Part shown: piece after piece, positions 1 through 64,000 of the stretch
Position numbering within the stretch: position 1 is the first letter of the stretch
Layout of the letters: each line of letters opens with the position of its first letter
Origin: Bacillota bacterium
Lineage (GTDB): Bacteria; Bacillota; Limnochordia; DTU087
DNA length: 64,000 bases
Assembly: GCA_012519025.1 (NCBI GenBank)
Contig: JAAYQZ010000086.1
Location: 3,447 to 67,446 of the forward strand
Direction of reading: 5' to 3'
Translations under genes and position numbers: made by a program
The notes under the pieces: model-generated
What the model saw: the letters and a program-made list of their open reading frames with translations, nothing else
Database searches by the model: none
Told to the model about the DNA's origin: nothing

Positions 1-436
1 GATAACCCCGGTTGAGGCGGTTCGGGAAGCTTTGATTACTTTAGGCAGTGGCGATCTTTCGAAGGCTGTGAGTGCCGCAGATATTTTGCAGCGCCCGGAG
101 ATCAGTTATGGTGATTTGGCGGATATAGGTGTGGAATTGGCTGAACTCGACTGGCAAATTGAAAAGCAAGTAGAGATTGAAATCAAGTTTGCCGGTTACT
201 TGGCTCGCGAACGTCGACAGATGATGGGGATGGAAAAACTTGAGAGGCAGGTAATTCCCCAAGATGTGGTTTATAGGCAGATTAGGGGCCTAAAGACAGC
301 CGCTATCGAATTACTGGAGAAAATCAGACCCATTTCTGTCGGCCAGACCGCACGTATCCCTGGTATTGACAGTGGTGACATTGTGGCCCTACAAGTCTGG
401 CTTAAACAAAGAGAGCGAACCGAAAGCAGTGCTTGA
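1..436 (+). CDS. 3' end of an MnmG/GidA-family protein (5' end lies outside the window); second, divergent mnmG paralog
   Basis: The open frame runs from position 2 to a stop at 436. The translation (..ITPVEAVREALITLGSGDLS..ILQRPEISYGDL..IKFAGYLARERRQ..SVGQTARIPGIDSGDIVALQVWL) aligns with the C-terminal MnmE-interaction domain of the full-length MnmG at 503..2386, at roughly 35% identity. Confidence 0.65.
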   Translation, partial: ITPVEAVREALITLGSGDLSKAVSAADILQRPEISYGDLADIGVELAELDWQIEKQVEIEIKFAGYLARERRQMMGMEKLERQVIPQDVVYRQIRGLKTAAIELLEKIRPISVGQTARIPGIDSGDIVALQVWLKQRERTESSA

Positions 437-502
437 TATGAATGCGGGAGTATGTTGTGAGGACGATCATGAGATCATTATGAGACTAGGGTAGGGTGAG
501 CA

Positions 503-2386
503 GTGGAAAAATTCGATGTGATCGTTGTAGGAGCCGGCCATGCCGGTTGTGAAGCTGCCCTGGCAGCAGCCCGCATGGGGTTTCGCACGGCTATTTTTAC
601 TTTGGCATTAGATAGTGTTGCTATGATGCCCTGCAACCCTTCGATAGGAGGCCCGGGAAAGGCCCATATCGTTAGGGAGATCGATGCACTAGGTGGCGAA
701 ATTGGACGCATTACTGATGAAACTTCTTTGCACGTGCGGATGCTTAACACCAGGAAAGGACCGGCTGTTCGGGCTTTAAGAGCACAAGTTGACCGCAAGC
801 TGTACTCTTGGAAGATGCGTCAAATACTGGAAAGAGAACCCCGGCTGTTCTTGCGAGAAGGTTGTGTTGAAAGAATCCTAGTAAAAGGCGGCCGGGTTTG
901 GGGTGTCGCCTTACGCACAGAAGAAAGGTTTCAGGGAAAATGTGTAGTTGTGGCCAATGGGACATATATGCGTTCTTTAATCCACGTGGGAGAAGTGCAC
1001 TATGAGTCCGGACCCCAGGCTCAGCAGACTACACACGGGTTGAGCCGGAATCTTGAGGAGCTGGGCTTTCAGTTGATCAGGTTTAAGACCGGTACACCGC
1101 CAAGGGCAAACAGCCGTTCTTTGAATTATGACAAAATGACGGCTTTACCCGGCGAAAAACTACCGAGGGGGTTTTCTTTTACTAGTAAAGTGGCAAAGCG
1201 AAAGCAACTGCCGTGTTGGTTGACACATACTACATCGGAAACTCACCGGATTATCTCGGAAAACTTGGATAGAACTGCACTCTACGGCGGCGCCATTATG
1301 GGAATAGGCCCAAGATACTGTCCCTCAATCGAAAGCAAGATAGTGCAGTTTCCAGATAAAGAATCTCATCAGGTCTTCGTAGAACCGGAAGGTTGGGACA
1401 CGCAGGAAGTATACTTGAGTGGTGTTTCTACGAGCTTGCCTGCGGAGGTACAGATGGAAGTGGCCAGAAGTATCCCAGGGCTTGAAAATGTTGAATTCTT
1501 GCGGCTGGCTTATGCCATTGAATATGATTGTCTTGGACCACATCAGTTGAAATCCAGCCTGGAGTCAAAAACGATTCGAGGGTTGTTTTTCGCTGGTCAG
1601 ATCAACGGCAGTTCGGGTTATGAGGAAGCGGCGGCCCAAGGTATTATAGCAGGTATCAATTGTGGTCTTTACCTGCGGAAAGAACAACCGTTGATTTTAG
1701 GCCGCGATGAGGCGTATATCGGTGTATTGATTGATGATCTTGTTACCAAGACTATACATGAGCCCTACCGCATGATGACCTCCTTGGCAGAATACCGCCT
1801 GCTTCTTAGGCAAGATAATGCCGATCGACGGTTAAGTAGATACGGAAAAGACCTCGGTCTTTTGTCTGGGGAACGGTATGAAAAAGTTCAAAGCAAATGG
1901 TATGCTGTTGAAAAGGAAATGGAAAGACTCGGCACATGGCGTATAACACCATCTCAAGTAATTACCGCGGCGTTGGAGTCGGTCGGCAGTACACCTATTT
2001 CCCGTGTAGTAACAGGTGAAGAACTCCTTAGGCGGCCGGAAATAACATATTCAGAACTACGTGCGCTGGGGTTCGAAAGTACATTCGATGAAGAACTGCA
2101 AGAACTCGTTGAAACAGAAGTCAAATATGCCGGCTACATTCTTAAAGAACGCAGATCTGTAGAAAGATTCCAGGCAATGGAAGCCAGGGTACTACCTGAT
2201 TGGATTGATTACGACTTGGTAGAGGGGCTTTCTAAAGAGGCCGCAGAGAAGCTTAACTCGGTTAGGCCGCATTCATTGGGGCAGGCTTCTCGTATTGCCG
2301 GAGTGTCACCGGCAGATATTTCTGTACTGATGGTGTTCTTGGAACATCGGGGACGCCGCCTGAAAGCGAGCGAAAAAACTGATTAG
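503..2386 (+). CDS. mnmG: tRNA uridine 5-carboxymethylaminomethyl modification enzyme MnmG (GidA), GTG start
   Basis: 627 aa. N-terminal FAD motif DVIVVGAGHAGCEAA, GidA core, and the conserved C-terminal domain. Sits directly upstream of rsmG, as in the canonical layout. Confidence 0.92.
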   Translation: MEKFDVIVVGAGHAGCEAALAAARMGFRTAIFTLALDSVAMMPCNPSIGGPGKAHIVREIDALGGEIGRITDETSLHVRMLNTRKGPAVRALRAQVDRKLYSWKMRQILEREPRLFLREGCVERILVKGGRVWGVALRTEERFQGKCVVVANGTYMRSLIHVGEVHYESGPQAQQTTHGLSRNLEELGFQLIRFKTGTPPRANSRSLNYDKMTALPGEKLPRGFSFTSKVAKRKQLPCWLTHTTSETHRIISENLDRTALYGGAIMGIGPRYCPSIESKIVQFPDKESHQVFVEPEGWDTQEVYLSGVSTSLPAEVQMEVARSIPGLENVEFLRLAYAIEYDCLGPHQLKSSLESKTIRGLFFAGQINGSSGYEEAAAQGIIAGINCGLYLRKEQPLILGRDEAYIGVLIDDLVTKTIHEPYRMMTSLAEYRLLLRQDNADRRLSRYGKDLGLLSGERYEKVQSKWYAVEKEMERLGTWRITPSQVITAALESVGSTPISRVVTGEELLRRPEITYSELRALGFESTFDEELQELVETEVKYAGYILKERRSVERFQAMEARVLPDWIDYDLVEGLSKEAAEKLNSVRPHSLGQASRIAGVSPADISVLMVFLEHRGRRLKASEKTD

Positions 2387-2408
2387 CAAACAAACAGGAG
2401 GCGTTAGT

Positions 2409-3134
2409 TTGGTTAGATGTGAAATGGAGATCGTTGATGGGGCAAAGAGTATGGGTGTACTCGTAGCGACAGAGGCAGAGCCGTTGTTTGAGCTTCATCG
2501 ATCCATGATTGTCGAATGGAATCAAAGGTTGAATCTCACAAGCATTCCTGTGCAGGAGATGGGGGAGAAGCATTTTCTCGATTCCCTTACACTACTTTTG
2601 TTGCCGGAAGTAGAGAAATCACGGCGACTTATTGATGTCGGAAGCGGTGCGGGTTTTCCCGGCGTGCCCATTAAAATTGCCCGGCCCAATATGCAGATTA
2701 CTTTGATAGATTCACTGCAGAAACGGATTGAATTTTTAAAGAACGTTATAGATTCTCTTGGATTGGAAGGAATCAATTGTTTTCATGGAAGAGCCGAGGA
2801 AATAGGACAGAACCGAACCCATAGGGAGCAGTACGATGCTGCGGTTGCCAGAGCGGTGGCCCCTTTGGTCCTTCTTGCCGAATATCTCCTGCCTTTGGTT
2901 AGGGTCGGTGGCACCATGGTGGCCATGAAGGGACCGGGTGGTAGGGATGAGGTTCCAGAAGCCGCAGATGCGGTGGAGATGCTGGGGGGAGAATTGTCTC
3001 GAATCATTGACACGGCCTTGCCCAGTGGCGATAGAAGACAGCTTGTGGTGATCAAAAAAATGACTGCTACAGCCGAACGGTACCCAAGAAGGCCGGGAAT
3101 CCCAAGGAAAAATCCGCTGAGCCGAAAAAAGTAG
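2409..3134 (+). CDS. rsmG: 16S rRNA (guanine527-N7)-methyltransferase RsmG (GidB)
   Basis: 241 aa. SAM-binding motif LIDVGSGAGFPGVPIKIARP. Position after mnmG. Confidence 0.9.
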   Translation: MVRCEMEIVDGAKSMGVLVATEAEPLFELHRSMIVEWNQRLNLTSIPVQEMGEKHFLDSLTLLLLPEVEKSRRLIDVGSGAGFPGVPIKIARPNMQITLIDSLQKRIEFLKNVIDSLGLEGINCFHGRAEEIGQNRTHREQYDAAVARAVAPLVLLAEYLLPLVRVGGTMVAMKGPGGRDEVPEAADAVEMLGGELSRIIDTALPSGDRRQLVVIKKMTATAERYPRRPGIPRKNPLSRKK

Positions 3135-3155
3135 CGTTTGATGCATATATTGAAG

Positions 3156-3188
3156 GAGCCCAGCTGAATGCGATGGGCTCTTTGTTTT
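3156..3188 (+). terminator. Rho-independent terminator after rsmG
   Basis: Stem GAGCCCA(3156-3162) / TGGGCTC(3174-3180), followed by TTTGTTTT. Confidence 0.5.
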
Positions 3189-3280
3189 AACGTGATTTGG
3201 ACAGTTTGGCAGGAAAGGTACTTGCGGGAAGAGAAAACTACAAAAGGAATGTATAGGTAATTTTCGATTTTTATGGAGGG

Positions 3281-4159
3281 ATGCAGGTGCGCTTGGGTGA
3301 TGTCCTTCGGGCACGGGTAAAGGATCTGGGAAAAAGGCAGCAGGTCCCAACTAGCCAAGAAGCAGATATAGTTCGGCAGATCCCGTTAGCAGATATTGAG
3401 GTAAATCCGTTCCAACCGCGGGAAACTTTTAACCAAGAGGCGATCCAGGAGTTGGCCCAGTCTTTAGAGGAGCATGGGTTGATCCAGCCTATAGTGGTCC
3501 GCAGTTGCCCAGAAGGCTACCAACTTGTAGCAGGGGAGAGAAGGGTTAGGGCGGCAGCATATCTTGGGTGGGAAACAATTTCTGCCGTTGTGAGGGAACT
3601 TGATGACGCTGCCAGCGCGCAAATGGCACTGATTGAAAACTTGCAGCGGGAAGACTTGGATTTTTGGGAAGAGGCTTTAGCATATCAACAGCTATTGGAG
3701 CAATTTGGGATGACGCAAGACGAATTGGCGCAAAGCATTGGGAAAAGCCAATCATCAATTGCTAATAAACTTCGCTTGTTGAAACTGAGCCCGAAAGTGA
3801 GAAGCAAGATTTCCCGGGAAATAATGACCGAGCGGCACTGTCGAGCCCTATTGAGACTGGATTCAGAAACCAAACAGCTTGAGGTTATTGAAACTGTGAA
3901 AGCGAAACAGCTGTCTGTTCGGGAAACAGAGGCTTTAATCGGTAAGATGCTCAACGATGATGTGGGAGGCGACACTTCGCAAAAGAGTGAGCAAAAGATC
4001 ACTAAGGTTTGGCGTGATGCCAGGTTGCTGCAAAACAGCGTTAGAGAGTTGGTTAAAGAGATGCGGTCCGGTGGGGTTGAAGTTGAACTAGAAGAGTCGG
4101 TTACTTCCGATTTATTGGAAATGCAGATTACAATTCAACGGCAACAGGTCGAAAAGTGA
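3281..4159 (+). CDS. noc: Nucleoid occlusion protein Noc (ParB-family). The real start may be GTG at 3287
   Basis: ParB N-terminal motifs (IPLADIEVNPFQPR, GERRVRAA) plus an HTH. First ParB paralog after rsmG and upstream of soj-spo0J. Carries its own NBS palindrome internally. Confidence 0.8.
   Translation: MQVRLGDVLRARVKDLGKRQQVPTSQEADIVRQIPLADIEVNPFQPRETFNQEAIQELAQSLEEHGLIQPIVVRSCPEGYQLVAGERRVRAAAYLGWETISAVVRELDDAASAQMALIENLQREDLDFWEEALAYQQLLEQFGMTQDELAQSIGKSQSSIANKLRLLKLSPKVRSKISREIMTERHCRALLRLDSETKQLEVIETVKAKQLSVRETEALIGKMLNDDVGGDTSQKSEQKITKVWRDARLLQNSVRELVKEMRSGGVEVELEESVTSDLLEMQITIQRQQVEK
3814..3827. promoter_or_regulatory. Noc-binding site (NBS), a perfect 14-bp palindrome ATTTCCCGGGAAAT
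   Basis: Exact match to the published B. subtilis NBS consensus. Lies inside the noc coding sequence. Confidence 0.6.
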
Positions 4160-4200
4160 TTTTAAGGACTACGTTAATCCAAGAGATGGGGTGAGGTGAA

Positions 4201-4959
4201 TTGGCCGTATGCCTAGCCATTGTCAACCAAAAAGGTGGTGTTGGTAAGAGTACTACTGCAGTAAATCTAGGTGCCTGCTTAGGCGAACTTGGGAAGAAAG
4301 TTCTTCTTGTTGATATCGATCCCCAGGGAAATGCTACCAGTGGAGTTGGGATCGAGAAGAGCCAAGTGGAACGATGCATGTACGACGTGCTTATCGAAGG
4401 CTGTCCCATTGAGGCTGCTGTTCAAAGAACACTTACCCCAGGGTTGGATGCTGTCCCCGCCACGTTGGAACTAGCGGGCGCAGAAATTGAACTAGTAGCA
4501 ACTATGTCCAGAGAGTATAAGTTGAAAAGTGCTTTAGAACCTATACTTGCTAATTATGACTATATTTTAGTGGATGCCCCACCTTCACTGGGGCTTTTGA
4601 CCATCAATGCGCTGTGTGCAGCTACAGCCGCATTAATCCCGATCCAGTGTGAATACTACGCGTTGGAAGGGGTGAGTCAGTTGATGGGAACCGTTGGGCT
4701 TGTAAAGGAGCATCTAAATCCAAATCTCGAAATCTGTGGAATTTTAATGACTATGTACGATGCCCGCACGAATCTGTCCCAGCAGGTAGTAGAAGAAGTG
4801 CAGAAGTTCTTTGGTGATAGGGTGTTTAAAGCTATCATTCCCAGAAACGTGCGTTTGAGTGAGGCACCTAGCCACGGCCAGCCGATCATAATGTATGATG
4901 AACACTGTCGTGGTGCTTCGGCGTATAGAGAGTTAGCTAGGGAGTTGATCGGAGCATGA
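4201..4959 (+). CDS. soj: Chromosome partitioning ATPase Soj/ParA
   Basis: Deviant Walker A motif KGGVGKST. 252 aa. Position between noc and spo0J. Confidence 0.92.
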   Translation: MAVCLAIVNQKGGVGKSTTAVNLGACLGELGKKVLLVDIDPQGNATSGVGIEKSQVERCMYDVLIEGCPIEAAVQRTLTPGLDAVPATLELAGAEIELVATMSREYKLKSALEPILANYDYILVDAPPSLGLLTINALCAATAALIPIQCEYYALEGVSQLMGTVGLVKEHLNPNLEICGILMTMYDARTNLSQQVVEEVQKFFGDRVFKAIIPRNVRLSEAPSHGQPIIMYDEHCRGASAYRELARELIGA

Positions 4960-5813
4960 CAAGACCTGCGTTGGGCCGCGGTTTGAAAGCCCTCATTCCT
5001 CAAATGGAGGAAAGTGGTGACATCGTTCAACAGATCCCTTTGGAGTCCATTGAAACCAATCCTTTCCAGCCCCGGGTTGATTTCAGCGAAGAGGCTCTCA
5101 AGGAACTTGCTGCTTCGATCCGGGAAAAGGGAGTCCTGCAGCCGATTACTGTCAGGCCCCATAAGAACAGATTTCAGTTGGTTGCCGGCGAACGTCGCTG
5201 GCGTGCTTCCAAGGCAGCTGGGCTGACAGAAATTCCAGCACTTGTCAAAGATTTAACAGATCAGCAAATTATGGAGATAGCCCTAATTGAAAATTTACAG
5301 CGGGAAGATTTGAACCCGATTGAGGAAGCCCAGGCGTACGAAACGTTAATTCGGCAATTTAGGCTAACCCAGGAAGAAGTGGCAAGTGCAGTAGGGAAAG
5401 GGCGACCTACAGTTGCCAATCGGATAAGATTGTTGCAGCTGCACGAGGACGTGCAGCAGTGGATTGCAAAAGGGGATTTGAGTGCCGGCCACGGAAAGAT
5501 TCTGGCTGCGTTAGAGAAAGATAGAGCCTGGGAGTTGGCCCAAGTATGTGTTCAAGAATCCTGGTCAGTTCGGCAGCTTGAGGCACACCTTAGTTCTGTA
5601 GGTGCCGAGTCCACAAGTGGCAGGCCCCCCATAAAGAAATCTGGTAGGCGAGATCCATTAATAACGGAAATTGAGGATCAACTGAGGGGCGTGTTTGGTA
5701 CTAAAGTTTTGGTACGGGACAACAAGGGTAAAGGCAAGATTGAAGTTGAATACTACTCCCCGGAAGAACTGAACCGTATTCTGGAAATTATGGGATGCGG
5801 GGTATGGGATTGA
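4956..5813 (+). CDS. spo0J: Chromosome partitioning protein Spo0J/ParB
   Basis: ParB motifs IPLESIETNPFQPR and GERRWRA, plus HTH. ATGA overlap with the soj stop. Confidence 0.9.
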   Translation: MTRPALGRGLKALIPQMEESGDIVQQIPLESIETNPFQPRVDFSEEALKELAASIREKGVLQPITVRPHKNRFQLVAGERRWRASKAAGLTEIPALVKDLTDQQIMEIALIENLQREDLNPIEEAQAYETLIRQFRLTQEEVASAVGKGRPTVANRIRLLQLHEDVQQWIAKGDLSAGHGKILAALEKDRAWELAQVCVQESWSVRQLEAHLSSVGAESTSGRPPIKKSGRRDPLITEIEDQLRGVFGTKVLVRDNKGKGKIEVEYYSPEELNRILEIMGCGVWD

Positions 5814-5829
5814 AGAAAGAGGAACCAGT

Positions 5830-6582
5830 TTGAACGACACCAACTTAAGACGAATGTTGTTGGAATTTAAAGCAGGTGCCATTGATCAAGATGCCGTCAT
5901 TGAATATGTGGAGTCTGGTCTTTATGAAGACGTGGGATTTGCTAAAATTGATCATCACAGGGCAAAACGCAAGGGCTTTCCGGAGGTAATCTATTGTGCA
6001 GGCAAATCCAAGCAGCAAGTAGTGGAGATATTTCAGCGGTTGGCCGATCGCAGTGATAAGGTTCTGGCCACTCGCGCCGATTCCGCTGTCGGTGAAGCGG
6101 TTTGCGAAGCCGTTAAGGATGCAAAGTACCATGAGATTGGGCAATTAATTACTTTGGGATGGTCCAGGAGCGAGCCAGAGGTAGAACAACCCTACATAGC
6201 AGTAATTAGTGCCGGTACTTCAGATTTATCTGTGGCAGAAGAGGCCGCTGTTACAGCGGAAATTATGGGGAGCAAGGTAGTGCGGGTCTATGATGTTGGG
6301 GTAGCCGGCCTACACAGGCTGTTTGGCGAACTGCATAAAATAGAAGATGCTAAGGCCGCTGTAGTTGTGGCTGGAATGGAAGGCGCTCTGGCGAGTGTTA
6401 TCGGCGGTTTAATTCACAGCCCGATTATAGCGGTCCCTACCAGCGTAGGTTATGGAGCTGCTTTAGGAGGGATGGCTGCACTGCTGGGTATGCTCAACAG
6501 CTGCGCACCCGGTGTTACTGTTGTGAACATCGACAACGGGTTTGGGGCGGGGTATAGTGCTCATTTAATCAGCACAGTGTGA
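5830..6582 (+). CDS. larB: LarB-like nickel-pincer cofactor biosynthesis protein (PurE-like P2CMN synthase), TTG start
   Basis: 250 aa. N-terminal LarB-specific region, then a PurE/AIR-carboxylase-like domain (IAVISAGTSDLSVAEEAA..VYDVGVAGLHR, GMEGALASVIGG). Confidence 0.7.
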   Translation: MNDTNLRRMLLEFKAGAIDQDAVIEYVESGLYEDVGFAKIDHHRAKRKGFPEVIYCAGKSKQQVVEIFQRLADRSDKVLATRADSAVGEAVCEAVKDAKYHEIGQLITLGWSRSEPEVEQPYIAVISAGTSDLSVAEEAAVTAEIMGSKVVRVYDVGVAGLHRLFGELHKIEDAKAAVVVAGMEGALASVIGGLIHSPIIAVPTSVGYGAALGGMAALLGMLNSCAPGVTVVNIDNGFGAGYSAHLISTV

Positions 6583-6621
6583 ATTAAATATCAAATTAGG
6601 TGAGAACGTGGACTGAGCTTT

Positions 6622-6651
6622 TAGTTAGTGTTCCACGTGGAACACTAACTA
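6622..6651. promoter_or_regulatory. parS centromere site. Core TGTTCCACGTGGAACA sits inside a perfect 30-bp palindrome
   Basis: TAGTTAGTGTTCCACGTGGAACACTAACTA is its own reverse complement. The 16-bp core matches B. subtilis parS (TGTTCCACGTGAAACA) at 15 of 16 positions. About 0.8 kb downstream of spo0J. Confidence 0.7.
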
Positions 6652-6692
6652 CCGGGTTCTGCAGGACAACATTTAAGTGATCTGTCCCTGCT

Positions 6693-6710
6693 ATGTTCTA
6701 CGTGGAACAT
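6693..6710. promoter_or_regulatory. Second, degenerate parS-like site, core TGTTCTACGTGGAACA
   Basis: ATGTTCTACGTGGAACAT differs from the first site at one core position. Centres are 67 bp apart. Confidence 0.5.
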
Positions 6711-6748
6711 ACGGGTACATAGACTCAAACTACAAGGGAGCGATTGTA

Positions 6749-7948
6749 TTGGTGAACGTTTATATTGACTGTTTTTCAGGAGCCAGTGGAAACATGTTCC
6801 TCGGGGCATTGCTGGACTTAGGCGTTCCCGAGGAAATCTTCCAAGGCGTTATCACCGCTTTGGGTCTGGAAGATGTACACCTGGAAATAACTAGAGTGGC
6901 CAAGCAGGGGATTGCGGCTTGCCATGTCGTTGTCCACCATCCTGAACAGCATGTACACCGCCATTTGCAAGATATAGTTGAGATTATTGAACAAGGGAGT
7001 CTTGAGCCTAAGGTAGCAACACGTGCCATCGCAGTGTTTGAAAGGTTGGCTGAAGCGGAAGCTAAAGCCCACGGTACTACTGTGGATGATGTTCATTTCC
7101 ACGAAGTGGGGGCTGTTGATGCCATTGTCGATATAGTCTGCACTGTGGCTGGGTTTCATCATCTGGGTGCAGAAGAGATACGTTCAAGTCCCGTCCATTT
7201 AGGGACAGGCTTTATAGATGTGGCACACGGCACCATGCCCATACCGGTGCCCGCTACTGTGAATCTACTGAGTGGAGTTCCAACCTATTCCAAGGGGATA
7301 CCCAATGAGTTAGTGACACCTACCGGCGCTGCCCTGTTGACAGAACTTGCTTCCGCTTACGGTCCCATGTCTAGTGGGCGATTAATCAAGGTTGGATATG
7401 GAGCAGGAACAAGAGATTTACCGATACCTAATTTGTTAAGACTAGTGTTGTTCGAACCAATACCTGAAGGCAAAACACTTTGGGACATGGATGAAATAGC
7501 TGTTATGGAATGCTCGATCGATGACCATAACCCTGAATTACTTCCCCCTTTGGCCCAAAGCCTGCTTGATAATGGTGCCCTTGACGTGTATGTGCAAAAT
7601 GCAATCATGAAGGGGGGGCGAGCCGGTGTCGTTTTAACTGTGCTTTCTCCCCTCGAACTGCAAGATGCCCTGGCAAAGCTGATTTTCAAAGAGACCACAA
7701 CACTGGGAATTAGGCTGGAACGCAAAAAACGCTACACACTTCCAAGGGAAATGATTTCAGTTGAGGTTGCCAGCGAAAACATCCAAGTCAAAATAGGAAA
7801 GTTGGGGGAGGATGTTGTGACGGTAGCTCCCGAATACCGGGATTGCTATCAGGTGGCCCAAACTGTGAAACTGCCTGTCCGGGAAGTATACGACCGCGCT
7901 AAAACCGCCGCCCGTGCAGCTTTACAGCTGGGTTCCGCAGCTGTTTAA
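6749..7948 (+). CDS. larC: LarC-like nickel insertase (DUF111 family). The ORF-track start at 6677 is probably too long; TTG/GTG at 6749-6752 precedes the conserved YIDCFSG motif
   Basis: N-terminal VYIDCFSGASGNMFLGALLDLG, typical of the LarC/DUF111 family. About 400 aa. Confidence 0.8.
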   Translation: MVNVYIDCFSGASGNMFLGALLDLGVPEEIFQGVITALGLEDVHLEITRVAKQGIAACHVVVHHPEQHVHRHLQDIVEIIEQGSLEPKVATRAIAVFERLAEAEAKAHGTTVDDVHFHEVGAVDAIVDIVCTVAGFHHLGAEEIRSSPVHLGTGFIDVAHGTMPIPVPATVNLLSGVPTYSKGIPNELVTPTGAALLTELASAYGPMSSGRLIKVGYGAGTRDLPIPNLLRLVLFEPIPEGKTLWDMDEIAVMECSIDDHNPELLPPLAQSLLDNGALDVYVQNAIMKGGRAGVVLTVLSPLELQDALAKLIFKETTTLGIRLERKKRYTLPREMISVEVASENIQVKIGKLGEDVVTVAPEYRDCYQVAQTVKLPVREVYDRAKTAARAALQLGSAAV

Positions 7949-8001
7949 AGGGTTTGGCAAAGCAGAGAAGCAGCCAACTTTTGTTTCTATGCTTTGCCTT
8001 T

Positions 8002-8712
8002 CTATTCAATTTTGGAAGGTGCAACAGGTACTGACTCCCAGCTTCCACTAGAGAAAGGGATGCTTATATGATGTGTCCCTTTGTTTACTGCACAAGGGTA
8101 TAATGTCCTTTGGTACATATAAAGGAGCCCGGCAAGTGCATCGACCATAACCTGTGCCATGCGCATGACAAGACTCAAACGAGTATTTTGTAAAACAAAA
8201 TACTCCATGAACCCACCAACATTGACTACTCCGATCAAATGGCTCGTGCCGACTTCAACCAATTGTTTGTTTACACCGGTGCCGGGTTTGAGGGGTCCTT
8301 CCTTGGCCGTGATGTAGCCGATATTTTCAGATTTCCCTAGACATGCATCCAGAGCCAAAACATAAGAGTGTTGGTGTTTTTGCTGGAGCAATTCGGCGTA
8401 CTTCTCCAGATTTCCGGCATGCACGGGCTGTTCTAATGTGCCCAACACTTGTACTCCCGGTGGCAGTCTGTAGGATTCCAAAAGCTTAGTGCCGACAAGG
8501 GGACCTAGGGAATCGCCGGTGGAGCGATCGGTACCAACGCAAAGAATAACCAGTTGTGCCGGTTTATGCGGTGTGGCCATCAGGGAAAGCTCGGGCACCA
8601 TAAAAGTCCAAAGATCCTGGGCCAGCGTTTCCGGCCCCCTTGCATTGTCTATATGCACCCGCGAAACGTAATCAGGGTTCGTTTGTCCTTGGGAAGCCCA
8701 AGCCTTTGTCAA
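8002..8712 (-). CDS. yyaC: Sporulation protein YyaC (DUF1256 family)
   Basis: Conserved core LVILCVGTDRSTGDSLGPLVGTKL. Lies next to the soj-spo0J region, as in B. subtilis. Confidence 0.75.
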   Translation of the reverse strand: MTKAWASQGQTNPDYVSRVHIDNARGPETLAQDLWTFMVPELSLMATPHKPAQLVILCVGTDRSTGDSLGPLVGTKLLESYRLPPGVQVLGTLEQPVHAGNLEKYAELLQQKHQHSYVLALDACLGKSENIGYITAKEGPLKPGTGVNKQLVEVGTSHLIGVVNVGGFMEYFVLQNTRLSLVMRMAQVMVDALAGLLYMYQRTLYPCAVNKGTHHISIPFSSGSWESVPVAPSKIE

Positions 8713-8823
8713 AAACCTTCACTCCTTCAATCTAATTATTCACAGTCAAGTATATGAAGGATCATGTTGATCTATACATATATGGAAGGTGTGAATTGAT
8801 GAAAGCGGGATTGGCGGTGAACT

Positions 8824-9891
8824 ATGCTGGGTGTATGGTGGTCTTTTGCCGCAGCATACGTAGGGGCAGTTGTGGGGGCGGGGTTTGCATCTGGCCAGGA
8901 ATCGCTGACTTTTTTCGTGGTTTATGGCCACAGTGGCCTGATGGGAATTATACTGGTCTCCGTGGGCTTCATGCTCATGGGCGGCTTTAGCTTCATGTTG
9001 GCACATGCTTTAGGTGATGGCTCATATCGGCGTGTTCTTGAGGTTATCTGTGGAACAGGGTGGGCGAAGTACTACGATATTGTGGTCACCTGCTTTCTTT
9101 TAGCGGGTGTTGGAGTCATGCTGGCCGGTGCTGGATCTTTGATGCAGCAGCAGTGGGGAATTCATCCTCTGGTTGGGATAATTGCTACTGCTTGTTTTAC
9201 TGGTGCAAGCTGCATAAAAGGGGCAAAAGGTGTACTTTTCGTCAATGGTCTGTTGGTTCCAGTCATTTCAGTCTGCGCCATTGTTCTTGGAGTCAATGGC
9301 TTGTTGAAAATCTGGCCTTCTATACGCGCACATGGACTGGTAGTGTTGTGGAAAAGTGCTCCGTCAGCCTTAATCCCCAATTGGTGGCTTTCCGGTTTGA
9401 TATATTTGGCGTATAATTCCATGTTGGGTATTGCTGCTTGTATACCTGTGGCAGCGACGCTGCCCTCAAGGCGTTTCGCCTTTTGGGGCGGCATGGGGGG
9501 TGGACTGCTTCTTGGAATATTACTGCTTACAGGAAGCCTAGCTTTGTGGGGCAGGGGTTCTTCTACAGCAAATTCCCCTATACCCCTTGCCTTAGTAGCT
9601 GACGGCATCCATCCCATTTTCGGCAATGTCTACGGCATTGCTATTTGGTTTGCCATGCTTACTACGGCAGTTACAAATCTATTTGCCGTTGTGCAGCGAT
9701 ATGGGTCGGGGACACAAGCAGCAACTGTGGGGATGTTTTTATCTGTTGGACTGGTTTTGTCCTTAGTAGGGTTCGGGTATTTGATTGGATTGCTTTATCC
9801 CATCTTTGGTTACTTGGGAAGCGTCTATGTAGCAAAGTCTTTGGTATATTTCAGTAAAGATATATTACGCCAAACTAACAGGAGAAAATGA
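8824..9891 (+). CDS. Polytopic membrane protein, YkvI/YyaD-like
   Basis: 355 aa with about 10 predicted TM helices. The position beside yyaC mirrors B. subtilis yyaD. Confidence 0.45.
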   Translation: MLGVWWSFAAAYVGAVVGAGFASGQESLTFFVVYGHSGLMGIILVSVGFMLMGGFSFMLAHALGDGSYRRVLEVICGTGWAKYYDIVVTCFLLAGVGVMLAGAGSLMQQQWGIHPLVGIIATACFTGASCIKGAKGVLFVNGLLVPVISVCAIVLGVNGLLKIWPSIRAHGLVVLWKSAPSALIPNWWLSGLIYLAYNSMLGIAACIPVAATLPSRRFAFWGGMGGGLLLGILLLTGSLALWGRGSSTANSPIPLALVADGIHPIFGNVYGIAIWFAMLTTAVTNLFAVVQRYGSGTQAATVGMFLSVGLVLSLVGFGYLIGLLYPIFGYLGSVYVAKSLVYFSKDILRQTNRRK

Positions 9892-9984
9892 TTCCCACCT
9901 GGATAACATATTAAGGTTACGATATAATAGGGGCAAAAATAGGGAGGAAGCGGCCGAATAACCAACTAGTAGGCTGCATTACTG

Positions 9985-10512
9985 ATGACAGAACAAAAAG
10001 CAGCAGAACTTAGACATACAGTTACCCGTTTAACAGAAATCGGTGAGCTGGAAGAGGCCAAGGAAGCGATTCAAAAATTGATCGAACTTGAAGGCCACTC
10101 GTCATTTGCATACAACAAGTTGGGTGTCATTTTTGCTAGATCGGAAGATTTGGGCCGGGCAAAGACATGTTTTGAAAATGCACTAACCATAGAGCCGGAG
10201 TCTGCTCCCGCATTGAGCAATTTGGGCAATGTTTATAGGGAAAATGGTGATCTTGATGGAGCGATTAGACTCTACAAAAGCGCAATTGAATATGATCCTG
10301 ACTATGCTACTGCTTATCACAATCTTGGTGTTGTTTACAGACAAAAAGGTGATTTCCAAAAGGCTGTTGAACACTTGAAGCAGGGAAATAAACTGCAAAG
10401 GGTAATGGCCCGCAGGGAATTAAAAGGTACATCCTTAGGGAAGAGACAACCTGTATTCTGGGTTGTACTGGCGCTTGCGGCGGCTGCCTTTTTGTATCTA
10501 TTCCGCCGCTAG
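9985..10512 (+). CDS. TPR-repeat protein with a C-terminal membrane anchor
   Basis: Repeated TPR motifs (A..N.G.VY...GD...A...Y..A...DP) and a hydrophobic C-terminus (VFWVVLALAAAAFLYLF). Confidence 0.6.
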   Translation: MTEQKAAELRHTVTRLTEIGELEEAKEAIQKLIELEGHSSFAYNKLGVIFARSEDLGRAKTCFENALTIEPESAPALSNLGNVYRENGDLDGAIRLYKSAIEYDPDYATAYHNLGVVYRQKGDFQKAVEHLKQGNKLQRVMARRELKGTSLGKRQPVFWVVLALAAAAFLYLFRR

Positions 10513-10631
10513 GACGTTTCGCCGTTGGATAAAGGCTTTACGTGTTGTTTGAACATGTGGCCTATTGCAGCAATCAAAAAACTGCATGGATGCCTGCCAT
10601 TGGATCGGCCTTTATTAGGGAGGAGAGTCAT

Positions 10632-12008
10632 ATGTATCTAGTGATCCGTCTGCGGCGCTCGGCTCTACTCGTGATTATCGCGGTCATTATGATCGGCTGT
10701 CTTTCCAGTGTAGGTTATGCTTTTGTGGCTTCATATTTGGGTGGAGACGCTATTGCCCAAGGGGTTTCCGTTGCTTCAATAAATGTCGGAGGTCTCAGTT
10801 ATCAGGAGGCTAAGGCATTTTTGGGGAAATACCTGCAGACTGTTACCGACACTCCGCTTTCCATTGTCTGTGGAGATATTGAGTGGGATGTTGTACCGGG
10901 TCAAATTGGCATTACCACTGATCTGGACAATATTCTCACTTCTGCTTTTCAAGTAGGCAGACAAGGACATTTATTGAGACGAATATCCGACTACATCCAA
11001 AGCCAAAACCATGGGTGGGAGGTACCTCACATTGTCTCAGTTGATCGGGAAAAGCTGACCTCAGTTCTTAGAAAGATTGCTCTCAGTGCCAATCTTCCTC
11101 CCATAGATGCCGGGTTTCGCATAACTTCCAGTGGTGAAGTGGAAGTTATCCCCGGAATTCCCGGTCAAAAAGTGGAGCTAGATCAGCTGCTCAATGACGT
11201 AGTAACTGCTTCAATTTCCCCCAAAAGACGTACTGTTACTGTTACCCCCGAGCTAGTGACACCGGATTTTTCTACACAAGACGCCTATGCTTTACATATT
11301 CGGAGACCTATTGCCCAGTTTGCAACCGGGTTCGATCCCCAAGATGAAAACCGAGTAGCGAACATTCGTTTGGCGGCCCAAGAGCTGCAGGAGGTCCTCA
11401 TAAGGCCCGGCGAAATATTTAGTTTCAACCGTAAGGTCGGGCCTCGGTTGGATTCTGAAGGATACAAAGCCGCCCCGGTGATTATTAATGGACAGCTTTT
11501 ACCAGGTATCGGGGGAGGAGTATGCCAAGTATCTACAACACTATATAATGCTGTGCTTTTAGCCGGACTGGATGTGATCACCCGGTCCCCCCATTCCCTT
11601 CCTATTGCTTATGTCCCTTTAGGCCGAGATGCGGCTGTTGCTTACGACTATCTGGATCTTGTTTTCCGCAATAACTCACCATATGGTTTACTGCTCAATG
11701 CCGAAGTAGAATATGAGCGGCTGATCATCAAAGTTTATTCAGATGCACCCGAGGGAAGGAAAATTGAGCTGGATTCCAGTATAGTGCGGATCCTGGAGCC
11801 TGGAATAATACGGAGATTTGATCCTTCGTTGCTTCCCGGAACAGTGGTGGAGGAGAGGAAAGGCCGGCAGGGGTATGAAGTGCAGCTGTGGCGTGTCATA
11901 AAAATCGATGACAAGGTTGTTCACCGTGAATTGATCGAGGAAAGCACCTATAGACCCCAGGACAGATTAGTCAGGCAAGGGGTAGTGCCTAAATACGATG
12001 ATGATTAG
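10632..12008 (+). CDS. VanW-family protein with an N-terminal TM segment. Start chosen at the ATG preceded by AGGGAGGAG
   Basis: VanW core GGGVCQVSTTLYNAVLLAGLD..R..H..P..YVPLGRDAAV. A G5-like domain upstream. Confidence 0.75.
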   Translation: MYLVIRLRRSALLVIIAVIMIGCLSSVGYAFVASYLGGDAIAQGVSVASINVGGLSYQEAKAFLGKYLQTVTDTPLSIVCGDIEWDVVPGQIGITTDLDNILTSAFQVGRQGHLLRRISDYIQSQNHGWEVPHIVSVDREKLTSVLRKIALSANLPPIDAGFRITSSGEVEVIPGIPGQKVELDQLLNDVVTASISPKRRTVTVTPELVTPDFSTQDAYALHIRRPIAQFATGFDPQDENRVANIRLAAQELQEVLIRPGEIFSFNRKVGPRLDSEGYKAAPVIINGQLLPGIGGGVCQVSTTLYNAVLLAGLDVITRSPHSLPIAYVPLGRDAAVAYDYLDLVFRNNSPYGLLLNAEVEYERLIIKVYSDAPEGRKIELDSSIVRILEPGIIRRFDPSLLPGTVVEERKGRQGYEVQLWRVIKIDDKVVHRELIEESTYRPQDRLVRQGVVPKYDDD

Positions 12009-12117
12009 CTTTTAGGGTGGTGGAAAGAGGGTTTTCCAGCACGAAAGAGAAACTAAAATGAAGAAATTACCTAGATACAATAAAATACCTGTCGGGGCCC
12101 CAGGAGGCGATAAAATC

Positions 12118-13035
12118 ATGGCAAGATATGCATATTTCGAAAAGGACTTTGTCCCCTTGGAAGATGCGAAAATAAATGTGATGACCCACGCTTTTCTTTA
12201 CGGAACTGCTTGTTTTGAGGGAATTAGGGCTTATTGGTCTGAAGAAGAAGAACAGCTTTTTGTGTTTCGCATGAAAGAGCATTACGAACGGATTATACAA
12301 TCATGCAAGATACTGCGGATTGACCCAAAGTACAGCGTTGATGAGCTTTGCGAAATCACCCTTGAGCTTTTGCGCCGCAACGGTGATCGTCAGGATGTCT
12401 ATATCAGGCCTGTATTTTATAAATCAACCCATGCTATTGGAGTCAAACTGGATGGTCTAGATGATGGTTTTTTGGTTTTCGCTATTCCTTTTGGCGATTA
12501 CTTAGATATGGATAGGGGTCTTAAAGCCCGAGTATCATCTTGGCGCCATCTTGAGGATAATATGATTCCTATGCGGGCGAAAATCAACGGTGCCTATGTT
12601 AATGCTGCTTTGGCAAAAGACGAGGCCCTACAAGATGGATATGATGAGGCCATTTTTCTGGCTTCTGATGGCCATGTATCAGAAGGTAGTGCAGAGAATT
12701 TATTTATCGTTAGGAACGGAAAACTGATTACCACCACTGTTACTGCAGACATTCTCGAGGGGATTACCAGAAATACCGTAATGCAGATTGCCCTTGAGGA
12801 ACTTGATATCCCTGTAGTGGAAAGACCTATAGATCGAACAGAGCTGTATGTAGCCGATGAAGCCTTTTTCGTTGGCACCGGGGCTCAAGTTTGCCCAATT
12901 GCAGAGATCGATCATCGTCCCATTGGGGACGGAAGCATTGGGCCTATAAGCCGCCAAATTCAAAACTACTATTTCGATGTGGTGCTAGGAAAAGTGGACA
13001 AGTACCGCACTTGGTGTGCAGAGGTGTATGTGTAG
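12118..13035 (+). CDS. ilvE: Branched-chain amino acid aminotransferase (fold-type IV PLP enzyme). ATG at 12118 follows a GGAGG
   Basis: Class IV aminotransferase motifs (FEGIRAY, EGSAENLFIV, TR..V..A). About 305 aa. Confidence 0.7.
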   Translation: MARYAYFEKDFVPLEDAKINVMTHAFLYGTACFEGIRAYWSEEEEQLFVFRMKEHYERIIQSCKILRIDPKYSVDELCEITLELLRRNGDRQDVYIRPVFYKSTHAIGVKLDGLDDGFLVFAIPFGDYLDMDRGLKARVSSWRHLEDNMIPMRAKINGAYVNAALAKDEALQDGYDEAIFLASDGHVSEGSAENLFIVRNGKLITTTVTADILEGITRNTVMQIALEELDIPVVERPIDRTELYVADEAFFVGTGAQVCPIAEIDHRPIGDGSIGPISRQIQNYYFDVVLGKVDKYRTWCAEVYV

Positions 13036-13043
13036 GTTGGTTA

Positions 13044-13084
13044 GGGGGGCTAACTTGCTGCAATGGTCAAGTTAAGCCCCATTT
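13044..13084 (+). terminator. Hairpin after ilvE, a possible weak terminator
   Basis: GGGGCTAACTTG ... CAAGTTAAGCCCC stem of about 12 bp with one bulge. The U-tract is poor (ATTT). Confidence 0.35.
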
Positions 13085-13330
13085 CGAGGTCAAATGCGAA
13101 GAACAGCTTTTAACGGTTCCGACGCTTCCAGATCAAAAGTACAGTACGCTTTCTACGCTTTAGCAAAGGATTTAATACCAATTGCAGCACGCGGCACATA
13201 TGTCCACCCTTCTTTCTAAGCCTATATCATGATCCGCAAAGTGGGGTATGACATAGTTTTATTCCTGTACTAGGATATGGGTGGGAGCATTAAGGTGTGT
13301 CAGAACACAGACTATAGGGGGAGTTAGGCG

Positions 13331-14431
13331 ATGGCGGGTAAAACAACGCCCCTTGCCGCTAATCATAGGGCTTTGGGAGCACGCTTTACTGAATTTGGTG
13401 GTTGGCAAATGCCCGTGCAGTATACGGGTGTGGTAGCGGAGCATCTAGCTGTACGTCAGGCCTGTGGGTTGTTTGACGTATCACACATGGGAGAAGTTGA
13501 AGTTAGAGGGCCAAAAGCACTGGACTTTGTGCAGTGGGTTTTAACGAATGATGTGATTAAGGCGGCTCCGGGGAGAGTACAATACAACCTCTTATGTACC
13601 CATGAAGGCGGTATTATCGACGATCTATTGGTTTACCGGCATGAAGATTACGTAACTTTGGTTTTGAATGCATCAAACACGGAAAAGGATCTTAAATGGT
13701 TGATGGCACTGGCCCAAGAAGCGCCCCACAGCGGGCAGGTTGAACTCCTCAACATAGGCACTCAAAGGGCAATCTTGGCAATACAGGGGCCGCAAGCATC
13801 TGCTGCTATGGAGGCAGTGGGATTGGATGTTTCTGATCTGCCCTATATGGGATTCAAGCAACTTGGAAAAGACGGGGAAATCATCATTTCCAGAACCGGC
13901 TATACAGGGGAGCTCGGTTATGAGCTTTATATTCCTGCTTCTGGGGCCAGTGACTGGTGGGATAAATTTGCTGCATTGGAAGGGGAGATAACCGTCTCAC
14001 CTGCGGGACTTGCCGCCCGGGACACTCTGCGACTGGAGATGGGATACACACTTTATGGTAATGATATTGACGAAACTACAAACCCGTGGGAGGCAGGTAT
14101 TGGCTGGGCTGTTAAAATGAACAAAGGAAATTTCATTGGCAAAGACGCACTAACTGAATTGAAGGGGAAGTCCCGGCGCAGCTTGGTTGGTTTCACGGTG
14201 GAAGGAAGGGGCATTGCTCGGTCCGGCTATGAGATTTTGGTCGACGGTACACCTGTAGGGGAAGTCACCAGTGGTTCTATTTCCCCCTCACTCAATGTTG
14301 GTGTAGGCTTGGCTTATATTGAAACCGACAGCTGCAGCGAAGGCGATTTGGTTGACATATTAGTTAGGGGCAAACCTGTTCAGGCAAGGATTGCCACCCC
14401 ACCGTTTGTTCCGTCCCGGGTTAGGGATTAA
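13331..14431 (+). CDS. gcvT: Glycine cleavage system T protein (aminomethyltransferase)
   Basis: 366 aa with GcvT motifs ([18 protein letters not shown]). First gene of the gcvT-H-PA-PB cluster. Confidence 0.92.
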
Positions 14432-14489
14432 GTAACAAATTAACGGAGTCATTGACTCAAGATGACAAGACTACGAGGAGGACATCATT

Positions 14490-14870
14490 ATGAAAATACC
14501 AAGCGATCTGCGTTATTGCGAAACTCATGAATGGGCAAAGACCGAGGCTGAGCATGTGATGGTTGGTGTAACCGAGTTCGCCCAAGATGAAATGGGAGAT
14601 ATAGTATTTGTCGAACTGCCGGTTGTCGGCTCCGAATATAAGAAGGGTGAAAGCATGGCTGTGATCGAATCGGTCAAAGCTGTGTCCGATATTTACGCAC
14701 CTATCAGTGGCACTGTTGTGGAAGTAAACGAGTCCCTCAATGATCAACCGGAACTGATCAATGAGGATTGCTATGGTGAGGGATGGATGTTCAAAATAGC
14801 TTCTTCCAACGCAGAAGAGCTCGAAACTCTCATGAATGCAGCCGAATATGAGGCCCACACAGACGCTTAA
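14490..14870 (+). CDS. gcvH: Glycine cleavage system H protein
   Basis: 126 aa. Lipoyl-lysine motif ESVKAVSD. Confidence 0.92.
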   Translation: MKIPSDLRYCETHEWAKTEAEHVMVGVTEFAQDEMGDIVFVELPVVGSEYKKGESMAVIESVKAVSDIYAPISGTVVEVNESLNDQPELINEDCYGEGWMFKIASSNAEELETLMNAAEYEAHTDA

Positions 14871-14933
14871 GTCCTTGATGGATGGTCTGACAGAACTGAA
14901 GAAGCAATGTGTCGGTAAGGAGCGAAAGAGTTT

Positions 14934-16286
14934 ATGGGTCACCCTTATTTATCTTTAACCGATGAAGAACGGCTGCAAATGCTGTCGGATGTCGGTGTAG
15001 GTTCTGTTGATGAACTTTTTGTCGATATTCCCTCGGAGATCTTGTTAAAAAACGACCTGGAAATGCCTGAAGGCCTCAGTGAGAGTGAACTATGGGCTCA
15101 CGGCCGCATGCTTGCGGAACGAAATATGTCCCTTGACAGCAACCCGTCATTTCTCGGTGCAGGTGTTTACCAGCATCTTATACCCAGTGCGGTTAAACAC
15201 GTTGCAAACAGATCTGAATTTGTCACTGCTTATACTCCATATCAAGCGGAGATTAGCCAGGGTGTTCTACAGGCTATTTTCGAATACCAAACATTAATCT
15301 GCCAGCTTACAGGCATGGATGTGGCTAATGCTTCTTTATACGATGGGGCAACGGGTTTGGCAGAAGCCGCCTTGATGGCAGTAGCCACAACGAGAGGTAA
15401 ACGCGTGGTAACATTCGAAAGCCTGCATCCGGATTATTTGGCTGTTTTGGCGACTTATCTTCGGGCCGTAGATACAGAATTAGTTGTATTACCTGCTAAA
15501 GATGGTTTGGCTGATATTGAGTCCCTGAAGCCGTTTTTGAATGAAGAAACAGCAGCAGTTATGGTGCAGCAGCCAAACTTTTTTGGTTTATTAGAACCGG
15601 TGGATGCATTGGGCGACCTGCTCAAAGAAAGCCCCAGCCTTTTTGTAGCCAGTGTTAATCCTATATCATTGGGAATCCTGCAGGCCCCATCTGCTTATGG
15701 TGCCGATATTGTTGTTGGTGAAGGCCAACCATTGGGAAATCCATTGGCTTTTGGTGGTCCAAGCTTTGGTTTCATGGCTGTTTTGGACAAGTACATCCGT
15801 CGTATGCCCGGTCGCATTGTTGGTCAAACAGCAGATAAAAACGGTAACCGCGGGTTCGTATTGACTTTACAAACCCGGGAACAGCACATTCGCAGACACC
15901 GAGCCACATCGAATATCTGTACAAATGCTGCTCATTCGGCTTTAATCGGGGCTGTATATTTAGCTGTTTTGGGTAAACAGGGTTTGACTGAGGTAGCCAC
16001 ACAATGTGCGCAAAAAGCCCATTATACTGCGGAGCAGATCAGCGCTATTCCTGGATGGGAACTCGTATTCTCAGGGTCCTTCTTCCATGAGTTTGTGGTA
16101 AAAGCCCCTATCTGTGCAATTGAGGTTGAACGGGCTTTATTGAAAGAAGGTATTGTCGGTGGTTTACCGCTGTCAAAAGTCTATGACGACAAAAAATGGG
16201 AAAACACAATGTTGTTTTGTGTAACTGAGGCTCGCACGGCACGAGAAATCGAGCATCTCCTTCAGGTACTCAGGGAGGTGAAATAA
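14934..16286 (+). CDS. gcvPA: Glycine dehydrogenase (decarboxylating) subunit 1
   Basis: 450 aa. Follows the two-subunit P-protein architecture of Firmicutes. Confidence 0.9.
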
Positions 16287-17764
16287 TGGCTGTAAACCAG
16301 CAAATCCCACTATTAATGGAATTGGGTTCTCCGGGCAGGCGAGCATATTATCTGCCCAAACTTGATATACCCTCAAAACCGGTAGACGAAATTATTCCGA
16401 AAAACCTCATCCGCGAAGAACCGGCTTCCTTACCGGAGCTTAGTGAACTGGAAGCAGTCAGACATTACACCGGACTGTCTAGACGCAACCACGGTGTAGA
16501 TGTTGGTTTTTACCCATTAGGTTCTTGTACAATGAAATACAACCCTAAAATAAATGAGGATTTGGCATCCCTACCGGGCTTAGCAGAGATTCATCCTTAC
16601 CAGCCGGAAGAAACCGTGCAAGGAGCCTTGCAGCTTATGTATGAGCTGGAACAGGATTTGTGTGAGATCGCGGGATTAGATCGTGCGACTTTAAGTCCTG
16701 CCGCGGGTGCACATGGTGAGCTCACAGGCTTGATGCTTATTAAAGCCTATCATGAGGCCGGGGGAGAGGGTCATCGCGATGAGATCATTGTCCCAGACGC
16801 TGCCCATGGTACAAACCCCGCAAGTGCGGCGATGTGTGGGTATAAGATAGTTGAGGTCCCCTCTGACGAACGTGGAGGGGTCAGCGTTGAACACCTAAGG
16901 CAAGTCGTGGGACCTAATACAGCAGGCTTAATGCTGACCAACCCCAATACTTTGGGATTATTTGATGAGAATATCCTGACGATCACTGAATTGGTGCACG
17001 ATGCCGGTGGGTTGAATTACTATGATGGTGCCAATGCCAACGCTATTTTAGGCAAATGCCGAGCCGGAGACATGGGTTTTGATGTGGTTCATTTCAACCT
17101 GCATAAAACCTTCTCTACACCCCACGGTGGCGGTGGGCCCGGTTCTGGCCCTATTGCTGTTCGTGACATCTTAGTGCCCTTTTTACCCACTCCCACTGTG
17201 GAAAAAGATAGTGAAGATTGCTTTGTGCTGCAGCATAACCGGTCGAAATCCATTGGTAAGGTCAAGGGATTTTACGGCAATTTCTTGGTGTTGGTCCGAG
17301 CCTATGGATATATGCGCACCATGGGTCCAAAAGGTTTGAAACGGGCCAGTGAAGATGCCGTTTTGTCCGCCAATTATATTATGGAACGGCTTAAGGATGT
17401 TTATAATCTGCCATATGATCGAGTTTGCATGCACGAATTTGTTTTATCGGCTGTTATGCAGAAAAAGCATGGTGTAACTGCACAGGACATAGCCAAACGT
17501 CTGTTGGACTACAATATCCACGCACCAACTGTCTACTTCCCAATGATTGTGGAAGAAGCTTTGATGATTGAACCGACAGAAACGGAGACCAAAGCGGAAC
17601 TTGATGCATTTATAGAAGTTATGCGGAATATAGCGGCAGAAGTATTGGAATCACCTGAAAAACTGCAGCAAGCCCCTTATCACACGGTGATCGGGAGATT
17701 AGACGAAACCCAAGCTGCACGAAGGCCTATAGTCCGTTGGCAGGCTGCCGAAACCGAGGAGTGA
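16286..17764 (+). CDS. gcvPB: Glycine dehydrogenase (decarboxylating) subunit 2, PLP-binding
   Basis: 492 aa. PLP-lysine region [18 protein letters not shown]. Start overlaps the gcvPA stop (TAATGG). Confidence 0.9.
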
Positions 17765-17771
17765 GATCCAT

Positions 17772-18665
17772 ATGGAAAGGGCGGGGTTAAGCCAACGCAT
17801 GGTTGTTGGCTACCTGGGTCCCCCGGGAACTTTTTCGGAACAGGCGGCTTTGGTGTACAAACGGAAATTTGTTGTTCAAGCCGTTTCGTCCATGGAGGTA
17901 AAACTAGAACCCATGGACAGTATTCTCTCGCTGATTTTAGCGGCTGACAAAGGGACACTGGATAAAGCAGTTGTCCCTTTGGAAAATTCACTGGAAGGTT
18001 CAATAGCCTTGACGCTTGATATGTTGGCCCATGAGGTGACGGTTAGAATCACCAACGAGATCATTGTGCCTGTTCGCCATAATCTTCTGGTAAAACGGGA
18101 TATACCCTTAGTGGATATCAAGGAGGTAATCAGCCATACGCAGGCTTTAGGCCAATGCAGTGCCTTCTTGAGGAAACACTTACCTCAAGCGAAACTGACG
18201 GCAGTCAATTCAACGGCAGAAGCCGCTCAAATCGTAGCAGCGACTAAAACCAACGAGATTGCTGCTATTGGTACAGAAGTTGCGGCAGCAGTATACGGTG
18301 TTTCTGTCTTAGTTGGGAATATTCAAGATAACAGCACCAATGTGACTCGCTTTTGTGTACTGTCAGCGACTGATGCGGAAGCCACCGGTGATGATAAAAC
18401 CTCTTTAGTGTTTTCACCTAAACAGAATCGGGCGGGCATATTGTACGAACTGTTGTACGCGTTTGCGAATCGTAAAATCGATCTAACCAGAATCGAATCA
18501 CGGCCCGCCAAACGCATATTGGGGGAATATCTTTTCTTCATAGATATAGCAGGCCATCGCACTGAACCGGCAGTAGCAGCGGCCCTGCAGGAGGTAAACG
18601 CAGCCAGCAGTTTCTTTAGATTACTAGGTTCCTATCCCCGCTGGAGAGACGATAAGGGGGAATGA
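17772..18665 (+). CDS. pheA: Prephenate dehydratase with C-terminal ACT domain. ATG at 17799 is an alternative start
   Basis: TRF and ESRP signature motifs (TRFCVLS, ESRPAKR) and an ACT domain. Begins 7 nt after gcvPB. Confidence 0.8.
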   Translation: MERAGLSQRMVVGYLGPPGTFSEQAALVYKRKFVVQAVSSMEVKLEPMDSILSLILAADKGTLDKAVVPLENSLEGSIALTLDMLAHEVTVRITNEIIVPVRHNLLVKRDIPLVDIKEVISHTQALGQCSAFLRKHLPQAKLTAVNSTAEAAQIVAATKTNEIAAIGTEVAAAVYGVSVLVGNIQDNSTNVTRFCVLSATDAEATGDDKTSLVFSPKQNRAGILYELLYAFANRKIDLTRIESRPAKRILGEYLFFIDIAGHRTEPAVAAALQEVNAASSFFRLLGSYPRWRDDKGE

Positions 18666-18669
18666 GTCT

Positions 18670-18861
18670 ATGATTCCGGTATACAAAATAGGAGATATTG
18701 TACAGCTGAGAAAAGCCCACGCTTGCGGAGGTGACCGATGGGAGGTCCTGCGGATAGGCATGGATTTTCGCATCAAATGCCTAAATTGTGGTCGAGTTAT
18801 TATGGTATCTCGGCGGAAATTTGAACGACAGGTGAAAGCAGTCGTCCAGGAGGGTATATAA
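18670..18861 (+). CDS. DUF951 family small protein (YyzM-like)
   Basis: 63 aa with a CxxC..C motif. The conserved position just upstream of ychF matches B. subtilis yyzM. Confidence 0.55.
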   Translation: MIPVYKIGDIVQLRKAHACGGDRWEVLRIGMDFRIKCLNCGRVIMVSRRKFERQVKAVVQEGI

Positions 18862-19983
18862 TTGTATTCTATGGGCATTATCGGACTTCCCAATGTAGGC
18901 AAATCAACATTGTTTAATGCACTTACCCAAGCCGCTGCTGCTGCCTTCAATTATCCTTTTTGTACAATTGAACCCAATATTGGAATTGTGGCTGTCCCTG
19001 ATGCAAGATTCGACAGCGTGGTGGCTGCGGTACAGTCGGAGAAGGTTACACCTGCTGCCATTCAATTCGTAGATATTGCAGGTCTTGTAAGAGGTGCCAG
19101 CAAAGGCGAAGGATTGGGCAATCAATTCCTTGCACATATCCGAGAAGTTGATGCTTTGATCCATGTAGTTCGATGTTTTCCGGATGAAAATGTAAGCCAT
19201 GTCGAGGGTGCGGAACTAGATCCGGTCCGTGATATAGATATTGTTCAAACGGAGCTTTTGCTTGCGGATATCCAAAGGCTGGAGAACATGACTGAGAGGC
19301 TGACTCGTCTTCAAAAAACTGGTGAGACAAAGTATAAGGACGAGTTGCGGCTTGTGCAGGATGTAATGGAGCAGCTAAACAATGGTCGCCCGGCCCGAAA
19401 CATGTCTTTTACTGAGAGCCAAAAAAAATTGGTGGATAGTTGGCTTTTATTGACTTCCCTGCCGATGCTCTACTGTGCCAATGTGACACCGGAACAGTTT
19501 TTGGAGATCCAGAATGCCGAAGAACACAGACACCTTGATTCTCCTTATGCTGAGGTTCTAGATCTAAGCAGTGAAGAAGGGGCCGGGTGTATTGCCATCG
19601 CGGCTCAACTTGAGGCCGAACTGCAGGAATTAGATGAAGAAGAACGTCAGGAGTTTCTGACAGAGCTCGGGTTTCCTACTTCCGGTCTTTTGCGCCTGAT
19701 ACGAGCCTCTTACAGACAGTTGGATCTTGTCACATTTTATACAATCAAAGGACCTGAAACCCGGGCCTGGATAATACCCCGGGGAACAACTGCTCCCAAA
19801 GCCGCCGGCCGTATTCACAGTGATATGGAAAGAGGGTTTATCAGAGCAGAAGTGCTTGAAGCGGGGAGTTTAGTTGAATTGGGTTCTTTCAGTAAAGCCA
19901 GAGAAGAAGGAGTGCTCCGGTCGGAGGGTAAAGATTATCTAGTGCAAGACGGAGATGTCATGCTAATTAGGTTTAATGTTTGA
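18862..19983 (+). CDS. ychF: Ribosome-binding ATPase YchF
   Basis: G1 motif GIIGLPNVGKSTLFNALT and a C-terminal TGS domain. About 366 aa. Confidence 0.92.
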   Translation: MYSMGIIGLPNVGKSTLFNALTQAAAAAFNYPFCTIEPNIGIVAVPDARFDSVVAAVQSEKVTPAAIQFVDIAGLVRGASKGEGLGNQFLAHIREVDALIHVVRCFPDENVSHVEGAELDPVRDIDIVQTELLLADIQRLENMTERLTRLQKTGETKYKDELRLVQDVMEQLNNGRPARNMSFTESQKKLVDSWLLLTSLPMLYCANVTPEQFLEIQNAEEHRHLDSPYAEVLDLSSEEGAGCIAIAAQLEAELQELDEEERQEFLTELGFPTSGLLRLIRASYRQLDLVTFYTIKGPETRAWIIPRGTTAPKAAGRIHSDMERGFIRAEVLEAGSLVELGSFSKAREEGVLRSEGKDYLVQDGDVMLIRFNV

Positions 19984-19995
19984 GTGTGGTCTTTG

Positions 19996-20024
19996 TTGCA
20001 AGTAAGATAAGCCGGTGGTATAAT
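19996..20024 (+). promoter_or_regulatory. SigA-type promoter for the rpsF-ssb-rpsR operon
   Basis: TTGCAA(19996-20001), a 17-nt spacer, then extended -10 TGgTATAAT (20016-20024). Confidence 0.5.
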
Positions 20025-20087
20025 GACACTGGTTATCCCTGCTCCAGGCGCGACCTGGGGCCATGTCCATGGGGAGGAGGTGAAGCT

Positions 20088-20381
20088 TTGGTGCGACCGT
20101 ATGAGATGATGCTCGTTTTGCAGCCGGATTTGGAAGAAGAAGTTGCTGATGCCTTGCTGGAACGTCTATCCGGCGTGATTACCGGTGAGGGCGGCACTTT
20201 AGATAACATTGACAAATGGGGTAAAAGACGGCTGGCCTATGAAGTTAACGGGTTCACCGAAGGCTTCTATGTGGTGATCGATTTTCAAGCGGAGCCCGCT
20301 ACAGCCAGTGAGCTAGAGCGGATTGTAAAGATCGCCAATGGAGTCATTCGACATTTGTTGATTCGTAAAGATGAAGACTGA
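20088..20381 (+). CDS. rpsF: 30S ribosomal protein S6. TTG at 20088 or GTG at 20091 follows GGAGGAGG; the ORF-track start at 19980 is too long
   Basis: N-terminus (M)RPYEMMLVLQPDL is typical of S6. About 97 aa. Confidence 0.85.
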   Translation: MVRPYEMMLVLQPDLEEEVADALLERLSGVITGEGGTLDNIDKWGKRRLAYEVNGFTEGFYVVIDFQAEPATASELERIVKIANGVIRHLLIRKDED

Positions 20382-20448
20382 GATGACCGATTGGGATGTT
20401 TACAGCTAGTGACAGCTCCGCTCCGAGACATAGATAGGAGGAGCGCAA

Positions 20449-20853
20449 TTGCTCAATCGAGTTATACTGATCGGCCGTTTAGTAGCCGACCCGGAACTGA
20501 GATATACGCAGAGTGGAACTGCGGTTACCAATTTCCGTTTGGCCGTTGATCGATCATTCACCAACCAAAGCGGAGAAAGGGAAACGGATTTTATTCCTAT
20601 CGTGGTCTGGGACAGGCAAGCAGAAACCTGTGCCAACTATCTGAACAAAGGTAGATTGGTGGCAGTAGACGGCCGTATGCAGGTACGTTCCTATGATGCG
20701 CAGGATGGTTCACGGCGCTGGATTACTGAGGTTGTGGCCCAGGATGTTAGATTTCTAGACTGGGGTCAACAATCAGAACGCGGCGATGACGCTCAAGGAA
20801 CTGTCACTCCATCTTATGATGATTTTGATGATGTTCCCTTTCTGAAGGAGTGA
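20449..20853 (+). CDS. ssb: Single-stranded DNA-binding protein
   Basis: OB-fold N-terminus [18 protein letters not shown] and acidic C-terminal tail DDFDDVPF. Confidence 0.92.
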
Positions 20854-20858
20854 TATAC

Positions 20859-21095
20859 TTGGCCAGAGAAAGGCGAAGAGGCCGCAGAGGCAGACGCAGA
20901 GTCTGTAATTTCTGTATTGACAAAGTGACACATGTTGATTATAAAGAAGTAGGCCGACTGCGACGCTTTCTATCGGATCGGGGGAAAATTCTCCCAAGAC
21001 GAATATCGGGTAACTGTGCTCGTCATCAAAGACAGATGACAGTTGCCATTAAGCGTGCACGGCAGGTTGCTTTGCTGCCGTATTCGGCGGAATAA
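20859..21095 (+). CDS. rpsR: 30S ribosomal protein S18. TTG at 20859 sits 8 nt after GAAGGAG
   Basis: [18 protein letters not shown].. signature of S18. Confidence 0.85.
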
Positions 21096-21119
21096 CCACA
21101 ATTTAATCTGGACGTACAA

Positions 21120-21150
21120 GGGGTTAACTGCCAGGCGGTTACCCCTTTTT
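21120..21150 (+). terminator. Rho-independent terminator after rpsR
   Basis: GGGGTTAAC ... GGTTACCCC stem followed by TTTTT. Confidence 0.6.
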
Positions 21151-21214
21151 AAACATTAAGGCTGGTATCTTGGAGGGGAAGATAGGGACATAAATTTGCC
21201 AGGAGGGGTCAGGC

Positions 21215-21532
21215 ATGTCTATGCCGAAATCGGATATTGGCATTGCTCGTAATATAAAAACTATTGAATGGCTTAAAGCCGAGCTGGTGTCCGGTGTTGC
21301 AGTGTTTTTCCGAGGTCTGGTTAAAAACACCGAGGAGACCATTATCGATGGGTTGGCCAACATTATCATCACATGCTTTATTCTAGGCAACAGATTGGGT
21401 ATCAGTTTTTCAAGACTTGACATTAAGATTGAAAACAAGATCAAGGCTAATATCGAACAAGATCACGAGATCGAGCAATGGTACGGTGATTTTTCAACGT
21501 TACTGCGATATCTACAGGACAACAAGAGGTGA
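21215..21532 (+). CDS. Small MazG-like (all-alpha NTP pyrophosphohydrolase fold) family protein, putative
   Basis: 105 aa. The pattern EETIIDGLANIIITCFILGNRLGISFSRLDIKIENKIKAN resembles the MazG-like helix pair. This is a weak call. Confidence 0.35.
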   Translation: MSMPKSDIGIARNIKTIEWLKAELVSGVAVFFRGLVKNTEETIIDGLANIIITCFILGNRLGISFSRLDIKIENKIKANIEQDHEIEQWYGDFSTLLRYLQDNKR

Positions 21533-22488
21533 AAGGGATGCAAAAACCGAATTCCACCCGTTCGCTAACAGAAGGGGCCATGCTCGCTGCTCTTACAGTT
21601 TTGCTATCCCTTCTGGGAGCATACTTTATGCCATATCTTTTCTTTGTTACCCCCGTGCCCCTTATCATCCTTGTTTATCGTCACGGTATGAGACCCGGGA
21701 TCTTAGTAGCCATTACATCAGCGCTTCTGGCCGGAATCGTAATCAGCATGATTCCATCTATGATATTTTTGCTCATTATGGGGCTCGTCGGTATTGCCAT
21801 GGGTGGGGCACTTAAAGAGGGGTTTTCTCCTTATCGGATTATGTTGATAGGAGTAGCCACTTCAGTCGTGGCTTTGGTTTTAATGGTGGCCGTTACCTCA
21901 TTTGTGCTTGATATGAATGTTTTAGAAACCTCATTTGACGCCATGCGTCACTCGCTGGAACAAGCAGTGCGCATGTCTGAAAGGCTTGGAGTAGAAGAGC
22001 ACCCCTTCATGCAAATGGGTGGCATTGATGAGCTTGTAAGGTTGTTGAGATTAGCGCTGCCTGCGGCGCTCTTGACTACTGCCACAGTGATCACTTTTGT
22101 TAACTACTGGTTGGCAAGGCTAATTCTCAATCGAATTGGATCAAATTTGCCGTGGATTCAACCATTCCGCACCTGGCGTTTCCCCTGGTACTTAGCGTGG
22201 GGTTATATACTGGGACAAGGATTGCTGCTTTTGAGCCGGGGTTTTAGTGCAACCGGAATTTGGTTTGCTGTGGGGTTGAATCTGCAAATTCTATTTAATT
22301 ATGTCTTTCTTTTGCAGGGGTTGGCAATTTTATGGTTCTTTTTTGACAAAGTGAATCTGCCTAGACTAGTGCGGTGGCTGATCATAATCTTTCTATTCAA
22401 TCCCATGATCACCACATTCATTGTTTGGGCAGGTGTTTTGGATACCTGGTTTAATTTTCGCAAGCTCGGAGAGGAAGAACTTGACTAA
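21529..22488 (+). CDS. yybS: YybS-like membrane protein (DUF2232)
   Basis: 319 aa polytopic protein. Sits between rpsR and rplI, where yybS lies in B. subtilis. Confidence 0.65.
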   Translation: MKGMQKPNSTRSLTEGAMLAALTVLLSLLGAYFMPYLFFVTPVPLIILVYRHGMRPGILVAITSALLAGIVISMIPSMIFLLIMGLVGIAMGGALKEGFSPYRIMLIGVATSVVALVLMVAVTSFVLDMNVLETSFDAMRHSLEQAVRMSERLGVEEHPFMQMGGIDELVRLLRLALPAALLTTATVITFVNYWLARLILNRIGSNLPWIQPFRTWRFPWYLAWGYILGQGLLLLSRGFSATGIWFAVGLNLQILFNYVFLLQGLAILWFFFDKVNLPRLVRWLIIIFLFNPMITTFIVWAGVLDTWFNFRKLGEEELD

Positions 22489-22512
22489 GATACGTCACAA
22501 AGGAGTGGGAGC

Positions 22513-22959
22513 ATGAAGGTTATTTTGCAACAGGATGTTAAAAATTTAGGAGCACAGGGCGATGTAGTAAATGTGGCTGACGGGTATGGTCGGAATTTTC
22601 TAATCCCACGCGGGTTGGCCGTTGAGGCCACTAAGACCAACCTGAGAGCACTGCGCCATCAGCGAACGCAAGATGAACAACGCGAAATGCGAGAGCAAGG
22701 TGATGCAGAGCGCATTAAAGCGACCCTCGATGGAATGGAGCTGGCTGTTCAGGCTAAAAGCGGTGAAGGTGGTCGGCTGTTTGGTTCGGTAACCAGTGCA
22801 GATTTGGCACAAGTGATTAAAAAGGAGACTGGGGTGGAGTTGGACAGGCGCCGGATAGAGCTGGAAGAGCCAATTCGGAGCATAGGCAGCCACCACCTGG
22901 TCATTAGATTAATGCCCGGCATTACTGCGGAGTTGAAAGTTAACGTAGAAGCAGAATAG
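22513..22959 (+). CDS. rplI: 50S ribosomal protein L9
   Basis: [13 protein letters not shown]...IPRG N-terminus. 148 aa. Confidence 0.92.
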
Positions 22960-22998
22960 CCCTTTGATCTTTGTTGTGAACTGGGGAAGGGGATTGCT

Positions 22999-25005
22999 GT
23001 GAGGAATTTAATCGGGAGATTTATGCCGGAAACCGGTCGAAAGCTTGGATTGAAATTGTCCGGGGAAGAGCAGCTTAAACGGCAAGTGACAGCTATATAC
23101 GGATTACTGGCTAATATGATGGGGTCAGATCGCTTGGTCATGCGGGCAGGCAAACTCGATGCCCTTCATCTGATGCGTTCTGAGGATCTGCCTGAGCGAG
23201 TTCAAGGATTGCAGAAAATTGTTCTGGAAGATCCTACAATAGACGAAGTGCCGAAACTGGGGGAAATACCGGCAATCCTGGAGGAAATAGAGGATGCCTT
23301 GGCTGATCTATTGGCCAGACGCACAGTTGAGGAATCGATCGAGAAAAAAGTGGCAGAACGCATGCAGCAGCGTCACGAGGAATACATGCGGGAAGTTCGT
23401 CTGGAAATCTTAAGGGAAGAGAAGGGCCCTGATAACCCTTATACCTTGAAAAAGTATGCTGAATTGGAAAGGCTTGAACAAAATAGGCTTTCCACATCCA
23501 TTGGAGATTTTTTAAGGCCAGGCGAGCTTTCTGAGGTGATTGGCCAGGATAAAGCTATTAAAGCGATGTTTGCCAAGATAGCATCCCCTTATCCCCAGCA
23601 TGTGATTTTATATGGCCCGCCCGGGGTGGGTAAAACTACTGTGGCACGTCTTATATTGGAAGCAGCAAAAGAGCTGCCCCATACCCCCTTTGGGCAGGAG
23701 GCGCCTTTTATTGAAGTAGACGGCACTACACTGCGGTGGGATCCGAGGGAAGTTACAAATCCGCTTCTCGGTTCTGTCCATGATCCGATTTATCAAGGTG
23801 CGCGTCGAGATCTTGCAGATGGCTCTGTGCCGGAGCCTAAACCCGGCTTAGTTACAGAGGCAAGTGGTGGGGTCTTGTTTATCGATGAAATTGGGGAATT
23901 GGATTTAATGCTGCAAAATAAACTTCTCAAGGTGTTGGAGGATAAGCGGGTTAGATTTGATTCTTCTTACTACGATCCCACTGATCCCAACGTACCTAAA
24001 TATATCAAGAAACTGTTTGAAGAAGGGGCTCCGGCTGATTTCATTCTTATCGGTGCTACCACAAGGGATCCAAGCGAGATTAATCCGGCATTGCGATCCC
24101 GCTGTGCAGAAGTTTTCTTTGAGCCTCTAACTCAAAAGAATGTTCAAAGCATAGTGATGGCTGCCGCTCAGCGCTTGGATGTTCAGGTTGAGCACGAAGT
24201 TATTGAAAACATCAGTGAATATACTATTGAGGGGCGCAAGGCAACTAATATATTAGCGGATTGCTACGGTGTGGCCTTGCAGCGATATGGAAACGAAGAT
24301 ATCGGTAAAAATGCCCTTAAAATCATTCCGGCAGACCTGGAGGAAATCATTCAAACCAGCCGCTTGATTCCATTCGTGACCACCCAGGCCCATGACAGGG
24401 CAGATGTAGGTAAAATGCTGGGGTTGGGTGTAAGGGGATTTCTCGGTTCTGTGTTGGAGATCGAGGCCATAGCATTCCCGGCCAGACTAAAAGATAAAGG
24501 CACCATGAGATTCAATGAAACTGCAGGCTCTATGGCCAAAGACTCGGTATTCAATGCTGCCTCCGTTGTGAGGCAGGTGACTGGGAAAGAGCTGTCCAGC
24601 TATGATGTTCACATTAATGTGATTGGCGGAGGCAATATTGACGGCCCTTCTGCGGGCCTTGCAGTGGTGCTGGCAGTAATTTCCGCGGTGGAAGGTATAC
24701 CTATTCGCCAAGATGTTGCCGTCACCGGAGAGATCTCCTTACAGGGGAAAGTCAGGCCGGTAGGTGGTATTCAAGAGAAGATATACGGTGCCAGACAATC
24801 TAAAGTGAAAAGGGTGTTGGTGCCCGCGGATAATAAACGGGAAATCCCTCAGAGTCTTGATGAGATAGAGGTTGTTCCTGTTGAGACGGTGTGGGATGCT
24901 TGGGAGCAAGTTTTTGTGCCTCAGGAAAGTCAGGTTGCGGCCGCAAAGTATGAAGGTGATGCACAGCCCCTTCCGCCGAAAACCAGAGGCAGTTTCCGCG
25001 GTTAG
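22999..25005 (+). CDS. lonC: Lon-family ATP-dependent protease of the endospore-former-specific LonC type
   Basis: AAA+ Walker A motif LYGPPGVGKTT and a C-terminal Lon S16 domain (GPSAGLAV..TGEISLQGKVRPVGGIQEKI). No LonA N-domain; instead a long coiled N-terminal region. Confidence 0.7.
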   Translation: MRNLIGRFMPETGRKLGLKLSGEEQLKRQVTAIYGLLANMMGSDRLVMRAGKLDALHLMRSEDLPERVQGLQKIVLEDPTIDEVPKLGEIPAILEEIEDALADLLARRTVEESIEKKVAERMQQRHEEYMREVRLEILREEKGPDNPYTLKKYAELERLEQNRLSTSIGDFLRPGELSEVIGQDKAIKAMFAKIASPYPQHVILYGPPGVGKTTVARLILEAAKELPHTPFGQEAPFIEVDGTTLRWDPREVTNPLLGSVHDPIYQGARRDLADGSVPEPKPGLVTEASGGVLFIDEIGELDLMLQNKLLKVLEDKRVRFDSSYYDPTDPNVPKYIKKLFEEGAPADFILIGATTRDPSEINPALRSRCAEVFFEPLTQKNVQSIVMAAAQRLDVQVEHEVIENISEYTIEGRKATNILADCYGVALQRYGNEDIGKNALKIIPADLEEIIQTSRLIPFVTTQAHDRADVGKMLGLGVRGFLGSVLEIEAIAFPARLKDKGTMRFNETAGSMAKDSVFNAASVVRQVTGKELSSYDVHINVIGGGNIDGPSAGLAVVLAVISAVEGIPIRQDVAVTGEISLQGKVRPVGGIQEKIYGARQSKVKRVLVPADNKREIPQSLDEIEVVPVETVWDAWEQVFVPQESQVAAAKYEGDAQPLPPKTRGSFRG

Positions 25006-25019
25006 AAAGGTTTCGTTGG

Positions 25020-25955
25020 ATGGGCAAATGCAAGGAGATGAGGGTGGTGTCGAAAAATTTCAGTGGAGTCCTAAACGGTGCTACCCAAGTTTTTGGGGTG
25101 ATTGGAGATCCTATACGGCACAGCCTTTCACCTGCCATGCAAAATGCGGCTTTAAAGGCCCTTGGGCGGGACTGTGTTTACGTTCCCTTCCGGGTTGAAC
25201 CCCAAAATCTTGAGACATCTCTTGAAGGTCTAAGGGCTTTGAATGTACAGGGCATCAATGTCACCATTCCACACAAGGTAGAGGTTATGAAGTACTTGGA
25301 TAAAATTGATCCAATGGCCAGTTTTGTGGGAGCAGTTAACACCGTATTCAATACAGATGAGGGTTTAGTAGGTTACAATACCGATGGGATCGGCTTCTTG
25401 CGTTCTTTACAGGAGGAAGCCGGTAAAGAACCCCATGGACAAGCAATTACAATACTGGGTGCCGGAGGTGCGGCCCGGGCCATTGGTTTTCAATTGGCTG
25501 CATCCAACGCCAAAACCATAGTTATTGCAAACCGCACTGCGGCTAAGGCGCGGGCTTTAGCTTGTGATATTCGGGTTCATACTCATTGTGAAGTTTTCGG
25601 TGTAGGGCTGCATGAACTTGATCTCCATTTGCCCACAACTGATATACTGATCAACACTACATCCTTGGGTATGTATCCCCACGTGGAATCGTCTCCACCG
25701 GCACAGTTTGCTCTTTTGTCGTGTAAAGCCTTAGTGTGTGACATCGTTTATAATCCCGCAGAAACCCTCTTTTTAAAAAAGGCCAGGGCAGAGGGCCTGG
25801 CCACGTTAACGGGATTGGGTATGTTGGCTTACCAAGGAGCCGCTTCGTTGGAGATTTGGTTGGGCGAACAGGCCCCGGTGGACACGATGAAACTTGTTTT
25901 AGCTCGTCAGCTCGGACACAGTGATGGGGGGTTCCCCCTTGATGCTTTTGATTAA
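25020..25955 (+). CDS. aroE: Shikimate dehydrogenase. The real start may be ATG at about 25041
   Basis: GVIGDPIRHSLSP, NVTIPHK, and an NADP Rossmann motif ILGAGGAARA. Confidence 0.8.
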   Translation: MGKCKEMRVVSKNFSGVLNGATQVFGVIGDPIRHSLSPAMQNAALKALGRDCVYVPFRVEPQNLETSLEGLRALNVQGINVTIPHKVEVMKYLDKIDPMASFVGAVNTVFNTDEGLVGYNTDGIGFLRSLQEEAGKEPHGQAITILGAGGAARAIGFQLAASNAKTIVIANRTAAKARALACDIRVHTHCEVFGVGLHELDLHLPTTDILINTTSLGMYPHVESSPPAQFALLSCKALVCDIVYNPAETLFLKKARAEGLATLTGLGMLAYQGAASLEIWLGEQAPVDTMKLVLARQLGHSDGGFPLDAFD

Positions 25956-26675
25956 GTCTATTGCTGCAGTGATTTTGTGTCTGGGTCCACTTATGGCCAA
26001 ACCTACACTGCCTTCGCTGCCGCTTACGCCCCCGGCAGAAACCTGCACAGCATCTACTTCACAAAGTATGGAAAGGGCATCTACTTCTGTTACAATATGG
26101 GCGCCCACTGCGGGAACCATGCCGCACGGCATGCCAAGACTTTCATCGAAGGCGTTGATGCCGAGGGTTCGAACTGCAGCCTCGACCGAGGGGATCAACT
26201 TTTCCCTTGAGGCAGGCACTATCAGATGGCAGCCCCGAGCATAAACAGCACCAAAGGCGGCACCACAAGTTCCTCCATCGGGCGAACCTACCAAGATACC
26301 TGCCATGCCGCTTGGATCTATAGCATTGGCACCCTTGACAAATACATCGTTGCTTGTAAAATCTTTTAAGATCTGTGGCCAAGGTCTTGAACTCAATTCT
26401 CCGTTTTCGAAACAAATAGGTGTAAGCCTTGTCTCGCTGTCTGTTACTGCATATTTACCGTGGGCAATAATACCCGCCGTATAACGGTAGATATCGAGTG
26501 GTTCACCCAGGACTTCTTCTGCCACATAACCGTTAGTAATACCGGTGGCGATGATTAAGCGTCCTTCGGCACGGGCGTGCTGAACGACTGGTAGAGCCGC
26601 CACAGCTTTGCCGATCAGTCGCTTTCCTTCGGATACGGTAAGGGAAAACAAAGCCTTATGGTCATTTGTTGCCAA
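25899..26675 (-). CDS. Conserved hypothetical protein, 258 aa, glycine-rich. Its 3' end overlaps aroE convergently
   Basis: Long ORF on the minus strand with no internal stops. I cannot assign a family from the sequence. Motifs noted: GANAIDPSGMAGILVGSPDGGTCGAAFGA and VSAGGVSGSEGSVGLAISGP. Confidence 0.5.
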   Translation of the reverse strand: MATNDHKALFSLTVSEGKRLIGKAVAALPVVQHARAEGRLIIATGITNGYVAEEVLGEPLDIYRYTAGIIAHGKYAVTDSETRLTPICFENGELSSRPWPQILKDFTSNDVFVKGANAIDPSGMAGILVGSPDGGTCGAAFGAVYARGCHLIVPASREKLIPSVEAAVRTLGINAFDESLGMPCGMVPAVGAHIVTEVDALSILCEVDAVQVSAGGVSGSEGSVGLAISGPRHKITAAIDLIKSIKGEPPITVSELTS

Positions 26676-26702
26676 AAGGATTCTCCTTTCATATAAATGG
26701 GG

Positions 26703-26963
26703 TTAGTGATCTATTGACTCCAAATATTGTCCGCATATGTGGTTGCCCTGGCGTTGGGTTTGTACGATCAACTCGGTGATTTCCATCTTGAATTGCCGGA
26801 CCAATTCTTCGTCGAAAAGATTGACCTCCAGCATTTTTAAAAGTGCTCCCAGCTGTTGATTTAATTCACGTTGAGTCTCTAAAATTGCCTGCCATTGGGC
26901 TTCCAAGGTAATACTGCCTCCTATATACTTTTGGTGAAACTGATTCCACCGGCTGTTATGCAT
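26703..26963 (-). CDS. Small hypothetical protein, 86 aa, predicted helical. Immediately upstream of the 258-aa gene on the same strand
   Basis: ORF in tandem with 25899..26675. No recognisable family. Confidence 0.3.
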   Translation of the reverse strand: MHNSRWNQFHQKYIGGSITLEAQWQAILETQRELNQQLGALLKMLEVNLFDEELVRQFKMEITELIVQTQRQGNHICGQYLESIDH

Positions 26964-27126
26964 ATATTCTCCATAATTGCGGCTTAAACCTGCCTTCTTC
27001 TGCGCAAGGTAATAAGCCGATAATATAGTACATATAGTATTGAAGGGTTTTTGAATAGCTATCCAGTGGCCATTGTGACAAAGAAGGGAGAGAAGGGCCC
27101 CGGTATATCAACCAAGGCCCAATCAA

Positions 27127-28275
27127 GTGACGAAAAAACTACGAATCGGTGTCATCTTTGGCGGCCGCTCAAGCGAACATGAGGTTTCCCTAACATCGGC
27201 CGCCTGTGTGCTTGAAGCCATAGACAAAACAAAATATGAGGTTGTACCCATCGGTATTACAAAGGCAGGTCAGTGGCTGACAGGGAAGAATGTATTGAAA
27301 CTGCTTTCCCAACAGACTGATGAACCTGACAAAATTGGAGCAACAGCGGGTGCTTTAATCTCTCTTCTGCCAGAGCCCAAAGAGGGTGATTTAGTCAGAG
27401 TTGACACCCGAGAAGGACTGACCGAAAATCTCGGTGGTGGAGCTGGGCTTGATATAGTATTTCCTGTTCTTCACGGTACCTATGGTGAAGACGGGGCAAT
27501 GCAAGGTCTTTTGGAATTAGCGGATGTGCCCTATGTAGGAGCAGGTATTACTGGTTCAGCTGTGGCAATGGATAAAGCAATGGCTAAAGCTGTATTCCAA
27601 GCCGAAGGGCTTCCACAATTGCCCTATGCCGTGGTTTTGCGATCTGAATGGGAACGTGATCCTGTTTCAGTGGAGCAAACAGTCGCGGAGCTTGGGTACC
27701 CGTGTTTTGTAAAACCGGCTTCCCTTGGCTCCAGTGTTGGCATTTCTAAGGTGAAAAAACTTGACGATCTACACAAGGCTTTACAGGAAGCGGCTCGCTA
27801 CGATCGCAAGTTTGTTTTGGAAAAGGATGCAGGTAATGCCCGGGAGGTGGAGTGCAGTGTCCTTGGCAACGATGAACCTACAGCCTCGACTGTTGGAGAA
27901 GTTGTCCCATCGAGGGAATTTTACGACTACATGGCAAAATACCATGACCAATCCTCTGAGCTGATTATACCGGCAAGAATTTCATCAAAAACAATGTCTA
28001 AAATCCAGGATCTGGCGATTCGTGCTTTTAAAGCTTTAGATATGGCCGGTATGGGGCGGGTAGACTTTTTCGTGGACAAGGAAACAGAAGAAATTTATAT
28101 CAACGAAATCAACAGCATACCCGGCTTTACCCCTATCAGTATGTATCCCAAGCTCTGGGAAGCAAGTGGATTATCGTATCCCGAACTTATCGATCGACTG
28201 ATACAATTGGCATTGGCTCGCCATGAAGATAAAGGGCGAAACTTAACTTCATTTGTACCACAAGAGCATAAGTAA
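27127..28275 (+). CDS. ddl: D-alanine--D-alanine ligase, GTG start
   Basis: N-terminus KLRIGVIFGGRSSEHEVSL and an ATP-grasp core. 382 aa. Confidence 0.9.
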   Translation: MTKKLRIGVIFGGRSSEHEVSLTSAACVLEAIDKTKYEVVPIGITKAGQWLTGKNVLKLLSQQTDEPDKIGATAGALISLLPEPKEGDLVRVDTREGLTENLGGGAGLDIVFPVLHGTYGEDGAMQGLLELADVPYVGAGITGSAVAMDKAMAKAVFQAEGLPQLPYAVVLRSEWERDPVSVEQTVAELGYPCFVKPASLGSSVGISKVKKLDDLHKALQEAARYDRKFVLEKDAGNAREVECSVLGNDEPTASTVGEVVPSREFYDYMAKYHDQSSELIIPARISSKTMSKIQDLAIRAFKALDMAGMGRVDFFVDKETEEIYINEINSIPGFTPISMYPKLWEASGLSYPELIDRLIQLALARHEDKGRNLTSFVPQEHK

Positions 28276-28345
28276 CTAATATAAAAAAGCCTTTAGGCAG
28301 AAAGGACCGAGACCAATGTGGAGATCCGGTAAAAAGGAATCACGC

Positions 28346-28615
28346 ATGCGGTTTTGGGGACGACTCTTGTTGGGTACCGCTTCTTTAGGTGTTCTCGGTT
28401 GGGCATGGTTATTCTATCAAAATGTTTGGCAGGGAGCGATACCTGCCTTTGGCTCACCGGATCCACATTTAGCTGCCCTTAAGACGCTTTTGGCTAAATA
28501 CTTGGCGGCCGGTGGAGGATTGCTTTTAGTATGGTGGGCCGGATTTGTGCTGTATCGCTCATCTGATTCTTCTGTATCTCGTGAAAACAGGCGCCCGCGG
28601 CAGTTGGAATTATGA
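28346..28615 (+). CDS. Small two-TM membrane protein, hypothetical
   Basis: ATG preceded by AAAGGAA. Two hydrophobic helices. Confidence 0.3.
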   Translation: MRFWGRLLLGTASLGVLGWAWLFYQNVWQGAIPAFGSPDPHLAALKTLLAKYLAAGGGLLLVWWAGFVLYRSSDSSVSRENRRPRQLEL

Positions 28616-28708
28616 CTAGCGAGTTAATCGGGGTCAGTTTGAGGATATCTCGTTTATATACCAAAACATGATATGATAGAGGGAACAACGGGCGGGGAGT
28701 TTTTTGAT

Positions 28709-30646
28709 GTGAGCTTGGTATTATTGGAAGGTGTAAGTAAATATTTCGGCGATAGACAGATTCTATCCAAAATCACCGCGACTATTGAGCCCGGTGATAA
28801 AATCGGTTTGGTCGGACCCAACGGGGCAGGGAAAACAACCATGCTTTCCGTTATTGTGCAGGAGTTTTTGCCTGATGGTGGTCTCGTAAATGTATCTGGG
28901 CGCTGCCGCATTGGATACTTGCCCCAAAGGCCTAAACGGCCCCCCAAGACGACTTTAAGAAAGCTTTTGATGGGCGAGTTGGGGACAGTCGTAGAATTGA
29001 TTGAGCGCATGAGTGAGCTGGAGTCTTTGATGGCCGAACCGGAAATTTTCCAGGCACCGGCTAAACTGGAAGAAATCATGGGGCGCTACAGCCGTGTGCA
29101 AGATGAATTTTACCAAATGGGTGGGTACTCGTTTGATGTTAAGCTAAAACAAGTAATTTATGGACTGGGGTTTACTGCCGCTGATCTTGAGCGCCCATTG
29201 AATGAGTTCAGCGGCGGTGAGCAGGTCAGGGCCGAGCTTGCCCGACTGCTTTTAGCTGAATCGGAACTTCTGCTGCTAGATGAACCAACTAATCACTTGG
29301 ATATTGATGCAGTAGAGTGGCTGGAAGGGTACCTGAAAGCTTTGGACCAAGCAGTTGTAGTTGTTTCCCATGATCGATATTTCCTGGATCTGGTCTGCAA
29401 CAAGATTTGGGAATTAGAAGATGGCCAAATGCATCAGTATCCAGGCAATTTTACGGATTTTCAAAAACTGCGGGCGGAGAGATTGGTCCGCCAACAAAAA
29501 GATCACGAGGCGACTGTGTTGGAAGCCCGCAAATTAGAGGCCTATATTGATCGTTACCGTGCCGGCAATAGAGCAAGACAAGCCCAAAGCCGTCAAAAAC
29601 GCCTTGATAAGCTGGAGTTTGGGTCTTTGCCAAAGACTCAAAAGTCAATGCGGCTTGATTTGTCATTTGATACTCATACCGCCAGGCGCGTTTTAGATGT
29701 TGAGGATCTCTCCCTAGGCTATGACCTTGCCTTAGTCAAAGATATTAATCTTACCGTTTCCCGGGGTGAGCGTTTGGGGGTAATGGGCCCCAACGGTGTC
29801 GGGAAGAGCACTTTTTTGAAGACTATTGCCGGTATCGAGCAGCCGTTGGACGGAGTCTTCCAGTGGGGTGACGGTGTGAAGGTGGGATACTACCGACAGG
29901 GTCTTGATGATTTAGCCGAAGGCAATACCATTCTTGATGAAGTGCTTGGTGTAAGCAATCTACCCATTGGTCAAATGCGCAGTTACTTGGCCAATTTCTT
30001 GTTTACCGGTGAAGAAGTGTTCGAACAAATCAGGACATTAAGCGGAGGGGAGCGCAGTCGAGTGGCTTTGGCCAAACTGCTTTTGGCCAAACCCAATGTC
30101 TTGTTACTTGACGAACCCACCAATCATCTAGATATTCTCAGTCGGGAAGTTTTAGAGCATGCTTTGGAACGTTTTACAGGGACTATTATATTAGTGACCC
30201 ATGACCGCTATCTTTTGGACAGGCTGGCAACGAGACTGCTTGCTTTAAAGCCAAAGGGCTACGATCTGTTCGTGGGGACATACAGCGAGTTTCGGGCATT
30301 TAAAGCTGCTCAAAGACAGTCAGAAGTGGAGGAATTGGAGTCTTCTGCAGACTCTGCTTCCGGCAGCCGCCGCTCAGTGCAGAAAAAAACAGATACAAGC
30401 AAGCTTTTGGGCTACCAACAGGAGCTTGACGAACTTGAGGAATCAATCCTCTTGCTTGAGCAGGAGCAAGAAGCTGTTTTGGGGCAAATGGCGGTACCGG
30501 AGGTTTATGTGGATGGTTCTGCCATGAAGGATCTTGGTTCAAAACAAAAGGCTATCGGTGAGAAATTGGATGATTTGTATGAGCGATGGGGTCAGCTGGT
30601 TGCTGTGCTTGAAAGCAGGAGTTCGGATCTTGAAGCAGAAGAATAA
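28709..30646 (+). CDS. ABC-F family ATPase with two ABC domains and no TM domain. GTG start follows GGCGGGGAG
   Basis: Two Walker A motifs (GLVGPNGAGKTT, GVMGPNGVGKST) and two LSGGE signatures, separated by a charged linker. Coiled C-terminal extension. Confidence 0.8.
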   Translation: MSLVLLEGVSKYFGDRQILSKITATIEPGDKIGLVGPNGAGKTTMLSVIVQEFLPDGGLVNVSGRCRIGYLPQRPKRPPKTTLRKLLMGELGTVVELIERMSELESLMAEPEIFQAPAKLEEIMGRYSRVQDEFYQMGGYSFDVKLKQVIYGLGFTAADLERPLNEFSGGEQVRAELARLLLAESELLLLDEPTNHLDIDAVEWLEGYLKALDQAVVVVSHDRYFLDLVCNKIWELEDGQMHQYPGNFTDFQKLRAERLVRQQKDHEATVLEARKLEAYIDRYRAGNRARQAQSRQKRLDKLEFGSLPKTQKSMRLDLSFDTHTARRVLDVEDLSLGYDLALVKDINLTVSRGERLGVMGPNGVGKSTFLKTIAGIEQPLDGVFQWGDGVKVGYYRQGLDDLAEGNTILDEVLGVSNLPIGQMRSYLANFLFTGEEVFEQIRTLSGGERSRVALAKLLLAKPNVLLLDEPTNHLDILSREVLEHALERFTGTIILVTHDRYLLDRLATRLLALKPKGYDLFVGTYSEFRAFKAAQRQSEVEELESSADSASGSRRSVQKKTDTSKLLGYQQELDELEESILLLEQEQEAVLGQMAVPEVYVDGSAMKDLGSKQKAIGEKLDDLYERWGQLVAVLESRSSDLEAEE

Positions 30647-30676
30647 TCATGATATAATGCCTGTCCACATGGGGGG

Positions 30677-31543
30677 ATGCCGATGGTAAATGAAAGCCCT
30701 AGGGCTTGGCGTGTAGATAGTCCTCGATGGATGATTAGTGTGCCCCGGGAGCTGCTTACTGTTTACCATAAGGTAATTGGGTGTGAAGCAGTTTTGGTTT
30801 GGCTTCATCTTCAGTGCTGGGGTGATGCGAAAGAGGCACCAAATCTCGATACCTTGATATCTGAGCTGCAAACCCAGACAGGGTTCCAACCGGACACCAT
30901 TACCCTTGCCTTACACAAACTAGAACAATTTGAGTTGGTCAGGATGGATGAAAGAGTCATTAGATTGCGCTTACCTTTGTCAGAGGAACAGTTTTCCCTG
31001 CGCTTTGCCTCTGCCCTAAAATCAGAATCTCCACAAGAAGCCATGGAAGCAGCAGATTTTACCCTTGATGATGTCGTAGAGACAGTTTCCGCTGCTCCTG
31101 CAGCAAATGCAGTTCCAAACTCAGAAGATAATGCACCACTCAACGAAGACATCTTTGCCTCACCGGAGGCTGATTTGGAGGCAGTACTTGATTTGTACCA
31201 CAAGCGAATTGGGCTCATGGGCCCGAAACAGCGGGATATACTGCGTTATTGGGTAGAAGAGTCGGGCATGAGTGCAGAAGTTGTGGCAGCAGCTATAGAC
31301 ATTACAGCGCGACAGGCAGAAAATCCAAGGGTGCCCTATTTAGTAGGCGTTTTACGCAACTGGTATAATGATGGTGTTCGTACTTACGATGATGCTGTCA
31401 AAAAGTACCCGGAAATTACGGGAACTAAGGCACCCTCCAAAAGGGTCTATGAAGGTCTACCTAATGCTGGAGCATACGTGGAAGGTGACAGTGAACTAGT
31501 GAGAAAGTGGAAGGAGCTCTACCCCGATGAGTATAACAGCTAG
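30677..31543 (+). CDS. DnaD-domain replication protein. Overlaps the helicase gene start by 17 nt
   Basis: N-terminal winged-helix-like region and a C-terminal DnaD/DnaB_2-type domain (LYHKRIGLMGPKQRDILRYW...VPYLVGVLRNW). Confidence 0.6.
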   Translation: MPMVNESPRAWRVDSPRWMISVPRELLTVYHKVIGCEAVLVWLHLQCWGDAKEAPNLDTLISELQTQTGFQPDTITLALHKLEQFELVRMDERVIRLRLPLSEEQFSLRFASALKSESPQEAMEAADFTLDDVVETVSAAPAANAVPNSEDNAPLNEDIFASPEADLEAVLDLYHKRIGLMGPKQRDILRYWVEESGMSAEVVAAAIDITARQAENPRVPYLVGVLRNWYNDGVRTYDDAVKKYPEITGTKAPSKRVYEGLPNAGAYVEGDSELVRKWKELYPDEYNS

Positions 31544-32930
31544 CACGTGGGATACCAAGGAAAATGGAGTCCCTTTTGCTCCGGCTGATCTAGACGCCGA
31601 GCGCCGCGTTCTGGGAATCTTGATCAAGTATCCAGATAAGATTGATCTGGCGGTGGACAAGCTGCAGCCGCAGCATTTTCATCACCGGACTCACCGCATG
31701 ATCTACCAGGTTATTCTAGAACTGTACCATACCCGGGGTAGGATTTCTTATACACAAGTTTACGGCAAACTCCGTAAGGAGCAGGACATTGATGAGCTTG
31801 AGGAAGTGCTTGTGGCTATTACCGAATCCTTTGCCAGCCAGGCGGAACTAGAGCCTGGAATCGAGGTATTGGTCAGTAAAAATGCTCAACGGCAAATTCT
31901 CCAAGCTGCCCGGGAAATAGAAAAAATGATTTTACTTGAGCAAGAAGACAGTGTTGAGGCCTATCAAGCCAGGGCGCAAGAATTGATATTCGCTGCAACA
32001 AATGCGGTAACCAGTTTAGATGACGATGCCAAAGATCTGTTGCATGTACTCAATAAGTGTTACATGAATCTTTTGGAGCGTCGGGAGGGCAAAGAATCTT
32101 ACGGACTATCAGTAAGATATCCGTCCATCGATTCGTTTACTACAGGGTTTAAAAATAAGGACTTGATCATTTTGGCCGCTCGTCCCAGCATGGGTAAAAC
32201 GGCTTTAGCCCTCAACTTTGCCTCCAATGTAGGCAAACGCGATATCCCAGTACTGATCTTTAGTCTGGAAATGGATGACGAGCAAATTGGAGATCGCCTA
32301 GTGTTGAGCGAGCTTTTCCGATTTAAAGGTCAAGGCGCCCAAGAAGTAACATCGTTTGACTATGCGACTCGAATGAGTGACGCTCAATTTGCTGCCACCC
32401 AATCAGTTTTTAACGATCTGTACAAATTGCCCATCCAAATTGTGGATAGACGCGGGTTAACAGTAGCGGAGATGCGGGCTAAGGCTCGAAAGGTCAAAGC
32501 CGAACAGCCAGATCTGGGGCTGATCATCGTCGACTATTTGCAGCTGATCAAACCACCACCGGAAAGCAGGAAAAATTGGGCATTAGTCGTGGGAGACATT
32601 GTGCGTGAGCTTAGGGATCTTGCCGGTGAATTAGATCTACCGCTGGTCCTGCTTTCCCAACTAAATCGGGGTGTTGAAAGCAGAGACGACAAACGGCCCA
32701 TGATGTCTGACCTAAGAGACAGCGGGAATATTGAAGAGTTTGCTGATGTAATCATGTTTTTGTATAGGGAGGACTACTACTACCCGGAGCGAGCTGCGGA
32801 AGAGGGTTTGGTGGGTGAAACCGAAATTATCTTTGCTAAGCAGCGCAAAGGTCCCACTGGCAAAGTGAAGCTCAGATTCCAAAAAGAATATACCCGCTTC
32901 GTTGAAGAGGCAAGTTGGGAAGTGGGCTGA
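31527..32930 (+). CDS. dnaB: Replicative DNA helicase (DnaB family; dnaC in B. subtilis nomenclature)
   Basis: Walker A motif ARPSMGKTALALN and RecA-like motifs (LIIVDYLQLI, SQLNR). 467 aa. Confidence 0.9.
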   Translation: MSITASTWDTKENGVPFAPADLDAERRVLGILIKYPDKIDLAVDKLQPQHFHHRTHRMIYQVILELYHTRGRISYTQVYGKLRKEQDIDELEEVLVAITESFASQAELEPGIEVLVSKNAQRQILQAAREIEKMILLEQEDSVEAYQARAQELIFAATNAVTSLDDDAKDLLHVLNKCYMNLLERREGKESYGLSVRYPSIDSFTTGFKNKDLIILAARPSMGKTALALNFASNVGKRDIPVLIFSLEMDDEQIGDRLVLSELFRFKGQGAQEVTSFDYATRMSDAQFAATQSVFNDLYKLPIQIVDRRGLTVAEMRAKARKVKAEQPDLGLIIVDYLQLIKPPPESRKNWALVVGDIVRELRDLAGELDLPLVLLSQLNRGVESRDDKRPMMSDLRDSGNIEEFADVIMFLYREDYYYPERAAEEGLVGETEIIFAKQRKGPTGKVKLRFQKEYTRFVEEASWEVG

Positions 32931-32969
32931 TAGCCGCTGCTGCCTTAAGATTTGCATTGGGGGGCTGTT

Positions 32970-33188
32970 ATGGAACTCTTTGAGGAGTTGGAGCGGATTA
33001 AGATCAGATTTGTAGCAGCATATGATAAGCTGGTTGCAGAAGGGCTGTTATCAGAGGCGGCTTATATGGAAATCATGGAAATGATAGATGATCTTGATCA
33101 GTACAGCATTGAAGAGTTAAAGGAGAAGCTGGGGCAATTCCAAAGAATGCGAGATTTAGGCAATAACCAAGATGTAAGCTCATATTAA
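32970..33188 (+). CDS. Small acidic helical protein, hypothetical
   Basis: ATG preceded by GGGGGG. 72 aa. Confidence 0.3.
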   Translation: MELFEELERIKIRFVAAYDKLVAEGLLSEAAYMEIMEMIDDLDQYSIEELKEKLGQFQRMRDLGNNQDVSSY

Positions 33189-33223
33189 TTACTATACATG
33201 TATTTAGGTTGGAGGTTGGCGCT

Positions 33224-34237
33224 GTGGGTTCGACGCCAATGGCTAAAAACAGGCGGCACAAACTTATCTTAGGTGTCGTAATGCTGGTTGTGTTCCTCGG
33301 TTCCGGGTTATATTTTACTATGGTTAAAACGGTTACTATTACCGCAGATGGCGAACACCTGTCAATTACATCCCTCGCTGGTAGAGTGGAGGATGTGTTG
33401 CAGGTCGCCGGCATTGCCCTTGAAGACGGCGATGTGGTAGAGCCGGACCTGGATCAAAAATTGGTCAAGGGTATGGAAATTCAGGTTCAACGAAGTTTCC
33501 CTGTTGCAGTGGCAGTTGATGGCGACGTGATCAGCACACGATTTACCGGAGGTACCGTGGCAGAGCTGTTGAAACAGCTCGGCGTCCGAGTGGAAGATCT
33601 GGATCTTGTCGAGCCTGCGCTCACATGGAAACTGAATTCTGATCTACCGCAGGATATATATATCACACGTATTACCAAAGATCACGTCGTGGAAGAGCGG
33701 GAAGTGGCTTTTGGGAGCAAGCAATGGGCTGAACCCACACTTGAAAGAGGTAAAACTAAGCTGATTCGCAAAGGGCAATCTGGCAAGATTCATGATACTT
33801 TCGAGGTGGTTTACGCCGATGGAGAAGAAATAGAACGCACGTTGGTCAGCTCACTTGTGGTACAAGAACCTCGGGATGAGATTATAGGGCTCGGTACCAA
33901 AGAAGCCTGGAACACCATAAGTGCTGATGGAAGTGCAATTCGCTACCGCGATGCTGTCGATATGACTGCGACCGCCTATTACCCCGGCCCGGAAAGCACC
34001 GGTGAGTGGGCGGATGGCTACACTGCCACAGGTGTCAAAGCAGGTTATGGGATTGCGGCTGTGGACCCAAAATTAATACCTTTAGGAACTCGGCTGTATG
34101 TTCCCGGCTATGGCCACGCGCTTGCAGCTGATGTGGGAGGTGCCATTAAGGGAAAACGCATAGACCTTTGCTTTGAAACTTACCAAGAAGCAATTCAATA
34201 CGGCCGACGGGAAGTAAAAGTATATATCCTGGATTAA
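33224..34237 (+). CDS. yabE: YabE-like cell-wall protein (DUF348 repeats, G5, 3D domain)
   Basis: N-terminal TM segment, a G5 domain, and a C-terminal 3D domain (YTATGVKAGYGIAAVDP..IPLGTRLYVPGYG..ADVGGAIKG..IDL). Sits upstream of ksgA, as in B. subtilis. Confidence 0.7.
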   Translation: MGSTPMAKNRRHKLILGVVMLVVFLGSGLYFTMVKTVTITADGEHLSITSLAGRVEDVLQVAGIALEDGDVVEPDLDQKLVKGMEIQVQRSFPVAVAVDGDVISTRFTGGTVAELLKQLGVRVEDLDLVEPALTWKLNSDLPQDIYITRITKDHVVEEREVAFGSKQWAEPTLERGKTKLIRKGQSGKIHDTFEVVYADGEEIERTLVSSLVVQEPRDEIIGLGTKEAWNTISADGSAIRYRDAVDMTATAYYPGPESTGEWADGYTATGVKAGYGIAAVDPKLIPLGTRLYVPGYGHALAADVGGAIKGKRIDLCFETYQEAIQYGRREVKVYILD

Positions 34238-34303
34238 AGGTAAAGATTGTTTACGGGCAGGAAACTCCTGCCCATTTTCATAGAAAGCGGTGAATGTTTG
34301 CAA

Positions 34304-35230
34304 GTGAATAAGACAGCGGTGGATACTTCCTTAGCCAGCCCCAAAGCAGTAAATGAGTTAATCGAAGCCCATGGCTTTACTTTCAGGCGTTCATTGGGGC
34401 AAAACTTCCTGATTGATGGCAATATATTGCGCAGCATTGTTCACATTGCAGATATTAATCAAACTGACACCGTTGTGGAGATTGGGGCAGGTATTGGGAC
34501 CCTTACCCGTGCTTTGGCCAGCTTAGCCAAAAGGGTGTTTGCTTTGGAGATTGATCAGCGCCTTAATCCTGTATTGGCGGATACTGTGGCCCAGTATGAT
34601 AATGTTGAGCTGCACAATGCCGATGCTCTTGAAATGGATTGGCAGGCCTTTTGGTTGGAGCACAATCTTGGGAAAGTGAAGCTTGTAGCCAATTTACCTT
34701 ACTATATCACATCGCCGCTTCTAATTAATCTGTTTGAAGCCGAACTCCCTCTGGAGAAAATGGTTGTCATGATGCAAAGAGAGGTTGCCGAAAGGCTTGT
34801 GGCTGAGCCCGGTACTAAGGCATATGGAACCATAAGCGTTTTGGCCAACTATTATAGCGATGTAAAAGTTTGTCAGATTGTGCCTCCAACTGTGTTCATG
34901 CCCCGTCCTGCAGTGGACTCAGCTGTAGTCATGTTTACCATCAATCACAATAAACACGAGACAGTTGACGGTGCTTTATTGTGGCAGGTTATTAAAGCCG
35001 GATTTGCCCAAAGAAGAAAGACGCTAATCAATTCAATGGCCTCGGCTTCTCCCTTCAAAGGTTCCATAGAAAAAACGGAATTGAGAAGCCTTTTAGAAAG
35101 CTCTGGAATCGAGCCGGATGTGCGGGCAGAAAGATTGAACGTAGATGATTTCGTGACTTTAACCAGTCGTTTGGCAACCATGTCAGGGGTATCAAACCAG
35201 GAAAAGGGATGGTCAAATGAAAGACAATGA
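34304..35230 (+). CDS. rsmA: 16S rRNA (adenine1518/1519-N6)-dimethyltransferase RsmA/KsgA. The GTG start is chosen over the longer ORF-track start at 34247
   Basis: Motifs SLGQNFL, VVEIGAGIGTLT and NLPYYITSP. Confidence 0.85.
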   Translation: MNKTAVDTSLASPKAVNELIEAHGFTFRRSLGQNFLIDGNILRSIVHIADINQTDTVVEIGAGIGTLTRALASLAKRVFALEIDQRLNPVLADTVAQYDNVELHNADALEMDWQAFWLEHNLGKVKLVANLPYYITSPLLINLFEAELPLEKMVVMMQREVAERLVAEPGTKAYGTISVLANYYSDVKVCQIVPPTVFMPRPAVDSAVVMFTINHNKHETVDGALLWQVIKAGFAQRRKTLINSMASASPFKGSIEKTELRSLLESSGIEPDVRAERLNVDDFVTLTSRLATMSGVSNQEKGWSNERQ

Positions 35231-35699
35231 CTTTATAAGCCCTTCTAAAGGAAGACTTTCTTTTGATGAGGTTTTTTACGACATGATGCAGTACATTCAC
35301 GAGTCACCGGACTTTGAGTACAAGGTGATTATTGGAACCGATTCACAGTACAGCCAGGAAAATACATGCTTCGTAACAGCGATTATAGTCCACCGGCTGG
35401 GAAAGGGTGGGCGCTACTATTACACCCGAAACTGCGAATTTATAGGACGTTCACTGCGGCAACGAATTTTCTACGAAACCTCTCGCAGTTTAGCCCTAGC
35501 AAGTTGGGTGGCTGAGAGATTAGCTGAAAATGGGCATGCTGATCTAAATGTTGAAATACACTTAGATGTAGGAGTCAATGGAAAGACTAAAGGTTTGATT
35601 CGGGAGGTAACAGGTATGGTTATCGGTAGTGGATTTGATGCCAGGATCAAACCGAATTCGTTTGGAGCCTCCAAAGTGGCTGATAAATTTACAAAATGA
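35217..35699 (+). CDS. DUF458 (YkuK-like, RNase H-like fold) protein
   Basis: 160 aa, KVIIGTDSQY core. Overlaps the rsmA stop by 14 nt. Confidence 0.55.
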   Translation: MKDNDFISPSKGRLSFDEVFYDMMQYIHESPDFEYKVIIGTDSQYSQENTCFVTAIIVHRLGKGGRYYYTRNCEFIGRSLRQRIFYETSRSLALASWVAERLAENGHADLNVEIHLDVGVNGKTKGLIREVTGMVIGSGFDARIKPNSFGASKVADKFTK

Positions 35700-35930
35700 T
35701 TTTTTAACTGCTCAGATCACCCCGCAATCACTCTTCACTTTCAACCCGGCCTGTTTTGGGGGTCAGCACAGAATTTTGGCCCCGTCATAAACTACTAATA
35801 ACCAGGCCCTTATACCCTTCTGTCAAAATACACTTCGAGAACTGAATAGACACGCACTACAAATGTATGCCTGTCCTAGGGATAGATGTGTTTGATTTTG
35901 CGTAAATTGGGCCGGTTGGAGGTATTGCGT

Positions 35931-36761
35931 ATGCCAGGTGGCAAAATCCTGCTTAATGGACGTGTCTGGCAAGATGCAGTGAAAATAGAGGAAAGAGACG
36001 GCGTCATAATGGTGCCTTTCTATATAGGAAAACAGCTGGGAGACCATACCAACCGTCAGCTTGATTTTGATCATCCGATCATTTTATCAGACAGAGGTGG
36101 TGGGGGTGGTGACTGTGTTTGGCTGTCGGTATCTGCAGTCACCCATCATCTCGATTTAAGATGGACCTATTTAGCGAAAAGCAGAATTCTAATCCTGAGC
36201 CGAGAGGAACCCGCCTTGCGCGGTAGGCGGATTGTCTTGGACGCCGGCCCGGGCAATGAAGGGGCAGGATCAAGCATCGGCAAGCAAACCGAGGCTGATT
36301 TGAACAGGGACACAACACGAAAACTTGCAAACATTTTAAGGCTCAGCGGAGCCCTGGTTTGCTGTACCCGCATAGCCGGAGAACAGGCAGTTTTAGAAAA
36401 ACGCTTGAAAGCTGCAAATAACTTTCGGCCGGATATTTTTATCAGCATTCACCAAAACAGCTTCTTTAATGAACAGGTGAATGGTACAGAAATCTATTGG
36501 TACAGCAATTGGGCTGCTTTCAATTTGGCACAGCACATTCAAACCCATCTGCTTGCTGAGCTGGGCACAATCAACCGAGGTGTCAGGGAAGCAGCTTTTT
36601 CTTTACTGCGCTATGTTGAGGGAGTTCCCGTCTTGCTCAAGCTGGGATTCGTCAGCGGGCAGGAAGACAGGGCGGTTATTGGTGACCCTTGGATGAGGCA
36701 AAAGGCGGCATTGGGCATATTTCGGGGAGTAAGGGAATATTTCGAAGAAAACCTGGCATAA
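35931..36761 (+). CDS. N-acetylmuramoyl-L-alanine amidase (Amidase_3), CwlD-like
   Basis: C-terminal Amidase_3 motifs (IFISIHQNS.., GTEIYWYS, LL.LGFVS..ED). ATG 8 nt after GGAGGT. Confidence 0.65.
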   Translation: MPGGKILLNGRVWQDAVKIEERDGVIMVPFYIGKQLGDHTNRQLDFDHPIILSDRGGGGGDCVWLSVSAVTHHLDLRWTYLAKSRILILSREEPALRGRRIVLDAGPGNEGAGSSIGKQTEADLNRDTTRKLANILRLSGALVCCTRIAGEQAVLEKRLKAANNFRPDIFISIHQNSFFNEQVNGTEIYWYSNWAAFNLAQHIQTHLLAELGTINRGVREAAFSLLRYVEGVPVLLKLGFVSGQEDRAVIGDPWMRQKAALGIFRGVREYFEENLA

Positions 36762-36797
36762 ATGTAAAATTCTTGTTGCAAGCGTCTTTAAAGGTGC

Positions 36798-36827
36798 TTG
36801 ACAAAGGGAGAAACTCGCTGATATAAT
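36798..36827 (+). promoter_or_regulatory. veg promoter P1 (SigA consensus)
   Basis: TTGACA, an 18-nt spacer, then TATAAT. Confidence 0.5.
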
Positions 36828-36837
36828 ACAAAGTTAT

Positions 36838-36866
36838 TTGACGTGAGCGCCGGATCGTGGTATAAT
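36838..36866 (+). promoter_or_regulatory. veg promoter P2 (SigA consensus with extended -10)
   Basis: TTGACG, a 17-nt spacer, then TGgTATAAT. Confidence 0.5.
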
Positions 36867-36899
36867 TTTCTTGGCAAAGTAAAGGGAGGGTGATTGCCG

Positions 36900-37166
36900 A
36901 TGCCAGCACAAAATGCCAAAAATTTGGACACCATTAAAAAGGATCTGGAAGCAAACGTTGGCCGGAAGATCAAATTGCGAGCTAACCGCGGCCGGCGAAG
37001 AATGATTGAGGCCGAAGGAGTGCTGGAGCAGACCTATCCCAAGCTTTTTGTGGTGAAATTAGATAAATCCAATGCAGTCCGCAGACTTTCGTACACCTAT
37101 GCTGATGTCCTGACAGAAACAGTGGAAATTACTATCGGTGATAAGCAAATTGGAGCCGCACTCTAA
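36900..37166 (+). CDS. veg: Veg protein
   Basis: 88 aa. Signature TYPKLFVVKLD...RLSYTYADVLTETVEI matches B. subtilis Veg. RBS GGGAGGG. Confidence 0.85.
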   Translation: MPAQNAKNLDTIKKDLEANVGRKIKLRANRGRRRMIEAEGVLEQTYPKLFVVKLDKSNAVRRLSYTYADVLTETVEITIGDKQIGAAL

Positions 37167-37214
37167 CTGCCGCTTTTTGTGTAAGGATTCTTAAGGTGTC
37201 CCATCTTAATATCG

Positions 37215-37256
37215 ACCCCAGGTGATCTTAACGATTGCCTGGGGTTTCGTTTTTTG
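37215..37256 (+). terminator. Rho-independent terminator after veg
   Basis: CCCCAGG ... CCTGGGG stem followed by TTTCGTTTTTTG. Confidence 0.6.
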
Positions 37257-37320
37257 TGAATGCCGGCGTCTTATTCGCAATAACCTCTGCATATGAATAT
37301 GTACAAAGGGGGCCTAGTGA

Positions 37321-38553
37321 ATGAGCAAGCGGGCTTGGCAACCACGAGCAAATACGATTTTAAGGTTGGGGGCCCGGGGACAGCCCGTGGTTTGGCTCCA
37401 AAAGCGCTTAGAGGCCCTGGGTTACGACGTAGAGGCGGTAGATGGTCATTATGGGTATTTGACAGAAGACAGTGTCTGTGTTCTGCAAAAGACCTTTGGT
37501 TTGCCTGTTGATGGGGTAGTGGGTCCACAAGTGCTTGAGCTTTTAATGGATGACGAAGTAATAGATGGTGCCCACGCCGGTGGTGTTCCCCAGATGGACT
37601 TGTGGGGAGGCATTATCCCGGCCCCAAACGAGGGTCCTCCAGTTGGGGTCAATTGGGAATCTTATCAAAGGCTGCGGGGGCTGTTTTTACAGTGCTGCCA
37701 ATTGGATATTTCCGGAGAGTTATTATTAGACGTACCGGCAGATGTTTACGGGCCCTTGGCAAAGCAAGTAGAGCTAATTCCCCTAATAACCAATTTAGAA
37801 ACGGATCTTTACAACGCCGATATACTGCATGGGCTGCTGCGAAGCAGACACTCCCGGCGCCGGTTCCTGACTGAAGTAAAACGGTTGGCAGAGAGCCGCA
37901 TATACAGCGGCATAGCGGTGGATTTGCATGGAATAGAGATGGGATATGGAAGGCGTTTAACAGTTGTGATTAAAAACATTTGGAACATGTTACAGAAATA
38001 TCGCAAAAAGCTTTACTTGACTTTAGTGCCAAGTGAGGGCCCAAATCCTTTCCCCCCACACACTGATCATTCCATCTGGACAAAGCTCGCTCACAGAGTG
38101 ATTCTGCATCCCTTTGGCGAGTATATCACGGGCACACCAGGTCCAAGGGTAGGTTGGAACAGCCTTCACACACTACTGCCTAAAATATCTCAACAGATTC
38201 CGACATGGAGGCTGATCGTAACTTTGCCTCTCGGGGGTATCGCTTGGGTGGTAGGCGGCGGTCTGCGGGAGTACATCTATTATCCTTATGATGAATTGAG
38301 AACAAAGGCATATGAAAAGCGTGCACGCCTGCAAAGTGATGCCGTGGAAAAAGTCCCATATTATGATTTTCGCGAAGGCGGAAAGCGGCTTCGGATGTGG
38401 TATGAGAACCATGATAGTCTTGAGGTTAAACTTACATGGCTGAGTCAACAGCACATTGCAGGAGTGATTTTAATGCCGTTGGGCTGGGAAGATGGGCGCA
38501 TTTGGCAAGCAGGCAGTATTTTCCAATATAGTTTGCGGGGTTCCGGCATATGA
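37321..38553 (+). CDS. Peptidoglycan-binding (PG_binding_1) protein with a divergent glycosyl-hydrolase-like C-terminal domain
   Basis: N-terminal LQKRLEALGYDVEAVDGHYGYLTEDSVCVLQKTFGLPVDGVVG is a PG-binding domain. The C-terminal roughly 300 aa are weakly GH18-like (SGIAVDLHGIE), but the DxDxE catalytic spacing is not preserved. Confidence 0.5.
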   Translation: MSKRAWQPRANTILRLGARGQPVVWLQKRLEALGYDVEAVDGHYGYLTEDSVCVLQKTFGLPVDGVVGPQVLELLMDDEVIDGAHAGGVPQMDLWGGIIPAPNEGPPVGVNWESYQRLRGLFLQCCQLDISGELLLDVPADVYGPLAKQVELIPLITNLETDLYNADILHGLLRSRHSRRRFLTEVKRLAESRIYSGIAVDLHGIEMGYGRRLTVVIKNIWNMLQKYRKKLYLTLVPSEGPNPFPPHTDHSIWTKLAHRVILHPFGEYITGTPGPRVGWNSLHTLLPKISQQIPTWRLIVTLPLGGIAWVVGGGLREYIYYPYDELRTKAYEKRARLQSDAVEKVPYYDFREGGKRLRMWYENHDSLEVKLTWLSQQHIAGVILMPLGWEDGRIWQAGSIFQYSLRGSGI

Positions 38554-38593
38554 ATGGAGTGTTAGGAGGGAAGGATTAAAGGGGGCAGGGTAC

Positions 38594-40213
38594 ATGTCAT
38601 TAAGGATACGGGACGATTTCGTCCAATTAGAATCGGAAATCGGGTCAAGCACGGCTCAAGTTGTGGCAGGTGGCACGCTGACAATTCCCAGCAGCATGCC
38701 CGCGGCTGATCGGGTTGTAAAAATGTCAGCAACTGCCCGTGTGAAAGAGTATTGGCATGAAGAAGATAGAGTCAATGTTGAAGGTGTGGTATCTGTAAAT
38801 TTGATTTATGCCGGCCAATATGATCAAGGACAGGCGTATTACGGCAGTCTACAGTCACCTGAAGTGGCAACCTTTAGCCATTTCATTGATATACCGGGTA
38901 CACTGCCGGGCATGTCATCTACTTGCACGGCGGCTGTGCTTGACCTGCAGCCGACACTGCGAAGTGATAACCGTACAGTGGATGTAGATTTTGTTTTGGA
39001 GGTATATGGTTCAGTTGTAGAAGGGAAAGAACTGGCATATTTGACTGATGTACAGCTTGGTTTCCCCGAGAAATTGGAGGTCACCAAGGACACACTGCGT
39101 TTGCAGGATGTCGTGGGAACGGGCGAGGCGCGGACCGAGCTTAAGGATGTATTGTCAATTCCCATCGGGGGGGCTCCCCCGGTGCGTGTGTTGGAGCTTG
39201 TAGGAGTCTTCCAAGCTGCGGAAAATCGGGCGGCAGTGGATCGGGCTGCAGTCACCGGTACAATGAGTTACAAGGCACTTTGTGCAGTTATATCTGAACA
39301 GATGGAGGAAGAGCAGCTGCAGGTTTATCGATGGGATCATATCACCAGAGTGGAGCTGAATGCAGAAATACCCGGCAGCAGACCCGGTATGGTCATCAAA
39401 TTAGATCTGAAAGAACCGGCTCTGATCAATCGTGTGATAAACGACGGGCAGGCTATTGCTGTTGAAGGTGTGCAAGAGGCGCTGCTCAAGGTGGTGCAGG
39501 CAAAAGATGCAGTAGTTGTAACGAATCTAGTACCGGGGCCAGACCTCAAACTGGGAATGAGGGAGGAGTCTGTTACTGTTGACCAGGTAGAAGACAGTGT
39601 AAGTAAGGATTTGCATGTAAACGGTTCTGTTGATTTGCCGGATTCTAAACCACCGCTGGAAAGATTACTTGATGTTGAAGCCCAAGCTGTTGTCACAAAT
39701 ATTGCACTCAGCGGTGGTAGGGTGAATGTCAGTGGTTACTTGGATCTGACCGCGTTGTACGTTGCCCGCACAGATGATTTTACCCAACCGGCGTACTATG
39801 CCAACTGGAACTATGCTGAAACGTTTGAAACGGGATTTAGTATGCCGGCACTTTCCGCAGATACGAATTTCGAAGCAGAAGCCAAAGTCTTGAACGTGCA
39901 AGGGGAGCCCCTCAGTCGCGAAACTATTGGTTTTAACGTCTCACTCAAAGTTAAGTGCCAGACAAAAGAGGCAGTCACTAAAAGCATCATAACAGAAGCA
40001 GTGGAACTTAGACATTTTGCCGGTAGATATCCCACATATACGAGTGTTACTATCCAGGCCGATGACACCCTTTGGCAACTTGCGACCAAATATGGAGTGA
40101 CAACAGAAGCATTGCTTGAGCAAAACCCCATTTTGGCTGAGTTGGATGATTACAGTGTCCTCCCCGTCGGCAATAAAATACTAATCAGCAAACAAGGCTC
40201 CGCTTTGGTCTGA
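38594..40213 (+). CDS. DUF3794-domain protein with C-terminal LysM (SipL/SpoVID-like coat morphogenetic protein). The real start is probably ATG at 38594 after AAAGGGGG
   Basis: Repetitive beta-rich domains, then a C-terminal LysM (YTSVTIQADDTLWQLATKYGVTTEALLEQNP...). Confidence 0.5.
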   Translation: MSLRIRDDFVQLESEIGSSTAQVVAGGTLTIPSSMPAADRVVKMSATARVKEYWHEEDRVNVEGVVSVNLIYAGQYDQGQAYYGSLQSPEVATFSHFIDIPGTLPGMSSTCTAAVLDLQPTLRSDNRTVDVDFVLEVYGSVVEGKELAYLTDVQLGFPEKLEVTKDTLRLQDVVGTGEARTELKDVLSIPIGGAPPVRVLELVGVFQAAENRAAVDRAAVTGTMSYKALCAVISEQMEEEQLQVYRWDHITRVELNAEIPGSRPGMVIKLDLKEPALINRVINDGQAIAVEGVQEALLKVVQAKDAVVVTNLVPGPDLKLGMREESVTVDQVEDSVSKDLHVNGSVDLPDSKPPLERLLDVEAQAVVTNIALSGGRVNVSGYLDLTALYVARTDDFTQPAYYANWNYAETFETGFSMPALSADTNFEAEAKVLNVQGEPLSRETIGFNVSLKVKCQTKEAVTKSIITEAVELRHFAGRYPTYTSVTIQADDTLWQLATKYGVTTEALLEQNPILAELDDYSVLPVGNKILISKQGSALV

Positions 40214-40390
40214 GGCTTCCCAGCATGTGTACTATTTGGCCATAGATTACTGCCGGGGCATGGCTGCACCGGCAGTGATCCCTTTGGCCTATTTTGTGCA
40301 GGCTTATCCTTCAATTTGGGCATAATCTATAGGTGAATAACCTATACTACAGACTACGGACAATCAGTGCAAACCAAGGAGGGGATAGCC

Positions 40391-41329
40391 GTGGGTTTGG
40401 AATCAACACCCGACGGGGGCGGCCCAGACAACGCCAATCGTATGTACACAGAAGAAGAGGATCGTTTAATATTGACCAAATGGTGGAACACAAAACTTAG
40501 ACCGGAGTTGTCCAAGGAGTTAGGCAGAACAGAGGCAGCCTTGGCACAGCGGTTTTACTCTATATTAAAGAAAGAAGGGCTTGACCCCAAAGCTTACAGG
40601 CAGAGGATGAAACAGCAAACCGGTAAACGCCACTTGGTCTCGACACAAATCGGGGAACGTCCTTGGACCCGGGAAGAGGATATCGCCCTCTGGCGGCATA
40701 TCAAAGGCGGAGGTTCCCTGGACGCTGATTTTGCGATTTTGATGGATCGCAATTTAGCCCAATTGGAAGAGCGATATGAAGTGCTCAAACGAGCCAATGA
40801 CATCCAGTCGGCACCGCTGCCACCGGATGCTGAACCGACAGTTGAAAAGCCTGCCGAACAAGAGACCGGTTTGACGGCTGAGGTACCCGTAGAGCAAGAA
40901 CCGGAGGACTTCTTAAAGGCTCTCAAGGAATTTCCAATGCAAGCGAACCAGTTGAGCCACCGTATGGATGCAGTGGAAAATGATGTGAAATATGTCAAGG
41001 GTAATATTCAGTTTGCGTTGGAAAATCTCGCCAAAGGTCTTCAGCATCTTGCAGGGTATCTCACAGAACAAGATCAGGATTTTGACGCTTTTGAGACCAT
41101 TAAGCGCGAAAATCAAATGCTGCGCGATGAGGTTGCGGAGTTAAAGCAGCGCACAGAGCGGGAAAAGAAGGAACTGCGCCAGGTTTACAGCGAACTGGAG
41201 TTTTGGCTTAGTGAATTTATGGAAATGCGAAAGATCGAAAAAGTAGCTAATCTGGGAGAATTAATTCCCAAACTAAAATACTCCTATGATCGGTTTGGAG
41301 TTTTGCTTCATATCGAACGCGAAGCTTAA
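40391..41329 (+). CDS. RsfA-like Myb/SANT-domain sporulation regulator with a C-terminal coiled coil. GTG start after AAGGAGGGG
   Basis: Two Myb-like repeats (YTEEEDRLILTKWW, PWTREEDIALWRHI), then a long acidic coiled-coil region. Confidence 0.5.
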   Translation: MGLESTPDGGGPDNANRMYTEEEDRLILTKWWNTKLRPELSKELGRTEAALAQRFYSILKKEGLDPKAYRQRMKQQTGKRHLVSTQIGERPWTREEDIALWRHIKGGGSLDADFAILMDRNLAQLEERYEVLKRANDIQSAPLPPDAEPTVEKPAEQETGLTAEVPVEQEPEDFLKALKEFPMQANQLSHRMDAVENDVKYVKGNIQFALENLAKGLQHLAGYLTEQDQDFDAFETIKRENQMLRDEVAELKQRTEREKKELRQVYSELEFWLSEFMEMRKIEKVANLGELIPKLKYSYDRFGVLLHIEREA

Positions 41330-41372
41330 TGCCCGGCGGGGAATATGCGGTAGTACTGAATTGGAAAGATTT

Positions 41373-41406
41373 GCCCTGGAGTTTATACGCCAGGGTTTTG
41401 CTTTTG
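41373..41406 (+). terminator. Rho-independent terminator after the RsfA-like gene
   Basis: CCCTGG ... CCAGGG stem followed by TTTTGCTTTTG. Confidence 0.5.
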
Positions 41407-41475
41407 CAGGATTTTTAGCGGAGGTGAAGAAAAACCTATAGATATTCCAGCGGCCGGAAGAGAGGAGATTTAATT

Positions 41476-42663
41476 TTGCAAAAGTGGAAAAACCCAACAC
41501 TTGGTATTATACTACTATTTATCATTCTAGCTTTTTCAAATCATGCATGGGCATTATCCGCTGATGATCTTGACGTGGAAGCGGCGATCCTACTGGTGGC
41601 AGACACCGGCCAGATTTTAGTAGCAAAGAATATTGATAAACAGATGGAGCCTGCCAGTATTACTAAGGTCATGACGATGTTGCTCGCGCTAGAAGCAGTA
41701 GAACGGGGCGAAAGTGCTCTTACCGACGAAATTCGGGTGAGCCCGGAAGCTGAGGCCATAGGCGGGTCACAGGTTTGGCTGCGGGCCGGGGAAGTCTTTA
41801 CTTTAGAGGAAATGCTCAAAGCTGTTGCTATTCAGTCCGCTAATGATGCCGCCTATGCTGTTGCAGAGCATGTTGCGGGATCAGTGCCTGCTTTTGTCAG
41901 ATTGATGAACCGAAGGGCAACCGAGTTAGGCATGGATGATACCTATTTCGCCAATGTGCACGGTTTGCCCGCGGAAAATGGTGAAGAGCCGAGCTTGACC
42001 ACTGTTGAAGACATAACAAAGATGACTAGGGCTATTTTGGAATATCCTGTTGTATTAAAATGGACTTCTACTTGGCGCGAAGTTTTCCGCTCCAATGAAC
42101 CCCAAACTATTTTGCACAACACAAATTATTTGTTAAGAGATTATCCCGGTGTTGACGGTTTAAAAACAGGCCACACAAATAATGCTGGTTACTGTCTTGT
42201 TGCCACTGCAGAACGTGATGATTTGCGGCTGATTTCAGTGGTAATGAATGCAAGTAGTGATACGATCCGAAGAAGGGACTCTCGCCGGCTGTTTGATTAT
42301 GGGTTTAAAGGATTTATAAGTCAAAATCTAGTACCAAAAGGGACAGTGATTGGAGAATCCCTCGTTAAAAATGGTCGACCGGAGCGGGTAAACTTAGTGG
42401 CTGTGGCAGATTTAGCGGCTTTGATCGAAAAAGGTTCTGCCAATGAATGGGGTTTTGAAATTGAGTTGAAGCCGGGCTTGGCGGCACCTTTGGCGGCAGG
42501 AGAGATTATTGGCTACCTTGCGGCCCAAGAAAAAGGATTGGAGCTTGGTCGCGTACCTGTGACCGTACAGGCGGATGTCAAGGTCGCTAATGGACTGATC
42601 CGGTTGTGGAGATGGATTCGGGATACCACTAAATCTTTTGTAAAAGTTGGAGACTCGGTATAA
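41476..42663 (+). CDS. Serine-type D-Ala-D-Ala carboxypeptidase (PBP5 family; DacF/DacB-like), secreted
   Basis: Signal peptide. SxxK motif (SITK), SxN motif (SAND) and KTG motif (KTGHT). Confidence 0.8.
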   Translation: MQKWKNPTLGIILLFIILAFSNHAWALSADDLDVEAAILLVADTGQILVAKNIDKQMEPASITKVMTMLLALEAVERGESALTDEIRVSPEAEAIGGSQVWLRAGEVFTLEEMLKAVAIQSANDAAYAVAEHVAGSVPAFVRLMNRRATELGMDDTYFANVHGLPAENGEEPSLTTVEDITKMTRAILEYPVVLKWTSTWREVFRSNEPQTILHNTNYLLRDYPGVDGLKTGHTNNAGYCLVATAERDDLRLISVVMNASSDTIRRRDSRRLFDYGFKGFISQNLVPKGTVIGESLVKNGRPERVNLVAVADLAALIEKGSANEWGFEIELKPGLAAPLAAGEIIGYLAAQEKGLELGRVPVTVQADVKVANGLIRLWRWIRDTTKSFVKVGDSV

Positions 42664-42691
42664 AAAGGAGTGAGCAGCAATAGGACGTTTT

Positions 42692-43624
42692 TTGATAAAG
42701 GCACCGGCCAAAATCAATCTTGCCTTGGAGGTCCAAGGGCAAAGACCTGATGGGTATCATGATATCCATTCAATTATGCAGTCGGTGCGTCTGCATGATG
42801 TCCTGGTATTGGAAAACCGTCCTATAGGGTTGTCTGTGGATTGTATACCGGGAAATCCAGTAGAACAAGGTGCAGAACTTTATACGGGTCCCGAGACCTT
42901 GGTTATGCCTCCGTCTGACAAACACAACATAGTCTGGAAAGCCGCGCAGCTGTTGATGGAAGCCACAGGTATATCCCAAGGATTGCATATTACTATAAAA
43001 AAGGCTGTTCCGTTGGCTGCAGGTTTGGGGGGCGGCAGTTCTGATGCTGCGGCGGTATTGCGTGGGCTCAATGAATTTTGGGAGTTAGGTCTATCTTTGG
43101 ACGAACTGATACAAATTGGCCGTCAAGTAGGAGCCGATGTGCCATATTGTATAGTGGGCGGATGTGCTGAAGTTCGAGGTATAGGAGAGGTGGTGGCGCC
43201 GCTGCCGCCGCCGTCCCGGTGGTCGGTTATTTTGATTAACCCACCTGCCGCTGTATCAACAGCTTCCTGCTATCGCGCCTATGATAAGTTGCCCTACCCC
43301 GTCTTTGTGGATGTAGATCGGTTGAAACGAGCTTTGATAGATCAAGACATTAGCGAAACAGCAGAATCCCTGGGAAATTCACTTGAGGCAGTTACACTGC
43401 AAAAACTGCCCGAGGTGGCTCGGTTGAAACAGCTTTTACTGGATTTTGGTGTGCTGGGTGCATTAATGAGCGGCAGTGGTCCAACATTGTTTGGCTTGGC
43501 CCGAACCAAGGAGCATGCCGAGGTGGTTTTTTCAAAGCTTGAATGTAAATTAAAGCAGGAGCAGCAAAGGGAAATGACTAAGGTGTATTTGACGGAATTC
43601 GTCGGACCGGAGATATTCTCCTAG
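42692..43624 (+). CDS. ispE: 4-diphosphocytidyl-2-C-methyl-D-erythritol kinase
   Basis: APAKINLALEV N-terminus and GHMP kinase motif PLAAGLGGGSSDAAA. Confidence 0.85.
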   Translation: MIKAPAKINLALEVQGQRPDGYHDIHSIMQSVRLHDVLVLENRPIGLSVDCIPGNPVEQGAELYTGPETLVMPPSDKHNIVWKAAQLLMEATGISQGLHITIKKAVPLAAGLGGGSSDAAAVLRGLNEFWELGLSLDELIQIGRQVGADVPYCIVGGCAEVRGIGEVVAPLPPPSRWSVILINPPAAVSTASCYRAYDKLPYPVFVDVDRLKRALIDQDISETAESLGNSLEAVTLQKLPEVARLKQLLLDFGVLGALMSGSGPTLFGLARTKEHAEVVFSKLECKLKQEQQREMTKVYLTEFVGPEIFS

Positions 43625-43649
43625 TATAGCGGAAAGGAGCGCTCTTGGC

Positions 43650-44348
43650 ATGGAAAAAAGACGACTGGCACCCATCGAATTGGATACTTATAAGCCGCTG
43701 CGGGATATAGTGTTTGAGGCGCTACGGGATGCAATCATTGCCGGCCAGCTGCGCCCCGGTGAACGCCTGATGGAAGTACAAATTGCTGATGAGCTCGGCG
43801 TTAGTCGCACTCCTGTGCGAGAAGCGATACGCAAATTGGAGTTGGAAGAATTTGTTGTAATGGTGCCTCGCAAAGGTGCTTATGTGGCGGGTATTTCCAT
43901 CAAAGATATTGTTGATGTTTTTGAGATCCGCCGAGCATTGGAGGGTCTTGCAGCTGAATTAGCGGCTGAGCGCATGACCGAGGCCGAGATAGACAAATTA
44001 GAGCAAATCGTAGATAAAACAGCCGAGACCGCCAAGCAGCTTGATGTGGTGTCTGCTGTAGATATGGATACAGGATTTCATGAAGTGCTGTACGAAGCAA
44101 GCCGCAACCAACGCTTAAGCGGTATGTTGTACCATTTACGGGAACAGATTCATCGATTTAGAACACAATCTTTGGGAAGGCCTGGGCGCTTGGAAATAGT
44201 TGTCATTGAACACAGAGGACTTGTTCAAGCGCTGCGTGATCGCAAACCGTGCCTGGCAAGGGAATTGGCAGAGGCACATATTGAAAATGCCGAAAGCGAA
44301 TTGCTGGATGTGTTCCAAGAAGAATTGAAAGAGGAAGAAGAATCATGA
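43650..44348 (+). CDS. GntR-family transcriptional regulator (FadR/FCD subfamily)
   Basis: wHTH motif LMEVQIADELGVSRTPVREAIRKLE. C-terminal FCD-like helical domain. Confidence 0.8.
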   Translation: MEKRRLAPIELDTYKPLRDIVFEALRDAIIAGQLRPGERLMEVQIADELGVSRTPVREAIRKLELEEFVVMVPRKGAYVAGISIKDIVDVFEIRRALEGLAAELAAERMTEAEIDKLEQIVDKTAETAKQLDVVSAVDMDTGFHEVLYEASRNQRLSGMLYHLREQIHRFRTQSLGRPGRLEIVVIEHRGLVQALRDRKPCLARELAEAHIENAESELLDVFQEELKEEEES

Positions 44349-45160
44349 TCCCGGTTGATGCGGTGGTGTTGGCAGGTGCAAGAAATACCGGCCGGTTGCG
44401 GGAAATGGATGGCAGCTGCTATGAAGCCAGTATTGACATAGCAGGGCGCCCAATGGCACACTATGTTTTGGATGCACTGGCGGCAGTCCCGGAGATCCAA
44501 CGCATCATGGTTGTGGCCCCACCGGGGATCTTATCGTATGAACCCCGCTGTCGGCAGGACAAAATTTACTTTACTGAGGCCGGGGAGGGTCTCCTGGAAA
44601 ACATACGAAGGGGCATAGATGCCTTAGGGACCTGTGAGAAGGTGCTAATAGTTACATCAGATATCCCGCTATTGAATCCTAAAGCGGTCTCGGACTTTAT
44701 CTTGCGTTGTCGAGGCCGGGAAGCAGATGTCTACTACCCGATTATCAGCAGAGATGTCAGCGATCACGAATTCCCCGGAGTGAAACGAACGTATTTTAGG
44801 CTGCGGGAGGGTGTGTTTACTGGGGGAAATATGGCTTTAGTCTCACCGTCAGTCTTTCAAATTTACCAACCGAAGATAGAGCAGGCCATCTCCATGCGCA
44901 AAAATCCCTTAAAGCTCAGCCGACTTTTGGGATTGAAATTCATCGTCAAGTTTGTTTTGAAGCAGTTGAGCCTTGGTGAAATTGAGTCGCGTGTAGAAGA
45001 CATAATGCAGTTTAGAGGTGTAGGCGTTATCTCACCTTACCCACAAGTAAGTATTGATGTCGACAAACCTAGTGATTTGCAGTTGGCCCGCCAGGTGTTG
45101 GAGGCATCAGGGGGAACTACCGATGAAGGTGTGACTTGCACCGAGATACATTACCACTGA
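44345..45160 (+). CDS. MobA-like nucleotidyltransferase-fold protein of unknown specificity
   Basis: N-terminal VVLAGARNTGRL...IAGRPM resembles sugar/cofactor NTP-transferase motifs. ATGA overlap with the GntR stop. Confidence 0.45.
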   Translation: MIPVDAVVLAGARNTGRLREMDGSCYEASIDIAGRPMAHYVLDALAAVPEIQRIMVVAPPGILSYEPRCRQDKIYFTEAGEGLLENIRRGIDALGTCEKVLIVTSDIPLLNPKAVSDFILRCRGREADVYYPIISRDVSDHEFPGVKRTYFRLREGVFTGGNMALVSPSVFQIYQPKIEQAISMRKNPLKLSRLLGLKFIVKFVLKQLSLGEIESRVEDIMQFRGVGVISPYPQVSIDVDKPSDLQLARQVLEASGGTTDEGVTCTEIHYH

Positions 45161-45280
45161 GTTGCAGGTCTAGGAGCGTTTGGGTTTCGTCAAGTAAGTT
45201 AGCAGCTCTACCAACAAACCGCCAGAATAATCACCTCCTATAGGTATAAGACTAGTACTGAAACCGACAGGAGGTGAATC

Positions 45281-45505
45281 ATGGGTACTGGTCAGAAACG
45301 CAATGTCTTAGTGGTAACAGACGCGTACAACGCTATGGAACAGTTCAAGTTTGAGACAGCCAACGAGCTGGGCATTCAGGTACCAGAAGATGGATATTGG
45401 GGCCATGTTCCTTCCCGGGATTGTGGCGCAGTTGGTGGCAATATGGTGCGCAAGATGATTGCCGCAGCAGAGCAGGCCCTGATTGATCAGGCAACCTCCA
45501 ACTAA
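45281..45505 (+). CDS. Small acid-soluble spore protein, alpha/beta type
   Basis: 74 aa. SASP germination-protease-site region ..FKFETANELGIQV.. and the DNA-binding motif CGAVGGNMVRKMIAAAEQ. RBS GGAGGTG. Confidence 0.8.
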   Translation: MGTGQKRNVLVVTDAYNAMEQFKFETANELGIQVPEDGYWGHVPSRDCGAVGGNMVRKMIAAAEQALIDQATSN

Positions 45506-45674
45506 AGTGCGTTTCGAATATGTGACAATGGTTTGGTTTGACGGCCCGCCTTTTTGGCGGGCCTCATGGCGTTAAAAAGCTTTGGCAGGACTATGTGAAG
45601 GATTAACGAAATTCTACATTGGATGTTTCAGCGAAAACAAATCAAACCGCGGGCAGCGGTGGGAGGAGTTGTTT

Positions 45675-47057
45675 ATGTCAATAGTAGCAATAGTCCTGGC
45701 TGCCGGGAAAGGTACACGCATGCAGTCTGCTGTTCCCAAGGTTCTTCACCCTATCTGTGGGGTTCCCATAATTCAGCATGTGGTGAACAATTTGCGAGGT
45801 GCCGGGGTAAGGCGGATTATGGTAGTGGTGGGACCTGACGGTCTGGATGCCGATTTGGGCCCTGATATAGAATATGTAACACAACAAGAGCGGCTGGGGA
45901 CAGGGCACGCCGTTATGCAAGCCGAAAAGGCATTGACAGGATATAAAGGTTCGGTCTTGGTGCTTACAGGAGACGCGCCGCTGTATCGTGAGGAAACCCT
46001 ACGGAATTTTATTGATTATCATTCTGCACAAAGAGCCCTAGGAACAGTTCTGACAGTGGAAGTGGAAGACCCAACTGGCTACGGACGCATTATCCGTGAT
46101 GCCAACGGTCATCTTGAAAAAGTAGTGGAACAACGAGATGCGGAACCCTCCGAGAAGTTGATTAAGGAAATCAACAGTGGAAGCTTTGTTTTCGACAGTA
46201 CCGCGCTATTTAAAGCACTCGGCCACGTTACTCCGGACAACCTGCAAAAAGAATATTATCTTCCCGATGTATTGCCCATTCTCCGGAACGTGCCTGGCGG
46301 CAAAGTTGGGGTATTCAAGCATGATGCTCCTGAGGAAGCCCTAGGTATCAATGATCGAATACAGTTAGCCGAAGCAGAACGGATTTTGCGGGACCGCCTG
46401 CGGGAAAAGTGGTTGCTGGCCGGTGTTACTTTAGTGGATCCGGCAAATATCTACATAGATGCCGCTGCCGAAATAGCCCCTGATGCGACACTTATGCCTT
46501 TTACTTTCATAGAAGGGAATACTGTAATTGGAAGTGGTTCAGTGGTTGGCCCTTTCACTCGCCTGCAAAATGTGCAGGTGGGGGAAAACACCAGTATCTG
46601 CCAATCGACAGTAGTGGACAGCACTCTTGGTCCGGAATGTGAGATAGGTCCTTTCAGTTATATTAGGCCTGGTTCAAATCTAAAAGCCGGTGTGAAGGTA
46701 GGGCCATTCAGCGAGATTAAAAATTCCACAATCGATGAAGGCAGTAAAGTGCCCCACTTGAGCTACATTGGAGACACCGATATGGGTAAACGAGTGAATG
46801 TAGGAGCAGGTGCTATCACCTGCAATTTTGATGGGGTGGAGAAATTTCGCACCACAATCAAAGATGATGTGTTCATCGGAAGCAACAGCAACCTAGTGGC
46901 ACCAATTGAAATAGGTGCAGGTGCCTTCATTGCCGCAGGTTCCACTGTTACCGGTGATGTTTTGCCCGGCGCATTAGCGGTAGCCAGAAATCGCCAAAAG
47001 AACATCGCCGATTGGGCGCACAAAAAGGTAAAGAAACGGCGCAGCGAAGAGGAGTAG
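45675..47057 (+). CDS. glmU: Bifunctional UDP-N-acetylglucosamine pyrophosphorylase / glucosamine-1-phosphate acetyltransferase. The ATG after GGGAGGAG is chosen over the longer ORF-track start
   Basis: N-terminus VAIVLAAGKGTRM and a C-terminal left-handed beta-helix with hexapeptide repeats. Confidence 0.9.
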   Translation: MSIVAIVLAAGKGTRMQSAVPKVLHPICGVPIIQHVVNNLRGAGVRRIMVVVGPDGLDADLGPDIEYVTQQERLGTGHAVMQAEKALTGYKGSVLVLTGDAPLYREETLRNFIDYHSAQRALGTVLTVEVEDPTGYGRIIRDANGHLEKVVEQRDAEPSEKLIKEINSGSFVFDSTALFKALGHVTPDNLQKEYYLPDVLPILRNVPGGKVGVFKHDAPEEALGINDRIQLAEAERILRDRLREKWLLAGVTLVDPANIYIDAAAEIAPDATLMPFTFIEGNTVIGSGSVVGPFTRLQNVQVGENTSICQSTVVDSTLGPECEIGPFSYIRPGSNLKAGVKVGPFSEIKNSTIDEGSKVPHLSYIGDTDMGKRVNVGAGAITCNFDGVEKFRTTIKDDVFIGSNSNLVAPIEIGAGAFIAAGSTVTGDVLPGALAVARNRQKNIADWAHKKVKKRRSEEE

Positions 47058-47122
47058 TGAATCTGTTCTCGAATATGTCGGGAGGATACATTCAATAATA
47101 CCTTAGAACAGGAAGTGACAAG

Positions 47123-48076
47123 TTGGCTATCAGGCACAATTATAAAAAGCTTAAAATATTTACAGGGAATGCCAACCCGGATTTAGCCCACGACATAGCT
47201 AGATACTTAGGCACCACTGTAGGCCAATCGGAAGTCAGACGGTTCAAAGATGGGGAAATCAACATCCGCATTGGTGAAACAGTCCGAGGTGCTGACGTTT
47301 TCGTGGTACAGCCCACTTCTGCACCAACAGATACCCACCTATTAGAGCTATTGATCATGATCGATGCTTTCAAAAGGGCCTCTGCCAAGGAAGTTGCCGC
47401 CGTAATTCCTTACTATGGGTATGCTCGCCAGGATAGGAAGACTCAGCCGAGGGATCCTATCAGTGCCAAATTGGTTGCCAATATTTTAACTGCCGCCGGT
47501 GCCGACCGAGTGTTGACAATGGATCTGCATGCCGGCCAGATTCAAGGATTTTTTGATATACCGGTTGATAATCTTAGGGGCATGCCTATATTGGCAGACT
47601 ATTTCCAAAGGAAGGAATTTGACGATGTAGTTGTTGTATCACCGGATGTTGGGGGAGTATCTCGGGCCAGGGAATTTGCGAATCGTCTCGATTGCTCCTT
47701 AGCCATAGTTGACAAGCGCAGACCGGCACCCAACGTTGCCGAGGCAACAAACGTTATCGGCGATATTGAAGGAAAAACTGCTATAATCATTGACGATATC
47801 ATCGATACTGCCGGTACTATTTGCGAGGCTGTCCGTGTGCTTGTGGAGCGGGGGGCAAAAGAAGTGTACGCCTGCTGCAGTCACCCCGTATTATCGCCAC
47901 CGGCAACAGAGCGATTAGCCGAATCCCCTGTAAAGGAAGTGGTTGTGACTAATAGTATTCCTCTACCGGCGGAAAAGCAGCTTGAAAAGGTAAAAGTCCT
48001 TTCGGTTGCATCACTGTTTGGTGAGGCTATCCGCAGGATTTTCGAGGAATTGTCGGTAAGCAAGCTGTTTGACTAA
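47123..48076 (+). CDS. prs: Ribose-phosphate pyrophosphokinase
   Basis: KIFTGNANP.LA..IA, the PRPP-binding motif IIIDDIIDTAGT, and DLHA. Confidence 0.92.
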   Translation: MAIRHNYKKLKIFTGNANPDLAHDIARYLGTTVGQSEVRRFKDGEINIRIGETVRGADVFVVQPTSAPTDTHLLELLIMIDAFKRASAKEVAAVIPYYGYARQDRKTQPRDPISAKLVANILTAAGADRVLTMDLHAGQIQGFFDIPVDNLRGMPILADYFQRKEFDDVVVVSPDVGGVSRAREFANRLDCSLAIVDKRRPAPNVAEATNVIGDIEGKTAIIIDDIIDTAGTICEAVRVLVERGAKEVYACCSHPVLSPPATERLAESPVKEVVVTNSIPLPAEKQLEKVKVLSVASLFGEAIRRIFEELSVSKLFD

Positions 48077-48134
48077 GAAGCGGCTGGTGAGTTGTATCCA
48101 GCCAAAGGGAAAGTCCCGTGGGAAAGTGCGTTTG

Positions 48135-48163
48135 TTGACCGGTTCCGGTGTCAATGATATAAT
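48135..48163 (+). promoter_or_regulatory. SigA-type promoter upstream of ctc/rplY
   Basis: TTGACC, a 17-nt spacer, then TATAAT. Confidence 0.5.
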
Positions 48164-48234
48164 ATCATAGCTAAAGGTGGATGCATCTACCTATTTTTGT
48201 AAAGTTGTTTGCTAATTAAGGGAGGACACAACGT

Positions 48235-48888
48235 ATGGGACAGTTCCAGTTGGCAGCCAGGCGCCGGGAAGCAACCGGCAAAGGTGCCAACCGTCAATTG
48301 CGTCGTTCGGGATTTATTCCCGGTGTTGTCTATGGGTCAGGCGAGGAAAATCTTAATCTGCAAGTAGATATTCGTTTGCTTGATAAGCTTTTGCGTGAAG
48401 GTGGAGCCGGCAGGTTGGTAACTTTGGATGTTGAAGGCGAATCTAAAGCCGTTTTAGTTCAAGAACTCCAAGAGCATCCTGTACTAGGCACCCCCGTTCA
48501 TGTCGATTTTCTCGAAGTACGCTTAGACCAAGCTGTTAGTGTTATGGTGCCGATTCAACTCATCGGAGAGGCGGATAGGGTTCAGGATGGAGGGGTAGTT
48601 GCCCCGGTACTTTGGGAAGTAGAGGTATCTTGTTTGCCTATGAACATCCCAGAGAGTTTGGAGATAGATATTTCCAGCCTGACGGTGGGTGACTCTTTGC
48701 AGATCAAGGATCTGGAAGGTTTGCCCGGTATTACTGTTTTGGCCGAACCTGATGAGACTGTTGTTTCCATTGTCCAGCCCATGGAGCTCGAAGAAGAGGT
48801 CGATGAGGACGAAATCGAGGACGAGGAAGACATCGATGTTGAGGAAGCTGAGATGGAAACTGAAGAGACGGAAGAGGCGGATGAATAA
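48235..48888 (+). CDS. rplY: 50S ribosomal protein L25 / general stress protein Ctc, with an acidic C-terminal tail
   Basis: N-terminus RRE.TGKGANRQLRRSGFIPGVVYG. Position between prs and pth. Confidence 0.85.
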   Translation: MGQFQLAARRREATGKGANRQLRRSGFIPGVVYGSGEENLNLQVDIRLLDKLLREGGAGRLVTLDVEGESKAVLVQELQEHPVLGTPVHVDFLEVRLDQAVSVMVPIQLIGEADRVQDGGVVAPVLWEVEVSCLPMNIPESLEIDISSLTVGDSLQIKDLEGLPGITVLAEPDETVVSIVQPMELEEEVDEDEIEDEEDIDVEEAEMETEETEEADE

Positions 48889-48965
48889 ATCCTGCCGAAA
48901 AACGTTATGCAAATGCGTGGCGGATTAAAGCTGCGCATTTTTGCGTTATGGAGACGACAAGTTCT

Positions 48966-49556
48966 ATGAAGGTAATTATTGGGTTGGGAAACCCAGGTCC
49001 AACTTACGCCCACAATAGGCATAATGTGGGCTATATGTTGTTGGGGCGTTTGGCCGAGAGTCTAAAAATCGATAATTGGTTCTACCGCTACCATGCAAGA
49101 ATCAGCGAAATTTCGGTGGATGGCACAGATATTGTGTTTGTTCAACCCCAAACGTATATGAATAACAGCGGCCGTTCTGCAAGGGCGGTACTGGCTGCGT
49201 ACCATTTGGATCCCGACGATATGCTGGTGGTCTACGATGATCTTGATTTAGCCGTTGGGCAGCTGCGTTTGCGGCGGAAAGGGAGCGCCGGAGGACATAA
49301 AGGAGTCCTGTCGGTTATTAATGCTTTGGGGGTAGAAGAGTTTCACCGTTTGCGACTTGGAATCGGCAGGCCGCCTTTGGGCGTTGAAGTAGTTGATCAT
49401 GTGCTTCAAGACTTCACGCCTAAGGAACTTAAGATCATTGACGAGGTTCTAGATACAGCCGTATCGGCCGCAGAGATCTGGATTCGGGAAGGAATTGAAT
49501 CTGCTATGGCTAAGTTCAATGGGATTTCTCTTTCAGACAACAGCAGTGATGCATAA
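48966..49556 (+). CDS. pth: Peptidyl-tRNA hydrolase
   Basis: MKVIIGLGNPG..Y..NRHNVGYM N-terminus. Confidence 0.88.
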   Translation: MKVIIGLGNPGPTYAHNRHNVGYMLLGRLAESLKIDNWFYRYHARISEISVDGTDIVFVQPQTYMNNSGRSARAVLAAYHLDPDDMLVVYDDLDLAVGQLRLRRKGSAGGHKGVLSVINALGVEEFHRLRLGIGRPPLGVEVVDHVLQDFTPKELKIIDEVLDTAVSAAEIWIREGIESAMAKFNGISLSDNSSDA

Positions 49557-49624
49557 ACCGGCCGGTTCTAGCCTAACTTACTACTGTGGAGTCATTCATG
49601 TTAACCCTTTAGGAGACATAATTA

Positions 49625-50035
49625 TTGAACTACTTTGAAGGTTTGAAGGCGATAGTCTTGTCGGGGCTAGCCGCCTTTTTAGCCTATGCTTTCAACCGCT
49701 GGGCAGTGGGAAGATATGGTGAAGAGGCTATCAGGCTGCTTATTCCTATTGTCGAAGAGGGATTGAAAACGGGATTTGCGATCAAGTTTGCAGCCCCTTT
49801 GCTAGCCGTTCACGTCTCATTTGGGTTTTTGGAAGCTACCTATGATTATTTGGCAAATCCGGGTGTGCGGCCTGCAGGTCGCGGGCTAGCGTCTTTGGCT
49901 GCCCTGGCGGGTCATGCTGTATTTGGCGGTATTACCGCGCTTTTAATTGCCAAGGGGCTTGGTCCTTTGCTCGGTATAATTATAACGGGTCTTCTACACA
50001 GTTTTTGGAATATGTCTATCTTACATCGAACTTAG
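49625..50035 (+). CDS. Small membrane protein, hypothetical
   Basis: 136 aa with 3 to 4 hydrophobic helices. TTG start. Confidence 0.3.
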   Translation: MNYFEGLKAIVLSGLAAFLAYAFNRWAVGRYGEEAIRLLIPIVEEGLKTGFAIKFAAPLLAVHVSFGFLEATYDYLANPGVRPAGRGLASLAALAGHAVFGGITALLIAKGLGPLLGIIITGLLHSFWNMSILHRT

Positions 50036-50085
50036 CAATAATGCAGTATCAAACCGGGCTTTAGCTTGATAAAGCCCTTTTCCCT

Positions 50086-53000
50086 ATGTCTTTTGGGAGG
50101 GGGATGGGTAACTATATGGGTGTGCAGGGACTTTTGAACCGTATTATTGAATCATCGGAGTTCAAACAAATTCGGCTGGGGCTGGAACGGGGCCTATCGG
50201 AGCAAGCCGTAGTTGGTTTGGTGGGTTCCCAAAAGGCCAGCTACATCGCGGGGATTCGCCAAGAAATCTTGGAAAACCCCGAGCTTGCAAAACGGCCGTT
50301 ATTTGTTGTGACATACACATCTTACCAAGCGAAAAGATTAATCACGGATTTGGCTACCTTTATACCTGAAAATGAAATATATTATTTCCCTGCTCAGGAT
50401 GTTTTTGTTTTTGAGGAAGCGGCACGAAGTTTGGATCTACTGCACCATCGTTTGCGTACTTATTCAGCCATTAATAAGCACGCAGCCCCGGTGTTAATCA
50501 TCCCCGTCCAGGCATTGGCGGAAAAGCTAATTCCACCCAAGACTTTGCATTCTGCTGTCGTTGAGGTGACAATGGACAGTCGGGTGGATATAGATAGCTT
50601 AGCGTCAAGGCTGGTGAGATTGGGATATAACCAAGAACACTTGGTGGAGGCCCCGGCTCAGTTCAGCATTAGAGGCGGAATTATTGATATTTATCCACCT
50701 ACTGAGGATTATCCGGTGCGGATTGAACTCTTTGACGATGAAGTAGATTCTTTAAGATGTTTTGATCCTGAAACCCAAAGATCAATAAACAACATCACGG
50801 ATTTTGAAATTGTACCGGCAACAGAGTTTATTTTACCGTTTGAGGATCTAACAAAAGGTTTGGGACGATTGGAAGGGCAAATAGAGCTGCAGACCCGTCG
50901 TCTAAGGCGTGCCGGCAACGATGAGGGAGCCCTTGTAATGCAGGAGCACTGCGGTGCCCATCTGGAGAAACTGCAGGCGGGAATTTCATTTGATGGAGCC
51001 GGCCAATATCGGCCCTATTTTTATAACGAACTTGTAACTCTACTGGATTATATGCCGGGCAGTTATGTCTTGTTTGACGAACCGGCCCGTGCCCATGAGC
51101 ATCTTCGCTCATTCGGAGAAGATTTTCAGCACTCCTTTAAGAGCCTTCTGGACAAAGGACACGTCCTGCCCGGAGTCGTTGATAATTATATCGACTGGTA
51201 TGGGTTGATGGACAGTGCCAGCAGACACAGCATTTTCTATCTGGCCGCACTATCCAAACGGGCACCGGGCACTAAGCCAAGCCAAGTGATCAACGTGCAT
51301 GCCCGGTCACCTGAGCTGTTCCACGGCAAATTGGATCTACTGAGGGCCAGTACAAAGCGCTGGAAAAAGGATGGGTTCGGTATTTTAATAGTTGTCTCCC
51401 AAGAGGAACGGGGACGGCGTTTAGTGGAAAGTCTTTCCGACTACGATATATTCGCCACATTTGTGCCTGAGCTTAATTCCCAACTGGCCCCAGGTAGTGT
51501 GTTGGTGAGTGTGGCCGATCTTGAAACAGGATTTGAACTACCCGAGATCAAGATGGTAGTGCTGACAGAAAACGAGATCTTCGGTAAGACCAGACCAACT
51601 CGGCGCATGCGCAGCGTGGAAGACGGTGTCAGACTCACCGATTTCGCTGCGCTCAAAGAAGGCGATTACGTTGTTCACGTCAATCATGGTATAGGTCGCT
51701 ATCAGGGTCTACAGACATTGGAAATGGCCGGGGTTCACAAAGATTATTTGGTAGTCCAATATGCCGGAACAGATAAGTTATATGTACCCACTGAACAAGT
51801 TGGCTTGCTGCAAAAATACGTGGGTTCCGATAGCGACGCACCTAAGCTGTATAAATTAGGTGGTGGCGAATGGGCAAGAGTCAAAAACAGGGTTAAAGAG
51901 TCTGTTCAAGAGATAGCTGAGGGATTGATTGAATTATATGCTAAAAGGCAGTCTATGCCCGGCCATAAGTTTGGCTTGGATACCCTTTGGCAAAGGGAAT
52001 TCGAGGAGTCTTTTCCTTATCAGCCAACTCCGGATCAAATACGGGCTGTGGCAGAGGTGAAAAAAGACATGCAAACAGCCAGGCCCATGGATAGACTGCT
52101 GTGCGGTGATGTGGGTTATGGGAAAACCGAAGTAGCTATCAGGGCGGCTTTTAAGGCAGTTATGGACGGCAAACAAGTAGCTGTGCTTGTTCCTACTACT
52201 ATTTTGGCGCAGCAGCACTATCGGACGTTTGTAGATCGGTTCCAAGGATACCCCGTGACGATCCACGTTCTAAGTCGATTTCAAACACCGGCAGAACAAA
52301 ATCACAGTCTAGAATTATTGAAAACCAATGGTATAGACATCATCATTGGCACACATCGGCTGCTCAGCCAAGATGTACACTTTAAAGATCTGGGCCTAGT
52401 TATAGTTGATGAAGAACAACGCTTTGGGGTTGTCCAAAAGGAACGACTTAAGGAACTTAGACAAACTGTTGATGTGCTGACTTTAACAGCAACACCCATT
52501 CCCCGGACCTTGCACATGTCGTTGGTTGGTGTACGGGATGTGAGCCTAATTGAAACACCGCCGGAAAATCGCTACCCCATCCGCACTTATGTCATTGAAT
52601 ACAATGATGAGGTGATTCGGGAGGCCATTTACCGGGAACTGGCCCGGGAGGGACAGATTTATTTTGTTTACAATAGAGTGCAAAGTATTGATAGGATGGC
52701 GGCCCATATCGCACAACTGGCTCCGGAGGCACGAGTAGCGGTAGCCCACGGACAGATGGATGAAACCCGTTTAGAACAGATTATGCTGGACTTTCTGCAT
52801 GGGGAATACGATATTTTGCTTTGTACCACTATCATCGAGACAGGAATGGATATAGCAAATGTTAACACTTTGATCGTCTATGATGCAGATTACCTGGGAT
52901 TGGCACAGTTATATCAGTTAAGGGGTCGAGTGGGTCGGACAAATCGGGTAGCTTATGCGTATTTTACCTACAGAAAGGACAAATTACTAACAGAGGTGGC

Positions 53001-53673
53001 AGAAAAGCGTTTGCAGGCCATCAAAGAATTTACGGAACTGGGTTCAGGCTTTAAAATCGCCATGCGAGATCTTGAGATCCGGGGAGCCGGCAATTTGCTT
53101 GGGCCTGAACAGCATGGATTTATCGCTTCTGTTGGGTTTGAACTATACTGTCGGCTACTGGATGAGGCCGTACGCAGGTTGAAAGGAGAATCGCGTCAAG
53201 AGCCCCCAGAGGCTGTGATCGATCTGGATGTTGATGCCTATTTGCCGGACACATATGTAACTGACATTACCCAAAAGGTCGAGTTGTACAAACGACTGGC
53301 AGCAGTCGCGGCCCCCGATGAGGCCAACGATTTATTAGACGAGATTGAAGATCGCTTTGGAGAGGCACCTGTTTCAACATACAACATCATAGCTATTGCC
53401 AGAATCAAGGCTATGAGCAAAATGGTGGGGATTGGTTCCATAGCCCAAAATCGGGAACAGATCATCATCCGTATGCTGTCAGGTGTTTCTATAACGGAAC
53501 GAATGGCTCAAGAAGTCAAGCATGTTTTCCCCGGAAGGGTTGCCTTAATGGGCAATCCACCATCACAAATGCGGCTCAGGAGCCAGATGCTTGATGATCA
53601 GACACTGCTTAAACATGTGGAAGAAATCGTGCTTGCTCTTTATGAACTGCAAGCGGTAAAGGCACAGGTATAG
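50086..53673 (+). CDS. mfd: Transcription-repair coupling factor Mfd. The start may be a few codons downstream
   Basis: About 1190 aa. UvrB-homology module, RNAP-interaction domain, and superfamily-2 helicase motifs (GDVGYGKTEVA, DEEQRFG, QLRGRVGR). Confidence 0.92.
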   Translation: MSFGRGMGNYMGVQGLLNRIIESSEFKQIRLGLERGLSEQAVVGLVGSQKASYIAGIRQEILENPELAKRPLFVVTYTSYQAKRLITDLATFIPENEIYYFPAQDVFVFEEAARSLDLLHHRLRTYSAINKHAAPVLIIPVQALAEKLIPPKTLHSAVVEVTMDSRVDIDSLASRLVRLGYNQEHLVEAPAQFSIRGGIIDIYPPTEDYPVRIELFDDEVDSLRCFDPETQRSINNITDFEIVPATEFILPFEDLTKGLGRLEGQIELQTRRLRRAGNDEGALVMQEHCGAHLEKLQAGISFDGAGQYRPYFYNELVTLLDYMPGSYVLFDEPARAHEHLRSFGEDFQHSFKSLLDKGHVLPGVVDNYIDWYGLMDSASRHSIFYLAALSKRAPGTKPSQVINVHARSPELFHGKLDLLRASTKRWKKDGFGILIVVSQEERGRRLVESLSDYDIFATFVPELNSQLAPGSVLVSVADLETGFELPEIKMVVLTENEIFGKTRPTRRMRSVEDGVRLTDFAALKEGDYVVHVNHGIGRYQGLQTLEMAGVHKDYLVVQYAGTDKLYVPTEQVGLLQKYVGSDSDAPKLYKLGGGEWARVKNRVKESVQEIAEGLIELYAKRQSMPGHKFGLDTLWQREFEESFPYQPTPDQIRAVAEVKKDMQTARPMDRLLCGDVGYGKTEVAIRAAFKAVMDGKQVAVLVPTTILAQQHYRTFVDRFQGYPVTIHVLSRFQTPAEQNHSLELLKTNGIDIIIGTHRLLSQDVHFKDLGLVIVDEEQRFGVVQKERLKELRQTVDVLTLTATPIPRTLHMSLVGVRDVSLIETPPENRYPIRTYVIEYNDEVIREAIYRELAREGQIYFVYNRVQSIDRMAAHIAQLAPEARVAVAHGQMDETRLEQIMLDFLHGEYDILLCTTIIETGMDIANVNTLIVYDADYLGLAQLYQLRGRVGRTNRVAYAYFTYRKDKLLTEVAEKRLQAIKEFTELGSGFKIAMRDLEIRGAGNLLGPEQHGFIASVGFELYCRLLDEAVRRLKGESRQEPPEAVIDLDVDAYLPDTYVTDITQKVELYKRLAAVAAPDEANDLLDEIEDRFGEAPVSTYNIIAIARIKAMSKMVGIGSIAQNREQIIIRMLSGVSITERMAQEVKHVFPGRVALMGNPPSQMRLRSQMLDDQTLLKHVEEIVLALYELQAVKAQV

Positions 53674-53753
53674 GAGTTATGAATAAAACAGTAAGCGGAA
53701 CTATATACTATCATTGACAACTGTGTGCGCCCATTACAAAGGAGGGGTGCTGT

Positions 53754-54302
53754 TTGAAAGCAACTGGCATAGTCAGACGAATAGATGATCTGGGTCGAGT
53801 GGTTATCCCCAAGGAAATTCGCCGAACCTTGCGGATTAGGGAAGGGGATCCTCTTGAGATTTTCGTTGATAGAGACGGGGAAGTGATTCTAAAGAAGTAC
53901 TCCCCCATCGGTGAATTGGGTGACTTTGCTCAGGAGTATGCTGACTCGCTGTTTGAGGCCACCGGCCACATCTCCATTATCTGCGATCGGGATGCTGTAG
54001 TGGCGGTTGCCGGTGCTCCCAAAAAACAGTGGTTGGATCGGGATGTACCTAGTTACGTTGAAAATACAATGCAAAATCGTAAGTCTAAGATCCTACCTTC
54101 CACTGATGACAGCGATGAGTTGGATGCTCATATTGAGGAACAGTGGTTGTTTTCCCACCAGGTATTGGCGCCTATTATATCGGAAGGGGATCCCATAGGC
54201 GTGGTTATGATTTGTTCGATGGATACAGTGGATCGAATGAGTAATCTTGAGTTGAAATTAGCTGAGACAGCCGCAGGATTCCTAGCCAAACAAATGGAAT
54301 AA
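53754..54302 (+). CDS. spoVT: Stage V sporulation protein T (AbrB-type N-domain plus GAF domain)
   Basis: N-terminus GIVRRIDDLGRVVIPKEIRRTLRIREGDPLEIF. Position after mfd. Confidence 0.88.
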   Translation: MKATGIVRRIDDLGRVVIPKEIRRTLRIREGDPLEIFVDRDGEVILKKYSPIGELGDFAQEYADSLFEATGHISIICDRDAVVAVAGAPKKQWLDRDVPSYVENTMQNRKSKILPSTDDSDELDAHIEEQWLFSHQVLAPIISEGDPIGVVMICSMDTVDRMSNLELKLAETAAGFLAKQME

Positions 54303-54415
54303 AAATATGTTCGCTAGAGTGGGACTTATGTCTATCAGGCCAAGCAACCGCGCTGTCGGGTGACTTGGCCATTTACTTACATAACTGCCGTTTAATGTCA
54401 TAGCCCTCCCGGTTT

Positions 54416-56089
54416 TTGCATAGGTTTGGGGTGATGGGGGGGCGTGCCTTGAATAAGCAATCCTTCGCTAGGGGAGCTGTAATTTTAGCAATTGCAAGCA
54501 TCGTCAGCCGGCTGCTTGGGGTAGTATACATCGTGGCCCTTCCTAGAATAATCCGCGATGAAGGCATGGGACTCATGCAGATGGTGCGTCCCATTCATAG
54601 TTTTGCCGTAATAATGTCCATAGCCGGTTTGCCCGTAGCGTTGTCCAAATTAGTAGCAGAGGAGTTGGCTATTGGCAACAGCCAAAATGCCCGTAAGGTG
54701 TTTCACTGGGCTTTGGGGAGTATGCTGTTTTTGGGTATCTGCTTTACCGGGGTTTTGCTATTAGGAGGCAAATGGCTGGTAATTAAGGTAGTGGGGGATC
54801 CCCTGGCGTACCCGGTTTTGATGGCCATGACTCCGTCCTTAATCCTCTTGCCTGTTATTGCGGCACTTCGGGGTTTATTCCAAGGTATGCAATATATGAC
54901 ACCATCCGCGACATCGCAAGTAGTGGAACAGGTTGTAAGAGTAGCGGCGATGTTGATCTTTGCTGCTGCATTTATGCCTCAAGGTATACAGTACGGTGCC
55001 GCGGGGGCTTCTTTAGGAGGGGTCACGGGATCTTTAGCGGGGCTCATCGCACTGCTGACGTATTACTTGATCTGGCACCACAGTACAAAAAAGGATTCTC
55101 TAAAACAAAGGAAGCGTCCATCTGTCGCACGGCAAAGTGCTAAAATGTGTTCAGGTTGGGCAATTTTAAGAAGACTTTTCAGCCTTTCCCTACCCTTGGT
55201 TTTGGGCTCTTTGCTTTGGCCGGTGATGCAGATGATCGATACTGGATTGGTGCCGCTCCGCATGCGGATTGCCGGCCACAATATTGAGGCAATTAGGGAA
55301 GCCCTGGGTTATTTGGGTATGGCACTTTCATTGATGCACTTGCCCAATGTTTTGACATCGGCTTTAGCTGTTACGTTGGTGCCGGCTGTGGCTGAGGCCG
55401 GGGCACTTAAGGCCGGCCGCTCCCTCCAATATAGGGTTACGGAAGCTTTGCGCGTGGCTGTGCTGTTTGGTGTGCCGGCCTCAATTGGCTTGTTTTGCAT
55501 GGCGAAACCGGTATCTGTCCTCTTGTTTGGGTATGATCAGGTAGCTGAACCTTTACGTATCTTAGCGATGGGAACGCTGACCGTGGGGATATTTCAGGTG
55601 TGCTCCGGAGTCTTACAGGGTTTGGGACTGGTGCTTCTACCAGTGTACAGCCTCTTGTGTGGAGTGATTGTTAAGTTTGGACTAAATTATTGGTTAACGG
55701 CCCACACGAAGCTCGGCATAAAAGGAGCGGCCTGGGGCACCTTGGTAGGCTTCAGCATTGCCGGAGCACTCAATTTCAGGGCAGTTTGCCGCCATGCAGG
55801 TTTAGCAGCAGGGTTTGGAGTTCTGTTTTCTAAGGCAGTTCTGGCAAGTGCTGTCATGGGTCTAAGTGTAAGCTTGCTCTATGATAATTTGTTTGATTTG
55901 TCATTGGATCATTTATCTAATTTTAATGCTAATGGTCTAAGCACTATAATTTCCATAGCACTGGGAGCAGTTGTTTATATCATTGGTTTAATCGGGACAG
56001 GTACGCTTTGCCAAAGGGATCTAGAACTCATACCCAAAATAGGCACAAAGATGGGTAAGTGGTTCAAACATCGGGGTTGGGTTAAATGA
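54416..56089 (+). CDS. MOP/MATE-superfamily polysaccharide exporter, SpoVB/YabM-like. Exact start uncertain
   Basis: About 14 TM helices. Position after spoVT matches B. subtilis yabM. Confidence 0.65.
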   Translation: MHRFGVMGGRALNKQSFARGAVILAIASIVSRLLGVVYIVALPRIIRDEGMGLMQMVRPIHSFAVIMSIAGLPVALSKLVAEELAIGNSQNARKVFHWALGSMLFLGICFTGVLLLGGKWLVIKVVGDPLAYPVLMAMTPSLILLPVIAALRGLFQGMQYMTPSATSQVVEQVVRVAAMLIFAAAFMPQGIQYGAAGASLGGVTGSLAGLIALLTYYLIWHHSTKKDSLKQRKRPSVARQSAKMCSGWAILRRLFSLSLPLVLGSLLWPVMQMIDTGLVPLRMRIAGHNIEAIREALGYLGMALSLMHLPNVLTSALAVTLVPAVAEAGALKAGRSLQYRVTEALRVAVLFGVPASIGLFCMAKPVSVLLFGYDQVAEPLRILAMGTLTVGIFQVCSGVLQGLGLVLLPVYSLLCGVIVKFGLNYWLTAHTKLGIKGAAWGTLVGFSIAGALNFRAVCRHAGLAAGFGVLFSKAVLASAVMGLSVSLLYDNLFDLSLDHLSNFNANGLSTIISIALGAVVYIIGLIGTGTLCQRDLELIPKIGTKMGKWFKHRGWVK

Positions 56090-56127
56090 ACCCCTAAAGC
56101 TGCAAACCCAGCCGCCGTATCCTGCTG

Positions 56128-56934
56128 CTATTCCATTAGTTTTGCCTTATCCCACAACTGGTCCATCTCCTCAAGGTCCATGGATGTTAGATCACGCCCC
56201 AGCCCTTCCGCAGACTCCTCCACAAAGTGAAAACGGCGTATAAATTTATGGGTGGCTTCCCTCAGTGACATCTCGGGATCTATTTCGAGATATCGGGCTA
56301 CATTCACTAAAGCAAAAAACACGTCACCCATTTCTGCCACCATATTGCTGTGATTGTCATCTTGGTAAGCCTTTTGAAATTCATCCAGTTCTTCTTGTAC
56401 CTTGGTCAAGGCACCGGATACATGCTCCCATTCAAAGCCCACCCGGGCAGCCTTTTCTTGAATTTTCTCAGCTTGAGTCAAGGCTGGAAGATCTTTTGGC
56501 ACACCATCAAGAACAGATTCATATTCTTGTCCCATTGCTTTGCGTTCTTGTTCTTTGATTTTCTCCCAGCTGATCATGACGGCATCAGCGTCTTCAGCGG
56601 TCCCGTCACCAAAGATATGCGGGTGACGTCGTATCAGTTTGGTTGTGACAGTTTCAACCACATCATTGATATCAAATAAATCATTTTCTGCTGCAATGGC
56701 AGCATGGAACACCACCTGAAGCAGTACATCACCGAGCTCTTCTTTGACCTTACACCATTCCTGCTCATCAATGGCTTCCAGCACTTCGTAAGTTTCTTCG
56801 ACAAGGTACCTTCTGAGGCTTTCGTTTGTTTGGATCTTATCCCACGGGCAACCATCTGGGGCCCGCAGGCGCAGCATGACCTCAACCAAGGGATCCAGTG
56901 GATAAGCAGGTGTTTTAGAGGGATTTTTTATCAT
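56128..56934 (-). CDS. mazG: Nucleoside triphosphate pyrophosphohydrolase MazG (tandem MazG domains)
   Basis: Motifs CPWDKIQT.ESLR.YL.EE..E..EAI.. Confidence 0.85.
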   Translation of the reverse strand: MIKNPSKTPAYPLDPLVEVMLRLRAPDGCPWDKIQTNESLRRYLVEETYEVLEAIDEQEWCKVKEELGDVLLQVVFHAAIAAENDLFDINDVVETVTTKLIRRHPHIFGDGTAEDADAVMISWEKIKEQERKAMGQEYESVLDGVPKDLPALTQAEKIQEKAARVGFEWEHVSGALTKVQEELDEFQKAYQDDNHSNMVAEMGDVFFALVNVARYLEIDPEMSLREATHKFIRRFHFVEESAEGLGRDLTSMDLEEMDQLWDKAKLME

Positions 56935-57097
56935 GTAAGCAGCTCCTTTGCAAAGCTATTCGCTGTGCCGTTAACGCTGTGCAGGGCACCAGGTGATTTA
57001 TAAAAATGAATAGCAAATTACCGGCCTAGCATCACCACTGACATAATGGGAGCTAAGCCGGCTGCTATAAACCGGTTGCCTAGCAAAAACGATTTTG

Positions 57098-57375
57098 TTA
57101 CTTTGCCACAGCTTCCTTAAGGCCTTTTCCCGCTCGAAAAGCTGGTACCTGAGTAGCGGGAATGTCAATGGGCTCACCTGTTGATGGGTTTACACCCTTG
57201 CGAGCGGCACGCTGTCTGACCTCGAAAGTTCCAAAGCCGACCAAAGTAACTTTTTCTCCCTGAGACAATGCCTCAGAGATGGTTGCGAGAACCGCTTCCA
57301 CTGCTTCGCCGGCAGCTTTTTTGGATAGACCGGATTTTTCCGCAACATTTGTTATTAACTCGCTCTTATTCACGG
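57098..57375 (-). CDS. hup: DNA-binding protein HU. GTG start after GGAGG
   Basis: [19 protein letters not shown]...[21 protein letters not shown]. Confidence 0.85.
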
Positions 57376-57613
57376 TATAACCTCCTTGTAAATAAGGTGG
57401 ACAATCGGTGCTTGTATTCGCTAACAAACCAGACGTTCCTGCCTATTAGGCATAAATTGCCAACTAAAATTCCTTAACTGAGCGAAAAACTATACCCTAC
57501 CGTAAATTGTTGTCCCCAGTAGTTTTAATTTTATGTGTATAAGCCCTTAATTAAAAGGGATGCTACTGGCAGGGACAAAAATATCGCTCATTTTAACGTG
57601 TGGAGGGAGAATT

Positions 57614-58576
57614 ATGAACTCTCATCGTCACTCCGGTATGTTTATTGCGACGTTAGTTTTGGTCGTGGTAGGTGCTGTGATTTTATTGATCGGCTGGCCT
57701 GGTCCAAAACAGGGTGCAGTCAGGCAATTTGCCGAAGAGCCTACACTAAGCGTCTATATGAAGGACACCGAAGAAAAGAAGGATATGCCTATAGAAGAGT
57801 ACATTACTGGAGTAGTAGCAGGGGAAATGAAGCCCAATTGGCCCTTGGAGGCGTATGCTGCCCAGGCCATCTTGGCCCGCAGCTTTACAATGGAGTTTAT
57901 CAGTAAAGGAGGCACCCGTGCCTTGCACGGTACTGACATATCAACTGATCATGAAGAGGCCCAGGCCTACAATGCCAGCAACATAACACCGATCATCCGC
58001 AGAGCAGTGGAAATGACCCGGGGTGAGGTAATGACATACAAAGATCAGTATGTACGCGCCTGGTTTCATTCATTTAGCGGAGGTCACACTGCCTCTGCCA
58101 AAGAAGGCTTGAATTTCAAAGAAGCGGAACCGCCTTATATACGGAGTGTCAAAGTAAAGGATAACCCCTATGCTCCTGCAGATGTGAAGGAGTGGCATGC
58201 TGTCTTCCCACTAACAGAAGTCCAAAAAACCTTGAGCAAGATGAATGTCAATGTAGGCGACATCAAGGAGGTCAAAGTTGAGAAAAAAGGTAAGACTGGG
58301 CGTGCTACGGAGCTTCGCATAGTTGGGACGAACGGCAACGAAGTTGTGTCTGCAGCTGACTTCCGGGTTGCTTTAGATGCTATGACGATGAAATCTACGC
58401 TGCTTAGCCGGGTACAGGTACAAGGGAATAACTTGACAATGGTAGGCAGTGGGTTTGGACATGGAGTTGGACTGAGTCAATGGGATGCACATATGCTGGC
58501 AAAAGACGGCAAAAAGCCGGAGGACATTGTAAAGTTTTTCTTTAAGAATATCGAGATCAAAAAACTCTGGGATTAG
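57614..58576 (+). CDS. spoIID: Stage II sporulation protein D (SpoIID/LytB family lytic transglycosylase)
   Basis: N-terminal TM segment and the SpoIID domain (EEYITGVVAGEM...EA.KAQA..ARSF). RBS GGAGGGAG. Confidence 0.8.
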   Translation: MNSHRHSGMFIATLVLVVVGAVILLIGWPGPKQGAVRQFAEEPTLSVYMKDTEEKKDMPIEEYITGVVAGEMKPNWPLEAYAAQAILARSFTMEFISKGGTRALHGTDISTDHEEAQAYNASNITPIIRRAVEMTRGEVMTYKDQYVRAWFHSFSGGHTASAKEGLNFKEAEPPYIRSVKVKDNPYAPADVKEWHAVFPLTEVQKTLSKMNVNVGDIKEVKVEKKGKTGRATELRIVGTNGNEVVSAADFRVALDAMTMKSTLLSRVQVQGNNLTMVGSGFGHGVGLSQWDAHMLAKDGKKPEDIVKFFFKNIEIKKLWD

Positions 58577-58656
58577 CAATGCATGAAAAGCTTGGCCTTG
58601 GCATATTCTTTACCAAGGGGAAAAGCTATGGGACTTTCTGGGAGAGGGGTAACGTT

Positions 58657-58944
58657 TTGGAAGAACGACAGTTATCCATTAGAAAAAAGCATCAAGTGAC
58701 ACTTCAAAACCGGGAAAAACTAGCTATTGACGGTGTTTTGAACGTGGAGAGTTTTGATGATCTGGAGATAGTCTTGGAAACCGATGCCGGGATGCTGGTA
58801 GTGCGTGGAGATAGTTTGCACATTAAAGAATTGAATCTCGACAGCGCCAGTCTGAATGTAATAGGGCATATTTCCACAATGGAATATATCGGTGATGCCG
58901 GTGAAAAAAGAGGCAAGGGTTTTTTGGGGAAACTGTTCAAATAA
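58657..58944 (+). CDS. yabP: Sporulation protein YabP. TTG start after GGAGAGGGG; the ORF-track start at 58579 is probably too long
   Basis: GVLNVESFDD.EIVLETDAGMLVVRGDSLHIKELNLD..SL.V.G.I..MEY resembles the YabP family. Confidence 0.65.
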   Translation: MEERQLSIRKKHQVTLQNREKLAIDGVLNVESFDDLEIVLETDAGMLVVRGDSLHIKELNLDSASLNVIGHISTMEYIGDAGEKRGKGFLGKLFK

Positions 58945-59012
58945 TTAACAATTTGCTCCTTTTGAGCATAAAGATAGGGGGATGACACCTGATCTGATTG
59001 GGAGGGTGATGG

Positions 59013-59537
59013 ATGGATACCTTGGCGAGTCAGGTATATGGATTTTCTGCAACCATTGCCGCTGGCCTTAGTTTAGGCCTGCTTTTTGATCTTTACAGAC
59101 TTTGGCGTCGGGCTACTCGTCCTCAAAAATTTGTGACCGCTGTCCAAGATATTTTATTCTGGGTGGTGGCCACACCGGTCACTTATTTTTATCTGGTCAT
59201 GGGCAATTGGGCAGAACTTAGATTTCACGTATTTTTGGGTCTCGCGTTGGGGTTGCTGTTGTATTTCGGTGTTTTCAGTTTGATCGTTCGACATCTGGTG
59301 TTAGCCTTAATGCATTTCATCGGCTCCTTTTTCAAAACTTTGACACAAAGTATTTGGTTTTTGGTAAGCATACCTTTGGAAGGCGCCGCACGTTGGAATT
59401 TGGCTCGGCGACGTCACAGCCGGCCGCGGCATACTGGGCACGGAATTGTGCGGCCCAATATTGCCAAAGTGAGGGCTGTGTGGGGCGGCAGATCTAAGTG
59501 GCGGCCCGCCAGGTTTTCGATATTTAGGCATCGTTAA
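59013..59537 (+). CDS. yabQ: Spore cortex biosynthesis protein YabQ
   Basis: Membrane protein that follows yabP, as in B. subtilis. Family-like hydrophobic pattern. Confidence 0.6.
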   Translation: MDTLASQVYGFSATIAAGLSLGLLFDLYRLWRRATRPQKFVTAVQDILFWVVATPVTYFYLVMGNWAELRFHVFLGLALGLLLYFGVFSLIVRHLVLALMHFIGSFFKTLTQSIWFLVSIPLEGAARWNLARRRHSRPRHTGHGIVRPNIAKVRAVWGGRSKWRPARFSIFRHR

Positions 59538-59602
59538 GCATTTATTGCAGGAGCTTCCAAACCCCTTGCAGAAAGACTTAGACATACAAGGAGGGGGAAC
59601 CG

Positions 59603-60010
59603 ATGGCGGAAAAAGTGATTTCCCTTGCTGCCCGACGTAAACAATCCAAGCAACCGCGAAGGCGCTGGAGGGCTACACCTAAAGTCTTTGTCTTTATCTT
59701 ATGCATTATATGCATTCGTATTGGCGGTGGCTTTGCTGTTCGTTATTTCAATATAATTAGGCTTCAAAGCAAGGTTACCAGGATACAACGGGAAATCGTT
59801 GCTTTCGAACAGCGTAATGACGCTATCAGAGAAGAAATAGAGCACATGCAAAGCGATGAATATATTGAACGAGTTGCCAGGGAAAAACTTGGTTTAGTTA
59901 AACCGGGTGAAGTAATTTATAAGCCGGTGAGGCCTGCCGGGCACGATGATCCTCTGGATGTTCCAAAGCGCTCCGGGACAAACGATGTTTTGGCCGGAGG
60001 AGGATATTAA
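59603..60010 (+). CDS. divIC: Septum formation initiator DivIC/FtsB
   Basis: Single TM segment, then a coiled coil (LQSKVTRIQREIVAFEQRNDAIREEIEHMQSDEYIERVARE). Confidence 0.7.
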   Translation: MAEKVISLAARRKQSKQPRRRWRATPKVFVFILCIICIRIGGGFAVRYFNIIRLQSKVTRIQREIVAFEQRNDAIREEIEHMQSDEYIERVAREKLGLVKPGEVIYKPVRPAGHDDPLDVPKRSGTNDVLAGGGY

Positions 60011-60149
60011 CTGTTAGAGGAGCACAGAATCTGATATACTTTTTAGGGGGGTATATCAGGTTTTTTGCGTTAGAGCCCCAAAACACACTACCTTTGGTAA
60101 ATACTTGTCGATTGCCATGGGGTTATGTGGCAAAGGAGGCAGTATTGCA

Positions 60150-60898
60150 TGTTTAAAGGGATGCGTATAATAGTGATTGCACTGCTCTTGGTCGCTATTG
60201 GAAGTGTCAGTGGTTATGCTGATTTTCCATCACCAAGGGGTTTTGTAAATGATTTTGCCGGGGTCATCGATACCTCATCGGCGAATGACATCAATGAATT
60301 GGCGTCTGCTTTAAAAGATGAACAAGGAATCGAACTTGCAGTTGTTACCATTGAATCCAGCGAGCCTTTCGTGCCAAAGGACTATGCAACTACACTGTTT
60401 AACGAATGGGGAATTGGCGGACCGGAGGACAGTGGTCTACTGATGCTTTTGGCTCTGAAAGAACGGGAGGTTCAGGTCGAGGTAGGCTATGGTTTGGAAG
60501 GCGTGCTTCCGGACGGCAAAGTGGGCGGTATTCTTGACCAGGTTGCTTTACCCCACTTTGGAAGAGGGGATTATGGAAAAGGTTTCTTGGAAGCCGCCTT
60601 GGCGTTTAGAAGTGAGCTGGCGGGCGAACATTATACTGCAGCCAAGGAAGAGGATGAGTTTCGCGCTTCATTGATTTCCTTCCTGATCTTAGCCGCTATA
60701 ATCTATTTCTTGTACCACCGAGGGCCCAGGCGGCCTGTCGGTCCGGGGGGGACTATTTCCCGAACAGGCCCAATGTACCCTGGAACGATCCGATCTTCTC
60801 GCCCATCTGGTGGCCGGGGTGGCGGGCTTGGCGGCGGCCGGGGCGGTGGCTTTGGCGGCGGTCGCAGTGGTGGAGGTGGAGCGGGCAGGAAGTTTTAA
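60150..60898 (+). CDS. TPM-domain protein with a C-terminal TM segment and a Gly/Arg-rich tail
   Basis: Signal peptide. TPM/YgcG-type domain (FVNDFAGVI...LLMLLALKEREVQVEVGYGLEG). Confidence 0.65.
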
Positions 60899-60922
60899 TC
60901 ACAGTCAAAGGGGGAGTGACGT

Positions 60923-61477
60923 ATGAAAAAGGGTCTGATTATTGCCGGTGTAATAATTCTTGTTTTAGTATTTACCGTGGCGGGGCAGTATAACAGCCTT
61001 GTTGGTTTGGAAACCAATGTTGATGCTCGGTGGGCTCAGGTTGAAAACCAGCTGCAGCGGAGGGCAGATCTTATCCCTAATCTAGTGAATACTGTGAAAG
61101 GATATGCCAGCCATGAAGAAGGGATTTTTACGGATATAGCAGAGGCGCGAGGCAGGTTGTTAGCTGCTGGTGATCCCCAAGCTGCAGCAGAGGCCAACGA
61201 AGGGCTTGATTCAGCTCTTGGCAGGCTGCTTGCTATTGCCGAAAACTACCCGGAACTGAAAGCTGACACAAGTTTTGTGCGACTGCAAGATGAACTAGCA
61301 GGGACGGAAAATCGGATTGCAGTAGAACGCATGCGCTACAACGAATCCATCGAAAATTGGAATCGAACCATTTTGAGATTCCCAACAGTTATCATAGCTA
61401 GGCTTATGGGCAAAGTGTCCCGACCTTATTTCGAAGCGGCAGAGAGTGCCAGGGACGTACCGATGGTGGAATTCTAA
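60923..61477 (+). CDS. lemA: LemA family protein
   Basis: N-terminal TM segment plus LemA motifs (YNSLV.L...V...WAQVENQLQRRADLIPNLV.TVKGYA.HE). Confidence 0.75.
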   Translation: MKKGLIIAGVIILVLVFTVAGQYNSLVGLETNVDARWAQVENQLQRRADLIPNLVNTVKGYASHEEGIFTDIAEARGRLLAAGDPQAAAEANEGLDSALGRLLAIAENYPELKADTSFVRLQDELAGTENRIAVERMRYNESIENWNRTILRFPTVIIARLMGKVSRPYFEAAESARDVPMVEF

Positions 61478-61501
61478 TTAGGTATTATTACACATGGCAA
61501 A

Positions 61502-61543
61502 GGGCACAAAGGTTCTAGTTTAAACCTATGGCTGTGCCCTTTT
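61502..61543 (+). terminator. Rho-independent terminator after lemA
   Basis: GGGCACA ... TGTGCCC stem followed by TTTT. The hairpin can extend to a 13-bp stem, GGCAAAGGGCACA / TGTGCCCTTTTGCC. Confidence 0.5.
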
Positions 61544-61559
61544 GCCGTTGTGGCATCTA

Positions 61560-61588
61560 TTGACACTAAATTGCCGATAATGTATACT
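61560..61588 (+). promoter_or_regulatory. SigA-type promoter for yabR
   Basis: TTGACA, a 17-nt spacer, then TGTATACT. Confidence 0.45.
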
Positions 61589-61641
61589 ATACCCTAGCGG
61601 GTCAAGGCCCGTAAATTCTATGAGGAGGCATATATTTACGT

Positions 61642-62025
61642 ATGGCAATCGAAGTCGGCGGCATTGTCGAGGGGAGAGTCACCGGTATTACGAATTTCGG
61701 CGCTTTCGTGGAGCTGGCCGATGGCAAAACGGGGTTAGTCCATATTTCTGAAATAGCCGACGCCTATGTCAAAGATATCAATGACTATCTCAAGCAAGAT
61801 GAGACAGTAAAGGTAAAAGTCATTAATATTGATGGCAATAAAATTGGTTTGTCTATTAAACAGGTTGATGGTGGCAATAATAGAAATAGATACAACCGAC
61901 GGGCTTCTCGCCAGGATTTTGAAGATAGGCTTTCCAAGTTTCTCAAGGACAGCGATCAAAGGCAACAGGATCTCAGAAGAAGTATGGATTCCAAGCGGGG
62001 AGGTCGTGGAGGCCCACGGTTTTAA
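61642..62025 (+). CDS. yabR: S1 RNA-binding domain protein YabR
   Basis: S1 fold (G.IVEG.V..I..FGAFV.L..G..GL.HISE). Follows divIC, as in B. subtilis. Confidence 0.75.
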   Translation: MAIEVGGIVEGRVTGITNFGAFVELADGKTGLVHISEIADAYVKDINDYLKQDETVKVKVINIDGNKIGLSIKQVDGGNNRNRYNRRASRQDFEDRLSKFLKDSDQRQQDLRRSMDSKRGGRGGPRF

Positions 62026-62071
62026 AATATTAACATACTATATTAAAAACAGCTTAGTTGAGATAAGCTAA

Positions 62072-62099
62072 GAGGGCGCCACCAGGCGCCTTGTTTGTG
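62072..62099 (+). terminator. Terminator-like hairpin after yabR
   Basis: GGGCGCC acca GGCGCC followed by TTGTTTGTG. Confidence 0.4.
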
Positions 62100-62156
62100 C
62101 TCTGTGTGATTTTCCGCGGGTGGAATACCAAAACATAAGGTGGGAGGTCTGGGCTG

Positions 62157-62759
62157 TTGGATGTTCCGCAAGGTGAGCTAAGTCCTAATGATTTAGATAA
62201 AATTGCCCACCAAATAGGCCGCAAACCTCGGGGGGTTGTCGCGGTTGTGAAGCGCTGTAAGGCACACCATCCACAGGTGATTGCAACCTATCCCTTGCGT
62301 TGGGGCAGTGGGATGCCTCAGATTTTCCCAACATTATACTGGCTTACCTGTCCGGCTTTAGTTCGCACGGTAGGGGATTTTGAAACAGATGGTTGGGTAG
62401 GAAGATTCCAACAACAGATGCTTTCTAATGATAATTTGCGGCAGGATTGGGAAGCCGCCCATGCTGACTATGCCAAGGCCAGGATGGCACTGGTTCCCGA
62501 AAAGGTGTTGGTTGAGTTAAGGGAAAGGTTTCCCGGACAATCTGAGGTACTTGAAACAGCGGGTGTGGGTGGGATTAGGGGTGAAGGTATTAAGTGTTTA
62601 CACACGAATCTGGCCCATACGTTGACTGGTGCCCATAACCCAATAGGTGAATTAGTGCTTGGACTGCTTGCGGCGCAGGGGAAGATCCCAGACTATTGTT
62701 ATGACGATGCTTTAGAGTGTTTCTGTAGTCTTGGCCACAGTGCAGAAGGTGGCTCCTAA
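62157..62759 (+). CDS. DUF501 family protein
   Basis: Conserved IFPTLYWLTCP motif. Confidence 0.6.
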   Translation: MDVPQGELSPNDLDKIAHQIGRKPRGVVAVVKRCKAHHPQVIATYPLRWGSGMPQIFPTLYWLTCPALVRTVGDFETDGWVGRFQQQMLSNDNLRQDWEAAHADYAKARMALVPEKVLVELRERFPGQSEVLETAGVGGIRGEGIKCLHTNLAHTLTGAHNPIGELVLGLLAAQGKIPDYCYDDALECFCSLGHSAEGGS

Positions 62760-62884
62760 CCAAAAGCTGCCGTGGTGACCGCAAATCACCATAGAGACCA
62801 TAATAAAAGGGTCAGTCAAATGGGAATTTCGGCGAGGGATGTTGACCTGAATCCTTAAGTGTTGTATAATAACTTCGCTAGTCT

Positions 62885-62975
62885 GCCGGAGTGGCGAAAC
62901 AGGCATACGCGACAGACTTAAAATCTGTTGATCCCTTCTAAGGTCGTGCGGGTTCGAGTCCCGCCTCCGGCACCA
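62885..62975 (+). tRNA. tRNA-Leu (anticodon TAA), type II with a long variable arm. CCA is encoded
   Basis: Acceptor stem GCCGGAG/CTCCGGC, anticodon loop CTTAAAA, T-arm GGTTCGAGTCC, and 3' ACCA. Confidence 0.85.
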
Positions 62976-62979
62976 ATTG

Positions 62980-63006
62980 CCGCTCTTTGCAAAAAGGGCG
63001 GTTTTT
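62980..63006 (+). terminator. Terminator after tRNA-Leu
   Basis: CCGCTCTTT gcaa AAAGGGCGG stem, then TTTTT. Confidence 0.5.
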
Positions 63007-63085
63007 CATTATCTGATCTGCACTGATACGGCACCAGCATTTTACCAAGCGGCCCGGGTGAGGCGGGAAGGAAAGGAAGAAGCTA

Positions 63086-63280
63086 TTGAAACCGGAAGAT
63101 GTGATTTGGAGGCTGCTGGAGCAGTTTGCGATGCAGCTGCAGCTCCTAGACGAATCTCAGGAGCTTTTAGACCCTAAAAAACAAGAAGATCTGATGATTA
63201 TTCTTGGGGAATGTGAACAGCTGACTCGAACGCAAATTAACATTTTACGACGAATTGGGCGTAGGTATGGGGTAACATAG
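63086..63280 (+). CDS. Small hypothetical ORF, 64 aa. Weak call
   Basis: ORF only. No clear RBS or family. Confidence 0.2.
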   Translation: MKPEDVIWRLLEQFAMQLQLLDESQELLDPKKQEDLMIILGECEQLTRTQINILRRIGRRYGVT

Positions 63281-63360
63281 AGTTTGGTAATACCAAACCA
63301 AGTTTTAGGGAAGAGTTAACAGGGAAGAGTTAACATCAAAGTAATTTACCATTTTCCGGT

Positions 63361-63394
63361 AAACATAAAGGGCGGATCCCGAAGGATCCACCCC
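63361..63394 (-). terminator. Rho-independent terminator for the minus-strand SASP gene
   Basis: On the minus strand: GGGTGGATCC ttcg GGATCCGCCC followed by TTTATGTTT. 10-bp stem with a UUCG-type loop. Confidence 0.5.
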
Positions 63395-63424
63395 TGCTGA
63401 CTCCCACCGGTTTCACGGAGTATG

Positions 63425-63721
63425 TTAATTGGCAGGAGTTACATTCACTTTACTGGGATCCTGAGTGGTGGTCAGTCCTTGCTGAAAGCCCTGACGCACT
63501 CCGGAAATGGTCTGCTCAATTAATGACTGCTCGGCAGCGGCAATCATTTTGCGGACCATATTCCCACCAACTGCTCCGCACTGGCGGGAAGGTAGTTCAC
63601 CCCAGTAGTCGTTTTCCGGGACCTGGATGCCGAGTTCGTTTGCAGTTTCGTATTTGAGCTGATCCAGCGCCTGGTAGGCGGCGGGGTTAACCGGTACATT
63701 ACGCTTTTGGCCTGTGCCCAT
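63425..63721 (-). CDS. Small acid-soluble spore protein, alpha/beta type (second paralog, with a C-terminal extension)
   Basis: MGTGQKRNV...ETANELGIQV...CGAVGGNMVRKMIAAAEQ, then a 25-aa Q/T-rich tail. ATG preceded by GGAGGTGAAATAC. The ORF-track start at 63907 is too long. Confidence 0.8.
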   Translation of the reverse strand: MGTGQKRNVPVNPAAYQALDQLKYETANELGIQVPENDYWGELPSRQCGAVGGNMVRKMIAAAEQSLIEQTISGVRQGFQQGLTTTQDPSKVNVTPAN

Positions 63722-63919
63722 GTATTTCACCTCCTTATCATGACCACCTATAGTGTGTGAACAACATGTCGGTGCTATGCTAGAATAGGTTGGATGGGCG
63801 AAAATCAAAGCCCATAAGTGAGATATGTTGGTGCAGACCCGTCGGTCGAAAACCGGACCGACTTGACACATCTTGTGAGTATGGTATAATACTGATTGTA
63901 AACACAAAAGACGATTCGG

Positions 63920-63996
<77 letters not shown>

Positions 63997-64000
63997 CTCC

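Follow-up and report, generated by a model that had tools for sequence, protein, structure and literature searches.

Why should one mnmG gene directly follow another? The window, i.e., the whole 64,000-nucleotide stretch of Bacillota DNA that was analysed, begins inside an open reading frame whose product ends in what the initial annotation took to be an MnmG C-terminal domain, at ~35% identity to the complete MnmG encoded just downstream. Tandem, divergent mnmG paralogs were proposed, possibly from an old duplication; they are herein termed mnmG-A and mnmG-B (copies A and B). The features concerned are the following:

2-436, + strand: 3' end of mnmG-A, the last 144 codons (open frame 2-433, by frame translation) and TGA stop (434-436) of a 629-aa A-type MnmG
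437-502, + strand: spacer between mnmG-A and mnmG-B, 66 nt, read from the sequence
488-500, + strand: Shine-Dalgarno-like purine-rich stretch AGGGTAGGGTGAG, within the spacer, before the GTG start of mnmG-B
503-2386, + strand: mnmG-B, a complete 627-aa MnmG of canonical sequence type with a GTG start (Pfam, TIGR00136)
2409-3134, + strand: rsmG (gidB), the customary gene 3' of mnmG (Pfam GidB, E 2e-48)
3281-4159, + strand: noc/parB-like gene (Pfam ParB_N/HTH_ParB)
4201-4959, + strand: parA/soj (Pfam AAA_31/CbiA)
4956-5813, + strand: parB/spo0J (Pfam ParB_N/HTH_ParB/ParB_C)

The 144-residue mnmG-A fragment (2-436) takes in the C-terminal MnmE-binding subdomain along with a portion of the helical domain. 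Both Pfam domains of the MnmG C-terminus match it: GIDA_C_1st with an E of 1.7e-14 and SAM_GIDA_C with an E of 3e-15. By BLASTP, it is 38% identical over 139 residues (E 5e-31) to the 627-aa product of 503-2386, the partner region being residues 481-618 of mnmG-B; both the proposed domain and its approximate identity are thus borne out. The fragment is 61% identical to copy A of the relative L006, versus 38% to copy B of the window. The mnmG-B product, identical to NCBI protein P0126, contains GIDA (E 2.6e-160), GIDA_C_1st, and SAM_GIDA_C domains and aligns end to end with E. coli MnmG (9HIP/3CES) at 625 bits. Further downstream, the noc/parB-like, parA, and parB block (3281-5813) represents the origin-proximal operon setting usual in Firmicutes, with the gene order being the same in L003, L006, L014, L016, and L018. 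In the 66-nt spacer, the sequence of which is identical between L003 and L004, prediction gave neither a terminator-like nor a promoter-like site. The A/B junction is present in these two independent metagenome assemblies, identical save for three substitutions, thus ruling out an assembly artefact.

With just 144 codons of mnmG-A in the window, the upstream frame might be taken for a pseudogene remnant containing the C-terminal domain and nothing more; an in-frame TAG is found within the A copy of L001, the nearest metagenome relative, and the L003 and L004 contigs also break off inside mnmG-A. We nonetheless consider a remnant very improbable. The mnmG-A product is NCBI protein NLK08519.1 (P0020), of 629 aa, the C-terminus of which matches the window translation at 144/144 residues; the 5' part of the gene lies beyond the window and is known from this protein alone. 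For P0020 and P0126, the longest contigs listed are equal in length, at 84,495 bp. P0020 scores 787.6 bits on the TIGR00136 equivalog model (cut-off 524.85), for which mnmG-B scores 819.7 bits, and aligns with E. coli MnmG over residues 8-623 (599 bits). When superposed on E. coli MnmG in its MnmE-bound form (9hip_C), the AlphaFold model of copy A (pLDDT 92.7) gives a TM of 0.92 over 624 columns. Instead of a short remnant devoid of the FAD domain, copy A is therefore a 629-aa protein with a GxGxxG motif, both essential cysteines, and the whole MnmG fold. Moreover, A genes are intact (621-641 aa) in all relatives except L001, for which the contig has a coverage of 2.5x; dN/dS is ~0.06 among A orthologues, and the A and B proteins of the window keep 120 and 126, respectively, of the 129 positions that are conserved at ≥90% in 182 other MnmGs. 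The L003 and L004 contig ends might have been due to gene conversion between the two copies or to a repeat that they share; this was rejected owing to the low similarity of the copies: main blastn matches (250-470 nt) are 65-73% identical, and two short ones (25 and 59 nt) reach 85-88%. No recent gene conversion between A and B was detected. The reading as two tandem, old, divergent full-length mnmG paralogs therefore holds.

Whether the upstream gene belongs to another family had also been raised, as a TrmFO/MnmG-family variant. TrmFO (Gid) is the folate/FAD-dependent tRNA m5U54 methyltransferase; it has the superfamily core (FAD and insertion domains) and flavin-mediated methylene transfer chemistry in common with MnmG, and the visible C-terminal fragment by itself would be compatible with a TrmFO-like, or other GidA-family, protein fused to an MnmG C-domain. 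Such a fusion has a negligible probability in our assessment, and the variant was rejected. Both copies score 71-80 bits (75-78 bits for P0020) on the TrmFO models TIGR00137 and NF003739, well under the cut-offs of 262 and 428.65; on TIGR00136 (cut-off 525), they reach 788 and 820 bits. P0020 also spans E. coli MnmG as detailed above. Compared with TrmFO structures, both proteins yield a TM of 0.34-0.36, that of the copy A model being 0.34 versus 0.92 to MnmG. Finally, the A and B proteins are ~628 aa with an MnmG C-domain, whereas TrmFO is ~435 aa and does not have the MnmE-binding helical C-domain found in both window proteins.

Residues important for function are kept in both copies, with the tested list (E. 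coli MnmG) taken from Table S3 of PMC12397908. Across 43 A and 39 B sequences, conservation is 100% for (i) G13/G15, C47, N48, G52/G53, K56, G67/G68, R96, and G156/T157, as well as (ii) T201/P202, C277, K283, Y308, Y377, R427, R436, R515, K547, and Y551. In clade A, T199 varies as T/S and R275 as R/H. The FAD Rossmann motif GxGxxG (E. coli G13/G15/G18) is 100% kept in both clades, in the form VVGAGHAGCEA in B (within the window) and VVGGGHAGCEA in A (P0020, beyond the window), as are the essential cysteines C47 and C277, the roles of which are described in PMC10723064. MnmG-specific motif 1 (residues 273-287) reads GPRFCPSIDRKVMRF in A and GPRYCPSIESKIVQF in B. Both Pfam C-domains, along with Y551 and K547, are present in both proteins, from which binding of MnmE is predicted; the C-domain of the window A copy carries the substitutions E585A and K589L. 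Values of dN/dS (0.054-0.061 for A and 0.050-0.086 for B) indicate strong purifying selection on both. Copies A and B are thus both full-length genes under strong purifying selection, in which all key residues of the E. coli protein are kept.

The two copies nevertheless differ from one another, at ~48% identity over their full length, and each is 46-58% identical to single-copy Firmicutes MnmGs, which are 60-62% identical among themselves. With E. coli MnmG, both align end to end at 46-47% identity. Relative to that protein, copy A is altered in two core motifs (KTGTPPR to Q[ST]ATPPR; GPRYCPSIEDK to GPRFCPSIDRK) and contains a one-residue insertion in the G53-G55 MnmE-contact loop; the A-specific changes are K198Q, G200A, Y276F, E281D, and D282R, together with the loop insertion. 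Those specific to B are R174P, E177Q, D282S, and R286Q/E. In L026, L033, and L038, the mnmE-rsmG operon contains a single mnmG, which is of an A-like type (7-8/10 signature sites), and the Fusobacteriota MAG protein P0258 has 8/10 A-signature states. The A signature was considered as the mark of a paralogue that never occurs alone, which was rejected given the solitary A-like gene (7/10 sites) in those three operons.

The initial annotation called the arrangement unusual. It is not peculiar to this genome; rather, entire lineages have it as a rule. The order mnmE, mnmG-A, mnmG-B, rsmG was found at ~25 independent loci (13 lineages via homology and 11 more metagenome loci via a motif search), among them loci of Limnochordia-type MAGs and of Natroniella (Halanaerobiales), the genome of which is complete. 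A single mnmG is present in Desulfofundulus and other Firmicutes. For A genes with the loop insertion and available downstream sequence, the canonical copy is next in 21/21. Operon linkage is evident from rsmG at 2409-3134 in the window and from mnmE beside A in relatives: mnmE lies directly 5' of copy A in every relative with that region (L006, L014-L021, L024, and many metagenome loci), the corresponding DNA of the window genome being outside the window. The operon of relatives has one mnmE, and none was found elsewhere in the 64-kb window. Spacing between the two mnmG genes in relatives is either a gap of 3-43 nt (3 nt in L005 and L006) or an ORF overlap of 8-14 nt (L014, L016, L020, L021, and L024); mnmG-B and rsmG overlap as well in L014, L021, and L024. 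Copy A had appeared rare, with only 4 proteins returned from the 144-aa query in a word-indexed search, but this was an artefact of a short, divergent query, as full-length L006 A retrieved the A family. Entire lineages of anaerobic Firmicutes have thus conserved the two mnmG genes side by side and under selection.

How the pair arose was addressed with neighbour-joining trees (Kimura and Scoredist distances, 100 bootstraps each), in which a library of 50%-identity representatives provided a diverse outgroup only (best match to the A clade, 50-53% identity). Clades A and B are each monophyletic, with a matching internal split, yet they were not recovered as sisters, and deep nodes have bootstrap values of <20%. 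Copy A groups with Halanaerobiales-type upstream copies and a set including a Fusobacteriota protein; copy B groups weakly with Desulfotomaculia-type single-copy MnmGs. The pair is old. Of the "old tandem duplication" initially put forward, tandem and old both stand; duplication is a candidate origin, given that A and B were not recovered as sisters and that an A-like type is the sole operon mnmG elsewhere. The same observations, including the respective affinities of A and B, would suit a scenario in which the operon acquired a foreign mnmG and both copies were then kept through redundancy or dosage without real specialisation. With deep nodes at <20% bootstrap, however, the trees favour neither in-situ duplication nor transfer; the redundancy component fits poorly with dN/dS of 0.05-0.09 on both copies, 21/21 retention, and clade-specific conserved substitutions. 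As a whole, we thus regard acquisition with retention by redundancy as improbable.

These lines of evidence point to A and B being two functional, anciently retained MnmG enzymes, a reading to which we assign a probability of ~85%. We infer that A and B share the ancestral job on a single MnmE, whether joined in an A·B heterodimer or acting as two isoenzymes. Both would be active MnmG subunits that pass the methylene of MnmE-bound CH2-THF onto FAD and build xm5U34 on tRNA, with the ancestral role split between them. In E. coli, MnmG acts as a dimer, and in the alpha2beta2 complex with MnmE, one protomer only binds MnmE and FAD (PMC12397908). Our preferred mechanism is that A and B, as co-transcribed and often translationally coupled products, pair with each other to form an A·B heterodimer where MnmG is normally a homodimer, a complex that would fix the asymmetry of the E. 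coli complex in its subunits: A would contribute altered active-site and MnmE-contact motifs, and B the canonical ones. Consistent with such a heterodimer are the fixed adjacency of the two genes, their overlapping ORFs, their strict co-occurrence, and the reciprocal changes in their motifs.

Several observations temper this proposal. Many paralogue heterodimers contain one degenerate subunit, unlike A and B, both of which have complete catalytic sites, and this counts against heterodimerization. Even if their products did not bind each other, tandem duplicates in a compact operon would be expected to be adjacent and to have overlapping ORFs, which weakens the case. The A-like MnmG that is the sole operon copy in L026, L033, and L038 implies that the A type may work alone as a homodimer. 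Furthermore, A and B were not resolved as sisters, and a pair derived from gene transfer would not necessarily have compatible dimer interfaces. The window itself has a 66-nt spacer and opens inside mnmG-A, short of the predicted mnmE, which also weakens the case. The full explanation, inclusive of the A·B step, is thus one that we place at slightly under even odds.

Alternatively, A and B would constitute two MnmG homodimers with a common MnmE, for which they compete or on which they take turns, and with different substrates, be it tRNA subsets or the nucleophile (glycine versus ammonium or another amine). Retention of full catalytic and MnmE-binding equipment in both copies is in line with such isoenzymes, as is the solitary A-like type in the three operons named above. 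The A-specific substitutions fall in the active-site motif KTGTPPR and in motif 1 beside C277, where a specificity change would be expected. E. coli MnmEG accepts glycine, ammonia, and taurine via one flavin-iminium intermediate (PMC10723064), a range of nucleophiles that also speaks for isoenzymes. On the other hand, MnmG has no known specificity determinant against which to read these substitutions; strict co-occurrence, fixed order, and ORF overlap over deep time fit a stoichiometric complex at least equally well, and the single mnmE in the operon, with none elsewhere in the 64-kb window, also argues against two separate enzymes. Isoenzymes are accordingly a credible alternative, albeit at odds well short of even. 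Taken further, the heterodimer and isoenzyme possibilities would mean that two ancient MnmG types are both required in Limnochordia-type bacteria and Halanaerobiales, as an obligate A·B heterodimer with differing protomer roles in the asymmetric MnmE-MnmG cycle or as two enzymes specific for different xm5U34 side chains or tRNAs; we advance this stronger form tentatively, as its being wrong is the likelier outcome.

Precedents are to be found at various levels. The replacement of a tRNA-modifying homodimer by a heterodimer of paralogues is known from ADAT2/ADAT3 (Tad2/Tad3) versus the bacterial TadA homodimer, the same kind of transition as proposed for A·B. This is an analogy only: ADAT3 has lost the catalytic residue, whereas A and B both keep every one, and A·B is a putative heterodimer. 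E. coli MnmG (PDB 9HIP/9HIQ, 3CES; PMC12397908) has the same catalytic cysteines, MnmE-contact regions, and operon partners (mnmE and rsmG) as A and B, but is encoded by one gene and forms a homodimer, as opposed to the two adjacent genes described here. At the level of annotation, Fusobacterium nucleatum offers two MnmG paralogues per genome, MnmG 1 and MnmG 2, of which UniProt "MnmG 2" (Q8RI88) adjoins RsmG (Q8RI89) in a neighbourhood table (PMC11602996); there, ktrA precedes MnmG 2 (PMC11602996), so the copies are apparently nonadjacent. A literature search found no functional study of these two proteins, nor any account of tandem or second mnmG or gidA genes beyond the UniProt name in that one table.

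The MnmE-MnmG machinery, which modifies wobble uridines, is universally conserved, with GTPBP3-MTO1 as the human counterpart, mutated in mitochondrial disease. The catalytic cycle of MnmE-MnmG is still being worked out, in particular the reason for its asymmetry and the sharing of one MnmG surface by tRNA and MnmE. If our reading is correct, two constrained versions of MnmG would separate functions that are superimposed in a homodimer, with the differences between A and B falling precisely in the motifs in contact with the active site and with the swivel helix of MnmE. Natroniella, which is cultured, has a complete genome, and carries the pair, would thus provide an experimentally accessible system. 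Both genes are currently annotated with one name, and the A-type signature allows them to be separated.

Two intact, constrained MnmG genes share a single operon with one mnmE. In the window, the upstream gene (mnmG-A, or A) is represented by its 3' end and the canonical copy (mnmG-B, or B) is complete, with a noc/parB-like gene, parA, and parB following rsmG in that order:

2-436, + strand: 3' end of mnmG-A, 144 codons plus TGA (434-436), open frame from base 2
503-2386, + strand: mnmG-B, complete, 627 aa; Pfam GIDA (E 2.6e-160) plus both C-terminal domains
2409-3134, + strand: rsmG, directly downstream neighbour of mnmG-B
62885-62975 and 63920-63996: tRNA-Leu(UAA) and tRNA-Met(CAT), respectively, the sole RNA genes detected in the window

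In E. coli, tRNA-Leu(UAA) is among the tRNA types that MnmEG modifies. Further 3' of parB, larB-like (AIRC) and larC-like (Ni_insertion) genes precede a DUF1256 (yyaC-like) gene (window 5830-6582 onward; 5904-8022 in metagenome contig L003), a layout common to the window and the related contig L018.

The peptide encoded at 2-436 matches GIDA_C_1st (E 1.7e-14) and SAM_GIDA_C (E 3e-15), the Pfam domains composing the C-terminal part of MnmG, and is 38% identical to residues 481-618 of copy B (E 5e-31). When used alone in a protein search, this 144-aa fragment returned almost no matches, yet pointed to relatives. In the closest metagenome relative (L001), the C-domain is continuous with the rest of MnmG on its 5' side and a second mnmG begins on its 3' side. 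Full A and B genes were then found by scanning GTDB species genomes, in five MAGs (L005, L006, L007, L008, and L009+L010); the order in L006 is dnaA, rnpA, yidC, jag, mnmE, mnmG-A (635 aa), mnmG-B (634 aa), rsmG, noc, parA, parB. With the L006 A protein as query, a 629-aa protein from a "Bacillota bacterium" MAG was recovered (P0020; NLK08519.1), the C-terminal 144 residues of which match the window translation exactly; window copy B is likewise identical to protein P0126. The upstream product is thus a full MnmG and not a short remnant lacking the FAD-binding N-domain, the outcome that the initial annotation named as refuting its reading. For this genome, the 485 N-terminal residues of A are taken from the protein record and supported by relatives, and mnmE is predicted from relatives, in which it lies 5' of A. 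The A copy of L001 contains an in-frame TAG (542-544), aligned with a Lys codon of L003; on this 1,061-bp contig of 2.5x coverage, it most likely reflects either an error in sequencing or a pseudogene at strain level.

Two metagenome assemblies made independently, L003 and L004, share the A/B junction (3 substitutions in 520 nt), so the tandem arrangement is real and an assembly artefact is excluded. These same-species contigs extend 74 and 30 nt 5' of window position 1, their ends falling within gene A; no repeat between A and B accounts for this, and strain variation or low coverage is possible.

Both proteins are MnmG family members on all sequence and fold criteria tested. Against the NCBIfam equivalog TIGR00136 (cut-off 524.85), A scores 787.6 bits and B 819.7 bits, while both reach only 71-80 bits against TrmFO models (cut-offs 262 and 429); end-to-end alignment with E. 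coli MnmG yields 599 and 625 bits, respectively. The AlphaFold structure predicted for A (pLDDT 92.7, pTM 0.93) fits the MnmG protomer that is bound to MnmE in the E. coli complex (9hip_C) at TM 0.92 (rmsd 2.4 Å, 624 aligned columns); against TrmFO, TM is 0.34. The suggestion of a TrmFO-type variant was therefore rejected for either copy.

Among residues of experimentally established importance (Maes et al. 2025, Table S3; PMC12397908), G13/G15, C47, N48, G52/G53, K56, G67/G68, R96, G156/T157, T201/P202, C277, K283, Y308, Y377, R427, R436, R515, K547, and Y551 are invariant across 43 A-clade and 39 B-clade sequences; clade A has T or S at T199 and R or H at R275. At positions at least 90% conserved among 182 other MnmGs, window A retains 120/129 and window B 126/129. 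In comparisons of the closest species, A has a dN/dS of 0.054-0.061 and B one of 0.050-0.086. Since both copies are under constraint, redundancy without specialisation is unlikely. Nucleotide identity between A and B (blastn) is 65-73% in the main matches of 250-470 nt, so there has been no recent gene conversion; two shorter matches (25 and 59 nt) reach 85-88%.

The tandem mnmG is a lineage-wide trait that extends beyond the window genome. The order mnmE, A, B, rsmG is present in (i) contigs labelled Limnochordia (L014-L017, L021) along with L018/L019, (ii) Natroniella sp. ANB-PHB2 (complete genome CP175562.1, Halanaerobiales; L020), and (iii) a basal relative of the Natroniella clade (L024). 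A metagenome scan with the A-specific motif GPRFCPSIDRK yielded 22 loci, of which 11 have the A-type gene followed by the canonical copy and four more (L029, L037, L041, L043) stop short of the downstream region. Pooling all searches, every A gene with a one-residue insertion in the loop G53-G55 (E. coli numbering) and with downstream sequence is followed by a canonical mnmG (21/21). An overlap of 8-14 nt joins the A and B ORFs in L014, L016, L020, L021, and L024; gaps are 3 nt in L005 and L006, 43 nt in L018, and 66 nt in the window, for which no terminator was predicted in the spacer. Only one mnmG is found in Desulfofundulus kuznetsovii (L022), L023, and the Firmicute L002. In L002, the gene is called as pieces of 462 and 150 aa (2968-4356 and 4423-4875), probably due to a frameshift (contig coverage 3.8x); this split call is why an MnmG C-domain is listed as a separate protein (P0002) in databases.

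Neighbour-joining (NJ) trees built from 274-278 dereplicated MnmGs recover a monophyletic B clade (bootstrap 100 for a 39-member core; 48-74 with B of L021 and P0157) and a monophyletic A clade (83 for 43 sequences in the first tree; 91 in the second trees with P0237 added). Both contain the same inner split, between the window with DTU087-like MAGs and the "Limnochordia" group, indicative of co-divergence. A and B do not emerge as sisters, with deep nodes unsupported. Within a genome, A and B are 46-52% identical. Limnochordia A shares 52-59% identity with the upstream copies of Halanaerobiales, either A or B shares 46-58% with single-copy Firmicutes MnmGs, and the latter share 60-62% among themselves. 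Ten sites define A versus generic MnmGs (Q80N, K198Q, G200A, H252I, L264I, Y276F, E281D, D282R, S313T, L316M); 6-8 of these states occur in each of the nine upstream copies of Halanaerobiales type and none in their downstream partners, against a generic mean of 0.5. The two lineages thus have upstream copies of one and the same type, and the pair is old. Further proteins, one from a Fusobacteriota MAG, also carry 6-8 of the ten. The initial reading of old, divergent paralogs (at about 35% identity) holds for two complete MnmGs; the duplication that it postulated is one of two possible origins, in which the pair either was duplicated in place and later lost elsewhere or gained its second type from outside.

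MnmG binds FAD and NADH as a dimer, requires C47 and C277, and passes a methylene from MnmE-bound CH2-THF via FAD (flavin-iminium) to U34, the nucleophile being glycine, ammonia, or taurine (PMC10723064). Of the two MnmG protomers in the α2β2 complex, just one contacts MnmE and carries FAD, and the binding site for MnmE on MnmG overlaps that for tRNA (PMC12397908). In A, KTGTPPR, among the most conserved MnmG motifs, has become Q[ST]ATPPR, and a second such motif, GPRYCPSIEDK, has become GPRFCPSIDRK; E. coli double mutants T199/G200 and T201/P202 display impaired function. The extra loop residue of Limnochordia-type A (GGPAAKSH) falls where MnmG touches the MnmE helical domain, a loop that includes a site of human MTO1 disease mutation (PMC12397908). 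The final subdomain of A (E. coli 554-624, MnmE interaction surface 2) has changed faster in the window lineage than its counterpart in B (41% vs 54% identity to generic Firmicutes), with E585A and K589L in window A. B is canonical at the motifs rewritten in A and carries R174P, E177Q, D282S, and R286Q/E.

We infer that A and B would both be active, with the ancestral role split between them. We favour, at a probability of roughly 0.45, an A·B heterodimer as the putative product of the pair: gene order is fixed, the ORFs often overlap, the copies strictly co-occur, both have changed at an accelerated pace, and their MnmE-contact motifs have changed reciprocally. The main rival, two homodimeric isoenzymes differing in tRNA or nucleophile preference, is a somewhat less probable alternative that is better suited by loci in which an A-like gene (7/10 states, RFQSATPPR and GPRFCPSIDRK, without the loop insertion) is the sole mnmG between mnmE and rsmG (L026, 3774-5630, - strand; L033; L038). 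L028 and L039 are further such cases, and A-type genes thus also occur outside tandem pairs. As Natroniella is cultured, the A·B heterodimer or a new specificity could be tested there.

These are ordinary MnmG enzymes in a conserved, unexplained two-type arrangement. A and B genes have identical product names in NCBI, and our literature search found no paper describing or studying a second mnmG, tandem or otherwise. Two MnmGs in one genome are already named in UniProt for Fusobacterium nucleatum, where "MnmG 2" (Q8RI88) adjoins RsmG (PMC11602996). Another tandem pair, of different layout, occurs in contig L030 (7470-9266 and 9323-11158, + strand); its upstream copy is divergent (0/10 A sites, RFRTDTAPR, TPRHCPSIESK, K56R) and its downstream copy A-like (7/10). 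In contig L027, a 329-aa ORF (2122-3111, + strand) lies between mnmE and a full-length A-like mnmG, and is also found in L041 (892-1884, - strand). At 24-32% identity, it covers only the N-terminal half of MnmG, with the GxGxxG motif and without the CNP cysteine motif or the C-terminal helical domain, and may represent a third type of MnmG-like partner gene that has degenerated.

Follow-up and report, generated by a model that had tools for sequence, protein, structure and literature searches.

Two genes for enzymes of the nickel-pincer nucleotide (NPN) pathway, larB and larC, are located between spo0J and yyaC in the origin region of an uncultured member of the Bacillota, and the question raised by the locus is what the pair is doing there with no other lar gene in the neighbourhood. 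The original prediction, which had been made from the same 64-kb stretch of DNA as is considered here (the window), treated the pair as an oddity and put forward two alternatives: either that the cofactor pathway is split across the genome, or that the two proteins act in a different cofactor context. Both names are already known, LarB and LarC being the designations carried by the respective GenBank entries. The features of the locus are listed in Table 1.

Table 1. Features of the larB-larC locus; positions are counted from the first nucleotide of the window.
Feature	Position	Strand	Details
spo0J/parB	4956-5813	+	ParB_N, HTH_ParB and ParB_C domains; TIGR00180, 201 bits
larB ribosome-binding site (RBS), AAAGAGGA	5816-5823	+	6 nt 5' of the TTG start
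larB	5830-6582	+	250 aa; TTG start; GenBank NLK08525.1
Promoter-like site	6530-6558		inside the 3' end of larB; matches consensus at 10 of 12 positions
larB-larC spacer	6583-6748		166 bp
30-bp palindrome	6622-6651		perfect; parS-like site 1 nested within it
parS-like site 1, TGTTCCACGTGGAACA	6629-6644		perfect 16-bp palindrome; 1 mismatch to consensus TGTTNCACGTGAAACA
parS-like site 2, TGTTCTACGTGGAACA	6694-6709		2 mismatches to consensus
larC RBS, AAGGGAG	6734-6740	+	precedes TTG 6749 / GTG 6752
larC, fused LarC1 and LarC2	6749-7948	+	399 aa; start TTG 6749 or GTG 6752; GenBank NLK08526.1
yyaC (DUF1256 spore protease)	8002-8712	-	TIGR02841, 187.9 bits; PF06866; convergent, downstream of larC

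Family models for the flanking genes confirmed the placement of the pair between spo0J and yyaC. The stop codon of spo0J is 16 nt ahead of the larB start, and further upstream are found the C-terminal end of an mnmG gene, a second mnmG that is complete, rsmG, soj and, between these last two, a gene for a Noc-like ParB paralog scoring 313.5 bits (cut-off 315); past yyaC come a gene for a membrane protein with no assigned family and genes for TPR and VanW proteins. The origin region of B. subtilis has the gene order jag-mnmE-mnmG-rsmG-noc-soj-spo0J-yyaC, and the layout of the window is this Bacillus-type origin-proximal order with larB and larC between spo0J and yyaC. The parS consensus is also of the same type in both, but the sites themselves, which in B. 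subtilis are located inside spo0J, are found here in the larB-larC spacer. A further difference from B. subtilis is the pair of tandem mnmG paralogs. Metagenome contigs of the same organism extended the window by 5.2 kb downstream, where an ABC transporter and a DUF1854 protein only are encoded, and by just 74 nt upstream, because of assembly breaks within the mnmG tandem. Among ENA metagenome assemblies, several contain identical LarB and LarC sequences, at least two of these being labelled as biogas-fermenter metagenomes; contigs of the organism are present in ERZ773357, ERZ778607, ERZ925066 and ERZ925077. Exact sequence matching also retrieved records for MnmG and the S1-domain protein, but none for Spo0J.

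Comparison of LarC homologues revealed a tight clade, at 58-100% identity, beyond which identity falls to approximately 50% for all others, including Desulfitobacterium. The five further lineages of the clade that were read are L098 (76% LarC identity to the window), L001 (75%), L097 (68%), L086/L087 (GCA_012735435.1; 65%) and L088 (58%), and the clade is found mainly in anaerobic-digester (biogas) samples. When species-representative genomes were scanned with the LarC query, one close relative (L001) was retrieved, the other matches, which are from other phyla and share 34-46% identity, providing the background set referred to below. The order spo0J-larB-spacer-larC is shared by L001, L086/L087, L097 and L098, and those loci that reach further have the order jag-mnmE-mnmG-mnmG-rsmG-noc-soj-spo0J-larB-spacer-larC-(UPF0180)-yyaC. 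The L088 sequence begins 433 nt upstream of larC, with larB and spo0J lying outside it. Between spo0J and larB the gap is 19-84 nt in the relatives, and the length of the larB-larC spacer ranges across the clade from approximately 140 to 530 bp. An identical parS 16-mer occurs in 1-3 copies in the spacer of each of the four loci with the shared order, a one-base variant is present just upstream of larC in L088, and no further copy of the 16-mer was found in any of the five relatives' loci. Since the order is kept within the clade, and since no parS-like site with one mismatch or fewer was detected in 75 other LarC loci (1.29 Mb), the spo0J-larB-parS-larC-yyaC arrangement is judged from these comparisons to be old and specific to this uncultured Bacillota clade.

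The spacer between the two genes, which had been described as bearing parS, does contain two parS-like sites, and these are the only matches with two mismatches or fewer in the 64 kb. Counted on both strands, so that each palindrome registers twice, this amounts to four matches in 64 kb against 0.13 expected by chance. Alignment of the spacers of the window and three clade relatives showed nothing else to be conserved beyond the parS palindromes and the RBS. No riboswitch or other known RNA was detected with Rfam in the spacer of the window or of L001, and a scan for terminator-like sites found none in the spacer after larB, the counts from the promoter and terminator scan being no higher than for shuffled sequence. 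The palindromes are most simply interpreted as origin-proximal, predicted ParB loading sites of the clade. The length of the spacer is unusual from the standpoint of lar genes, given that at 33 of 43 loci where larB immediately precedes larC the two genes overlap or are separated by 17 nt or fewer. In comparison with that usual overlapping or near-abutting junction, a spacer of 166 bp means that co-expression of larB and larC is not assured.

One interpretation of this arrangement is that the position is functional, with either ParB bound at the parS sites or origin-proximal gene dosage serving to regulate larC or larB. The parS-like sites are always in the spacer, with just 40 nt between one of them and the start of larC in the window, and the clade has kept their arrangement even as the remainder of the spacer diverges. 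However, the conservation of parS is fully explained by its role in segregation, and regulation of the lar genes by ParB or dosage is something that position only suggests. In Bacillus, transcription of the genes nearby is little affected by chromosomal ParB complexes, which counts against an influence of ParB on larB or larC. The arrangement is, moreover, missing from all of the other LarC loci surveyed and therefore does not characterise lar genes in general. A regulatory role for the position is, on balance, very unlikely.

Motif, profile and family searches alike found neither LarE nor LarA in the 64 kb, as originally reported. The SGGxD[ST] motif is absent from every plausible ORF of the window, and when profiles for LarE (26 sequences) and LarA (4 sequences), built from the collected LarC loci, were run without filters against every six-frame ORF of the window, the best E values were approximately 0.8-1; LarA, LarE and LarB were confirmed with NCBIfam in a Staphylococcus locus. 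Two users of the cofactor other than LarA have been described, namely an aldo-keto reductase (NphT type) and an ornithine cyclodeaminase (PMC13524815), and family scans of the other genes of the window revealed neither. Only housekeeping and sporulation functions were assigned to these remaining genes, which include those for the glycine cleavage system, pheA, ychF, rpsF-ssb-rpsR, rplI, a Lon-like protease, aroE, ddl, dnaB, rsmA, veg, ispE, glmU, prs, pth, mfd, spoVT, spoIID, yabP/Q and divIC. Taking the window together with the 5.2 kb past its 3' end, no larE was found in approximately 69 kb of this genome, nor in 11-21 kb of each of the five relatives. The source genome is a MAG, from which genes may be missing.

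The neighbourhoods of other larC genes were examined in a background survey of 82 independent LarC loci, 43 of which have at least 8 kb on both sides, with flanks of 8-10 kb each being considered. Within these flanks larB alone was found at 16 of the 43 loci, larB and larE at 11, larB, larE and larA together at seven, and none of the three at nine. A flanking larE is thus lacking at 25 of the 43 loci, and the presence of larB only, which is the configuration of the window, is the commonest single class. In Desulfitobacterium dichloroeliminans (L095), for which the genome is complete, larC is solitary at its locus, and in a related metagenomic genome (L096) a larB-larC pair is present with no larE in the 9-10 kb flank on each side. 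A larB-larC pair without a nearby larE is an ordinary state and not an anomaly. The oddity that had been implied for the pair is not supported by these counts or by the solitary larC of D. dichloroeliminans, larE-distant layouts being common. At 47-50% identity, the LarC proteins of the two Desulfitobacterium-type loci rank with the closest ones outside the clade, and these loci resemble the window in having scattered lar genes. They differ from it in their haem and isoprenoid gene context, in the absence of parS, and in that larB, where present, overlaps larC by 4 nt.

It is conceivable that the clade does without LarE altogether, in which case LarB and LarC would use a sulfur donor other than LarE, or would make a non-thio or otherwise modified pyridinium-nickel cofactor. 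The failure to find LarE in any of the sequence searched, from this genome or from the five relatives, is as such a scheme would have it, and a recent paper describes NPAD, a variant of the pincer cofactor in adenine dinucleotide form (PMC13524815). However, a neighbourhood without larE is the majority state of ordinary LarC loci, as shown by the survey, and neither LarB nor LarC departs from the canonical sequences. In the established pathway, furthermore, the substrate on which LarC acts is the bis-thiocarboxylate made by LarE, whose two sulfur atoms, together with a ring carbon, hold the nickel that LarC inserts (PMC9283937). A clade lacking LarE is accordingly regarded as very unlikely, and it would be highly improbable for the larB-larC pair of the partition locus to be making a nickel-pyridinium cofactor via another sulfur donor or via none.

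The canonical character of the two proteins is apparent from their matches to family models and solved structures. The larB product matched the NCBIfam LarB model NF033503 with 294.8 bits against a cut-off of 175 (E 3e-88), and its best match among solved structures was the LarB carboxylase/hydrolase 7MJ0 (E 4.6e-73, residues 9-248). The LarB-specific N-terminal domain and the PurE-like C-terminal domain are both present, the alignment with 7MJ0 starting from residue 9 and the Pfam AIRC domain occupying residues 123-247. In the structure alignment Cys225 is opposite Cys221 of 7MJ0, the NSC cysteine thus being retained, and a catalytic role for this active-site cysteine (Cys221 in L. plantarum LarB numbering) was reportedly demonstrated by Rankin et al. 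in 2021. Seven LarB sequences, from five clade lineages and two outgroups, were aligned, and Cys225, which is invariant in all seven, is among 89 such invariant positions. The product is a genuine LarB, as had been claimed, and not a PurE, and its predicted activity is the carboxylation and hydrolysis of NaAD to P2CMN.

For the larC product, the Pfam nickel insertion protein model PF01969 is spanned from position 1 to 375 of 375 (459 bits, E 1.7e-137), and the LarC1 (TIGR00299, 214.6 bits against a cut-off of 90) and LarC2 (NF052512, 125.9 bits against a cut-off of 50) models are both matched. Alignment with the full-length solved LarC 12bi (414 aa) runs from end to end (E 1.4e-94, query 4-390 against chain 22-410) and includes the N-terminal DCFSGxSG and HFHEVGAVDAI motifs; no difference from 12bi is apparent at the sequence level. 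These matches show a full-length fused LarC, in line with the assignment to DUF111 made originally, for which CTP-dependent nickel insertion into P2TMN is the predicted activity. Both the Pfam and the 12bi alignments start at VYIDCFSG, and the start codon is therefore TTG 6749 or GTG 6752, as first read, which also fits the position of the RBS. Public gene calls, including NLK08526.1, start instead at ATG 6794 and give a protein of 384 aa, with the loss of 15 conserved residues, the conserved N-terminal VYIDCFSGASGN being removed; the CFSGxSG motif needs the upstream TTG or GTG start. The database LarC start being 15 residues too short, a small annotation correction is indicated.

The contrary reading, whereby larB would encode a standard purine-synthesis enzyme of the PurE class and the larC product would not be a nickel insertase, can draw on the Pfam AIR carboxylase domain in the C-terminal half of the former, but has practically no chance of being correct, being refuted by the HMM searches, in which the purE model TIGR01162 reached only 21.4 bits against a cut-off of 149.6 while the LarB model was well above its own, and by the LarB N-terminal domain and full-length PF01969 match, so that both identities stand. 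A decaying remnant was also considered and rejected, as neither ORF is disrupted and both are conserved in lineages with LarC identity as low as 58%. This intactness, together with the invariant LarB positions, argues for continued purifying selection on the function of larB and larC.

LarB, LarE and LarC belong to one established NPN pathway, and in approximately 15% of the genomes surveyed their three genes occur without larA (PMC11796402). The genes in the window are probably functional and canonical members of that pathway, with a normal pathway that is split across the genome, and larE can be inferred to lie elsewhere in the genome. Of the two alternatives put forward originally, the split pathway is the default expectation, whereas there is no positive evidence for a different cofactor context; LarB keeps its cysteine and core motifs, and the alignment of LarC with a solved structure extends over its whole length. 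In the canonical scheme LarB would convert NaAD to P2CMN, both carboxylates of which would be converted to thiocarboxylates by a LarE encoded elsewhere, yielding P2TMN, and LarC would then insert nickel in a CTP-dependent reaction. The cofactor would subsequently be used by a LarA-family or other NPN-dependent enzyme, also encoded elsewhere.

As to how the pair came to occupy its present position, the larB-larC genes probably came to sit just downstream of soj-spo0J in an ancestor of the clade, with the origin-proximal parS sites now being in the spacer. Transcription of larB probably reads through from spo0J, such that larB would be co-transcribed with soj-spo0J, because the gap is short both here and in the relatives and there is no terminator. 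The larC gene probably relies on its own RBS, and perhaps on its own promoter; it may be read through from larB, or be transcribed from a promoter near the 3' end of larB, for which the promoter-like site listed in Table 1 is a hint.

The lar operon of Lactiplantibacillus plantarum (larA, larB, larC1/C2 and larE) offers a useful comparison. The LarB proteins are alike, as judged by the match to 7MJ0, the LarC2 domain matches 6BWO, and the predicted chemistry is the same. In L. plantarum, however, larC is split into larC1 and larC2, which are read through by a frameshift, whereas larC is a single fused ORF here. The present pair also differs in having no larA, larE or further lar gene nearby, and in being located in the origin/partition region as opposed to a lactate-racemase operon.

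In terms of its significance, the lar pair itself matters little, since these are standard, already annotated nickel-pincer genes whose configuration is common. It is probable that the organism makes the NPN cofactor, and so probably has a LarA-family or other nickel-pincer enzyme encoded somewhere in its genome, which would be mildly interesting with regard to biogas-reactor metabolism. Throughout the clade, the nesting of the parS cluster between the two lar genes is a minor curiosity that may serve as a marker of genome organisation, and makes a set of predicted ParB sites readily available for the lineage.

The start codon of LarC, the nickel insertion protein encoded between the parS spacer and yyaC, is placed at ATG 6794 in the public gene calls (GenBank NLK08526.1 and the ENA contigs), giving a protein of 384 aa. 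Fifteen residues (window 6749-6793) are left out by these calls, including the conserved N-terminal VYIDCFSGASGN, which falls within the coverage of both the Pfam family PF01969 and the solved full-length LarC structure, 12bi. Upstream, in the larB-larC spacer, the first parS 16-mer forms the core of a longer palindrome, TAGTTAGTGTTCCACGTGGAACACTAACTA (6622-6651), which is perfect over 30 bp; in the relatives, the arms of the palindrome outside the 16-mer are not conserved. A small UPF0180 (PF03698) gene separates larC from yyaC in three related loci (L086, L097 and L098). The corresponding gap in the window is only 53 nt (7949-8001), and the gene is therefore missing in this lineage. The predicted membrane protein adjoining yyaC was assigned to no family in Pfam or NCBIfam, and is kept at the same position in all clade loci reaching beyond yyaC.

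Coordinates of the features neighbouring the lar genes and of a minus-strand ORF pair
Feature	Locus	Position	Strand
mnmG pair	window	2-436 + 503-2386	
mnmG pair	L001	1474-3348 + 3392-5272	
ParB paralog	window	3281-4159	
Predicted membrane protein, 355 aa	window	8824-9891	
UPF0180 gene	L086	11318-11572	
UPF0180 gene	L097	11297-11545	
UPF0180 gene	L098	3919-4197	
ORF, 258 aa	window	25899-26675	-
ORF, 86 aa	window	26703-26963	-

Further downstream, two minus-strand ORFs, neither of which was matched in Pfam or NCBIfam, are set in a housekeeping stretch that is otherwise plus-strand. GC skew falls to 0.02 around the pair. Read from its first start codon, the 258-aa ORF would share 57 nt with the 3' end of aroE.

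Between rsmG and soj lies a ParB paralog that scored 313.5 bits against the Noc model TIGR04285, slightly below the cut-off of 315. It lacks the ParB_C dimerisation domain, whereas this domain is present in Spo0J (4956-5813). Upstream of rsmG are two full-length mnmG (gidA) paralogs in tandem, the first of which is the starting point, inside the gene, of several metagenome contigs from the window organism. The two copies in the related locus L001 share 48% identity, and the tandem arrangement is found in all clade loci extending that far upstream (L001, L086/L087 of GCA_012735435.1, and L097).

Follow-up and report, generated by a model that had tools for sequence, protein, structure and literature searches.

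In the 64-kb stretch of DNA analysed here (hereafter, the window), two palindromes located downstream of spo0J very probably represent the parS sites of an origin-proximal ParABS system, recognized by the neighbouring Spo0J/ParB of an uncultured Limnochordia-like Firmicute, and the 30-bp symmetry of one of the two is most likely incidental. The presence of two Spo0J parS sites near the partition operon had been claimed in an earlier note on this DNA. As far as function can be predicted from sequence, this claim is strongly supported by the identity of one site to a validated parS, by the specificity residues of Spo0J, and by the conservation of the cores alone among relatives, including those devoid of lar genes. 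The result annotates the predicted centromere of an uncultured, biogas-associated Limnochordia-like lineage.

Gene organization around the palindromes

Genes within the window were assigned by NCBIfam profile scans. In the order of positions, the region includes mnmG (503-2386), rsmG (2409-3134), a noc-like ParB paralogue (3281-4159, plus strand; 313.5 bits with the nucleoid_noc model, just below the cut-off of 315), soj/parA (4201-4959, plus strand; the partner ATPase, identified by ParA/MinD-family partition ATPase models), spo0J/parB (4956-5813, plus strand; ParB/RepB/Spo0J family, E=1.4e-59; the predicted parS-binding CTPase clamp), larB (5830-6582, stop at 6582), larC, and yyaC (8002-8712, minus strand). 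The start of spo0J is overlapped 4 bp by soj, consistent with an operon. The order mnmG-rsmG-noc-soj-spo0J corresponds to the second half of the canonical origin-flanking order, in relatives rpmH precedes spo0J by about 10 kb, and the GC skew stays positive from one end of the window to the other. The predicted origin-proximal location of the sites is thus supported by synteny and GC skew.

The start codon of larC is most likely TTG at 6749 or GTG at 6752, as predicted from the ribosome-binding site (AAGGGAG, 6734-6740) and from the homology to relatives, which starts exactly at the residue encoded by 6752. Given this start, both palindromes would be intergenic, within the 166-bp larB-larC gap (6583-6748, plus strand). 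The mechanically defined larC open reading frame (423 aa, GTG at 6677) is over-extended and would swallow the second palindrome. On the identical contig L033, gene callers placed the larC start at an ATG corresponding to window position 6794, with the loss of the conserved N-terminus VNVYIDCFSGASGN.

Two palindromes with parS cores

The first site, parS site 1, is a perfect 16-bp palindrome (TGTTCCACGTGGAACA, 6629-6644, unstranded, as read from the sequence) and forms the centre of a perfect 30-bp palindrome (TAGTTAGTGTTCCACGTGGAACACTAACTA, 6622-6651, unstranded) with a symmetric flank of 7 bp on each side (TAGTTAG and CTAACTA). The second, parS site 2 (TGTTCTACGTGGAACA, 6694-6709, unstranded), carries a single mismatch, C to T at position 6, and its symmetry goes one A...T pair past the core. 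The first core agrees with the B. subtilis consensus TGTTNCACGTGAAACA at 15 of 16 positions, and the comparison with the parS consensus tGTTNCACGTGNAACa gave no mismatch for site 1 and one for site 2. The 30-bp palindrome, the 15/16 core match, the second copy with one core mismatch, and the position in the larB-larC gap about 0.8 kb past spo0J had all been described in the earlier note and were confirmed by the sequence and the coordinates; the distance given there, 67 bp, should be corrected to 65 bp, measured either from start to start or from centre to centre, with 42 bp separating the end of the 30-bp palindrome from the second core.

By a search with TGTTNCACGTGNAACA allowing up to two mismatches, both sites were the sole matches in the 64-kb window, against an expectation of 0.20 from shuffled sequences, and two matches were reached in two of 100 shuffles. 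The number of matches with three mismatches in the same 64 kb was five against 2.7 expected, which is at the level of chance. A chance origin of both sites was rejected on the basis of these shuffle counts and of the comparative conservation described below. For a perfect 30-bp palindrome, about 6e-5 occurrences are expected in 64 kb (64000 x 4^-15).

Predicted recognition by Spo0J and not by the Noc-like paralogue

The domains ParB_N, HTH_ParB, and ParB_C of Pfam are recorded on two proteins (P0001 and P0002) that are 100% identical to Spo0J, and the best relatives of Spo0J among solved structures are Spo0J/ParB structures. It carries the motif GERRWRA and the helix-turn-helix stretch GKGRPTVANRIRLLQL...AGHGK. 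Four specificity positions have been defined for this protein family (173, 179, 184, and 201 in Caulobacter numbering); ParB proteins invariably have R173 and G201, and the set Q/K/K/R marks Noc (Jalal et al., PMC7383237). By aligning the GKS[RQ] and GH/RH motifs to the published numbering, the residues of Spo0J were placed as R/R/Q/G, with the R and G equivalent to Caulobacter R173 and G201 and thus of the parS type, and those of the Noc-like paralogue, with the helix-turn-helix stretch GKSQSSIANKLRLLKL...ERHCR, as Q/K/K/R, the NBS-specific set. Both partners of a ParABS system are therefore encoded next to the sites, a ParB with a DNA-binding domain of the parS type (spo0J, 4956-5813) and a ParA/Soj ATPase (soj, 4201-4959).

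A perfect NBS core (ATTTCCCGGGAAAT) was identified at 3809-3822, inside noc itself (codons K-I-S-R-E-I-M, within the DNA-binding domain), and is kept at the DNA level in all the relatives in which noc is covered (L033, L034, L036, L037, L041-L046, and L167-L169). Neither palindrome carries the NBS core: at positions 2 and 7 of the 16-mer half-site, both have G and A in place of the A and C of NBS. The residue sets, together with the separate NBS, suggest that the two paralogous systems are distinct in this clade and that the palindromes would belong to Spo0J; the Noc-like paralogue is predicted not to bind them. If so, the division of labour between ParB/parS and Noc/NBS, with the published specificity residues, would reach a deep branch of Firmicutes. 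Several relatives carry a second NBS, with one mismatch, in their gcvP region (at 19755 in L042, for example).

Each 16-bp palindrome is predicted to be recognized by a dimer of Spo0J/ParB through its helix-turn-helix domain. By analogy with the ParB proteins studied so far, ParB bound to parS would close, in a CTP-dependent manner, into a clamp able to leave the site by sliding along the adjacent DNA, and a partition complex spanning the origin-proximal region would form as clamps are loaded again and again at both sites. The complex would then engage Soj/ParA and load the SMC condensin, leading to segregation of newly replicated origins. The second site would serve as an extra loading point, as is usual in bacteria.

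Conservation of the cores among relatives

Spo0J is 100% identical to the protein of a MAG labelled "Firmicutes bacterium" and 61-69% identical to those of further MAGs, including one labelled Limnochordia; by a scan of GTDB representatives with Spo0J, the best identity was 48%. Contigs encoding Spo0J homologues were compared over +/-10 kb, including the strain-level copies (L033-L037) and seven further lineages (L038/39, L041, L042/43, L044-46, L167, L168, and L169). The common order in these relatives is rpmH-rnpA-yidD-yidC-jag-mnmE-mnmG-rsmG-noc-soj-spo0J-(larB-larC)-...-yyaC. In all eight lineages, the clade of the window included, two to three copies of TGTTCCACGTGGAACA with 0-1 mismatch occupy the first gap or gaps that follow spo0J, and no core was found elsewhere within +/-10 kb in any of the eight. 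The centre-to-centre spacing, 65 bp in the window, is 205 and 213 bp in L038, 118 bp in L041, 48 and 49 bp in L042, 39 bp in L044-46, 78 bp in L167, 127 bp in L168, and 119 bp in L169.

Upon alignment of the gaps across relatives, the mean column identity was 40% and essentially the cores alone lined up, which indicates that selection acts on the 16-bp sites themselves; the cores are kept and the flanks are not, as expected for purifying selection. Of the 24 cores in the clade, 23 keep the central CACGTG and one, in L042/L043, has CATGTG; the variant core of site 2 is also the second site in L044-L046. The flanks of site 1 are identical in the strain-level contigs L033-L035 and are not conserved in relatives of 61-67% Spo0J identity.

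The pairing of the two sites had been regarded in the earlier note as an unusual loading-site arrangement. This view is not upheld, because parS pairs or triplets spaced by tens of bp are what is normally present near parAB in the samples studied, in agreement with published cases. In the metagenome sample, at least two sites are present in 58 of 117 contigs, and of 88 inter-site distances 38 are within 100 bp and 53 within 250 bp; clusters near parAB are also seen in out-group parB loci, and in P. aeruginosa parS1-4 form a four-site cluster close to oriC (PMC4368675). For the triage of genome scans, parS pairs and parS inside longer palindromes are common, and neither warrants a flag as an anomaly.

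Relationship of the sites to the lar genes

In L044-46, larB is lost and larC is cut to its first 249 or so residues (10862-12140), and in L169 both larB and larC are absent (10862-11230); the sites are kept directly after spo0J in the former, and two perfect cores directly follow spo0J in the latter. Outside the clade, a total of 32 parB loci from other phyla, none of them with lar genes, were taken from the scan of genome contigs with Spo0J: in 14 of the 32, one to four parS sites are located no more than a few kb from parB, and the identical 16-mer is used by five Acidobacteriota loci. Among the 120 metagenome contigs picked solely for the 16-mer, the stored stretches hold soj (27), spo0J (20), mnmG (28), rsmG (18), and larC (1). 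Since the sites persist without larB and larC and occur beside parAB without lar genes, the lar genes should be regarded, from these comparisons, as bystanders to the parS sites. In P. aeruginosa, ParB bound to intergenic parS can repress downstream genes (PMC7022226), and by analogy a side effect on larC is conceivable. In parts of the clade (L044-L046 and L169), the nickel-pincer cofactor genes are decaying.

Symmetry beyond the core

At a single site, an extension of symmetry by 7+7 bp has a chance of 4^-7. Among 249 non-redundant parS sites, 20 (about 8%) were found to be extended by at least 5 bp; ten register-shift controls gave 0-2 such sites, and a within-site shuffle gave 1.3. An extension of at least 7 bp was seen in 12 sites, against 0-1 in the controls. 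About 8% of parS sites, that of the window included, are thus perfect palindromes of at least 26 bp with arbitrary arms, the arm sequences being all different among the 20. A run of T is located downstream in two of the 20 and a run of A upstream in four, one site having both. Within the clade itself a second, unrelated extension is present in L044-46, where the core is bordered by ACAGCAGA on the left and TCTGCTGT on the right. This site combines an imperfect core with perfect 8-bp flanks and does not fit the simple picture of a palindrome that is born perfect and then decays.

The excess of extension was considered as a property specific to parS, and this was rejected by the similar tail of non-parS palindromes and by the extension of two NBS sites. 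In the same 1.37 Mb, nine of 53 non-parS perfect palindromes reach a half-length of at least 13, two of the nine being parS variants. The 53 also include two symmetrically extended NBS sites, of half-lengths 13 and 11, and only the former counts among the nine.

Extended or compound palindromes were also observed in unrelated metagenome contigs (L073, 939-976; L165, 1052-1079; L104, 13095-13120). These include a perfect one of 38 bp around the core CGTTCCACGTGGAACG, two overlapping arrays of parS half-sites (GTTCCACGTGGAACGTTCCACGTGGAAC), and one of 26 bp around an NBS core.

Alternative interpretations of the palindromes

The location of the sites between larB and larC, ending 40 bp before larC begins, could suggest operators for a lar-specific factor controlling larC, for instance a Crp/FNR-type LarR with its 5-N6-5 "Lar box", the likeness to parS being coincidental. 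The arrangement TGTTC-N6-GAACA has such a Crp/FNR-like layout, and the sites adjoin lar genes in most relatives too. This interpretation is extremely improbable, because the cores remain in L169 and L044-46 after the loss of lar genes, the conservation of the CACGTG centre is expected for parS and not for an N6 spacer, and Acidobacteriota loci devoid of lar genes have this 16-mer clustered next to parAB. In addition, no Crp/FNR-type regulator is encoded beside the lar genes, all the genes from mnmG (503) to a VanW-like gene (12008) belonging to other families except one (8824-9891) belonging to none; on comparative grounds, the co-occurrence with lar genes and such a regulator that characterizes a Lar box was not observed, and a lar-specific operator was rejected. 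The probability is close to nil for a dispersed repeat family of REP or MITE type unrelated to partitioning, as only two copies exist in 64 kb, none lies elsewhere within +/-10 kb in relatives, the 15-nt arm of the 30-bp palindrome has no other copy in the window, and its 26-mer GTTAGTGTTCCACGTGGAACACTAAC has no match in the metagenome collection. An action mainly at the RNA level, in which the palindrome forms a hairpin in the larB-larC transcript for termination, pausing or stabilization and the match to parS is secondary, is hardly more attractive. As RNA, the 30-bp palindrome would form a 13-bp stem, the gap folds better than its shuffles (z = -3.1) with both palindromes as hairpins, and with the C-to-T change of site 2 a G-U wobble pair can still form in RNA of the sense strand; any palindrome folds well, however, so that the z value is not independent evidence. 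A weak sigma-70-like match (TCGACA-17-TATAGT, 10/12) at 6530-6558, in the 3' end of larB, would put both sites in the 5' leader of larC, but the promoter scan as a whole was at the level of chance (two found against 1.6 expected). Against the hairpin, neither stem is followed by a run of T, the palindrome stem being followed by CCGGGTTCTG, so that the G+C-rich stem and T-run of an intrinsic terminator are not seen; no terminator was called in 5700-7000, no Rfam family was found in 6400-6900 at E<=1, the stems past the 16-bp core are unconserved in relatives, and runs of T or A are infrequent beside the 20 extended sites, as given above.

With the cores assigned to Spo0J, the extra symmetry of site 1 might still indicate that its flanks bind a second dimeric factor, as had been suggested in the earlier note, or extend the contact surface of ParB or Noc. 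The extension is far beyond chance for one site, and extended parS sites are in excess across bacteria. The 20 arms are mutually different, however, and the two that occur within the clade, CTAACTA and TCTGCTGT, are also unlike each other; the remaining parS sites of these lineages are without the extension, the QKKR residues of Noc are NBS-specific and Noc has a conserved NBS to itself, and non-parS palindromes are extended at a similar rate. The second factor is accordingly judged to be very unlikely. The differing arms, the tail of non-parS palindromes, and the unconserved flanks argue instead for a young and arbitrary origin, in agreement with the recent origin that the earlier note had offered as the other possibility, the flanks being unconserved in relatives beyond the strain level. 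Most likely, the 7+7 bp of added symmetry arose recently in evolution, with arbitrary sequence, as a by-product of the perfect palindrome, and it is probably not a recognition element. A more meaningful role of the symmetry is rather unlikely: new centromere sites might typically be born by inverted copying of a half-site together with its flank, or the extrusion of a hairpin or cruciform might be selected in connection with ParB loading or read-through transcripts.

As to the by-product, the extension could arise by template-switch extension of an inverted repeat or by the birth of the site through local inverted copying. Template switching is a described mutational process that homogenizes and expands inverted repeats and, as quasipalindrome mutagenesis, is a known route to a longer and more perfect palindrome of arbitrary sequence, according to two reports (PMC7202029, PMC13100816). 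In keeping with this route, no two of the extended parS sites share an arm. One template switch alone could reach into unrelated flanks only when primed from a mismatched end, and several steps, or birth by inverted copying, must therefore be assumed; the link of this process to site 1 is inferred. By keyword search of a library of papers, no prior description of extended palindromes at parS was found. The excess of extended palindromes at parS and at other palindromes could inform the origin and turnover of centromere sites.

Comparison with known partition systems

The 16-bp sequence of site 1 (TGTTCCACGTGGAACA) is identical to parS2 and parS3 of P. aeruginosa, which are experimentally validated and are the highest-affinity sites of ParB, and sites with one mismatch are also bound by ParB in this organism (PMC4368675). 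As in the window, perfect and one-mismatch sites are clustered near oriC and parAB in P. aeruginosa and P. putida, some of them being intergenic (PMC4368675, PMC7022226). The present system differs in that its host is a Limnochordia-like Firmicute and not a gammaproteobacterium and that two sites 65 bp apart within one intergenic gap take the place of the four-site cluster near oriC of P. aeruginosa.

The gene order rsmG-noc-soj-spo0J-...-yyaC is shared with B. subtilis. In B. subtilis, the parS site nearest to the operon is located inside the spo0J coding sequence. In contrast, spo0J of the window is without an internal site, and parS is located in the next intergenic gap but one; in addition, the window uses a symmetric G/C variant at positions 5 and 12 in comparison with TGTTNCACGTGAAACA of B. 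subtilis, and its NBS sits inside its own gene, noc. The pair of ParB and Noc paralogues, with the published residues R..G and QKKR, respectively, is common to both (PMC7383237).

Other features of the neighbourhood

Beside yyaC, a protein of 355 aa is encoded at 8824-9891, with no match in NCBIfam or Pfam, and its location and length (347-358 aa) are conserved in all the relatives covering that spot except L167. In L167, a fragment of IS605 OrfB and a cas operon (Cas3, Cas5d, Csd1, Cas7, Cas4, and Cas1) at 13321-20861 follow larC and UPF0180, replacing the yyaC neighbourhood. Upstream of rsmG, two tandem full-length mnmG (GIDA) genes are present in L041-L046, L167, and L169 (about 3500-7400), and in the window one complete copy (503-2386) is preceded by a partial gene at the window edge.
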